Shown here piece by piece: positions 1 to 64,000 of a DNA stretch of 64,000 bases (positions are counted from its first letter, which is position 1; each line of letters begins with the position of its first letter). Where the stretch lies: contig JANJGN010000014.1 of assembly GCA_026770705.1 (NCBI GenBank), positions 70,928,001-70,992,000 on the forward strand, read 5' to 3'. The notes beneath the pieces were generated by a model. That model did no database searches. It saw nothing but the letters and a program-made list of their open reading frames with translations, and had not been told where the DNA came from. Source of the DNA: Isurus oxyrinchus. Taxonomy: Eukaryota. Made by a program: the position numbers and the translations under genes.

Positions 1-2104
1 TTCGATTTAATGAAAAAGTTGTAATTAAAGCATTTTCATTGATTCTTGTCTGCCTGGTTCTTTGCTGGTTTAGAATTTAACGGTACATGATACTGAGTTG
101 AAGTGAGAGTCGGCAAAACAGTAACTTGGCGGTATGATCGCAGCTTTGTCATCAGTAAAACAGCGCTGCATTTGTCATCGGCGAATAACTGAATTAATAG
201 GTTATTGTTTTAATGCATAATTTATTAAAAAAGGAAACGAACGTTGACTTTACACACGTGACGACAGCGCAAATTCAATTTCCAGAAGTGTTTTGTGACA
301 AAAGCAACGGAAGCAATAAATGCCGAGGTGCATATTGTAAAATATCTCCAACCAACTTAGCAAAATCCTTTTTCAAAGACATTTGCATTTGACATAGTAA
401 TTTATGCAGTTTAATTACATCTTTAGAAAGAAGTTTAGGAACAGAGCTGTCATATGCCACTAGGACGCTATACTGTAACTTAGATTAAGATCTTATATTA
501 TTCTTCAGCGTTACACAGTAAAATGTTTACTTACAATTTGTTTTTAATATTTACATTAATAATTAAACTTTTACACGTCGTTGTTAAACGGCCAGCAATA
601 AAAAGCCAGTCAATGCTAGTACTTTATTGCATTGTACTATCTATCTTATACATGTCTTTAATACGGTACCCTATTATTGTCATACTAACCTCAAATCAGC
701 AAATCAGAACTGTGCCACTTTATTACATTATAAAATGGTACCGATAGTGAAAATACAGTTTGTTCTCGTTCTGGGTAGAAATCACAACCATTTACTATTT
801 AAATGAGTAAAACAGGCTCTTCTAGTTTTGTGGATAATCAGTTAACAGACTGCTATAAGAAAGAAATACTCATTTTCTGTAAAATAAAATCCCCGTAGGT
901 TCAAATGAGACATTTGTTTCATCTTTTAAAGCAAAACATCTACTAAAAAATGAAGCACCAAACGCTCATGAATATAGTTTCTGTAGACGTGAGTACCTGC
1001 AATTGTTCTAGCTGAATCTCATTTACAGACTTTCCATTACGTTTCAAAGAAAACAAAATATATGACTCGTGGTATTCAACATAAGCTCAGGCCTCTATTT
1101 CGCTGTGTACAAATAGGCAGCAGATGCCATGACAGCCGGCATTGTTTGCAATAAAGCACAACTAAACCGTAAAATCTACGCCATTTCATGACACTCAACT
1201 ACGCCTTAATAATAATCTTATCGCAGTGTTACTAACGTTTACCCCCACCTCCAAAATACAGCCGGTACAAATTTCTGCACCTGAAGTTTATCATAGTTGC
1301 TCCAAAATGTTAAAGCTAATCCGAATAGAAGGTCAGTATATCTGCCTACTACAACTTATGACTGTCGCCTGGTAGCACAGAGTAAGAAGCAAAGGGCGCT
1401 ATTCATCAAATATATATGACAGTTACATTCATTTGCTATCTTAGCAGAAACAAAACTAAAATTATTTACCTACCAAGCTTCCATTTTTCAGTTCCTGGCA
1501 ACGAACCACAACAGCAAAGTGAAATAGCGGACCATTTGTATATAATATTCTTGGGATCTGTTCACTTTTCAAGTGTGATAGAGTCCTTTGCTTGGCCGAT
1601 TAATGACGACGCCGTGTTTCTTTCGGGACGTACTGCATTAATTATTTAGTAAATCACGTGGCCGAATCAAATATAAAAGGATACATAAAATCTTACCACC
1701 TCTGCTGGACATAATGATAAAATGTAAAAGTCTTTATCATTTGAGAAATATTTGGTTGGTAAATATGTTTTAAAATTCTAAAGGGAAAGACTAACAAATA
1801 TGGCTGTTTAGTAGCGTTGGGTTGCATCAGCTTTGTCCCATTTTGAATGACCAGCCTATGGCATGGTCGCATTGACTCTTTGCCTTCCTTTCAGCTGTTT
1901 CTCTTTCCAGACTAGAAGCGAAATAACGGGGCGGTGTATATACAACAATAACAATACAGCAAATATTATTCATTTAAGTTTAAGTTTATTCGGATTTGTT
2001 CAGTGAAACCAGATATTAAGATTGTTTCATATTTAAGAAAGTTAAATAATACAAGGTGGGTCATTTAATGCATTTATTTGCCCCTTAGACGTGCAGAGAG
2101 CTAA

Positions 2105-2295
2105 ATACATGCGTGTACAGAAAGTGCACATGTGCATTATCACATACACACCCACGTATATAAACATTCATACATACATACATACATGTAAACATATACA
2201 GGACCATATCCACATATGTACACATTCACACATGCATATGTACATATATGCACACACACAAAAACATATGCATGCGTAAAAATAGATACATGCAT
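2105..2295. repeat. Degenerate CA/TA simple repeat
   Basis: CATACATACATACATACATGTA...CACACACA low-complexity purine/pyrimidine alternation. Confidence 0.85.
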
Positions 2296-3911
2296 TGAAG
2301 CGGCACACAGCTAGATATAAGGGTTATATGTGGCCGTGGGAGCTGTGCTGTGCGTCGATAGATATAAATATGCAAGTTGATTGATTGTGATTGATATGAT
2401 ATGTGACGTTGTGAATTTTGAATGATATAACAGTTCAGAAATCATGATGTTGTTTACTTTTATGTTCTATGTTTCCCAATTTAGCGCACTCGATATTTAT
2501 GTGACAAATTATGTCGTGTAAAAACTTGAAAATAATTAAGATTCTGAATTTAAAACATTTGAATTATAAATTGTAACCAGTGCCTACACTAATACGTGTA
2601 GCTGGATAGGTTAAATATTGATAAATTACATGGCTAAATGAATATGAGACGTTATCAATTGACCTTGGTGGTAACTGCGGTTAAAAGTGGGCTGCTTTTC
2701 AAGGAGATAGGTGTTGCACAAAAGTCAAAGTCATATACTGCTTACAGCTTCTTTTAGAATATATATGCTCAGGTAATTTAGATTGTACCTTGAAAAAGAC
2801 AACGTGTGCCGCTGATTAATTGTTACTTATTTTTGGCTTTTGGCATACATTGTTTCTCAGTTTCGGGTATTACTGCTTTACGAAATATTGCAAAATGTTT
2901 TTAAAAGTTCGTTTGTTTTCACTTTTTCTGGCTTGTTGTAAAACAGAGAGTGAATCTATTGCACTCAACTTTGATAGAAGACGGTGCAGATTTTTTGGTG
3001 GGGTGGGTGTGGGGGGGTGGGGGGTGGGGGGGGGGGTGATTATGAACTATAGTTTAGCAATAACATGGGCCAGCCCAAAGCACCTACATGACAGGATGCT
3101 GTGTCCACTCGGTGTTGAAAATGTGCCTCCTTTAATTACAAAATGAATAATGACGAAATTATGCTGACTTTATCTACAATAAGGATGCAAGAGTGCTAGA
3201 GAATAGAATTATTTACAAGTGCATAACTGGATGTTTTTTGTTTTCTAATATTCTTTTTATTGTTTTACTATTATGCATGTTGCCATGGAATTTAAGTGGC
3301 ATGAGTAGAATTGAATTTTGGCTTAACAAACAAATATGGACCATCATTCGACACAAACGCCAACCGCTGCAACGCGATTTCGAGTATTTTGAACATGTCA
3401 ACAAACGTGGCAAAACTATATCTTTATGGCGCATACATGGAAAAAAATTAGTGGGAATCTCAATGCATATATTAGAAGATGAATGTTTGGGAGTGTTTCT
3501 GAACGTTTTCGTTATTCAAGCATCATAGAAAAGGGAAGCAGGAACATATTGAGTTGAAAATAAGCAACGTTTGAAGCTGAGTAAATCAACAACTTCTACG
3601 TTCTGTCATTAGAGATAAAGTGTAGGCAACGGCTGAAATGTCACTTCTGCAAAGGTGGAGGGACAGGAGAGAAATGAGTTTAGAGGCTCCGTGCATTATA
3701 TTAAAATCTGCATCTCCTGAGAAAGGATGCAGAAGTTACCCCTGCAGAAATTGGATTAGTTCATACGTGAGAAACTATTTCAACTGGCTTTAACTAGAGG
3801 GTGTCTGTGTTAAAACACATAGAAAAAGCGAAGGGTAGGATTGAGTCCAAAAGGTCAAGGGTTTAGAGGTCAGTCCTCCAGGCTGAAATACAGCTAATCG
3901 AATAGAAAATT

Positions 3912-3928
3912 TGTCCTCTTGGTGAACC
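3912..3928 (-). promoter_or_regulatory. DR5 retinoic acid response element 3' of HoxD4
   Basis: Minus strand GGTTCA-ccaag-AGGACA; same half-sites and position as the Hox4 3' neural-enhancer RARE. Confidence 0.85.
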
Positions 3929-6399
3929 TGTTTCTACAGTTTAGCCGAACTTCAGTAAAATACCTTTTCAGCTTCTCAACATGAAGGCGTCAGAAAAGGA
4001 CATCTTTGCTACGCGTGAACCTTAGCGTTTTGTACTGGAGACAATGATTTAAATGGTATAGAGAATATCACTCATTTATAATATCAAGACGTGGATATAT
4101 TATAGTAATGTCATGTGCAAGTCTGAGAACTACACAGCTTATCCTATAAAGAACAAAGAATCTTGGAATTCGCCTTTTCAAATAGACCATGTCCAGCTAA
4201 GCCAGCTGCAGGCTTGCAGGCCAGTAAAGGGACAGGAAAAAGAGCTGCACCGCCAAATTTCTTTTGTTAGTGAATGCTATAAAATCGAGTTGAGCATTGA
4301 AATTTCCTAGGAAATAGATTTTCTTGACTTGTATTTTGACGGAATTCTGGCATTGCCCTCTAAATTGCTGTGTGATTGCGAATAATGATTTCCTGAGAGT
4401 TGGTTTGGCTCGGTTTCCTTTTAGAGGATTAGATAGCCCATTAACACAAACCCCTCCGGACTTTTTCCCCTTACATACACTTTCTACCAAGCTTCAATTA
4501 TTTTAAGGCAACATTGCGGACACTCGCCATCTTTCTTTTCCAAAGCTCCAATTTTACAGATGAGAGAAATAAAAGGGCCTAAACTTAAGACATTTAATTT
4601 ATTCGTGTCTTTAATAATGCGTATGGAGATAACCTTCAATTGTAATCACACAGCTAAACTCAACATCGGCCCCCATTTTTGCTGTCATGGCTATCATAAA
4701 TCAGGGAATGCACGCTTCATTGCGAGGAGGCTGTATATCTAAAGCTTGGACAATTCCTCAAAAAAAACCTACATTAAATGTACCCGGAAGGGTTTTGTGA
4801 GAATTGAATATATATTTTTAAATTTAGCTTATGGAGGTAATAAAATCATGAAAACAGTAACGTATGTTCGAATATCTAATAAACTCTTCCTTTATGGCAC
4901 AACGGGCACTTTATTCCGTTTAAACATCTGGATATCCTGCAATGAATGACCGTTTTAAAACATTGCATAAAGGAACTGAATGCGAAATCTCCATGACATA
5001 CCAATGTGCCACTGATTGATATCGTGAGAATATTGGCACAGCACATACAATCTTGTGTTTCAGGAAGTTCTGACTCGTTTCGCCTGGTTGTAACATAACA
5101 TTAGCTTCCTTAAAACTGCCAGAAACAACGATCTTCAGCAATTTGTGTTTAGGTGTAAATTACCTAATTGAAGAGCCTCTCGGCTATTGTCCTTGCCTCT
5201 CTAAATCAACCACCAGTGTGTCTTTACAGATTAATAGGCTGGAAAAACGAATAGGGCTCTTCACAAAGCAAAATATACACGGTGTAGACCGTTTCTGTTT
5301 CTAAACTGTGTACCTTGTCGTATTGTTGTTCGCTCATCCGTTCTGGAGAAAATCGAAAGGAAACACATTCCCACTTGTAATACTAAACGTTCACAGATTG
5401 GTGTAACCAACTTACTCATTTATCAACCAACAACCCGAGAAACAGAGTTTAACAAGCGCCCTGAACACAAAGTACTGTTGCAATATTTCACTAACCGCAT
5501 TTCTCTTTCAGAAACCTTGCTTTAGATAACATCGGTTGGTGTCTTTACCTATTTGATATTGAATTGGGAATCACTGCATTTTTGGCACTTTGTATTCTTG
5601 TATGTAAGGTCTAGTTTCATGACATTTGTTCACGACAGCGTCGCAACATAAGCGGTATTCATATATAAGAATACAAGTCCAGAAACCAAAAAAAAGGAAA
5701 ACTACTCACGCTATTCAGCTTATTACTACTAAATTTATTTTTTGAACTTTAGTAGTGCGTACGAATTTTGGTATCGTTCTTGAACATAAAAATGTATGCA
5801 ATCTTGCATTGTAGGCTTGTAACAATAATCCATCCAGCAGCACAATTACAAATACCATTTTCTCATTTTAAATAAAGAAACCACAAAACACTGTCTAATT
5901 CCTGATCACTATAAATCTCGAATATCAACACAATATACACAAAGAGATGGAATCGCAAAAATACACATTACAAGCAAAAATAGTTGTGGAAAACAGAAAT
6001 TACCACAACAAATCACTGGGCCTTCATTGTAAAATAAAAAAGACCATGAACAAGCGTCGCAGCCTTTCATTTTCATGCGAGCAGACTACACATGTACCTT
6101 CCTGGAGTGTACACCTCACCATGTCTTCACGACTTAGTGCCTCGCACTTGTTAAGGTTACTAAGGTGTGCTGTGTGATAAGAATAGCCACTGACTAAAAT
6201 CGAAATGGTTTCAGCTGCGACTTTTCCTTTTTGTTTCATTTCCTACATTTAAGAACAAAGGTGAGGCATAAGACAAGGTCCCTTCAATGCCATAAAAATC
6301 AGCAGGAAAGCACCTACAAGCCATGTTATCGGTACATGCAATTTCTGCCTGGAAATGTCCCATTATATACACTTAAAGAGCCACTTATAAGATGTGCTT

Positions 6400-6710
6400 C
6401 TATAAACTTGTGAGGTCTGTTTGTTGGTCCTTGGAAACAGTTTGTAACTGTTGATTTGAAGTAGAGGAAGAACCAGAGGATCTGGTCTTTGTGTTAGGCA
6501 GTTTGTGATCTTTTTTCCACTTCATTCTTCTGTTCTGAAACCAAATTTTGATCTGGCGTTCGGAAAGACATAAAGTGTGAGCTATTTCAATTCGACGTCG
6601 TCTTGTCAGATACCTGTTAAAATGGAATTCCTTTTCGAGTTCTAAAACCTGCTGCCTTGTGTAGGCAGTTCGTGAACGTTTTGGTTCCCCTCCTGAGTAA
6701 TTAGGGTTCA
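6400..6710 (-). CDS. hoxd4: HoxD4 exon 2 (homeodomain)
   Basis: Acceptor tttttcAG at 6712-6711; reads [75 protein letters not shown] (paralogue group 4); TAG at 6402-6400. Confidence 0.96.
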
Positions 6711-6969
6711 CTGAAAAACAAAACAATTCAACAACCATTCAAATCCGGACCGAAAGTTTGTCAAACGGCTTTCACTACACAATCCTAAAGGCAACGCCTG
6801 GGCGCACATTGCACAGTAACAGTATCTCTGGTGAGAAGTTCAAATATATATATTATTACCAAGGATCACTTTAAAGTTCTTTCGGAATTGGAGATATAAC
6901 ATGTCCCTGTTACTCTCAGGCTCGAGTTTTCACAAGGAGTCAGCCACATGGCCAGCGGCCTATTTCCTC

Positions 6970-7060
6970 AGCAATAAAAATTTATGATGGGTGTAATTGC
7001 CGGTCTTTTTAAAAACCGCTCATAAATCCTCCCTTGAAGGAGTTATTTACGGTAGACCTG
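6970..7060. promoter_or_regulatory. Hox4 intronic homeodomain-site cluster (HB1-like element)
   Basis: CAATAAAAATTTATGATGGGTGTAATTG...CATAAA...TATTTACGG inside the HoxD4 intron; clustered TTAT/TAAT sites as described for Hox4 introns. Confidence 0.7.
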
Positions 7061-7156
7061 TATCAATGGGTCACAAATATTTGCCAGGGATGGCGATGCA
7101 GCAGGGGGGTGGGGTGGGTGGGAAGAGGTGGGGGAGAACCAAAAAGTGGACCTTAC

Positions 7157-7568
7157 CGGTGTTAACGTGGATTTTCTTCATCCAAGGATAAACCACTGCT
7201 GGCTGTTTGGTTGCTGTGCCGTTTTGGTTCTTTGGATTATGTTGCTGCTGGCTGCAAGGCCGGCCTATGGACACTTGGAGCGGTGCAACGGGCTCTCCCT
7301 GCCCTGTGAGGTGGTTCTGAGGAGCGGGCTGTGCCTGCAGATGACCCCTCTGCTGCACTGGAGAGCCCCGAGCGTTGCTGCAGCTGTACGACTGGCCGCT
7401 GTAGTTTGACCGTGGATAGATTCCTTGGTGCTGAAAATCAGAATCCTGCGACTGGCTGTAATACTCTGAGCAGTGGTCAGGTATGTAGTTATTTTGCGAG
7501 TATTCCTCGCAAGGAGGAAATTTGGGATCCACATATTTAGTGTTCATCAAATACGAACTCATGGTCAT
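7157..7568 (-). CDS. hoxd4: HoxD4 exon 1
   Basis: ATG at 7568, [25 protein letters not shown]...[14 protein letters not shown]; donor G|GTAAGG at 7156. Spliced product 240 aa. Confidence 0.96.
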
Positions 7569-8917
7569 TAATTTCTGAAGGTGGAAAATACTAATTTTTC
7601 TCCAGTTGTCTTTTTTCCCGAGCCATAAAGCCCTCCTACTTGCTGTCAACTGAATAAAGTTAGTCACCCATGTGACTGTACGAGCCAATGGCGAGGTCGG
7701 GCCCGATTCCCGGATAAGGAAACAGCTAATGACAATTTTTTACAAACTTCGTCCAGAAAACCTTGTTTTAAAAATAAATTAAAAACTGCAAGGTCTTGAT
7801 TTTTTTTCAGCAGCCACTATTTGAAATAGATTCCGGAAAATGCACATAATAGAGGTTTCCATTTGGAGCGAATAATGACCACTCACTGAGCCCCCGAATA
7901 TTGCTCAGGTAATTTGCTCTTTTGTCAAAACAGAATTTTTCCACCATTCCTTGCCGCTTTTCAAATAAACCAAGGAGAGCGAATGCATTCGACGTGTTTG
8001 TATTTGTTGTTGCTGTTTTCTCCCGAGAGCAGCATGGCAATAGCGAGGGTTCTTGGAGAAATGGCCAGCAATCCAACGTACGCAGGATGACAAAGGAAGA
8101 ATCCCGTTAGCCAAAAAAAGGGATAACAGAGCTGAGGAAAATAATTACAGCCATTACCGATGCAGAAAGGTCATTTGGACAAAGTTATTCAAAGGCAAAC
8201 ATGGCCTACTCCGATAAAGTCAGGACAAGGCTTTCCGTTTCACATAAAGCACTTTGCAAATGCTGCTTAAGGACATTGTAAGATCAAAAATACTTTGTTC
8301 TGAAAGTTTAAAATATTGGAAGAGTAGGATATAAGTTTTATATCTGATGGCCTTAAGCGTTCACGCTCCAATTTCTTCACTATTCGTTTTTCTCCTTTCA
8401 CATTCACTCACATCTGTTATCCCTTTAAACTATTGCAATAACTAACTCTACTACTTGTAGTATGTACAATTCGAATTTTAAGTTTTTAACTAAGACGTAT
8501 TCTGCTCCGATTTAATTCAGAAGCATCGTAAGTTGAACAAACGTGATACGAAACCACAAGCCAATCTTTGTAGATAATTTATCGTCATCGCCATGGAAAC
8601 AGGCAGCTTGAGAAAAAAATACTTAAATTTCAGTAATCTTAGATTTCCGGAGAGTAAATCCGGAAGTTTAGAAACGACTACATTCTCACTAATGATCAGT
8701 AAATCAACACGTTAAACATCACAGTTCGATTGCAAAGGGGAACTAAAACAAGCCATTCAATGCTGAGCGGCGAGATCTAAAAGCCTACTCAATATTGAAA
8801 ACTGGATTCAAAACAAAAAGAGGCCATTCCTAATGAAATCATTCAGTATTACTTAGAACTAAATCACTCTAGCAGTAAAAGCCACGAAGAGCAAATTGTT
8901 GATTTTCGTAGTGTTGG

Positions 8918-9000
8918 CATCGACCATAGACTCCCCTAGAAACGAATCTGTGACCGAAACATCACACAAATTCGGTTCTACAGGGTATATATAGACGACG
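8918..9000 (-). ncRNA. mir10b: miR-10b precursor
   Basis: Mature TACCCTGTAGAACCGAATTTGTG at 8987-8965; complementary 3p arm ACAGATTCGTTTCTAGGGGAGT at 8951-8930; about 1.4 kb upstream of the Hox4 ATG, the canonical location. Confidence 0.97.
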
Positions 9001-10620
9001 GGTTGCAAAGAAATTCGGTGACTAGTTACAATATGGGAAAGTAGTTTAAAAAGCTGCGGTTGCAAGCGGACTCCAAGGAGTTAATGGCGTGTAATATTAA
9101 TAAATAAGAGAATAAAATTCAGACAAAGCGATTGCTAAATAATTTAATTGCTTAGCCATTGAAAAATAATAGAAGTCGTTCCTTTATATCTGGTAGGTGA
9201 TAGCAAACATTTCTATGTACGTTGTTCGGCAGTAGCAGCAGCATGAATCAGCGCGGAGCTGGTTTGTGCATATAATCTACAAGGCAGAAGTTATTATTTG
9301 TTACTGTGCTGATGAACCCTTCGTATTTCACAGAGATTTTATAGGAAACAGTTTGTACCGATCCGCTCCAGCTAACATTACTAAGTGTCCCAGCGTGAAT
9401 CAATAATTGCTCCAGATGCTAATAATTTGAACTCACCACTAACAAACCGCAGGATGTTACAACAAATATCGCCCGGCCTAAACAATTCCTAAATCTAATC
9501 AAAATCAAGTTATACATGATAGCACAAATCATGTATATGATTTCAAAGTGTTTTCCACTCACTGCTACTTTCATAAAATGATAGCAGCCCAGGAAAATAA
9601 CGATTGTTTGTTCTATTCTAATCTCTCCCACTTTCTAAAAGCTGGATCAAATAATACTGCTGGCAGTATGCTTCAAAATCTAATTACCACCAGCCAATTG
9701 GATCGCCATATGCAGGAAAAAATATATACAATTTAATCTGCCAACTAACCAGATTCCCTTTGCCTTGAACATGTCTAAGGTGGTTTCTAAACTCTAATGC
9801 ATTGTAGGTTCCTTACTTTGCTCTACCCACTGTCCCTGTTGTGTGTTAAAGGCTGAAGGGCACGGGGTCAGACTGAAATCATTTACAAACACATCGGAAA
9901 GTTGCATTATTATTTTCACTTTAGCGAGCGCCACACGCCTGACCTTTTCTAGGTGTGTGAATCTTGCCTAACTAACTATTCAGCTAAGTATACAGTAATT
10001 CTGTCCTTATGTCTCTAGTTTAAAAAGCAGGCACACGAGAGACAGACTGAGAACAATTATATACGTACGCCAGCGAAAAAGACTAAGTGTATTCATAGTA
10101 CAAAGATTACACTTAAATGTTTTGCGATGCACTGATTAACAAAGTAACAGTGAAACTGTACTTTCTGACAGTAAATGGGAGTGTTCACTTGTTTATTTCT
10201 CTCCTGTTTCTGTCGTGCACAACAAAGGTTTCGGTTTATCTACGTTTTGGTGCAGGGCAGTCAAACTAATCCTCTTTAAATGTTCAACCCCGTATTTAAT
10301 CCCCGAGTAAATTCCTGTTTTGAATATTTTACCTCTTGTAAAACATCCATAAAGTCGCTAAAAGTTTGATCTTATTTACCTGTGATTTTTTTTCGTACTC
10401 CAGTGCATTAGGAAGGAAAAAAGCTAAACAGTTTTCGACAACCAATGACGCCAACGAATGCACCAGCAGTGATTTCTGCTTTTAAAAGCCTTTTTGCAAA
10501 GAAAATCCCAGATATCGTTACTTCATCCGATAATTGGGAAGCCAAATCTCTTTACTGTTCAAATTATCGCACATAGTGAAGCTGATTGGTGCTACACATT
10601 TTAATATTTGTTAGACGCTG

Positions 10621-10637
10621 TGACCTGCATTTCACCT
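10621..10637 (-). promoter_or_regulatory. DR5 RARE 5' of HoxD4
   Basis: Minus strand AGGTGA-aatgc-AGGTCA, matching the known Hoxd4 upstream RARE as I recall it. Confidence 0.88.
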
Positions 10638-13600
10638 TACTGCTCGACTCGTTCAGACAGGTCAATGCCAAAGAGTTATTGATGAACAAACCCGATTAAA
10701 ATTCACCTCTTTTTTAACTGCCCACACAAGTGCTGCGACTTTTGATCTAGCAGATTTTGACCTAGAGAATGTCAATGCAAAGTAAGTGTTTGGGAAGTGA
10801 ACCCTATATTTATTCATAGATTCAGTGGTTCAATGAAAGCTATTATTGTCATGAATCTGCTAAGGGCCTTCCTGCGTATAAATACAACGATTTAAAAAAC
10901 AAAATTGAATTTTTAAAAAGTTCACCTTTCTAGTGACCCAGAAAGCCATTTTCTTGCAGAAGTCCACCCAGCATAAGGAAGACTGTTTTGCTTTTCAGTA
11001 GCAATTACCCTTGATTACTTATCAACGCCTAGAGATTCACATTGTAAAACTTAGTGCTGAAACGAAGGATCCATTGCGCTGGCCCATTGCTTTACCAATA
11101 CCGGTTAAACATTATCTGGATCTAGTTAAAGTGAGTTCTTGTTTGACGTTTATCTCGTGGCGTATTTAGGCCGTTTCTTGGGCGGCAATAGTATCGGATA
11201 TTATGTGTAAAGATAGACTAACATCTGTAAAAGTCTGCATTTGATACCGTAGCAGTGATTATAATTAGCCGAGGTTAAGGGGTAATAGTAGACCATAGGT
11301 GAAAAGAAACACTGACAGTCCCTAGCTTGGAGTGGACAGAATATGGACATTTCTATTACTGGCTTGTGATAGCTAAATAGTAATACTGTCCCTTTGAAAT
11401 AAAGACCTGAACCTGCCTCATTTGATGATGCGGCGTTCTCGGTTTTGGTTACTTTGATATTGTTAGCTTTTCCTTAAATATACAGTTTTAAAATAATAGC
11501 TTTAAATTATCTTCATTAACCTATTAATAATAAGCTGTATCTTTCATAGTTAACAAGACAAGAAACTAATGAAACATGCTTAAGTTTAAAAGGTAACGAA
11601 ATTTTGTAATAAGTAATACGAACTTTTAATGAATAATTATTCTACCAATGACCTGGCGGACCATTACAAAAAGCATTTTAAATCATTAAAAGGTAAGCCT
11701 AGCCAATAGATACGCCAAGAAAAAGAATGCTGCGCTTTAGTTAAATGAATAGTTCAATTGATGCTCTGGCAGCCATAAGGCTTGATTTTTGGCCTACATG
11801 TTTACAGTGACTGTGATATCTGGAGAGCTTTGACATTTGCTTTCGCCCACACGTCTCTGTTGGCTCAGTAAGTGTGCACTTAAATATCTGCTATAATTAT
11901 TGCCACGTCATTCGACAAAGCAATTTTACAGATGTTTTGAAACCGGAACAATAATTTTCCTCCAAATGACCTTTTACAGATGTAGCCTTGCACTGGGAGG
12001 CGCTGTGTTGTACATTACCAGCTCAAAATAACAAGCCAACTAAATCTAACTCTGGATATACACTGTCACAGTTAGAGTTAAACACAAGAATACTTTAACT
12101 GATTTTACTCTGTTCCTATAAGGACCTAACCCTTTCAGGGAAATTGAATGGAGCAATATAATTCCTCCCTTGCCGTTATAGAAATCAAGCAGGCTACACG
12201 AAGAATATGAGTTGCGCACAATTGTTACTAGGATCATCTTTGAATCCACGTAACCGCTCCCTTTAGACCCACAATGTGACCATCTCATTTCCCATAGGAA
12301 CCACATTCGAAACAACCAACAGCTTCCAACTATTCGCCACACATTTAAGAAATAACACGCAGCTACTTACGGAAAATCCTCTTCCATTCTGCTAGGTCTG
12401 CAATAAAATAAAAACAAAATTAGATTCAACAGCTTTAAGTGCATCACACAATAAAGTTGGAATTCAGTACGATAAACGCGCACATGCGCTTTTTGACCCA
12501 AGCTAATATTAAAGTAACTGAAATATTGTTAACTTCCCGAGTTCAGGTAAGCGGCCTTCATATGGCAGTGGTTTTCACTATGATCTGCCATATAATTTCT
12601 GTTACTATTAGAACTGCGGGTTTTATTTTTATGGTGCAGCATTTTTAGCAAAAATTCGATCATTTATATACAGCGAATTTCATGCTTTGCCTATTAATTG
12701 GTTTAACACTGTCAGTTTCACTTTACATTGTTTAAGCATAGGAAACCCATATAATGTCATATATTCTAGGTAAAGAGTAATTTCAACCTTGGTTTTACAT
12801 TGTCCTACTCGTGTCTGGCAATGCACGTTTCAACCTTTCATGGATTAACATGGCCGTTCATTGAACTTTTAAAATACATCTATATGCATAAAACGTCCAT
12901 TTATAATGATAAGCGACATTAATATAAAAAAAAAGCTCTCCGTGGGCCGTAATCCACTCTCAAATATGTTCTGGTATATCTTGGCAGGTCATTTTTCTCG
13001 GTATTCTATTTGCTATTTTTTTCACTTGCGGATTTTATTGAACATTTAGAGCAGAAAAAGAACGTTTCACTCATGGTGCTAAACCGCCTCGATAACTTCG
13101 AAGAATTTCCAAATCTTTATTTTTTTTCATTTAATAAAAGTTTATTTCTAAAATTCTTCATTTAAGTAAAGTTGGTTAAAAAGGGCAGAACGCACTATTG
13201 TTTTAATTTTTAAAGCAAATCCGAATTAATTATGGATGTATTGCTCATATTTTCAGTTTTCACTGTAAACATTCTTCATCTCAACCCTTTGGGCTAAGCC
13301 TGTCCCCTGTCAGGTTTGATAGTTATCCATTTTTTTGCATCTAATATCGAAATTTTAGGTCTCATCTCACACTGTTTATGATTTCATAGACCCACTTTCT
13401 CCTGAAAACTTGTCATATCATTCTACATTTCCAGCAACATTTACGTAGGCCATAACTAATGTCAATGTGTAACAAAAACAATTAATAGGGCTAATTCATT
13501 TCGTATTGCCTCACCATCTGCGAGACACAAAAGTAGTTAAATGAAAATTCCGAACTAGTTCTCGCCGATTGCAGTGAAAGTTCTTACTGAGTTTATCAAC

Positions 13601-16232
13601 ACTGAAAATGCTATTGTTTTCAGCAGATATCTGGTGAAAATGAAAATACATTAAGCAGCACATTGATAGCCATTGTTCTGTATTCCTATTCCAAATTGTT
13701 CGGAATGTGATCGATTAGAAAACACTTGGGACTCTAGTGACACCGATAACTGAACACATGAGCTAGCAGTATTACACAGCCTCGGCTAATTAATAGAGGA
13801 GGTTCAGCAAAGAATATGCAGTAAATTCTTCATAAGCTTGCAGAATTATTCCTTAAATTAGGTCATATCTCCCAAGTACTTTTTCAATCAAACTCGCAGA
13901 TTACACAGAAACAATTTGTATCCAATACATAGCTTTGGTTCTCCGACCTCCGATTTTAAAAAAAATCGGTTTTCAATGTATGAAAATGTATGAGGCAGGA
14001 TTGTGCAGTTAACATCTTTCAGAGCTGGCTGAAGAAAATGACTAATCTAATACACGTGATCAAACAGTAAGAAAGCTCCTTGTTTTTGTGAAGAACCTTA
14101 CTAACGCTTGGTTAAAAGACCGGATAAAAGATGAGTTTATTTCTGATTTTTTCATTTAACTGTTTAGTACAATTGTGACGCACAACATTCTTCATGTCTT
14201 AGCTTTTGAAATTATAGTTGGAAACTTAGCAGCATGTATAATTCATAGTTTGTTGCAATATTGCAATACTATTTTCATAACTGAATACATATTACATATC
14301 ATATAACTAGTAGCTGTTGAAATTGAACTCACGTTGTACTGTGATTTCTGCTTTTTGGCTGGCCATGAAATAGTGCATGCGCCCAAGGGCCCCGAATGAC
14401 ATCAGGTGTCACGCATTCACCAGCTCTGTTACCGATCAGAAATAACTTACTTGCTGCTTTTCCAGTGCAAAGGTACTAGGACACGAGGACACTGCCAAGT
14501 CATAGCCGTGGAACAGGATAGCTTGCTTCTTGGTGTCACTTTCCACAGGCCCTCTCAAAAACACTAACCATCTGTACTTGTCTGCTCTTAACCTAATATA
14601 TGATGTGAATTATATTTTGGCTTGTCAACTCCCCTAACCATAAAACAAAGTTTAATGACATCACGTGCCCGTCTATAGCCAGTCAGGAACCGGCTCTGTG
14701 GCGTCCATATAAATAACCCTTAAACTTTAAAACTTTTATTCACTAAAGACAGTCATGTTCATCGAAATGTTCTCTCAGTAATATAAAGCTAAACATCTGA
14801 GTACCCAGAGGACGCCAGCTTTGGAGAATAAGTTGCCTTTACTTTAAAACGCAGTTTGGGCAGTTCTTATGCAACAACGGGGAACTATTAAATTTGGTAA
14901 GTGTAAATACACTACATGTATACGTGACCGATAGCTTCTGAACTACAGTGAAATAGAAATGGGTCGATTGAAAAGGAAAACAATAAGTCATTTTAACAGT
15001 TACAGCTTCCTATGACTTTGTTTCCCTATTTCTATCGCTTTAACAGTCAATTATTTCCTGCTGCTATAGTCTAAACGTTGGGTAAAAAATGTATTCTCAG
15101 TGCAGTTAACCTGGTAAATTATTTCATGCAATGCAATCCAATACCAAGTTGTTCATATGTTCCATTGCTCTTCCTATCAAGCCCCACCAATGGAGGTATA
15201 TATATATTTCCAAATATTTATGTTAATATCCATTAATAAAAGCAAACTCGTATTATACTTCCATTAAGTAACAGTTCATCAAGCTATCTTTTGAAAATGA
15301 ACGTGTCTGTCGTCTAGGTGCTGACGTTTCTGAAGTATGACTCATGTTCTTTTTTCAATAAAGTCATTGGAATAAGTATAAGCTCGGCCAACAGTTCTTG
15401 CCAATGATAATATTTTTTTTTAAATTCTGAAAACGTTCAAAGACGGTTCAGCCGAAGGAACGTTTATGAGTTCTGAAACATTGGGGCTAGTATTAGATGA
15501 ACTTGGATGTCAAAGGAATAGATGCAAAGTGAGAAAGTGAAATGGCGTTAGGTTCTTTCACAAGTCACCAATTGTCAGTGTCTTTATTCACCAATTGGAG
15601 TTAAACAAAACGCCAGGTGAAACGTTTATTGATAAAACTGAATTTATTTCAACGCTGTCGGCAAAAAACACCACTTCTTTCATGTACATAGGACAACGCC
15701 AGACATTTAAACATTATATATGTACAGAATATACATCACAAGATACAGCACGGTGACACTCGTGCCATAAACATTCCAAAGGATAATCAAACAAAAAAAA
15801 TCACTTTTGAAGTAAAAAGAGATGAAAGAGACAATATGTATCTATGTTTATAAAACATTTTTAAATTAGAGTCTTAGCGAAGCTATAATCCGGTATAGAA
15901 TTAGTTTGTTCAGCAACCAGATATACAGCACAATTCCATTCTGTTGTCCGAGACAAATGGCTTGCTTGGCTACCTTACGTCGGTTGACCTCTTTTTTACT
16001 CTCTTACGATCTAAATTTAGGCATGGATGTTATCATCAATATATAAAAACATGATTTAACATATGTTGATGACAACTGATAAATTGTACTCTTTTCTTTA
16101 TAAATGAACCCACATGAGAACAACGTATTGTATCTCATAGAGAAGCATTTAATGTAGCCAAGCAACCTTTCCTATTGCAACTTAAAAAATCATCTGGATA
16201 GCAATATTATATAGCCAGTTAGATGAAACAAG

Positions 16233-16484
<252 letters not shown>

Positions 16485-16843
16485 TTAAGAAAAAGTTAAA
16501 AGACGCATTACTATACGCATCAGTACAATGGAAATTATGAAGTTATACAATTTCAGTCAAAGACATTAAATGCTTAATTCTAGTACACAATCTTCAATTG
16601 TTCATATATATCTGCTAAAATAATTTAAAATATTTTCAAGTTCAAGCAGTAGGGTGCAACTTTTAGCATGATTGTTGATATAATTCACAGCAACAGTCCG
16701 ATATTCCGATATGATTCAAACTGTCATATTTTTGTAAGTAGTGGTCATATACTTAGTTCATGCTTGCCGAGTTATTTTGTTTCTCAGTCTGAAATTTAAT
16801 TCGATCAAAATTAAAGCGCGTGTCAAAAGGCCGAATGTCGTAC

Positions 16844-17351
16844 CTTGGTTAAGGTGCATCTTTTTCATCCATGGGTATATCTGCATCTGCAGGGCTGGAT
16901 CTTTGTCTAGTTGCCCATTTTCCAGTTTGGGGCTGTTCGTCCCCTTAGGATGTTCATCGTTAACCGGCGAAGTGTTCTGGTTACCGCTGTAGGACTGACT
17001 GGACTCTCTGATCGCAGCCCCCGTCTTAATAGCACTGTCTGATGGGCTTATTAAAGATGCCGAGCAGAAAGCAGGATCAGGAGTCTTAATTTTCACCCCA
17101 GATGAGCTATGGAAGGTGTTACTGGATGTTTGCAGGTAATTGGTAGACCTTTCACTGTTTCCACACAGATTTGAGTTAGAGCGAGTCACGCTGAGGTCTA
17201 TCCCGGTGCAATCATAGCCATACCTGGTGGGGAGCATTGACGACTCCCTAAAATGCTCGCCCACAGAAGCAGCATTTCCATAACTCTGCAACTGATAATC
17301 GTGGCCATTTTGATAGCGACCTGAGAAGGAGTTTAAAAAGTAGGAACTCAT
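16844..17351 (-). CDS. hoxd5: HoxD5 exon 1
   Basis: ATG at 17351, [21 protein letters not shown] (Hox5 N-terminus)...[13 protein letters not shown]; donor G|GTACGA at 16843. Spliced product 252 aa. Confidence 0.94.
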
Positions 17352-17494
17352 CTGCCTTTTAGGGGTTTGATTTGTGGTTCTCAGACGTTTATTCGCCACT
17401 AGACCGCGCGATATATAATGAAATATGGAAATAAAAGGCACATGTCATTTCTCTGCCTTCTACGTATGCAACCAAATATGGGACACAAGTTTAG

Positions 17495-17526
17495 ATCACG
17501 TGCTTTTGTTGACCAGTCGTAAATTC
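17495..17526 (-). promoter_or_regulatory. Hox5 proximal promoter block
   Basis: GATCACGTGCTTTTGTTGACCAGTCGTAAA (E-box plus TTTACG Hox/Cdx-type site) about 150 bp upstream of the HoxD5 ATG. Confidence 0.6.
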
Positions 17527-17595
17527 TTGTGCCTGACCCTGGGGATAATTCATGCAATGAGTATGCTTGCTATGATTTAGCGAGCATGGTCCTGT

Positions 17596-17612
17596 AGCGC
17601 CTCCTGCTGGCA
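17596..17612 (-). promoter_or_regulatory. CTCF motif at the Hox5|6 boundary
   Basis: Minus strand TGCCAGCAGGAGGCGCT, close to consensus CCAGCAGGGGGCGC; same position as the conserved 5|6 CTCF sites of HoxA/HoxC. Confidence 0.7.
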
Positions 17613-20584
17613 AACATGGAGAAAGCTAGGTTAGTATCAACAAAGCAAAATCCAAAAGAGGCATTGAGGTTTACACGGTTTGCTCAATATTATCCGAAAT
17701 TTCTAAAATGGTTCACGGTTAAAGATATGATAAAACCTGGGTAACAATGCTGCTTTCTGTTACGTGAAATTATGAATTACGTAGCTGGTGACATGTATAC
17801 GAGCCAGGACGCAAAATGTTTCTGTAAATACAAGTATCCTGTTTAGTAATATTATTAGAGTATACGCTTGTGTACAATACACGTGTAAAGTAACTAGCAG
17901 AACTGACATTTGTTGGTTCAACCACTTAAGAACTGCAAAATTTTATCCAACGCTTTTATTGCGAAAAATTCTAGCGCAATAATTCAACATATTTTGTGAC
18001 ACAATTAATCCTTCTTTCTCTGATTCAGTTAATACGAGCAACTTTCCTTCGTATTAACTGTGTATTTGAACCGTTAGCTTGATGCTGACTGTAAATAAAC
18101 AATTTAATTCTCGGCGAACTCGATGTCTGGATGAAAATAAATAACAGACATTCGCAGCGATTATTTCTAATATCACACACCCGATTCTGATTTTTACTCA
18201 AATAATATGGAGTTTCAGATTCTCTTTCTCGCGGGAAACGACGCCATGGAAACTATTTTCTCAGGAATGAACTTTATTCAAATATACGATTCATAGGCAG
18301 CCTCCCCACACTTGCACATACGGTCCGGGTCGCTAGAGCTTATAATGATTGCAATGTGTTATATTCGTAGAGCACTGCGCTGAAATCATTTACACATTGG
18401 TTTTATATCTTTACAGGCAGTGCATTGGAATCAGCTTTACAAAGTTTCCCATTAGCTTCCATGTGCACATACGGGCTCCTTTGCTACATCTTGCCCACTA
18501 AATTCGGGATATTACATACATATGTGTTCCCTGTTGCCACCGAAGACTGAAGAAAAATGCAGATTAACGTTATATTTTGCTTTACTGGTTAAATCGACGC
18601 TGACACCAGTCAGTCACAGAACAAGACACCGAGAAGCTAGGCGGAGTGTGTTATATACTTATTTCTAATTTCACGGCGCAATTATTCGTGAACTTTATTG
18701 CCGTTTCCCATTGTACCATCGACACACTGCGCTATGATGGGTCGTGATATTTGTATAAGCCTCTGGGATCTGATGTCCATTCAGTGTACACACTGAGCTC
18801 ATTAAAAGTAATTCCCACAGCAAGATAGTCGTCGGCAAATGTGTACACATTTGGTAAAGGAATGGTGCTGATTCCAGGTGCTGCACTGTTGGTCTGTTGT
18901 CATTCTCTGCAGTGGTAGTTTCTACACATCGAACCAGTTTGAACCGCCCAGGAACGCAAGAAAACTAACAGAGCAATAAATATAATATTTGAAATCAAGA
19001 GTTTTTTTCGCATTTTGACTAAGAGGCAGCTTATAAATTCTAGATTGCGATCCGGAGATGGATTAGTTAATGAGGAGTAGTGTTGTCAAATATCGACTGT
19101 ATTAATATGGGCCTGAAGAACTTTACAAAAGAGCGTCCAGGCTCGTAGTAATATTTAAAACAGGTGGATTGCACTTATACATCTATATTTATTTTCCGGT
19201 TGTTTTTCATTGGAATAAAAAATGCATTCCCATAACCACATTTATAAGCGCATCAATCAGCAATACAATAGGATTCTGCGGGTTATTTGGTCACCCCACT
19301 TCTTGCACACTTGATTTCTACGCTCTGGTAGCAATATTTTTGCATCATTCACTACAACGACGCTGGACACTGGAGTTATTTGTGCTCATTTTCCTGATAC
19401 CTATCACCAGAGTTTTTAAGGACAGGGGGACTAAAGTATTACAAAACAATTCAAGTCTAAGCATATTCCAAAGAAAATAGGATGCAGTCATGAACTGTAT
19501 ACAGGATCCACGTTATTAGCACGTGAATTCCAACTACAGTGTGAAAGTGCATCAACCCTGAGTTATTGGGATAGTTTCATTTCAGTGTGGAACCGCATAG
19601 GCCTCGATTGAAAGTGATCTGACTCTAGGTCCATCATATATTACAACTTATAGCTTGCGATGAGATAAGCCTAAGTACCATAAAATGCAATATTTTAACA
19701 AGTACATTTTAGATAAAATGCCATTCTATAGGTTTGGCTTTATTTATTATTAATGAAATATGATTTGTGTGCCTCTCTTGTAATTCTGATCTAAGAACCT
19801 GGTTGCTGCACAGTCCAAGTGACTCTGTCTGATGCTCGTAAATCTAACGTTGCAGCAGCCGTGTGACAGTCGGTGGAAGAAATATTGTCTTTGTCCTGTA
19901 CTAACAAATCAGGCCGCTCTTACAGAACACTCGATCGAATGGTATGGCTTCTAGTGCTGACTTTGGGGATTTTTAAAAATGTATTTTTCCAGGCTACTGC
20001 GCGTTTGGATCCTGGAAACTTTTGAGATAGGATGGGTAGCACTTGAACATTTTACCCTTACACGGGGAGCGATTGTGGATCTTATTGCCACTGTGGAATG
20101 AACAAATCGGTGCGTGCGTCACATACCAATTATTTTTTTGTTCATTTTTCACTTTACAGTGCGTTCTCCCTTGTAATAAAATCAGGAGAAGATCGTGGTC
20201 TGGAAATTCGTTTGTTTGCCAGCCCTGCGAGCAGAGAGTTATTTCTGGGATCGCAACGAATTGTTCCCGTTAAAAGCTAGATTAAATCTGTGGCTGAGTA
20301 CTTGTATTAAGAATTGTTTATATTTACAACTTGATGCTAAGAGGATTAGAAAATAAGTGTAATAAATTTTTGATGTGCTAAACGTTGGCTGTGATCAGAT
20401 TACCTTTTGTTACAGATGTTAATTGAAAAGTTGTTTCCATTAAATAAATAATATGTTGTTATTGTTATGTCGAAATTGTTTGGAAATTATATGTGAGTAT
20501 TGTCGGTGTAGAAGAATCATTGCGAGCAAATTCGCCCAGGTTAAAGGTTCCAAATAGACAGCTGGACACTGACTGTAAATCAAT

Positions 20585-20930
20585 GCATGCACACACAAAT
20601 ACAAATAAACACACACACACAGACACACATGCAGACACACACATAAACATATACACATACGGACACACATGTACATAGAGAAGCACACACACGAACACAC
20701 ATAAACACACCCAAGCAGACACACATACACATAGACAAACATACACACACACGCACATACAGACACATACACACGTACATACATATACAGGCACACATAC
20801 AGACAGGCATGCACACATACATACACATAAACACACACGCATACAGGCACCTGCACATACAGGCATACACACACGTACACACACATACACACACACACAT
20901 ACACATAAACACACATACACATAAACACAC
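20585..20930. repeat. Degenerate (CA)n/(CATA)n microsatellite
   Basis: About 345 bp of imperfect ACAC/ACAT units; source of the spurious C/V-rich ORFs. Confidence 0.95.
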
Positions 20931-21604
20931 AGTGACGTTCCTGTTGAGTATTTTAGCACTTTTAGCAAAATTACGGATTACGTGATCATGAAGAGCATAA
21001 ATTTTAAAAATCGATCTTAAAAATTGTAACTACCATTGAATTAGTAAATATGCCCTTTCTGGCTATTATATTTATAATGGTGTTTATTTCCGCTCAGTTC
21101 TCTTTTTACGTGTTTGTACCAGATTACGTTTCTCAAGAAAAAAATTTGCAAATCACAGCTCAGCCTTTCCATGTATTATTAAAAAGCTCAGAGAGCATAG
21201 CCATCGCATAACCCCAGATAACCAGTTTGAGTTTATCGAAAATTAGACCTAAACATATATTCATCTCGTTTAATTATTTAACTGAGCCGATAAGAGCTTA
21301 ATTCATAAAACCCGTATAAGAACTGTTATCGGTGCCATTAACACATAGGAATGAAATTGGACGATGCATTGAGAATTATATGAAAGCGTAATATGAACAC
21401 AATTAATGACTTGTTGCGTCAGAATTAAGGTAAAAATGAAACTGCTTTCTCAATAGGAAAAACAACACTACCTCTCCTAACCTGATACAATTCGAGTATG
21501 GATATATTTCTGTTTGTGGGTGCGGCCTGAAAATAAACAATTAATATCGAAACATTTACAATATTATAAATAATAATGATTTAATTGCAAAAATTACGAT
21601 ATCT

Positions 21605-23600
21605 TCACACATTTATTTGATTCTGGCAACGCTTTGCAATTTTAGTTTAAGCAACCACTGTTTGACAAGATACCTGTTGGTCAATGCGATAAATACAAGC
21701 GCATGTGGGTCAGCCGTTTTTAAATATTTCTTTCATTTGCAAATAATTTCAGATGCTAAACAATGAATCAATGGCACTATGAGTAGACGTCGCACAGATG
21801 ACCATGCCACCATTTTATCTATTTCCAATAAAAACCTGGAGACTAAAAGACGAACGAATTCACAGACTTGTGCTGGATATGACAATTTCAAATGGATGTA
21901 ATTACAAGCTCCTTTATTCAACTCTGCTGTTAAATGGAACAACTGATAAGCAATCTTTTCAGAATATATAATCACTGGAAATATCTACAAACAAATGCTT
22001 TGGAAAAATATAACAATAATCAACATACTTATTGATAAATTCATCTTTTGCTAACAGTAATTCGCATGCCCTTCCTCTGTGCATATTTCTGCAGCAAGGT
22101 GTTGCAACTAAGTAGAAACAGGAAAGGAGGGACGCGCGGGGGGCGGGGGGGGGGGGGGGGGGAGGTAAAGGAACCCGATTTTTCTCTAGTGACCATTATG
22201 CTTTATGTGAATGCACTTAACATTGGATTGGAGTTGTATGGACCAAATTAAAAACATTCCCAGTTTACAGAACTTTAGGATTTTTTTATGTATAAAATAT
22301 GCAAGCCAATTTGGGTACAACTTGTTGCAGTAACTGAATCATCAGATGGGCGAGCTGATATTATTTGACATTTTGCAAAACCAAGCCGCAGTTAAAATAG
22401 CTACTGAATCCCACCTCATTACTGGCACATTGAAACCACAGTCTGGTGTCGACTGCAGGGTAATTATTGTGAGAGTACCACTCATTTGTGCAAAGTTCTG
22501 TCACGTGGTTGGTCATCATTAAAATGTTGGCGAAACGTTCCTGCAAAATGCTGATCCTCTCTATGATTGCGGCACGGAATCATTCCGATCATTAACACAA
22601 GATGCATCACTCATCTCTACAACTTATCCTCAGCGTAAAGGAGTCCAACTAATGTCCTCGTCTGTAAGATACTAAATGCGCGGAACCACATACTGGCAAT
22701 AACAGAATAAATACACCAATCACCAGTAGTTGATCGGATATCGAACCCGCAAAATAACAGCAGCAATCGTATTGCTATTGGCAACAATAATCATTATCCC
22801 ATCAGGAAACTACACAATCTGATTAATCTCTGCTCTGGATCATATGAACAAATGTCAGCTGTCTTGTGGCGAACCTTACATATCAAAGATAGACACGAAT
22901 CGCAACTCCCCGTCCTATTGCGGGAAATAAATATTTAATTAATCTGCGCCACAATCATCATTGAGTTCAAATGACCACCCGGACCTGGTTTGGTTTGTAC
23001 CATTTGCAAATCTGTCTTGCTGTTTGCTCATTTATGCCGAATACCCCCTCGACCTCCCAAACAGTTGCCTGGAACTCAACCAACGAAACAAGCGCCATTC
23101 CCTCCTAGGTACAGCAGCAAAGAATGGAAAAGACAGCACTTACCCGCTTCAGGGCGCTTCCCCAGAACAGTAACCAGTTGGATGTTGTATTCCATTTCTG
23201 CTTTTTTTCGATTAATAAAGGAACTTTAAAAAAAAAGTAAAGCAAAAATTGAAGGGTAAATGAAAGACTGTAAACAGACGTCAGAGGTCTGTGAGAGTGA
23301 TCAGGTTGCTAAATCCCAGCATGGGTCGAATGACTTCCTCATAGCTGTACGGAAAAGGACTGAGCAGCGCGAATACAGCGGAAAGTGTCCTTTTTTTGCA
23401 AGCAGCTGGCGTCAAATACCAACGACAAAAGCAGGCAAGGGGAGATACTGACAGAAAAGACGATTTGAGACGAGTTAGCTGCGGAATGCAGTGAAATATT
23501 CACAAGGGAAATCATGAAAAGGCCATGAACGCAGTTACTAGATTCACATGACCAACGAGAGCCAATAGGAAGGCAGCCTCCGCCGTAAAAGGTCCATTAC
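21605..23600 (-). pseudogene. Degenerate HoxD6 relic (promoter, exon 1 at 23515-23144, homeobox remnant at 21720-21605)
   Basis: CCAAT/CACATG promoter; ATG at 23515 giving MISLVNISLHSAANSSQ/SFLSVSPL versus Hox6 [27 protein letters not shown]; donor G|GTAAGT at 23143; homeobox fragments R-L-T-H-M-R (RQTYTR), NRYL, IA-AL, QINV* with frameshifts. Confidence 0.75.
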
Positions 23601-24985
23601 AAAGTTGTAAATTTTCTTCAAACAAAAAGGAATTCGCAGCAATTCCTTGCGGATTTCACAAGTGCAGCTCGCAAGCGCCATGTTTCCTTTAACGAGTTTC
23701 TTGCTGCAGCTATTTGTTATAATGTGTATTGTAACGAACGCCTTAACTAACTATATAAGCGGAAATGCCTCGACAACATAAAGAGGAACATCTCGTATTG
23801 CAGTGGCACTCCGCAGCCCAGCAATCAAATCACTACAATTTGTTTGTGCGTCCATACTTTTTAATTCATGGTTCAAATACGTCATGTAGAGACATTCGTA
23901 TTTTCGAAAGGAAAGCTAGTTCAACAAATAATTCAATGTGTAACGATCACAATTCCTAATGCCGCCAGAGAACTGCTTCTTTTCGTTTTTGCCCTGATTT
24001 TCACAGCCCGTTCGATATGGCCCAGTGACCAGTAGGAAGTGAACGAAGAAGAAGCGTGTTTGTCTATTAAATATATATCAAAACTACGGCGGCTTGCTTC
24101 TTTCAGGTAGCAATCAATAATAAAAGTCATGTATTAACTTATTCTAAATGTTGCACGGTGCATTCTACGCAGGTGAGAAGCTGAACATTAAATCTCGGCA
24201 CATGTAGCTATCTCATTACACGCTGCACTTCAATTTCAATCACACGGAGCATTGCATTCTACCCCTCGTGTTCCCAGTGTGAGCGAAAGTGGTTCTATAT
24301 CAAATACAAAACACATCCGAGTGGTCAATAAGGTTTGCCTTAATCGGATAAAATAACTTTGGCATGAATGAAAGTGTAAACCATTTAAATCAGTTCGTTC
24401 GCTAATCTCTCCCTTCACTGACGGCGAGCGGGCTCAGCAACTAACGTTACACTGTGTTAAATTCACGGTAACCTCATTCATTAGCAGAAAAAAAGATGAT
24501 GGCCGGTAGATAATAGATATCCATATTTTCCCCTGACCACCTCCCCCCCCCCCCCCCCCACCCCATCCTTCCCGCGGGTTTAATTCTAGTGAAAGCCTTT
24601 GGTGTGATGCTTTGAACTGATCTTACGGGGGGAACCAGAACAGCGTAACCAGATACATGCCGGCATCTCATTTTTTATTTATGAAAAGGATAAAACTGCT
24701 AGAAACGTTGCCTAAAAATAAAATATATTCTGAACAGAACATTCACCAGTGCAAGCTTCCCTTACTGTGCATGGTCCGGGTGGGGTGCTGTTGGAGAGTG
24801 CGCGGTGGAGGAATTTCTGCAGAGGTTTAAAAACCCCAAAGGAACGATGTCAGAGGCAAAAGGAAGCTTTTACAAGGAATCAGGAGGAGAGTTTTTAATG
24901 TATGTTTGGCATTTTTTTGACCTCCATTGTTTGTTAAAAATCTATGGCAGTAACGCCCAAGTCAAAACACGAATTCGACCCAAAG

Positions 24986-26270
24986 CCTCGTCATTCTGTG
25001 CACCATATTTCAGCGAAAACGCGCGATTCCTACCATCCAAAAGACTATTAATAAGGCTCAGCTCTGCCGTGATTGTACACTCACTTTAATGACCGCTATT
25101 TCGGCCAAGACACGTATTTGACCGTCCAATTTGTAAATGGGAGCAAATGCAAAAATAACGTGTTTATTTCATTCTTCGTTTTAGAACGCTTTAAAAATGA
25201 ATTTAATGAAACTTTAAATTGGTTATGTTTTCTGAAAAAGGAACGCAATACACATGTATTGAAAAAAAACATCGGGTTATTATAAAGCAGAGGAGGGTTG
25301 TGAAAAACTGTTAATTTTGGGCAGAGAACTCCCCTCCGAAAGCAGAAAGCAATTTCAAAAATAAGCACTCTGGTATTAATTTATTTAGAGTTGATTTATT
25401 CTGTAAAATTATTTATATGTTATAATCGGGCACCGATTATGATATTCAATGTAACTTTCAAAATATATTTGCATTAAAATAAAATACAATACCATTGAGA
25501 TTAGGATATAGAAAATTGAAAATATATAGCTCAATGAACACAACTGGTATTTCCAAACTTCGCTGTTGTCCGTCTTGAATTAGTTAATTGCTGTTTCACA
25601 CGTCAAACTACCTGAAAGAGTGCGGATATTGTTGGAGTATGACTCTTGGTTATGTAACATATAATTCTATTCGATTACAAGTTTGAGCTGTTCCGTGGAG
25701 CAGCGATGGTTGTGGGAATAGATTCTAGAGTCCGCTGGCAAAATGTATACTGTTATCTTTAGTTCTGCAAATAAACGCGGTCTTTTAATTGTTTGTTTAA
25801 CATTTGAAGTACAATATTTGCTACCCCTCCCCCCCCCGCCCTTTCTAATTGTTTCCTGTTTGCTCGTATCAATATCTTTTCTTGATTCAGGCTTATCATT
25901 GTGCGTAAAGAAAAGGATGGAGGTTGAAAATTGCCAATTCCTATGGTTGAGGTTTATCTGCAACATGCCCATCGATCCTTAAGTGTGGCTTGATCGCTGA
26001 TTAAGGAAAATTTAATGGGAAGTTGGAAGGTTATTCGACAGCTGAACATTCTGCTTTCGCTCCCAACCTTTAAACTAAAGAAGAATAAAATGGAACCCAG
26101 AAATCCACAGTTTGTCCAGTGATTTGTAGTATTAGAACTTTTATTGTCGGTTTTACGAGATTTGCTGATATACGTGTACAGTAGACCGCAGTTAAACACC
26201 AAGCACTAACTTTTACAGCGTCGGTTTAGCCACACATGAGCCAGGCATGTGATCTGATTAGCCAATGGTC
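24986..26270 (-). pseudogene. Degenerate HoxD7 relic (promoter/5'UTR, GTG at 26108, homeobox remnant at 25127-24986)
   Basis: Minus strand TATATCAGCAAATCTCGTAAAACCGACAATAAAAG...CTACAAATCACTGGACAAACTGTG resembles the HOXA7/HOXB7 5'UTR ending ...AAATTATG; ADSRIYS about 127 codons downstream; AAATATGGTGCACAGAATGACGAGG resembles KIWFQNRR. Confidence 0.65.
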
Positions 26271-26881
26271 ATTCGAAAGACTTTTAACTTGAGGCATAGA
26301 TAAACTAATATTCTAATCATCAGCTATATCATTAACTTTTATAACTACATATAAAGAATTACGCCATCTTCAGGCTTTTGCATCCGTGTAACGGGGCGGC
26401 GGTGCTATTTGGCAGGCATACACCCTGTGGCCACAGAAACACACAAACACAAATAAAGTACATCTGATTTAACCATAAAGAAAAAATCTCGAAACAGCCG
26501 CAGAAAGCTGGCGAAGGCAGTGATCTATCCATCTCAGACTCCCACAATGCGAGCAGAATGATTTTCTATTACTACTTGTATTTTCTTTTGGGATAATAGT
26601 AGTTAAATGAAACAAGTACACAATTAAATTTAATCAACATTTATTAATTTAATCACATTCGACCATCATAAAAAGTGACTATTGCTGCGGAATACCTTGT
26701 CATTGTTTTTTTTTTGCTTTTATAATATGCTTATCGGAGATAGGTAATGGTTGAGAATTTCCAGCCGCAATACACCACCAATTATTTCACACGCACAGTA
26801 ATTAAGACACATCGTAAGTGCACGTTTTTTTCTATCATTAATTAAGTGTGTTCGCAATACATTCCAAATTATCCATTCTAT

Positions 26882-26902
26882 TAGGCAGTTCATGTTGTTG
26901 GG
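26882..26902 (-). promoter_or_regulatory. miR-196 target site in HoxD8 3'UTR
   Basis: mRNA-sense CCCAACAACATGAACTGCCTA, near-fully complementary to miR-196 (UAGGUAGUUUCAUGUUGUUGGG); 380 nt after the HoxD8 stop. Confidence 0.9.
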
Positions 26903-27281
26903 TATAATCACATAATGCTAAATAAAATCAGCAAACTAAATCAATCACCATATCATTTCATATTTTCGTCTTATTAAAAAGCAATAAAATCTTTATTCAA
27001 AATGGCTATTTCTTCTGAGATTTTGCCGACTTTTAAAGGGAGCTGCAAAACTCTGTACAGGGGTGATCAGTCAAGGTTGATTGAAAAGGTTAAAATTATG
27101 CACACGGGATTTCATTAGAAATAATGTCGAATTAAGGCTCGAAAGAACTTCAAAAACAGGTGGACTGGTTTACATAAAACTAGCCATCAACGTGCTGGAG
27201 GATTCATTCTGCTCAACACGTTTAACAGTGGAATTAGCACAAACTGAATGACGTTTTGCTTTGAGGCCAAAGGGGGTAAAG

Positions 27282-27577
27282 TTACTTGGTCTCTTTTTCT
27301 GTTGTCTCCTGCTCAGGCTCTTCCTGTTCTTTCTTGACCTCTTCCTCCTCGTCGTCGTTCCGAGAGGTTGGAAATTTGTCCTTGTTGTTCTCTTTTTTCC
27401 ATTTCATTCTCCTATTTTGAAACCAAATCTTCACCTGTCTCTCAGTCAGTCCCAGAGCATGTGAAACCTCGATCCTCCGCTTTCGAGTTAGATACGGATT
27501 GAACAGGAATTCCTTTTCCAGCTCCAGAGTTTGGAATCGGCTGTAAGTCTGTCTTCCTCTGCGTCTACCGGGTGCTG
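27282..27577 (-). CDS. hoxd8: HoxD8 exon 2 (homeodomain)
   Basis: Not in the ORF track. Acceptor TAG|CAG; reads [70 protein letters not shown]; TAA at 27284-27282. Confidence 0.96.
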
Positions 27578-27800
27578 CTAAAGAACACGAGAATCACAAG
27601 AGACAATAAATATCGGATAAAATGCATATACAACCGAATAACGACAGCCTAGGAACAGGAACGGCAAGAACGGTAATGGCATGCAAAGAAAGTGGTCCTA
27701 TAAAAGCAGACAGAATATTATAGACAGCGTTAAACACCTTGGCGATATAACTGAGCAGCAGTAAAACGTGAGATGGAAGCTAATTCTAATATATCCAAAC

Positions 27801-28227
27801 CTTGAGGTCTCATCCAGGGAAACATTTGAGTAGGAGACGAGTTCTGATTTAAGTGCTCTGGTTCTTCGCCAATATTACTGCTAGACGATTTACAGTCAGG
27901 ATATTGTACCAGATCGGCCTCTTGCTGTGTCGTAAAAATTTGCTGTCTTTGTAAGTTATCGTATCCGTAAAATTTAGAGGGGTCACCATGACACGTAATT
28001 CCACAAGGATTCTGTTGAAAGCCAGCATTAGGAAGTGCAGATGTCCCATGATGGTAAAAATCTTGAACTTGAGCTGGGTGCTGGAAGCCTGCGCCGCTGC
28101 TGGGACCATAGACCACAGCGTGTCTGCTGGTCACGTCTTGTGGAAACCGGCAGTCATAGTAAGTGGGACTTAGTGCTTCTCCTGGCTTGTACTTGGAGTA
28201 GAATGGATTAACAAAATATGAACTCAT
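27801..28227 (-). CDS. hoxd8: HoxD8 exon 1
   Basis: ATG at 28227, [28 protein letters not shown]...QMFPWMRPQ; donor G|GTTTGG at 27800. Spliced product 240 aa. Confidence 0.96.
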
Positions 28228-31200
28228 CTGTGCAGACTCTAGAATGACCAACGAATATCAACAAAGTAAATGTTAAACAATGCTGGAGTGATGTTATTGG
28301 GTCCCCCGGTCTACAGAGTGCTCATGATGGCAATGCAGGTCCAGTATGCACTGATGCCCGGTGGAACATACTCGCTAATACTGTAGGTACACAACTGCCT
28401 CACTGCTGTGGCTGCTTCACTTTGAAAGCGCAGATCAGTTCTAAGCCAGCTGAGAAGGTCGTTGCCTGCCGTTTACAGTTACCGCTTTCGCGGGCAACAC
28501 CTCTGTGCTGGAAAATGATATTTTTTTAAAAAAATGTAGAGGGCATACAGATCGGGGGAAAAAAAGGATAACATGCGGATTAATATATTCAGCACACTCT
28601 CGTTACAATTAGGCGGGCCGCATCACAGAAAACATGAAATACGTGCGCCACTCAACTGAGGAGAAATGAAGCTGGCCCGGTTACAGCACAGCAATTAGAT
28701 TTTAGAACACAACAAGGTGAGATTGGTCTCAAGGTCAAGACATAGTGAGGAGAAAAAGCCGGAAGGCTAAAAGGCTAAAGTTTGAATTAAGATCAGGGAT
28801 TATTTTTATTGGCTGTTTCTGTAAATCTTATTGGATCTGTGTGGGTCTGTCAATCTGTCTGTCTACCCAGCTTATATTTACACACATATATATTTCTATT
28901 TACATAATTAAGTATAGCTGACGCATGGATACTTCTGTGAGTTACATAAAAACTGTTATCAATCGATAATAATTCTCACTGGGTTTAAGTAGGCAGCAGA
29001 TGAGCAGAAATCGAACCTTTCCCACTAAAAAATTGTATCAAGCAACATTGTTATAGTATATACGAGTAAACCCCATCTACAAAGAGCGCTAAGAAATAGT
29101 TACCCTTGCCTCAGATAAAAAAATAGGCTCGCTTGACTGAAACTTCGAGGTTAATTACGAGCTAATGAAAATCATGCCTGTGAATACAATTTCCATCATT
29201 TCAACCCCGGCAGACGTCATTGCCGAGAAAGGCAGCTTGCATCTCCAGGCAAACACAAAGTTCGTAGCTTGAGGTTGAAATTTCATCAAGAAGCTCAGCA
29301 TCGGGAGGAACAGCAAGCCTGAGATGATAGGCGTGCAGCCCTCGAGCTGGTTAGTTTTAGCTGCTGATAACTGAATCGCTCATGAATAAAGTGAATCCCA
29401 TTTTTTCCCCCTTCAAGCGACTGTGTTTAAAGTTTAAACGAAAAAAGCTCTTGATCTGTTAAACTTGTATTCACCAGTGAACTTTGTCCCTCACGCTTCG
29501 GTGGGTCTCTCAAATCTACCGAATGCTGAAGGGAGAGAAAATCAGAAATGTCCTCGCTGGCTGCTTCCACTCTTATACTTCAATGAATGCAGAAAATGCT
29601 CATTCAAAATGAGCCCAAAATGTGCTGCAGGGATATTCCTCTTCAGTCAATTCTCATTTATTTGCATAAAACAAAAATAGTCAGGTAAAAAGTCACACTT
29701 TAAAACGCGTTCTCATTTTTTAATGGGATGTGCTGCCGTTTGCCCCGTTTTAACTCTATGATAGGAACAAGACACTAATCGCAATTCACAGCTAAATTTT
29801 TCGGCAAACCGCACTTTTCACAATGATGAAAAATTTTCATTAATCAGCAATGCGATTGATAGGCTGCGTATTAATGTTGTTTTGCACATATTTACATATG
29901 TAAATTCACTTTTCGGCAAAACTCTATTTCATCGGAATGCTTACTTCATTTAAGCCAAGTTTGTAAGAAAGGATAAATGATAGGAAGAGAATCTCTCGCT
30001 CTGCTGTCCCCTTTTAATACAAAGCATTCAAATCCATTTATTATTTTAAAAATCTGACCCTCGAGGCTGGAAAGCTTAAATGTACAGCTCGTTATTAGTC
30101 GTGTTTTACGTTTCCTTTTGCATTGTTATCTAAAACGATTACAGAACCTCTTTGAATCGAAGGGAAGAGACGCCAGAATCTGAAAGGATAAGTTAACACT
30201 TACCGGGGTTATTGAACAATCCCGCAATGAGCGGCAACAAACAAATGTATATGATATTTATTGTAATTATGGAGTGTGGGGTACGTGCCTAATGTAAAGC
30301 AGCCAAGTGTCTACTTTAAAAACGGCGACAAGTGTTTTTGCCGAAATCTTGGGAACGGTTTTTAAAAAATATTGAAATGGCACCTCCACCGTCATTCTGT
30401 AGGTATGATTTAAATTTTAACTTTAGACATTATTCACTTTCTTCTCTCTCGAATTTGTAGCCAATTTATTCCGAGACATAGCAATGCAGCGAGCACATGA
30501 GAAGTCAAATCAATGTGTCACTTATTTTATACTTTGAAATTTGTAACTGTACTCAAACGCTTGAAAATGTTTCAGAAATCATTGAAAATTATTACAGCAT
30601 ATACCCTGAAAGAACTGTTATAAGGGGAAGATTGTAAAATTGGCCGCTAATGGGATTTTTAAAAATTGGAGGACCAATTCTTTTTTGATGATTAATTTTT
30701 AGACTGAAATGCACAATAAAATAAACACGTGTCTACGCCTGTTAAGGTCGAGAATTACACAGTAATGCTAAGATTAACTGTAAGTGTATTTCATTTGTCG
30801 TGGTAATGCTACATTGCATTGTAAAATTTCAGTTTTCGTTTCAGAGTAGTGATTCTTTAATTAAAATTGAGAAATAAAAAAATCTGACATCCTTATTCTC
30901 GAAATCTACACCGAAATATCTGGCTATGACTTTAGTGTGCAACTTCAACCATTACACAAAGATCATATTTTACACTTTCATTGAAGGAACATCATTAGAA
31001 CAAAGGAGAATGCAGGCACACATATGGAGGGTTTTGTGGAAATTAAGTTGCAACTGGTGTAAATTGTTTTGAATAACCCTTCATTTTGTTCTCAAAAATC
31101 TTAGAATATCGAAAATCTGATACATGTAACTATTTAATGATACATTTCCAAAGAGGTTTGGTGGAACTTCTAACCTTTAAGCGAGCACATGGTCGCACGC

Positions 31201-34200
31201 CTTTAATTTGGACCGCTTTTTTGAGTATTTGCAATTGTAAGATGAAACTTGCATTTTGAAATTCCTCCAAAAACAGGTTACATATATTACCGTTTTTCGC
31301 GTTTTCTAAATTTAAACACACTATGAAAAAATATGAAGTTCCTTTTAACCGATTTACTGTGTATCTGTTGTCATTTGCAGGTTTTACAATTTGGTATAGT
31401 GGAGCGACAGCACCGCCGAGTGGATAGTGAAATGAACTACGACTGAAGTGGAACCGGGGCGACTTTGGTTCACTTTTGTGCGGAATCATTTAAGAACCAG
31501 TTAACATGCTTGTGAAGAAACGAAACATAAAAGGAGCTCCATTACATCTCAATAAAGGCTAAAAAATAAGTTTTATGAAGAATGATTCCGAATTGTCAGG
31601 ACAGATTGTCTGATATACCCCGCACTACTTTAACTCGGCATTCAGTACTCTGCAGCAAAGCCCCAGGGGTTCAAAAAGTTAGATGATACTTTGAAAATTT
31701 ACACACTTGGTATTTGACAGAAGGCAGTCGGCTAATTATATATTATTTCGCTAACGACTTTCTAAAAGAAATGTAAGTTAAATCAGTTGATTATATATAA
31801 ATGTTAATTACTAAAGTAGCAAAATTATTTTCGGATCTAATAATCTGAAGGGTGGGGGGAGCGTAGAGAGATATGGATGACTGCACGTGTATACAGAGAC
31901 AAAGAAAGTAACAGAAAAATAGAGCAGATTAGCGAAAGATCTAAATATATTTCCTATAAATTGTGAAAATGTTTTTCTGAATATGCACCAATTGCTGTTG
32001 CCACATTTTTAAAACTATGAAAACGTTGGTATGCGCACGAAAGCGAGATGAGAAACATTCATTTGAAGGTACAAAATTAAATAAATTCATAAAACGGGTG
32101 CTGTGTTCAATTTAGTGTCCACTCGTCATTTAACAATCCTGTGACACATATTCGTCTATAAATCATTTGCATCTTGCATAATAAAATATAATGAACGTAA
32201 GTATTATTTCTTTAGAGGTCTTTTTTTTTCTCCTATCGCGTGTATTTTCAGTTAATGAAGTAAGCCTATAGATTTCCGTGTTATTCTTACTTAACTGGAC
32301 ATGCGGATGAATATTTTGTGTAAATCTGCCGTATGGCGAAGTGTACTCCATTGTACTTCGTACATGTATGTTTGGGAATAGATAAGATTGTCCAGATTCA
32401 AGTGACAAAGCGGAATTAATTGTCTTCGCTCCTTTAACGAGTGTCTGCGTTTTTGTTTGTCATCAACAGACAAAACATCTGAATTGGCTGATTTCAAAGA
32501 AGTCCGTAATTACATGAAAAAACTATAAAGCCATTAAGGTCAGGCGTCTAGCCAGTTGTGGGGTTTATTGTACCCCGTTCCTTCCGGTTCTAAAGCACTG
32601 TATGTAGAATTGTGGCAATAGATGGCGTTGCAATTCAACACCTCCTGAGCACTAAAATTTTCAGAGAACTCTCCAAAAAGAATGAAGTTCTAGTCTTACG
32701 AGTGCGCGCGATTGTTGTCAGTTTGCAACTTTGGTGAGATAGTGACATTAAATAAAATAAATCTGCCTGTGCTCAGTGCCCAATTTTGTAAGCAGTTATA
32801 ATAAATACGCACCCAATGTTTTGCCAACAATGTGTACTTTGTTGTTTATTTTTGTACCTTTAATTAATGTACCCAGTGTGTTTGTAACTATGAATCATCC
32901 CAACGTGTTACGCGTCGGATATCAGCAGTAATAATATACATAACATTGTCCGAGCAACGAAGAAGAAACTATAAAACATATTTTTTTATGTAAATAAGGC
33001 CGAAAGTAATTTCCTTCGAGCAGCTACCAACTCAAATGTTAAGGAAATAATCAAAACGCATTGATTAAAACACGTTTTTGTTTCACAAGATACTTTGATC
33101 TACATTATATATGGGACGTATATGGGTCAGCCTGTGCATCGTGAAAAATTGCTAATTATTACAACCCAGAAAATCCAAGATTTCAGAATTGTTTTATAAT
33201 TTATGCAACCGGTCGTCTTTCCCCATCGGAGGTCAATATTAGATTGCTGATCAGTTAATTTGAACGAAATTCTTTTTGGATCATCCTAGTATTAGCATCC
33301 ATTTGTCAAAACTGAACGTTTCAAACAGAAATGGAAGCAATATAATGCCCTTCTAATGGATTGTATAGTATTGCTTTGCAGTCCCTCCTGAAATGGCTAA
33401 TGTTTCACATCCAAACAAAGTTAATCGCATCATAAATGACTTTTCGAGCAGTCAGCAAATCTGAATTGTTTATAAATTTTATTGTTATCGTAACGAGGAA
33501 ACGTGAGGTACAAACCAGCGGACATGAGTGGAACTTCCTGCTTAGTCGTTTGACTTCTGCAGCACAGCATGATTTTTATTATCACATCTATGGCAGCTAT
33601 TAAATGCTGCAGAGGATCTGGGAGTAAGTCAAAAAGTACTGTGATATTATATTTTCTCACATTTTCATTACATTAATTACACTGGATTTGACGTAATGAT
33701 CCAAGTGACCGCATCTTTATAACAGTATTGAAATCGACGCAATAAACACAGAATTAAAGCAGGTCATATTCACTTGTCACTAAAATAAGCTTGCTTCAGA
33801 TTGTCCCAAACGCACAAAAAAGATGTCAACAGCTGATGGAAAAGTAACAAAATTTGGACACCTTTCAATTCACTTGTGTTCCTTCGTCAAGGTGCCTATA
33901 GCTTTATGATACGTTCAGGTTATTCGAGAAATATCCCTTCCCATAGTGACCACGAAACTCTGCTAATTTAACTTGAAATATTTTAAATAAATAGTACATT
34001 GGTTTGACACCCTTTATCAGCACAGTGGTGGTGTCATTGCACTTGTAAATAACTGAATAATGTACAGTGAGTGGCGCTTTTATTACAGTTCACAGAGGAA
34101 CCGGCAGAAAAACTGAATAGGGAGACAAAGGGTCCGCATTTCTCTATATTTATATCTAAATGATACGCTAACAGTACAGCGGAAACATAACATCTTACAG

Positions 34201-34524
34201 GTTGCACAACTAAAGAAAACGTTGAAATATGCGTGCTTAATTTATGTATAAAACAAGTATATTCTAATAATGGTGTCAAAGTTTTATCGTATTACAACCA
34301 ATGTGCTGACATCAGATTAAATTCCGTTTAATGTAACCAAATAGCAGCAAATCAGGGAGTCTCTACACAAATGTCAGTTGTTTAAACACAGGATTGCTCC
34401 GGAGCTGTACAACACTGGGAAACATAGACCGTGCTTTGAATAGGCACCACTAGATAGACAATACACTTTTTACACAGTCTGTTTGTAGGATTTTCAGATC
34501 TATCGCTAAGATACGGATGTTCAC

Positions 34525-34766
34525 TCATGGTTCTTCGTTATTTTTCACTTTGTTCATCTTTTTCATTTTCATTCTTCTGTTTTGAAACCAAATCTTTACC
34601 TGTCGCTCGGTAAGATTTAAAATTCTAGCAACTTCATAACGCCGGTCTCTGGTGAGATACATATTAAATAAAAACTCCTTTTCTAATTCAAGCGTCTGGT
34701 ACTTGGTATAAGGGCAGCGTTTCTTCCTGGTAGAGCGAGCATGGATCCAATTTATTGCGGGGTGAT
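34525..34766 (-). CDS. hoxd9: HoxD9 exon 2 (homeodomain)
   Basis: Acceptor ttccAG|; reads [73 protein letters not shown]; TGA at 34527-34525. Confidence 0.96.
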
Positions 34767-35314
34767 CTGGAAGGAATGGAAAAACAGGAATTAAAATCTG
34801 AACACCTCTTGAATATTTTCCACGGGATTTCGGACATGCTCAAGAATTTCCACAACGCAATAATATTAATCAAAACTACAGATCCCCCTTTTCCACTGGG
34901 CGCTTGTCAAGTTCAATGAGATTTCATATATTAGAAGTTGAGACAGCGATTGATTTTAGTCTGTTTGGGATTGTTTTGAAACGGGGGAAACGAGGGGAAA
35001 ACAATCTTTGATAGAAAGAATGGAAAAAATGCAGTTAAAAATGTTTAAATTAGAAAAGTGTATTCTACCTTCGACTTTCCCAGTAGTCCTGCAAAATGCA
35101 ACGAGAAGGAATGCATCAACGTTTTACAGTCTTGTCAGACACAAATTTGTGTGTAAAAATTCCCTGTAAACAATATAAACTCTTTACTGCTGGCTGTGGG
35201 TTTTCAGACTTGGGTAGGCGTCTAGACATTTTTATAGGTTTGTAAAACCATCAGCTTTGCACACTCGGGTCTACAGGTTCGGGTTGTAAATCAAGCTGCA
35301 ATTTTTGCACTTAC

Positions 35315-35870
35315 TTGGGTCAAGTTGCTGTTGTTTCTCCTCCTTGTGCTCACTGTTGCTCGTAATCTCGGAGCTAGCGCAGCCAAGCTCTTTGGGAAGC
35401 TTCTCCCTACACTCTGAGTAGGAGCCGCAAGTGAATTCTGGCAGGCTGAGGGTTTGCAGCTCAAAGGAAGAGCTCTCAGTCCTCTTGGTTGACAAAGTTT
35501 CTGGCTTGATCCCGTAATGCCGGCCGTTAGGATGGAATCCGGGGAAAGAGACTGAACTGGAAAGTGGTTCTAACCATGAGCGCACGTATCTGCTGTCTCC
35601 AGCTGCAAGATGCGATTGATGCATGTAAGGATGATAGATTCCTGCAACGGCGGCAGAGGACTGAGGATGGACGGGAGACCAGGGATTTGAAAATGCTGTT
35701 GACTTGGGGGTAAAACTGCAGGAAGAGAAATCTGAACTGTCTGCTACACCTGATGGCCTTGAGGCTGTGCTGTGAGCTCCTTGAGCATATCTAGCCGCGT
35801 ATAAGTCCTCTGTCTCCTGTCCTATCAACGAATCAACATAATAATTGTGTATAGTGCCACCGGTCGACAT
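35315..35870 (-). CDS. hoxd9: HoxD9 exon 1
   Basis: ATG at 35870, MSTGGTIHNYYVDSLIG...YVRSWLEP...YGIKPE...QQQLDP; donor A|GTAAGT. An in-frame upstream ATG lies at 35891. Spliced product 265 aa. Confidence 0.95.
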
Positions 35871-38800
35871 TTTAGGCTCTCTGGCTTTCATAGAAAAGGT
35901 TACACTGGAAAGTGTATCTGATACCTTCACTCAGAACAATCATAGTATTTTGCCGACTGCAGTTGCAGCTATTGGTTGCGGCCCTCACGTGACTGTATTT
36001 ACCAATACAGCGAGTAAATCAATCCGCTCATCGGCCTTACCGCAACTGGGCCTAGACCAGCTTTTACAGAAATAACAAAAAATGCATTATCAATGGACAG
36101 AACAAAATCATTTGGTCAGGATTGTTGGAAACGTTCTGCTGGAGCCTAAGGAACAACATCTCCAAGAGCAGTTAAAACAGCGTCTGGAGAAGCAGGGGAC
36201 TATTTTCCCCGTAAGCTAATTAATGTCTGTCACTCATTTCATAATCAGTAGTGCGTGGTCCATGATCTATGTCAAGAGCAAATATCTGTTAGCTTAGTGC
36301 AATAAAGCGGCAAGAAAACACCTTCGAGGTACGTTGGTGTTTCTATACTGTATATTCCCTGCTTAGAAAAGAGCTTTTACAGACCATTGGCTGGTTACTC
36401 TCATAAAAGGAATGAACGACATGTTGTTAAACGAAGGATTTGAGCTACTTTTTTCAAATCTGGACTATAGGAACGTGCTGAGTTATTTCCCATTCTTCGA
36501 ATTTTCCTCGGCTTATATTTTAATTTGTTTTAAGTATCACTGCATTTGAAGTAAAGGGTTCCTCGCCCCTTTATAGTCTGTACTCAGAAGCCACCATAAA
36601 TGCTTTTATGTCTATCAATAAAATTTTTATGAGGTGCATTTGATTATACATTAATGTGTCTTTAATAAAACAGGCCTCTTTTGGCATAGTAAAGTATGCT
36701 TAACCAAAACTGGACGCCAAAAGGTTCCCACAAAGGTACAAGTATTCCAGCCTATAAATATGTTTCTCGTTCATCGCCTGTTAATAGCAGCTCAGTGTAC
36801 CATGGTGTACAAAAGAGGAGAATGTGCCCGCTGTTTAGAACATAAACGCACCACCAGCTCCAAAGCCGTGTTTCAGTGCTCTCGCTAGTCGATAGAATGG
36901 AGGAATTGCAGTGAGTCTAAGAGTAAAGATCGAGAAGTTTGAGTTGGTTCCGAGTTTTAAAAGATGATAGCCATTAAACAGCTGCCGAGAAATTGCGCGT
37001 TTCTTCAGATGCCACATTCAGTGACCGTCCACCATGACACAATCAGGCAAACCTCGCTAGCCTAAAGGGAATAAATTCAGTTTTACATAGTTTAAAAAAG
37101 CTAGGCATTTCTAGTTTAATTCCTCTTTCTTTTTCACATTGAACTTAGTTTTTTTCTCCTTTTGAGTGGTCAGTAACTGCGCAGTAATCTTGGCATTCAC
37201 CATGGCCAGATTACAAGCATCTCACGGACCTTTCAGAATACACATCTTATTAAATATACTGTATTCTTATCGGCTCCACTTTCTCACTTGTTTATGGGCA
37301 AAGACTTGATCATTTGTAATCTCTGTAATATAAACGAGAAGAAAAACTGCTTAATGTATTGTGGCGAATGATCAAAACCTAAAGATAAGCAAAGACGAAG
37401 GATAAGGCACATCAGTAACCGTTCAACAACTTTGTTGCAGTGTGAACCGTTATATATTACTGCCTCGCGTTAGTGCACTCAAGCCATTTTATTTAAACAA
37501 GGTGCAACAATTACAGGGCTAAGTTTAATTTCTACTTAACCAGATCCAGTTTATCCCGATGTAACTTGATGCAAATGTCAATCTTGCCCAATTTAGGCAG
37601 TAGGCATCCATACAGATTTAGGTGGCTAATCGGATGCTTTTCGCGAATTGCAAGTTTTTGACAAATTGAAAGAATAGGAAAACATTAATTGCTGTTGTTT
37701 TATGCCATTTGCACAAGATAAATGCGGCTTGTTCCTTTCTTGACTGTTAATTACTTTAAGAATGAGGGATGCAATCTCTCCTGCAGCTAGGCGCTGCGAT
37801 TGTTATGTGTAAACAAAAGAGTGGATTATAATTTTCCTTTCAAGATTATTTAAATAAAGCGTAAAAATTCAAATTGCTGCAACATTCATATCTATAAAGT
37901 TTACTGCAGTTCATGCAATGAAAGGTCGCCGGAAAGGTCTTTCGTTGGCTGCCATTTTACAGCACTTCAAGCGATACTTTGTTTTTTACAGAGTTAAAAT
38001 GTTAAGATTAAATATCAACCCCTCCCCCCACCCATCACAAATTAACTCAGCAAACGCCTTGAAATTTAACTACCGGGTGAATAGTACATCAGTGATAAAG
38101 GATTCCTTTCCTTGTAAACACCCGGGCTTAATTCAAAAAACAGCAAAAGCGTGCTTTCGAATATTTAAACATTTGCATGGATCGTGGTTTTACAAAACTC
38201 TGTTAGGCGAATCATTCTTCTAATTGCAATTGTTATCAAGGATAAGTAACTAATTTCATCCGTTAATAACTTTAACCCGATTAATTGACCTTGATTTAAT
38301 TAATTTTCTCATTTGTAAATACAAAGACAGCTGTTAAAACGAATTGGGAAGAATGTTTAGCCTGCGGTCTGGACAAGAGGAAATAATTTCCATTTAGTAT
38401 TCGTAGGACTGTAATTCGAAACAAATATTATGCTAAACAATCACTGTTTCTGCACAATGCAAAACCCAAATCCTGCGGTGCTTTACTCCAAACTTGGACT
38501 TGATTGAGCTAGTGGCTGCGTTTAATTTAGTTTCATTTTTATATGTGTTTTTTTAATGACCCCGTGCAGTCTGTAATTTTAAATGTTTCACGTCTTTCCA
38601 TCTGTGTAAAGCCTTGTAAATTTGCTGCCACGTTGTTTAATTTAACGACTTCATAATGTCTTGGACGCTAAGCTGTTATCGAAGAATTTTAGTAATTTTG
38701 ATCAACAGTTAAGTGCCTAGCACTTTGTTGCTATTATATACGTGTCTTTTTGTCTGTACTAATTTAGGCAGCTCCATGTAATTAAGAGGACAAAACTAGG

Positions 38801-39608
38801 AATACGGTAGATTCTGAAAAGACATAGATCTGTAAAAATGTTACCTTGACTCTTGAAGCTGTTTATTAATTGAATTGAACCATCTCCATAAAAAAATGTA
38901 TCGAATTAAACCATTAACCGATTGTCCTTTTCGGTCCATTATATGCTTACAGCGCTTTAAATTGTGTTTTTTTTTTGCTCTATTAACCTTAGGTTAAGGA
39001 ATTCCACATTATACATACCATTTACTAAATATTACGACATTTTGAAATTCGTTACGCGGTGTGCTAAAAATAGCAAAGACCTCACCATTTTACTAAAATT
39101 ATTCTCCTTATCGGCGCGGGTGACATTTATAAGATGCAGCTGCGCATCCAGAAAGAACGGAGTTCTGAATTCACGCTGTTTGACCCTCACTGCAACTAAA
39201 TATCCTGTGTTTCGTATAGGATAAAAATAACACGTGAGCATAATAATTGCCATTTGCATTGAACCTGTCGGGATAACTAGTCTTAGATGCGTTACTTCTG
39301 TTTATTAACGCCAAAGACTCCAATAGAACAGTAGTTTTGATATCCTGGTTAAGATTAAACTCAAATAAATAAATAATCAAGCACTGAACCGTGAACGTTG
39401 TTTTCGTTAATAAAGCGGATTATTATTTTCCGTACATATTTCTATAGCAAACTTTAACGTTTAAATTAGAAATTTCAGTTGTTAGTTCAGATAGTGTCCG
39501 CTTATGTCCCAGTAGAAGGTTTATGCTCATAATCATAAAGGAAACTTAGATTCCTATTAACGCATAGCAGCTCCAAAGAGACAAAACATAAATAAATCTG
39601 TAATAAAA

Positions 39609-39775
39609 ACAGAAAATGCGGAAAATACTCAGCAGGTCAGGCAGCATTTGTGGAGAAGGAAACAGGCCCATCGACCTGAAGGGTTAACTATTTCCCTTGC
39701 TGTCTGACCTATTGAGTGTCTCCAGCATTTTCTGTTCATATTTCAGATTCTCAGCGACCACAGTATTTTCATTTT
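39609..39775. mobile_element. Palindromic interspersed repeat fragment (shark-type, possibly Penelope-associated)
   Basis: Inverted arms at 39609-39646 and 39698-39735 (ACAGAAAATGCGGAAAATACTCAGCAGGTCAGGCAGCA / TGCTGTCTGACCTATTGAGTGTCTCCAGCATTTTCTGT); a second copy lies near 50700. Confidence 0.7.
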
Positions 39776-40833
39776 CGAAAAAGAAATATGTACTTGCTTC
39801 TTGGACAAGTTCCTTCTACTTGGTTTCTTTTTTAAAAATAGAAGCCAACAGACGCAATAAATAATAATTTGAGAAATAAATGCGTATGTTTACAATGATG
39901 TTACTTGTATCAAACTGGGCGCACTGTCGGTCTAATCTTGCCCTTTGCTTTAATTTAGAATCGAACTCATTTAACGATTTAGCGCTGGTCGGTTGAAGAT
40001 TACGGGAACGTAATGTTCTGAAATATGAAGAAAGGAATTCGGATTTACTTCTATATTGCACATTGACATTAAATTTATTAAACCTTTAAAGTATTGTGAA
40101 AAGTATTACGTTTAAATCATTTTCCTTGAAGTGCCCACGAGTAATTTAACAATTTCGCCTCTTGGCGAAGGCTTCGTAAATTGCAAAATGGATTGAAGAA
40201 ATTGAAATCTAAGTTAGGATTTATTGTTTATATTTATATTTATTTATATATATATACTATATATATACGTGCAACAGACACATGCATATAAATAGACATG
40301 AAAATTTGTATCACGACTGCATCACATACTCCAAAAATGGACCTAAGAATGTCTCCTACAGACCTGTTATTTTAACACTGTACTTTATGGGACCACTGTT
40401 TAAGAGTAACTCTGTAATTAACAATTCAAATCGTGTGTCTCTAATACTGTTGCTCATGGTATTGTCACATCTGATTTGCAATTACTAAATAAATGTATTT
40501 TTTCTGAATGTAGTGATTTTGGAAAATGTGATGTTCTGGTGTACAGCACACTTGCCTCAAATTGCCCGAATAACTTCAGCATGTCAAATAACTTAAGACC
40601 TACTTACTAAACAAAGTAAATAATTTGTCGTGTATTAGATAGGACAATTTCTTAGAAAAATTCTTGTTAAGGTAAACGTGCTAATTGTACTTTCAAGCAA
40701 CCATAACACTAAAATGGTCAAATCAGAATAATTGACAATATCCCAGAGTGGGCAAACAGCAAGGTTCTAAGGTCCCCGGTAAACCGCCACAGTATTAAGT
40801 GTGTTGAATCACGGTGCAATCCGTATTCCCCGC

Positions 40834-41105
40834 TCATGAGAAGGTGAGGTTAGTGGTCAGTTCTCGAATTCGGGTTTCTCGGTTCATTTTCTTCAGCTTC
40901 ATCCTCCGATTTTGAAACCAGATCTTGACTTGTCTGTCGGTCAGATTCACGCTCTTACTTATCTCTAGACGGCGCTCACGAGTCAGGTACATATTAAATA
41001 AAAACTCTTTCTCTAATTCCAGTGTTTGATATTTTGTATAAGGACATCTCTTCTTCCTCCCGCTCTTTGCTGTTAGCCAGTTGCTTATCGGAGTTTTGAG
41101 CTCTT
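40834..41105 (-). CDS. hoxd10: HoxD10 exon 2 (homeodomain)
   Basis: Acceptor gaTAG|; reads [82 protein letters not shown]. Confidence 0.96.
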
Positions 41106-42334
41106 CTATCATAATAAGAAATAAGAGGTGAGATTTTAGCAAACACGTCTGTATAAAAATTAAGTTTCGAATCAGTCTCAGCCAGTGTGGTTGTACACAA
41201 AACTGACATCCTACGTTATGCACAGACTGTAGCAACCTAATACATGCTTGTTACTTGTTGCTAAATCGTCAAACAACTGCGCACAAATATTGGTGCAATT
41301 CAAAGAGAAAATCGCTTAATACATCAAGGAGGTTAAAATATGCTTTTGGAGATTGACAAATAGTATTATATAATACACCATTTATTGTAATGCACATTTT
41401 GGGACAGGTTTCTTTGTGAATTGTAAAATATATGCCAGAGCGATTTAAGATGCACGGCAAACAATTTGTTAACATTGGATGATTAGTAGGCAATATTGTT
41501 ACTTGTGAACGGAATGTAAAGCTACGGGCTGCAGTGCACCAATAGGATTTTCACCAATAGGTCGTTTCTCAACTTCATAACCAAAATTTACTGATTGTGA
41601 AATCCTGACAATACAGACGTATGTGGTCATGATAATAATTCCGGAGGTAAATCTTAGGCTATTAAACATACTATCGCTGCCTCTTACAGAGCAGGTTAAT
41701 TGGAATTTATGATTTTACGCGCTGGTAATATCTCACATTCTACGAATGGAACTTTTATCACTGCTTATAGTAGTAATATGTTAGATATCTAACATAAACT
41801 GTTCAATGGAAAGCGACAATTTTAACTGCGACCAACACTTTCCCAGCCGCTATTCCCAGGTCAGCAAATGATGCAAATAACTTATTTTCCACAATGGAGC
41901 GAGTACAACTGAGCTTGCGCCGTAGTGCCAAATATATAAATAGTTGCCTTTAATATACTGTATGTGGTGTACGGCACTAAAAGTTTCATCCAGTATCCTA
42001 GGGCTCGCATTATGTGACACATTCCAATGCCAAGATGAAACTATCAATGTTATACTGACATCTGTAAATGATTTGCTGGCCTTTACTACGTCATTAATAA
42101 TTTCATGGAATCGGTGAGCACATTTCCCAACAATTCATTGCATTAAAAGAAAGCTGTCCTTTTATTCAGCATTATGCAGACTTTGTGCTTTGTTTGTAAA
42201 TTTAGGTGATTAGAAATACACATACCTTGCCAAACATATTGCCATGATAAAGTTACGTATTGTAGTGGCTTTGCAAGCCTTTGTATTCCCTTTACGACGC
42301 TGCCATGCTCACATTAAATCTTTTAAATGCTCAC

Positions 42335-43073
42335 CTTTAGTCTCATTGTCCGATAGCTCCGAGCTAGATTCGGCTTCCTCAACGGTTGCAGTGGCCTCCA
42401 TTATTCTCGGCTTTAGTTCAGGAGTTTCCACATATATTCCCTTAATGGATTCCTGTGCGTTTGGCTTCTCGATTATTTTCCTTTCCACTGAAGATTGGCT
42501 GGATACCTGGAGTTTATTGATAAGCCCTAGATTTGGCTGCGGCATTACGTTTGAACTGATTTCCCCAGCGTGATTATAGTCCAGGCTTTTCTCCAATGGA
42601 TAAGCTTGACAGAGTCTGAAATATCCCGGGATGGGAATTTCAGGGTTTTCGATGGAACAGTTTTCGGAGACCAGCCTGGGATAAGCGGGAATTGCGTTAG
42701 GATTGAGTTTTGCCCGTTTATCAGAATTATACATGCAGCAAGTGCTTTCTTCCTTTATGCTAGCAGGAAATGAGCACGTGGGCATCTGTGGAGTAACAGG
42801 TTGTTCAATTCGGCATGGTCTTGAAGGGTCAGCCCAGCCATCTACCTGAGGTAAATACGGATGAACGCTGATGCTCATGTTTTGATGGCTAACCTCTCCT
42901 CGTTTAGTCATGGTCGGGAGCAGTCCACAGGTCTGCATTCCGTAAGTTCCCATATCCGCGCTCGATGGCATGTACATGGAGCTGCTTGAATAGAAACCGT
43001 CACCCCTACAAGCACTAATCAGGGAATCTACTAAAAACGAGTTAGTGGCGGGCGAGCTGCTGGGACAGGACAT
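42335..43073 (-). CDS. hoxd10: HoxD10 exon 1
   Basis: ATG at 43073, [23 protein letters not shown]...[15 protein letters not shown] (HoxD10 signature); donor G|GTGAGC. Spliced product 336 aa. Confidence 0.96.
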
Positions 43074-46000
43074 TTTGGAGAGTAATTTGAAGAAGGCAGA
43101 TGATGTCCTTTGTAAGCTGACATCTCTAACAAAACATTCCCTGTGTAATTGTGGATGCCTCTGTACAACCACATGACTGCGGAGCCAATGGAATTTGAAA
43201 ATGGCCTTGAAGCACTACCTCCCCGCATATCACATGACCCACAGCCGGTTGAATTTGAGCTTAACTGTGGACAACAGCGACACCTACAACTGCAATTCCA
43301 AAGTGGCGCCCGCTCCCGTTCATCGTAAGCTCCACACAGACCCTGGCTCAAACCTTTCATCCTGTTCATACTTCAGGCTGTTTAATTTCTATCCAGCCCA
43401 TCGATCGGAAAATAATTAGCATTCCGCTTGCTAAAATGCCACTAGCTTTTTTTGATAAAGCTAAAAGGGAACTGATCGAAGAAAAAAATCTTTGTAATTT
43501 CTGACCATTGGGAAGTTTTTAGTAGAAAATGTCGGCGATATGGAATGAATGCGGAGCAGAGCAGGTTCATGATCTGAACGTCTTCGTAGTTTTAGGGACC
43601 CCGGAGCTGCCAGGACATTTCACTGTATACATTCTACACATCACGCCTGTTATCTGTATACCAGTCGGATCATGCACTTTGTTTTGATATAAACGAAGCA
43701 TTTTGTGAAATCAATGAATGAAATCAAAACAGTGCAGGCTTATCAGCATTCATTGATAAAATTATTGCTGTTATTGAGCTAAACTACACTCTATTTAGCT
43801 GCATGCACGTAAAAGCATTTTAATGCATAATAAAACCAATCTTCATGAGTAAAATTTATCCTTAGGAGCGGCCATAAGAGTGTTCACATTTGAATTATTG
43901 TAAGCTGCCTCACGCTCTGTTCTTTCTATTACAGTAGTTGCAGAGCAGACTTACTGATGTTGATGCCACGCGCTTCCATTTCGTGGTTGCATTCAAACAT
44001 TTGCACACTGGATGAGGAAAAGAAGCATTTTGCGAATCTTGCCATCACTTTTTAAAAAAATTTAATAAGTATGATTAAGTTCAGGGTTTATTACTCTGTC
44101 CTAAAAATCCCACCTTAACTTTGGAATTCTAACACATCTCCCTGCTGCAGGTGGGCGGCTTGGCTGTTGATCGTCAATAGATCCATTCTACAAAATAGGC
44201 CGGGAATGTCCCCGCACTGGGCGATCGAAAAACAACGGGAAGGCACGCCGCTTATTTGTTTGCTTTCCAACGCTGGCAGTGACCGTGCTTGTTGTTTTCG
44301 GGATTTAGTGTGGTTGATGGAATTCCATTCTTGTGCTGCATTCATTCGCAACCGATTTTTCGAACTTTCTAAAATGACAAAATCTGCCATTAACAGCACA
44401 TGTCCACGTCCGGTCATAGGGAGAACCCGCTAGAGTTCAAGAAAATCCAAATAAGGGCGAGCATCAGCTATGGAGGAGCAATGTGGCATCCACACCAAAC
44501 CACGGAGATTTTCCACTTAGCAAAAAGAAGAGCGAAGGAGATAGTGTCAGGGTCAAGGCTGTCACGGTGTCCCCATTTCTCTATTTATTTTGAAACGTAA
44601 ACCTAAGCTTTCGGTTGTTTTCGGATTATGTAATTCTTAGTCTTGCACTAAATATCTAAAATTCTACAAATATTGAAAATGAACAAAACATTCGGAAAGC
44701 TCTAAATACTTGTGGGACGTGAAAGTTATTCTCACGTATGTCTATAATTCTTTGCGCAGATAACTTACGGCTGTTTATTTACACATTATTATTTCTGACT
44801 TGATAGAATTTGTAGTCCAAATCTTTATGGCGTCCCTGCATTTTAAGATTTACATTTGATCCGTGCTTGCAGCAATTCTAAGGCAGGACAGAACTTCGTT
44901 CACAACGCCTTGATGTTGTGTAGCTACCTCCGGGGCATAAACATTGCTTCCAATCAGCATTGGTAGAGAAACACAATTATCTGGATCCTAAAGCGTTCAT
45001 ATTTCTCCAAGGCACATTACAATCCCGTTCTTAACAGCCAAACCTGTCTTAGCAAAGGACTTACAAGAGGGACTAGATTTGGCTCTGAAGGTTCTTAAAC
45101 AATGTTCCTTCCGTGTAAAATCATTTTGCTAAATTTTAAAAAAGCAACCTAAAAGACCAGTATATGACTGGGCGAGCAATGTACCCAGTTGAGCACATCA
45201 TACATTATTGATAAAGTTCATATTAATTTATTCAGCGTTTTCTCTTAATTAAAAATGGGAGTAGACATGCTTTGATGTAAAACTAGTCTTCCAGGCAAGG
45301 GCAAGAGTAGCAGTACAAAGGAAAAAACGGTTGCTTTTCCCGGGCTTTTTGCATTTATGTGTAACATGGGTGAATATGTGCAAAATACAGAAATAAGATT
45401 GATGCCACTTTCTATTCTTGACTTCTTTATTATTTCCTCCGTCAAACATAAAAGCAGTTTATATTCTAGTAAAATAAAATACAATTAGCCACTGCTGTTT
45501 TACTATTGATAACGGATACTATTCATTATACATATGTAGATACCACGAATACATCTGGAAAAATACGATACTTTGAGAACTGTTCTAAGCAATAGACTAA
45601 CCCCAACGATTTGTTTATCATAAACAATGAATTGTTGAACGAGAGCCAACATTGTGCTTTTATTACACAACCATGTTATAAACAATAATCAAATCCATGG
45701 CTAACAAAGTCAAGCCAGCGGGAGCACTTTACTTGTAAGCGATCAAAAGGAAAAAGCTAGCGGCAGTGACTTTGCAAGTAGAACAGTCAAGAACCGATGC
45801 CCCGCTATTTCCACAGATACTTGCAGCCTTGAACAAGGGAATTCTCAGCGCCTTGAGGCCTTCACAGTATAAAACTGGTATTTATATACAAATTGCGATC
45901 TCAAAATTGAATAACAATCGAAAGATGAAATGTTTTGATGTTAGAATAGGCAATGCATAGCTCAAACGTGTTTTCATCATGAAGTGTTTCTTCTTCATTC

Positions 46001-49000
46001 AATACAAGGCAATACGTTGCTCAGGAGCCGTGACTTGTGCCGCCATTTATTAGTACCTCACATTTGCCGTCACATTGTACGGGGCACGCTAAAGACGAGC
46101 AACATCAGTTACCACAGTACTACGTAGGGAGGCATTACCGCGGCATATTTGTATTTATGCATATGTTTATCAGCTATAAATTGCTATGCAGGAAACTTTT
46201 TTAAATTTACAAAACTGCTTTCACATTCTCGTCTACACATTGCTTATTTACGCACTAGCATGGCGTTGATTGTATCAATGTTTATTAAAGACACAATGGG
46301 AGCGGGTTATCGCATTAAGCATCGCTTAAGTTTACACTGCACCAATTGCATGCCAAGTAAACAAAACAATTTAATTGTATCAAGCGGTCTTGCATGATAC
46401 TATAAATGTTAATTTCAATGTGTTCAAATAAAATTATAAGTCTGTAAACCTGTATCATAAGACCCCTGGTATGCCAAAAATACCCTCATAAAATATTACG
46501 ACTGCAAACGCAGGAGAATTAACGGCTATGAAATCTTTGAACTATAAAGTGTCCTGGTATGCAGGGGAGAAGATTAAATATCAAACACAGTTATCATGAG
46601 TGTACGCTCAACACACGCAGAGCCAAGTTTCGCAAAGGGAAGGTTATATTAATAGCAGCTCGAAAGTGAACTGACTGATTAGTCTCCGAACGATACTTTA
46701 ATGTTTAATAACGTAGTTATAAGCTGTTTATGGGAGAAATGTTACACACAATCCTCCTTAAATTAGTTCTAATGATGGAGATTAATTAAAATCTCGTAAT
46801 GCATTAAAGCGCCAACGCGGAATGTGATTTGATGGAAGGATTTTATATTAGGCAAGCTTAATGAATATTAGATTTAAACAGGAACATGAAGTAACAGTAT
46901 TACATTTGCAGCGATTTGCAATATAAAACAAACAACATTCCCCTTCCGTACGCGCGCGCGCGCACACACACACACACATCACCAATAACAATCCTACTGT
47001 CAAAATGAGACAACATAATGGAAAGAACATTTGTCATGTCCCTCCAAAAAATGGCCGAATAAATTTAAATCACTGTAGTCACTGCAAATGTTGAGGTAGG
47101 ATTTTTGTTTGTTTGTTTATCTTACAGTGTTAACCAAGCGATGGGCCCAAGCTTTGACAGAGGCTCACATTTCTTCTGTTAGACATCCCACTAGCCTAAA
47201 CTGGTATGGTCTTGTGACCATGAAACCGCCAGGCACTTGGCACCTTCACTTTCACCTTGAAATTTTTTTGACCGTTTCACCACACTTAGAACTCAGAATT
47301 AAATGTGTGAGCATAAAGCTCGTGTCATTAGTTTCGGCGCTTTTGTTTGTAGTTTATCAGACAAATGTAGAAAAGATTGAATGAAAGCATCCTTCCAGTC
47401 TGAGTATTCCATGGGCATCCGGTTAAAGTGCATGTAAAGCTTTCGTCAGCCTAACTTTGTTTGCCGCCACAGTTGTGTACAACAAAACGTTTCTCTAGTG
47501 TTACCGCCTGTAGATACTTCGGAAATATTTTTGGCCATGAATATTTTCAGTTAAATTGTGAGTGAAAGTCAAATTAGAATGCACACGACCGCCGCTTTCA
47601 TTGTGCCTGACTACAAATTGCAAACTACTTGCAACTGAGTCCAACATAATTAAATCACTTCACTCCTTGACATATCAAATAAGCTATTGTGATACTTACT
47701 ATCTGCAAACTATCGTGTGTATCAATAAACAATTGCAGCTATTAGAATATTAGCCTTCCTATGTTTTAAATTACATACCTTCGTGTACTTCAACTGCGTT
47801 ATATCTGATTAAAATATTACTATATTATCATCCAATAAAACAACTGGACAGGGAAAAATATTTTCCAAAAACCGTTTTTCGTCATTTAAAAATAAGATAA
47901 TAAAAGAAGAGCAAAATAAAAGTTCATCACACGATTCACTAGATGTGTGGAACTGAATGGAAGCTGGTTGACAAGTATGAACTCCCCAGCCTTGCCACGA
48001 GAAAGGGAAAGACGTTCAGGCAATTAGCACATGTTCGGAAATCTTCTTAAGGGAAAATAGGAAACTTAAAGCAAAACAACCCATTTAATACACAAGCATT
48101 AATGCCATTGGAGCGGGTATTAGTGTAATTGCTGCAATCGGCCGCTTTGAGAACGTAAAATGATGTTACACGTAATGCGTTCGTTCTGTTTTACAACATG
48201 AGATTAAAGAGTATATCTTTCCATACATTACAATATTTCAAATTGCTGAAACTCTTGTAAATATAAGCTTGTTACGTATGTCCAACGGGCTGTGCATTTG
48301 ATTCCACTTAAAAGGTTCACAGAACATTACCGTCAAATATTCGTGGTTTCCACACTGAGAAAATTCGTCAATTATTGAGTTTTCTCGCCGAAGTCAACAT
48401 CCCTGACCGCATCCTTTCCACTGTTACAGAAAAGGGCAACAATTTAACGGGCAACAGCGATGTAACCGGCATCCCTTTGTCCAGTTAAAACAGAAAGGAA
48501 ACTGCAGTAAACATAACGTCATTACCGAGGTGAAATGTACACCGGAAATATTATTAGACTGTCCAATACTATTCATTTCATAACCTTGTTAAATTTGACT
48601 GGATTGAGGGGACGCTCCAGGGGGAAAACAGTACAGAGAATGGGCTGTTCAGACACTATGTTGCCAGTTGAGCCGACCGCATCGCCAGGATGTGAACAGA
48701 AATAACTACTTAGGATTTTTCTCAACATTGGCTGTTTGATTTAACAATTTCCGCCTATTGTTACATTGTTTAGAATCTTAAAAAAAATAATGGTAATGTG
48801 TTCCCCCAGTTTGCTCTATGCATTCATGTTATTTGGGGCTGTTATAGACGTAATACACCAGGTCTGATTTGATCTTTGTGTTGTTATGCTACAAAAGCGT
48901 TGCTTCGGCCCCATTACTTTGTAACTTTATGCAATCAGAACCCAACAAATCCAATCAACAAGTTTAAGCGAATATACCGAGTAAAGGCTGATAAAACTAT

Positions 49001-49277
49001 CCAAGTAATGTAATTGGGAAATGAATTGTACTCATTTTGGACTCATTACGACGAGAAAATAACGCCTTAATATTTGAAGAGAGCAAGAAACTTGTTAAAC
49101 TTACGACTGGAATGAACTAGGTTGTATTTAATTCCACACTTCGACATGATATTTCAGATAAGTGGCAGGAAGAACTTTATCGTTTGGAATACTTACATTA
49201 TTTCGGTTTCTTTCATATTGATCCCTGAAAGCCAGTTTCACAGTATTGCTGGCCTAGGCTGAAACTTAGTGCTACAT

Positions 49278-49293
49278 TGCGCCGCCGTGTGGC
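49278..49293 (-). promoter_or_regulatory. CTCF-like motif
   Basis: Minus strand GCCACACGGCGGCGCA fits CCAC-N-NGGNGGCGC; a GC-rich patch in AT-rich DNA. Confidence 0.5.
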
Positions 49294-49909
49294 TATTTGC
49301 GGAATTAACCATCTTGGCAATGATGGTCACTGTAAACTGTCCTCGCTGTTTTAACAATTTTTAATTAGCTTAATCAAAATATATATGTCATGGCAACTTA
49401 AGTAAGATACGCAAACAGTAAAACCATACTTAGGTCAGTATTGTGTATTACAACGATACAGAAAAAGTTGAGCTGCCAGGTTTGCATCGGAAATTCTGAG
49501 TCGTAAATTACATTTTCTCTCATTTCCATGGAAACCGAGATACTCGTGGGTGATTGGTATAGTGTTTGGACGTATGATGAACATTTTTGACTCGTTCAGC
49601 TTGCATGAGAATGACCTATATGGAAAGATGTTGTTCCTATCAGCTAAGCATAGAACAAAGGAGCCTCCGTGTTTATTAACGTTGTACAAAAATACTTGGG
49701 GGATATTGTTGAATGCAATTTATGGAAAAGCACAAATACGCTGCTCAAGTGCAGAGATATTGAGAAAACATCATTTTGACATTGGACTGCTTGTGGCCTT
49801 TAGCACACGTACTTTAGTAACACGTTATAGATGTTTAAGTTTTAATCTTACTTTAGGAGGGAAGCTGCAAGAACAACCCAACAGCCACCAGGCGCCTATG
49901 TCTTCAAAA

Positions 49910-49932
49910 AGGTTAAAGGTGATGACCTTGAC
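49910..49932. promoter_or_regulatory. Nuclear-receptor site cluster between HoxD11 and HoxD10 (region IX-like)
   Basis: AGGTTAAAGGTGATGACCTTGA: a DR1-like pair on + plus TCAAGGTCA on -; position fits the mouse Hoxd11/10 region IX. Confidence 0.6.
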
Positions 49933-50689
49933 ATTATAGAAGTTCAAAGACAACATTATAAGAATTCTCCTTTCAAAATATACCTTAGTATGCTCACGAG
50001 GAGATGCTACTTTGTCAGTATCACCCTGGCCTTCATTAAGTTTAACAAATTTGTTTGATGTAACTTAGGTGGGATCCAGATTTAATTTTTTTTCCCAATG
50101 TTAGACTTTATAAGTTGACTTGCCTTTGAGTTCGTATTCCTTTGTAAAATCTATTTAACTTTGATTTCTTTCGATTCTTTTGTTTGGTATACAGTGCGGG
50201 AGCCTTTCTTAGTGGGAGAAGGTGTAATAAGTCGCCATTAAGCTGGTTAGAGCAGTGAACTTTACGATGTTGTCTAGACAGTTCAAGGTTTTGTAAACAG
50301 CAATGCTGTGTCATGCGGCACGGAAACTTGGCGATTAGTTTTCGGGGGAAAAAATCTTTGAGGTTTTGAGAAGCCCTATTTACAGCGTTGCAGGGACACT
50401 GAGGTTCGCTTCAAGTTATCATATGTTGTTTATACCCTTAAGTGCTTCCCCTCTGTAGGAGTTTAGTTTAATTTTGAATATACGTTGCCATTACCTTTTT
50501 TCTTACAATAGAAATAAATTTGTTAATCAACTTCCAGACGTCAATATGTTTAATCCAATTATTTAAAAAAATTGCAATCAACTATCATGTTTATAGGCGA
50601 AACGCCAAGTCAACTTTCGGCTTTTCCTTTTAAAACAAAAACATTCGCGGAGGCGCATAATACATGAACAGGACAGTAATCTGTAATAT

Positions 50690-50780
50690 AAACACCAAAA
50701 ATATGCTGGAAATACTCAGCAGATCAGGCACCATCTGTTATATTTCAGATTTCCAACATCCGCATTACTTTGCCTTTTGT
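50690..50780. mobile_element. Second, internally deleted copy of the same repeat
   Basis: ATGCTGGAAATACTCAGCAGATCAGGCACCATCTG joined directly to ATATTTCAGATTTCCAACATCCGCATTACTTTG; both parts match the 39.6 kb copy. Confidence 0.65.
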
Positions 50781-51563
50781 ACAGTAAATTGCAATGTGTG
50801 CACTGTATTTCAGAGATAAACAACACTTGTATCTTCCGAATTAATTGGTGGTCCCAGTTTTGGTCTGCTTAGTATACTCAATCGTCTATTCATTAAAAAA
50901 AAAACTTTATTGATAAGATTTCTTATAAGGCTTTTATTCACTTGAGACAAAACACATTCTAAAACATGCATTTATCATGAAATGTCAACTAGCTTGTAAC
51001 CTTAAAACAGAATTATGAACATTGCATCAAATTTCGACATCTCTAGCTACGGTATGTTTTGGTTAATTAATGAAATACAATGGAAGAAGTAAAATAATAA
51101 ATATGCATTTCTTCTTTTCATGGGATACACACAACTTGAACAAGTATGGTTAGTTTGGCTATACAATGACTACGACAGAAATAGAAAATACTATATTATC
51201 TGATTGACCTATCGCTGTGAACAAACGATTGCTCCATTTTAGCGCTCTATTACCCCGATTTATTGTTAAAAATGAGCACTCTGCTCCTTTACGCCCTGAA
51301 TCAAGCCTGTTCCGCTGGAATTGAACAACACAAATACTGAGGTAAGAATGTTCCCTAATAAACGTTACGGCCGTGTTTCCTGCACAACCGTGTCACCCTT
51401 AAATTCGATTCTACGTCGATCGTATTAAGGACAGTCTGCTTTCCACAGAAGAACAACAAAACTATTCTCTCATACTTGCAAGTCACACCTTCTGTAAATA
51501 AATATCGACTAAGGCAATGGAGAGTTGGTCGAAGAGGATCCACCAGAGTAAATTGCATCATAG

Positions 51564-51796
51564 TCACAGTAAGGGATTGCCAGTAAAAAAGTGCAGGCGA
51601 TCTCTGCTAAGTTTCTTTTCTTTCATCCTTCGATTCTGGAACCAAATTTTGACTTGTCTGTCGGTGAGGTTTAACATTCTCGACAACTGCAAGCGTTTTT
51701 CTTTGTTTATGTAAACATTGAAGAAAAATTCTCGTTCAAGTTCCCGGATTTGATATTTGGTATAAGGACATCTTTTCTTTCTGCAGCGTAGAGCAG
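51564..51796 (-). CDS. hoxd11: HoxD11 exon 2 (homeodomain)
   Basis: Acceptor cccgccAG|; reads [72 protein letters not shown]. Confidence 0.96.
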
Positions 51797-52027
51797 CTGG
51801 CGGGAAATACATTAAAAAAATAAGGTTACAAAGCATCATATAGCAACAGACGTGCTCTTCATTATTTGTACTTAAACTCGGCACCAAACGATGTAAACAA
51901 CGTTCTTGGTTCGACTGGTCAAATATACCCTGGAAGCACCATTTATTTCTTGATAGCTTTTTTTTAATGGATATGCTTAATTACTTTTTTCTTTTATGAC
52001 GTTTGATTTTCGTTATTCAAAGCAACA

Positions 52028-52042
52028 GTCGCAGGGGGGCAA
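52028..52042 (+). promoter_or_regulatory. CTCF-like motif in HoxD11 intron
   Basis: GTCGCAGGGGGGCAA resembles the CTCF core. Confidence 0.45.
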
Positions 52043-52355
52043 AATCATAAGTGAAACTTCGCCTTGTTAGTATAAAAGAAAAACATTTGCAATGAACAGA
52101 AGCAGAAATACCCTTCGGTCAAATTGGAATGGCATTATTGAAATCATTATAGAAAGTTAGAATCGACTATTCGTGGGTTTGCATATTCAAAAAGCCCACC
52201 TAAACCGATTTCCCGTCGTAAACAACCTTTACAGCTTTAAAGCAGATCTTATAGGGTATATAAAATCCTTCGGCTGCTTATAAAATTTCACATAAAATCT
52301 GTGAGACAAAATGTGTTGGCCCTGTATTCTAACCCCGGGTTACTACTGCACCTAC

Positions 52356-52959
52356 TGGATAGATTGCTTTTGTCGGCCGCACTGTTACTGGAGGACTCGA
52401 CGGTGCTTTTTTCGGTTGTACTTTCTTTCTCCTGCTCAGAAGAAACTTTATCAGATGCTGTGATACTTGGGCACGTCGACGCGGACTTTTCGGTCAACTG
52501 TTCATAAGTAGTGGAGTCAGAAATCCCATAAGCTGTCTCAAAAAACTGATCAAAACCTTGAGGAAGAATTCCATTCCTGCCAACTGCAGTGTAGAAATTG
52601 CAAGCTGGATTTGAACTTCCACGCTGGCTGTACACAGAATCGTTTTTAAACAGCATTCCTGTCCTGGTCGGTGGTTGGATATAGTCTCTATGCATTATTT
52701 CTTCTGCAGAGCAATAAGGGGCATAGTTGCTCCTGTAATGCCACTTCGTCGGACGTTCTAAACCGTAATCTCTGAACGCCACTTCCCGGACAGGTTGAAC
52801 CTGGGTTAAATTAGAGGAGTAAGGAAATGTCATTTGGCAAGAAGTGCTCTGCGGTAAAAATGTTGACACTGACGAGAAATCTGGGGCTGAAACATAGTAC
52901 GTGCAGCTGGGCAAATACATACTCGAGGCGCAGCTACCACGGTCTTCAAACTCTGTCAT
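52356..52959 (-). CDS. hoxd11: HoxD11 exon 1 (may start at upstream in-frame ATG 53013)
   Basis: [23 protein letters not shown]...[28 protein letters not shown] (HoxD11 signature); phase-1 donor A|GTAGGT at 52355. Confidence 0.93.
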
Positions 52960-54288
52960 ATTTTGCTTTCGGAGGTGCGAGGAAGAATTATCAGGATTGA
53001 TGATGTTAAACATGCTCCATCTATTCTACCCGAAAAGCGTATGAACAGAGTCGGCGACAGAAAAAAATTGGGAACGCAGGCTGACGTGCAATTCATCTTG
53101 ATTGATTCTAAGGGTAAACGAGTCATGTGATCCAATGTAGAAATTACCATAGATCAGTTTTGGTCATTAAGATCCATCCTTTGGAACTCGAAGGTAATAC
53201 TCTCAAAATTAGCCTATCGGCTTTCAGGCTGTGCTAGGTAGCTGCGTTTGGTTCCCAATGCCAAGGATTTGCCCTGTGACTAAGGATAAAGCAAACACAG
53301 CAACAAATAATTTAATCTGCACACCACAGTCTGTCACGGATACCTTTCTATATTTGGAAACATCAAAAACATCAGCGCTGTTTCATTAACTGTTGAGGTT
53401 ATGTCCATAATATAAAACTATATTCTGCCAAATAGGCAGCATGGAAATTTTTATATTTTAAAATGCAAAAAAATTACTACGTGTATGATAAGTAACAAGG
53501 AGGATTTCCAAGCCATTTCGTGGTGATGAACCGAAAGGATACTGCCTAAACTCTACTTCAAGGTCGGATTGACGTGCCAATAGAAATTTCATTGTATGTC
53601 CCATAGTAAGGAAATTAGAATATGTGCATTAAAAGACGATAACGGCATTATTCATTTTTATTTTGAAACTAGTGGTTTCCAACCTTTCCCCCCGTTTTAG
53701 AAGATCCGGTTTGGCATATCCTATAGTCAAGAATATGCAAATGATAAAGCCATTCCTTACTGTTGAGCTTTATTATGTTACATTCCAAACTGATTTTCCT
53801 TCATTAATTGTCTCGATATTGTTGTTCACATTACGCAAATTAACCATCCAATGACCGCGGGAGTTTAACACTACCTTCGATATAAACCGTAAATCTGCGA
53901 GTTAAACAAGGTTTTGGAGTTTAGTGCCTCCAGAACATCAAAATATAGCCGCACTACGATATTTAAACTATTCCTAAATTGCCAGGCTTGCGCGGGGTGT
54001 AAATTTCTCATTGTAATTTCAAAAGTTCATGTTCATGATTTGCATGAATTGGAAACAACACGTGGAAACTCCTTGTGGCAGCTGGAGAGTGGGTTCAGCC
54101 GTCTGAGAATTGAAACCAGCGCATTGCCGAGTTATTCCGTAATCTTTCCCATTGGCAGAACCTAATATATGCAGCCTAATGAATAGGTTCATCTGCAGGA
54201 AAGTGAACTTCTTGTTTGAAAAGTGCTCGAATTTGCCAGTGTGGACTATCCTCTGCAAACGGATGCTTATATGTGACTGTCCGTGGTG

Positions 54289-54348
54289 AGGGCAGGAGGT
54301 TGGGGGGGGGGGGGGGGGGGTGGGGGGTGGTGAGGGGGTGGTTGGGGG
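54289..54348 (+). repeat. Poly-G / G-rich tract
   Basis: Long G run followed by GGGGGG/GGGGG blocks; similar tracts near 2996-3038, 22138-22162, 24544-24564 (C) and 56109-56130. Confidence 0.85.
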
Positions 54349-57300
54349 AACTCCACGGAGAAAAAAAACTTTAATTTTGGAGAAATTATGGGGAAAAATC
54401 TACTCATGTTCCAATTTACTTTTACACACTCATTAAATATTGTTTGTCATTATTTATAATAATATTTATCCCGCACGACCAAGCAGGAGGTATCGCTGTA
54501 ATCAATATTTATTTACTTTGGTCAGATTGAAATACAGAATTAATGTTGTCTGTATCTACCAATTAGACAGAGATTCGGTGCAGTTAAATCGAGTAACCTG
54601 AGGATAGACCCTAAATTCCACTTCCCAAACTGAAAACATAATAAAAACGTAAATGTTGTTGGTTCGGGAAGTGATAATTGTTTGGCTGCAGAGCAATTTT
54701 CCTAAGATATGAATTCAAATTAAAGATCTGAAAGCCAACAATGTGTTGAATTCCGATCTGTTCGCTCCATTCGCCTCAAACTTGCACACGCACTCATACA
54801 ATGTGACGTCCGGCTGTTATTGGTATAAAGTATGTGACATGGCATTGTTTTAATTAATGGAGTCTAAAACGCAGTGTTGCATTTGTTTATTTGTTGTAAA
54901 ATAAGAATGATAATTAACCTCAAATTAATTCAAAAACTGAAATCTCCTAATTCAACACGGCTGAGTGATTTGGTATGCGGTCCATGATCACGATCCAGCA
55001 GAATAAGGTAAAGTCACACTGAAATGTGGATAGCGTGTCGAGCATTATCCCTACACAATAATTTAAAACGAGAAACCTCTAACTTATGCATTGGTTCATT
55101 TTTAAAATTTCCTTCTTCTTGAATGTAATATTTCCTTTACATAATTAATAAAAACATCATCGCTGTGTGCTCTATTCATAGTTTATAGAACTCGCTTAAG
55201 CATGCGCTGGTTATAATATGACTTTCGTTGTTCCGTATAACAGCTGTAAAGCTTAAATGCACTGGGAATGGGCTCGATGTCATTTCCAAGCATTAACTGT
55301 TATGAAGATACGTACTGGTTCAATCACATTACACTAGTCCATGTGTTAAAAGATCCGGTTCAATACTGTGGCAATGGCTGTAAATACAAAGGGAATTAAA
55401 AGTGTCCTTTGTTCTCATCTCGTGTTCAGATAACCAATTCGACATGTATTAATGCTAAATGCAGACAAATACCTAACAAGTTGTTTAACATCGATGAGGA
55501 AGCAAAGGCTGTTCTGGTATACCAAATAAAGAGTTTTATAGTATATAAATTAGGATCGTTATTCTCTTACATACATGGAGCAAAAGGCGACGCACGGGGA
55601 AAGTTTGTAGGACGTATTTTTTCTTACGCAATTCTTCAAACCGGCGATCTGTTGTTTCACTTTGCCGTTCCAGGCAAAATATCAGAGTCTTCTTTGTGTT
55701 TCTGAACAGCACGCAGCATTAAGTATTTCGAATGTGGAAAAAAAACTCATTAGTCAAGTAAAGTCCACGATCATTAGGTATGTTAGACTTGTGCAATCCA
55801 AAAAGAGACACTAACTTGACCTTAACTTTGTTATGGCGCCCCCAGTATCTGGAGAACATGTACAGACACTGTCTGGCAACTCGACCCATAAAAGTGAGAT
55901 GAAAAAGAGATTCCGAGTGATTTCGACGTAATGTCGGACAAATTTCCAAAGCCCTGGCTTATACCACTACAAATACCATAACTTTGCTACAACCCATGTA
56001 CTTTGGTGCAAGAGTAATTTATTTTAGTCACAATTATGGAACAAATGAATGTAAACAGCCCCTGGGATGATGTAGCCCATTTATTTCCACTCGTTGTATG
56101 ATACGTAAGGGGGGGGGGGGGGGGGGGGGGAATCAGAAATTCAGCACCCAGCTCATGTCTCACCATCCCCAAAACACAGCAAGCAGTTGGAAGAACACAG
56201 CAAAAGTCATTTTCATACGTTTCTAATTCAATCTGAAAGTCATCTCACAACGCCGAAATGCTGGGGTCTGGGTACATTTTTAATTAATGCTTTAACTAGA
56301 ACTATAATCACGCCGATAACGGTAAAATTTTCAATATTAGCCAATGCATGTCTTCATAACATTTCAAAATAAAACTTACATAATCGCGCATTAAAATATT
56401 TAGGACCTTCTAGAGGCCGGTTCCACATCCTTAATTGCCGACGTATTGGTGGCTGTATTTGTTTCGCATTATTTTCTAAGGTGGCGCTTGCGGGCGTGCT
56501 TCTGGTGTTCGGTAGCAGCTCCCTCAGAATCACCCGTCCATACTGCTGACCTACGTGGCGTTTTTATTAAATTACAGCTCTCCTAAAACAAGCTCACCAA
56601 ACTCAATAGCTCCCAATTCCACACTTACGCGAATTCGATCTAACTTTCTAAAAATTGAGCAATGCAAATGACTGCACCTAACCGTTTTCATTGTGTTGGT
56701 TAAAGTACGTGCGATTTCATGCAGAAAATTTACAGCTCTAGTGCAATGGAATTTGATGAAACCTTCCCTTATTTAAATACATATCTTAGGTCTAGTGGCA
56801 AAGGAGGAACCTGCACTTCAGTGTGGCGTAGTTTGTGTTCTTCCTCATAACACCTGCCTTTGTGAAATGCAAAAAAGTCTCGACAATAATAACAACCTTT
56901 CCTTCCATTACCTTCGCCCAAATATCGCAGGAAAGCATACTTCAGTGCAACATCTGGGCTACAGACATCTGCATTTATTTCATGGATATGATACAAACAT
57001 GAAGCCCAGGGACCAGGGACATGAAGAGTTACTTTGACATTAGCAAATAATTGAATGCCAACCTAGAATCAAATTCGTGTCATTAAAATAATTTAAAATG
57101 TGTGTGTGTCTGTGTGTGTGCGCGCATTGTTTGCAGCGCAAGTCGCATTTACATGTCCCGCCTGGGAAAAAAAAATATTCTCTGAATTTCATAACAATGT
57201 TTCAAGTCCTAACAGTCAATGCACATTTTTTGAATCTGGATATATTTAAGGCGCATGAAAGTTTTCTAATGTACCCAAAACCAGTACTGTCGGCAAAATG

Positions 57301-59701
57301 CCCAGAATAAAATATCTAATTACCTTTAATCAGAGAACATTTATTTGCGTTGATTTATTTCAATAAAGTTCCTTAAAAGGTTCATGAAATTGCACGGTGC
57401 ATGTTTAATTAACAGGAGTGCAGACAAATGGCGGGGTTAGAAGTAATGGCTGTTCCTGCCCACCACCCACGTCCTGATTTGCTAGAACGAGAGGCGAAAT
57501 GACTGTAACTCATTCATTCTCGTTTACATCTTCAGCTAACCGCCCAAGCCCAAGCCCAAGTGCAAAGGCTTTCTCCACCAAACCTCATTTTAATAAACAT
57601 AGCATATTCACATCAAGGCATAACTTTACACTTTTAAATGAATTAAAAACCGTTAATTAAAATGAATTAAAATACTTGAAACCGTCAATCAAAAAATGAA
57701 CTAAGTATGCATCGTCATAACAGGAACGTGAAATAATAATGATGAAAAGGGATTGATAGCACTTGACTCTATTCTCTGAAAAAAAAAACGCTATTTCCAA
57801 AGTTCTGACCTGTTCCATGAAGGATATATCCCAATGGCGAATGGAATCGTCGTCAATCTGTATGAAACGAATGAATCAAAGCCGCATTCTGGCTTCAAGT
57901 GAAACAAGTACGTGGAACCCTGCGCCCGGGCCAAACCATATTCAGGTTGCAGCAAAGGATAAATGATTTCTTTTTATTTTATTTCGTAAATGTTTCTTTT
58001 TTTTCTACAATGATCACCTCTTTCTGGAGATTAAGAATGGAAATTATTATCAATTAATAGAAGCTTCTGAAAGAGAGGGGCGGAAAACTATTTTGGTTCA
58101 ATGAAAGTAGGGGCAAGCTATAAGTAAAAAATCATAACGCTCAAACTTAAAGTTAAATGGCATGTTACAGAATCCAAATCCTGCTGAATACAACTAAAAG
58201 AGATGCCCACAGGATGTCCTTATGTATTGTGCGGTTTCTATTGGTGCTCTGGTTTTGCTTTAAGATTAGTGTATAAAAACGCAACTGACGATAAATATTT
58301 GTCTCGTGTAACCTGGATTGAAATGCTGTTATTCTTTATGCTCCAAATTTCCAGAAGGCCGAGAACTTGTACAGTTTAAACACAATTAGATCGGCAAACT
58401 CAGCAAGTTTCCAGATCTCCTATAGGATACTGAGGAAAATTGCACAGTGATTTACCAATATTGTTACAACAATAATGCACTAATCTGCAAACGATTAGTT
58501 ACGAAGCTCTGTCTAAATAACAATTCGAGTCTACCAAATCTCTAACCCATGCATCAGGTGGATATTATGCGTTTTTAATTGAAACTTAATCAGAAATTCG
58601 GCGTTGGCTTAATGTTACTGGAGAGAAACCACTGCAATAAGTTATTTGTAGAAAACATTGGGAGGCATGTTTCTTTATTTTTATTTTGTTCAATGTAGGT
58701 CTTTAAAGGACCCAAGAAAAGTACAATTCCATAACAATTTATCACCCGTGTGTTTATTATTTTAATTTCTGGCACCGTTGTTTATCTATTTTGTTCTATG
58801 CACCGGATTCACGTGCAATTTCACCAAAGCAACTCTGAATTATGAAGCCGAGGTCGCCGCAGCCTTGAAAACAACTCAGCGCCAACGATATAGGGCAGTC
58901 ACAGGAAGTCAATAATACGAGAACCTTCCCGTTCGTCTAATTCAAATCCACACAGACCACTATCACCTATGGTGGGACACGCATTGTTCGCGAAAAACAA
59001 ATGTGATAGTCCGGATAGGTATGCATTCTTATCAGAATTTCGCACACTTTGAATTAATCAATTTTCCAGCTCCAACTTCACATCACATTTACAAAACATG
59101 AGTTGTACATACAAATGAAAAATTGCTTCGTCGCTCATTTTATTAGGACTCAATTTACATAGGTAGAGTGCATGCATAATATTTATATATTTAAGATTTA
59201 AACTCGAATGTTCCATTCTAATTACCTGCTGTACTTACATTCTCAAAATGCAGAATATCTGCTTGTTACTCGAATGAACAGTGATGTGGCAATTTTTTAA
59301 AAAAAATTGAGGAAACAAAACCATTACAAATGTCTCTGAAACTAATAAATGATGATGAGAAGACGCCGGCACGTTATTCACGGACAGCAAAGTACAGGCC
59401 ACAACAAGTCAATTTTGTGCCTTGCGAGAAATTTCCTGCTATAGCAAATGTTCACGAGGTATCCGTAGTTTGCATCTCAGTCCCTGTATGTTGCTGATGT
59501 TTAACTAAGCCAACACGCCATGGACTAGTGGCAGTGGCAATGTAAGGTTAGATTGCTGTTTTATATGACAGCACATCAAAGGAGCACCTATCCATTAAAA
59601 CAATGGATATTCTTGATCTACATGCTTTCTGCAAGCAAGCTTATTTACCGTAAAAAGTTCAACTCACGACCTTGAAACTCACATTTGAACTTTACTTTGG
59701 C

Positions 59702-59940
59702 CTAAAAGAGTGAGAGTGTTTGTTCGCGCATGACGAGCCTTTTCTTTTTCATACGCCGGTTTTGAAACCAGATTTTTACTTGTTGGTCGCTCAGGTTCAG
59801 TCTATCGGACAACTCTTTTCTCTTCTGGCGATTGATAAACTCGTTCGCAAGAAATTCATTTTCAAGTTCAGCTATTTGCTGTTTTGTGTACGGCTTGCGT
59901 TTCCTCCTTGACCTCACTTGGGACGGGCACCAGGGCAGAC
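59702..59940 (-). CDS. hoxd12: HoxD12 exon 2 (homeodomain)
   Basis: Acceptor tttgcAG|; reads [68 protein letters not shown]. Confidence 0.96.
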
Positions 59941-60700
59941 CTGCAAATTGAAATTGAGAGGAAAAAAGGCTGAAGCAATTGAAATATTTCGCCACCCTTT
60001 CCATTCTAGAATCATTTATATTTTCAGCATGCTTTGTTACTTCAGGCAATAGCATTTTTTTTTTAACGTTGCAACATTCATATTGTTCTTTTTAGAACTG
60101 GTGTCGAAACTTCGACAGAGCAATATACTATTTTCTACTTAGCCTTTATAAATTAGAGAAAAAAACATCACTAGTAAATTATTATATTACCCGAGAAGAT
60201 GGTCAAATGACACAAATATTTTTTTTCCAATTAGGCATTCAAGCGTCTTAATATTTTGCAGTCGCTGCATCAGAAATTCGCCAATTCTAAATTCCAACAA
60301 AGGAATCGCCCTGGAAAATTGGCTTCATAATAAAATGGCGACAAATTCAGTAAAGGTCCGATTTCCTCATCATTTAAATGTTAGTTGGAAGTCAGATTGC
60401 AGCGTTTTATGTTGTAATTTTAATGTAAAATTTAATTTAGTTTCAAACCATTTAAGCTATCATTCAAGGACCGCTGGCATGCTTTCGGTTTCATTGTGTT
60501 TATCACGTCCCAATAATTTTTGTAATTACAAGAATTATTTCCCTGCTGGTTCTGAATGCAATAAGCGCAAGGTTTTCAGGATCGCTGTTTGATGTTCAAT
60601 CTATGAAATTCACGTTAAGGTGACAGGTAGCGCGTTTGGAAAGGAGGGATACTGCTCTTTTTCAAATGATGATCGCTTTAATATTGCACTGATACTATAC

Positions 60701-61280
60701 CATCGGAGGATCTGTTGCATACTGGAGTTACTGGTGACTGTAATGACATACTGAGGCTCACACTTTGCTTGATGCCATCATTTACAGTGGGAGAGTTGGA
60801 ATTCAATTCAAAGCCTTGGTTATGTAATGACGAGCCATGCAGAGATGTTTCCACGTTTGGGTACTCGTACTTGGCAGGATTGATGTTGACTGAAGAGGGG
60901 ATGCTGTTATCACTTGGATAAGACTGAGAGTGTCTGCATCTCTCCTCCAGTTTCCGGCTGCTGTCTTGGAAGTAGTATTTGTTAGGCTCTTCGCCGGCTG
61001 CTGCCTTGTCTGATCCATGCTTATTGATGCTGATGGAGACTGAGTTGCTGAGGTAGGACTGAGAGTAGCCGCTAAAGGCGCGGCTCTGCGGCGGCGATGC
61101 GCATGGACTCGAAGTCCACGGGAGCGAGCACACCTCCCTGCGGGTATAGGAGAGTGCTGGCGACAGAGTTGCCAGTTGAGTCCCATTCGGACGCAGGTTG
61201 GCGAAGTAGAAGGGCTCCGGACTGGTAAAATTTAACAGGGAGCCGACATAGCCTGAATTTAGCAGATTGTGCTCGCACAT
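60701..61280 (-). CDS. hoxd12: HoxD12 exon 1
   Basis: MCEHNLLNSGYVGSLLNFTSPEPFYFANLRPNG; donor G|GTATAG at 60700. Spliced product 272 aa. Confidence 0.96.
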
Positions 61281-64000
61281 TTCCGAGGAACGCGATCAGA
61301 TCCTCTCTGTCCCCTATTTAGCTTCCAGACAGAGATAAACGAAAGACGCTCGCTGATTGGCTCCTTGGTGGTCACAAGACAAACGGAAACAGCTTTTTTT
61401 CTGGAACCGCCTCCGTCCCAGTACAACTCACATCTGAAATGTCCAAGTACACGTCCATGTGCACCTTCATCCCACTTAATGGCTGTTAGCCCGACGCAAC
61501 TCGCTGAAGTCAACAGGATGCATATATAGTTCATAAAAAATGTTCTAATGTAATAAATTGGACACAGCTTCAACAGATCTCCGAGCATTTCACATACTGT
61601 AAACGGATGAAACACTCTATTAATCCCACGTTTTTATTAATAAAGCTTCACATATCTGAAATGTTCAAACGTTCCATTGATTCTATCAAATCAATTTCAA
61701 TAATTCCTGAAAGCCTAATAGCTAAAATTGGTACGACGTATAACCCGATAATGCACTATTTTAACTGGTGATAATTCGTAACATATACTTATGTGGAATA
61801 AACATATAACATGCTCATTAAGAATACCATAGAGGTTTTATATTTTAACCTACTCCATTTAGTTATTTATGACCGGATATCTCTGTTGAGTAATAACAAT
61901 CGCTATGCGGAGGACATCTATGTTTAAATCAGGCATGCTGTTTGTGACCTTACTTTAATTCATTTTGGTAAACAAAAAAGGACGAATATGACGGTAAGCG
62001 GCGACAATGTTTCAAAACTAAACACGTGAACATTAGCGCAAATTATCTATGGTGTTTGGAAATGTATTCTGTGCCTAACTAGTTAAGGGACCGTTTAAAA
62101 ATCGAATAAAAAACTAATGCACCAAATGTAGTGCGATCAGATCCTTTGCCCCTTTTCGTACAACGTAAGCGTTCATAAAATTGAACAATGCCCTACATCA
62201 GCATAATAGAAACAATGGTCTTATTCTAATTCTCGCCATTGAATTCAATTGTTTAAGACATTTCTGATAAAAAATTCCAGCAAGTTCATTATATTAAAGT
62301 CTGCTTGCATTATTAGGCAGTAACGAAAACGGGCCCAGTTCTCAGTGCTTCTACATTTGATTTGAATAATGTTGCGCAGTTCTATTGTGTTTAACATGTG
62401 CCGCTGCAAATGGAAATGTTGCGGTTAAATTCTGTTGTGAGTCTGTGTTTACAATACTCACATTTCCGTAACATTCGCTAGGCTGGTGGTAGCCTCCCTT
62501 AACATTTTACATTTCCTAAGATGTCCGTTAGGAGAGAACCACAAACCCTCATTTTATACTTAGAGAATGAAAATGTTGAACCAAAACTGTGAAGTACATA
62601 CCAACATTTGCAACTCTAGTATCAAAGCTAAAATAAACGCACCTCTCATTGATATCTGCTACTCTTTAGAATTTCTAGAAACTTATTTTAAGCCGGATTT
62701 TCAGACCTATTCGCAAGCACCAATTTTGCCAATGATTCAAACATTAACGAGGCTGTAACTAATTTAACATTTAACGTTAACAAAGATATTAAAATGTATC
62801 AATAGCAAATCAAATTGAATGAAGTATCAAACATAATGCGCCTATCTTATTGAATTATGCAACTAACTTTGAGGCTAAATATGACTTTTGATAATTAAAA
62901 CTCACGCGCAGTCCTTAAGGTCACAACACGTCTTATTTCAACTGCAGAAGTGTGATATTTTAAATGTTTTCATTTATACTGTTAATAATTCTTGGTCTAT
63001 AAGTTAACAATTTACTTTGCCCTCGAATATATATATATTTATCTATTTACAATTTGACACGAATTGACCCTTTCAGTTAAAATCATGTGCAGCAAAATCA
63101 AAGCAGATACCGCACCACATCCTCACCGGAAAGAAAAGCGACTGGTCGTCCTCTCGCCCTTTTATGATCTCACGATGCCCTAAAAATGCCGAACCAGTTT
63201 CTTTTGCAAGACTTTAAAATCCAAGCGTAATTGCGAGCAAGGGCGCTTTACCGAAGGTGGGTCCTCAACTAACGCTTTTTGCAAAAACTCGAAATAACTT
63301 CACAAAATGAAACTCCTTAGTTCAAGGTCAATGTCGAATGGGATCAAATCGCCATTTTTTTTAAAGAAATGTTGCTAACTTCGTTTTAGTGCAAAATGTA
63401 CTTTCGAATGAAAAGTCACCCCAGTTAGTAAATTAGTGCCGCAACAGGAAAAATTGAAGCTTTCATTAGAACAATGAATGACATTGGGTGAAGAGTCCAC
63501 ACTTTACAGCTACCATAACAAACGCTGCTTTATTGTTCGTGTTGTTTTCTTAAAGCTCTCATTCGATCACGATCATTATTTCAATACAGTTCCTGAAATT
63601 CTATCGTAACTTATATAAGAATATACTGAAGAAAACTACAATCGAGCGATTTTTATGTTGTATATTTCACAGAAACTAGTAGTAAAGCTAATTCACCTAC
63701 ATTCTTTTGTTTACAATATGACACCAGTGCCGGGTAGTGCTTGGTTATCCGGATGTGAACACAAAATAGATTAACATGTAGAAAATACACTTGCTGTATA
63801 AATTCGTGAAAATACCCTAAATCTAACTGATGTACAATGTTAAACCCCAGATTATTAACAAATTGAACACCGGCATTCGCAAACTTTACATAGTTTGAAT
63901 GGAAATACTTACTTTAGCGCGCTTTTCTTGAAAAGTACGCAATGCTGCTGTCTAAGTCGCTAATGCAACCTTTCAATAAGATCTTGAAAGAAAAAATATT

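Follow-up and report, generated by a model that had tools for sequence, protein, structure and literature searches.

The stretch we studied in the gap between HoxD8 and HoxD5 is best explained (probability roughly 0.85) as a conserved promoter-type block of the Hox7–Hox6 interval together with a first exon that related sharks splice into HoxD5; it is probably not the remains of a lost HoxD6 gene. The window, by which we mean the whole 64,000-nt stretch of DNA analysed, carries the HoxD cluster on its minus strand in the order D12, D11, D10, D9, D8, D5 and D4 (ATGs of HoxD8, HoxD5 and HoxD4 at 28227, 17351 and 7568, respectively), while D3, D2 and D1 lie outside the window, beyond HoxD4. Paralogue groups 7 and 6 are missing from the ~10-kb gap between D8 and D5 that contains the stretch. 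HoxD5 exon 1 shares 99% identity with the protein of Carcharodon carcharias, which identifies the source as a shark. With 150 of 172 candidates scored, the genome gave 16 homeobox matches at E 1e-20, and no HoxC homeobox of groups 4–8 was among them. The following features are needed for the argument:

26100..26269, minus strand: HoxD7 relic, consisting of promoter and 5' leader with the ATG lost (A7+B7 upstream profile, E 8.5e-15 at 26269-26111)
23475..23687, minus strand: paralogous promoter block of the Hox7–Hox6 interval, containing CCAAT at 23566, CATGTG at 23550-23545 and an ATG at 23515
23144..23524 (5' end approximate), minus strand: transcribed upstream first exon, from relatives' contigs
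23339..23515, minus strand: 58-codon upstream open reading frame from ATG 23515, its frame lost in relatives
23144..23195, minus strand: predicted alternative N-terminus, made up of an ATG, 17 codons (MEYNIQLVTVLGKRPEA) and a single further base; it joins HoxD5 codon 11 in frame (both sides in phase 1)
23138..23143, minus strand: used splice donor GTAAGT, at which one relative's contig (X4) departs
17320..17345, minus strand: acceptor within the first coding exon of HoxD5 (AG after a pyrimidine tract; first spliced base 17320)
16240..17351 (lower end approximate), minus strand: HoxD5, target gene of the upstream exon, with ATG 17351, donor after 16844 and exon 2 from 16483

A blastn search of the genome with 23050-23800 gave three matches: the query itself, one in HoxB (73%, E 7e-12) and one in HoxA (70%, E 3.5e-6), the latter two both spanning 23634-23484. 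These copies lie after Hox7, 4.8 kb upstream of an intact HoxB6 and 5.5 kb upstream of an intact HoxA6, and a profile built from them matches 23687-23475 at E 4.7e-24. In each of the three clusters the block follows Hox7, which in D is a relic, and precedes Hox5; A and B have Hox6 between the block and Hox5. The original prediction had read the stretch as a HoxD6 pseudo-exon 1 that retained its own promoter and ATG. The letters it relied on are present (a reverse CCAAT, an E-box-like CATGTG and, on the minus strand, the ATG), but the cross-cluster alignment passes straight through the supposed start codon at 23515. Because paralogues of the block coexist with intact Hox6 genes in HoxA and HoxB, neither promoter nor ATG belongs to HoxD6, and the block is not the HoxD6 promoter. 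The HoxB copy has the same ATG-bearing decamer; in HoxA the triplet is ATA. Between the block and HoxD5, blastn found no further paralogous anchors below E 0.06; at 22540-22406 the profile of the A and B blocks gives a weak match (E 0.4-0.6). Both paralogous copies carry GTAAG donors 426-484 nt downstream. In the HoxA copy (1200-1049 of its stretch, minus strand), an ATG is open for 50 codons up to the GTAAG donor 484 nt past the block, and this ATG and donor may constitute a similar upstream exon.

The block is probably the 'H8/7-6 four-cluster sequence' (H8/7-6 FCS). Kim et al. (2000) reportedly described a four-cluster element of this name between Hox8/7 and Hox6, and Matsunami et al. (2010) are said to have described tetra-paralogous CNSs. 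The shark block resembles the H8/7-6 FCS in position and cross-cluster conservation; its copies in HoxA and HoxB do lie between Hox7 and Hox6, as such an element would. Part of the text of PMC3595034 describes three CNSs common to all four Hox clusters.

The arrangement of CCAAT and E-box had been likened to that before HoxD10, and this part of the reading stands insofar as the layout occurs above chance and always at promoter-type sites. On the minus strand of the window, the reverse-CCAAT/E-box layout is found in five places, all of them promoter-type sites (D10, D9, 26266 in the HoxD7 relic, 23566 and D4), and it also precedes A4, B4, A7, B7 and D3. As a mark of Hox6 it fails, being absent before HoxA6 and HoxB6 of the same genome; it is a general Hox promoter pattern. 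Its distance to the ATG is 83-164 nt in real genes vs 51 nt at the studied site. A HoxD6 gene as first read, with its promoter, an ATG at 23515 and an exon 1 running to 23144, would account for the Hox-type promoter motif, the Hox-like first codons and the strong donor. It is nevertheless largely refuted by the coexistence of the block with intact Hox6 in two clusters, by the different layout of Hox6 promoters and by an anchored test from 23515 that is weak and not specific to Hox6 (p 0.03-0.09 for Hox4–7), and we give it hardly any credence.

The exon was traced in contigs of relatives, the source of all transcript data here, whose status as RNA is a guess. From 24 runs listed, four guessed-RNA runs from four related organisms were compared over 21100-23590. 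Their contigs cover 23524-23142 (X4), 23512-23149 (X9) and 23469-23245 (X3). The X4 contig is 1,699 nt long; its first 381 nt correspond to the exon, after which it leaves at the donor, and 28 of the 30 letters at its loose end agree with HoxD5 exon 1 at 17318, compared with 20 of 30 at the next best place. The junction, fixed by two shared letters (GT), joins 23144 to 17320 across an intron of 5.8 kb. Both the tract and the AG of the acceptor fall within HoxD5 codons 3–11, the HoxD5 ATG is skipped, and neither HoxA5 nor HoxB5 has an AG at this position. A spliced transcript ending at the polyA signal at 15648 is predicted to measure 1,694 nt. The junction was seen in one of the four compared runs (X4), the contigs of two more (X9 and X3) do not extend beyond the exon, and X1 has an unspliced contig that runs through the donor as well as a short piece inside the exon. 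None of the matching runs listed was recorded as RNA, and in four guessed-RNA runs with the species label of the best-matching runs the share was 0.00, which is evidence neither way. The original prediction thus located a donor after 23144 that is present and used in a relative, and correctly counted 372 nt from ATG 23515 to it; its side guess, a transcript that starts at about 23550, leaves by the 23143 donor and is spliced to HoxD5, is supported by the spliced contig and by the RefSeq isoforms described below.

Taken together, the CCAAT and E-box-like sites would initiate transcription near 23525, and a roughly 380-nt exon is then joined over the 5.8-kb intron to the acceptor in HoxD5 codon 11, as one relative's contig shows. 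The new intron holds three conserved blocks (22953-22867, 22524-22416 and 21378-21341), to which an unspliced contig from a more distantly related organism aligns. Within the exon, the 22 nt at 23390-23369 have no listed difference in the relatives' contigs and lie beside 10 differences in 24 nt (18 rows of differences being unlisted); this stretch may be a binding site. HoxD5 exon 2 has a tandem acceptor (16483-16480), and many sharks and rays have paired RefSeq isoforms differing by one Glu.

Five ATGs occur in the exon, of which only that at 23195 is open to the donor; the four upstream of it end in stops before 23195. An A run near 23391-23396 is one base shorter in the contigs of all four compared runs. 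In the predicted product, the 17 residues replace the conserved MSSYF start, and the first ten residues of HoxD5 are lost. We looked up seven of nine HoxD5 protein clusters, with 35 members listed from 17 named species. Four of these 35 members are 258-259 aa long, and all four start with the upstream-exon N-terminus: XP_078084585/6 from Mustelus asterias and XP_072332954/62 from Scyliorhinus torazame, in which 14 or 15 of the 17 residues are identical and the join is likewise at HoxD5 residue 11. These are automatic models that could share data with the X4 contig. The isoform is annotated in these two of the 17 named species and not in the other 15, Carcharodon included. The S. torazame isoforms are filed under 'Hox-D3a', which suggests that HoxD3 transcripts may carry the exon as well.

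That a protein is made from this frame is, in our estimate, somewhat more likely than not. The ATG at 23195 would be reached past four upstream ATGs, which would probably keep output low or regulated. A transcript that is non-coding or regulatory, in which the upstream ATGs block 23195, the HoxD5 acceptor is cryptic and transcription through the cluster is what matters (for HoxD3, miR-10 or chromatin), is a serious alternative that we place somewhat short of even odds. It would fit the stops that close all four upstream frames, and miR-10, the sole Rfam match in the window (8923-8994), would be intronic in a transcript reaching HoxD3. Shared Hox exons are moreover non-coding by definition in the part of PMC1831499 that deals with them. 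Two listed differences within the 17 codons in X4 and X9 are synonymous (18 rows of differences being unlisted) and the RefSeq proteins differ at two or three residues; we do not claim coding selection on these codons, because 14–15 of 17 residues kept is about the expectation from the 92% DNA identity of the exon. Against a purely non-coding role stand the context of ATG 23195 (purine at -3, G at +4), the retention of start and frame in two other shark species, and the gaps listed in the relatives, which all lie upstream of 23195.

We then weighed the exon itself for likeness to Hox6. The claimed peptides exist (the ATG frame encodes the first, the +1 frame SFLSVSPL, and the +2 frame GHFPLY and KSFDPC), but the size said to be near that of Hox6 exon 1 fits poorly: 372 nt vs about 430 nt (Hoxa6 exon 1 is 430 bp in three chondrichthyans). 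No unanchored test found significant similarity to Hox6 exon 1 once the number of targets was allowed for. Local DNA alignment against 19 targets, for which six same-group paralogue pairs served as control (z 19-54), gave z 2.2 (p 0.038) for B6 and z 0.9 (p 0.19) for A6. A frameshift-aware protein profile of 120 A6/B6 sequences stayed at chance level (p 0.20-0.40), as did C6-like and pooled 146-sequence profiles (p 0.12-0.57), and unanchored forward scoring of nucleotides placed the exon 179th among 1,752 non-coding windows (p 0.17). Three Hox6 DNA profiles (upstream, coding and both; nhmmer) had no match within 23100-23700 in their printed output, which extended to E 20; the best match of the A6+B6 upstream profile (E 4.2) lay outside the studied site, whereas the corresponding Hox4, Hox5 and Hox7 upstream profiles, used as controls, find their D counterparts at E 1e-28, 1e-30 and 8.5e-15. 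Compared with Hox6 exon 1 (HoxA6, HoxB6 and C6-like), the exon is weakly alike in its first codons and in a single stretch of 7 residues, and differs in lacking a Hox6 promoter or leader and a YPWM, in its length and in its position.

A modified form of the relic idea would let the exon from about 23465 be a decayed HoxD6 exon 1, joined to the block by a deletion of ~5 kb. The best local alignments to A6 and B6 both begin at 23463, at Hox6 codon 3 and right where the A/B block homology ends; GHFPLYS of the exon resembles GQIPLYS of HoxB6; and a test anchored at 23469 gives p 0.003 with Hox6, a result that Hox4, Hox5 and Hox7 do not share. That anchor is post hoc, however, one of about 40 possible, and neither the unanchored score nor the protein profiles (p 0.23-0.41 even with the relatives' shorter A run, no gain) bears it out. 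The Hox6-similarity tests have limited power at this age: at 0.5 changes per site, 88-93% of simulation runs recovered the relic, but about 20% did so at 0.8, with power dropping beyond 0.6, and coding remains of HoxD7 are equally undetectable. Yet simulated relics at up to 0.5 changes per site outscore the candidate in 94-100% of runs, and the Hox6 leader, the part that persisted in the case of HoxD7, is lacking.

Position speaks against this modified relic as well. The HoxD7 relic, ~2.5 kb upstream of the block, serves as a positional anchor, and D7 relic, block and D5 are collinear with A7, block, A6 and A5. Its coding part can be aligned by eye alone, to about 25950, and is not significant (p 0.23-0.93). 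In HoxA and HoxB, Hox6 lies 2.9-3.7 kb before Hox5, which places the expected HoxD6 at about 20.3-21.1 kb, whereas the studied site is 6.1-6.2 kb before HoxD5. Profile scans of 17400-27290 found no HoxD6 relic at about 20.3-21.1 kb. Across 17400-27290, the best score for a homeobox remnant was 15.3 (shuffled maximum 17.4), and nothing exceeded the shuffled maxima for Hox6 or Hox7 coding relics. A degenerate CA repeat occupies 20590-20932, at the HoxD6 position predicted from spacing. On balance we consider the modified relic quite improbable, and the claim of a HoxD6 gene should be dropped. What was originally observed is real in part, and of what was made of it, the main HoxD6 claim fails and the suggested splicing to HoxD5 holds.

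The claim of a Hox6-like start is correct in a narrower sense: the first 18-21 nt from ATG 23515 do resemble the starts of central Hox genes, while exon-wide similarity to Hox6 was not confirmed. The score is reached by a fraction of 0.001-0.002 of 8,269 cluster ATGs (top 0.1%), and the same likeness to MSSYFVN-type starts puts the HoxB copy in the top 1.1% and the HoxA copy in the top 3.2%. Because the likeness is found in all three copies, a relic here would have to be older than the cluster duplications, and so not HoxD6. The block could then preserve, as an orphan promoter, the 5' end of a central Hox gene (its promoter and first codons) that disappeared before the vertebrate cluster duplications, an unlikely origin in our judgement. 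It would agree with the CCAAT/E-box layout of bona fide Hox promoters and with the ranking of the three ATG regions; few ATGs scoring this high stand behind a Hox-type promoter, and the HoxD7 relic shows that orphan Hox promoters do persist. On the other hand, the three copies are not independent, about one ATG with such a score is expected by chance per window strand, the distance from motif to ATG is 49-51 nt vs 83-164 nt, and the HoxA copy has no ATG. The T-rich decamer may instead be a Hox/Cdx-type site. In addition, the profile of the A and B blocks matched no other Hox promoter below E 0.3, and in the HoxD7 relic the start codon was the first to decay. That such a promoter persisted over 500 million years and came, in sharks, to supply HoxD5 with a new N-terminus is given only a small chance. 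An older-gene origin of the block is compatible with our preferred reading, the conserved block with its upstream exon.

This reading places the stretch in a known kind: a conserved Hox promoter with a real upstream exon, here an alternative HoxD5 start annotated in sharks. The HOXC shared exon is located between HOXC8 and HOXC6, and a shortened HOXC6 results from it. HOXC4, HOXC5 and HOXC6 have a common promoter and a shared non-coding exon, as stated in part of PMC1831499. Both systems have an upstream first exon that is spliced to at least one downstream Hox gene of its cluster, which in the shark is seen in the X4 junction and the RefSeq isoforms. The shark exon differs in belonging to HoxD, in being spliced into the coding part of HoxD5 and in having its own in-frame ATG. 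In the papers searched we found no spliced in-frame link from a four-cluster element to HoxD5, and nothing on a HoxD6 relic, on the function of the block in sharks or on the HoxD5 isoform, a weak negative given that older key papers fell outside their scope; the block and the HoxD7 relic may already stand in the footprint tables of older Hox papers.

For the shark HoxD cluster, the interval shows what survives the loss of Hox genes, namely promoters and leaders and not coding sequence. If the block were the relic of an older gene, the Hox gene count of the vertebrate ancestor would change. By analogy with the HOXC4/5/6 exon, HoxD5 and probably HoxD3 would gain, through this promoter, expression from a site further 5' in the cluster. 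The finding gives a Hox element conserved across clusters a concrete job, that of driving a spliced first exon. It also points to a form of HoxD5 in sharks that lacks the N-terminal motif conserved across central Hox proteins and would be expressed from a different cluster position.
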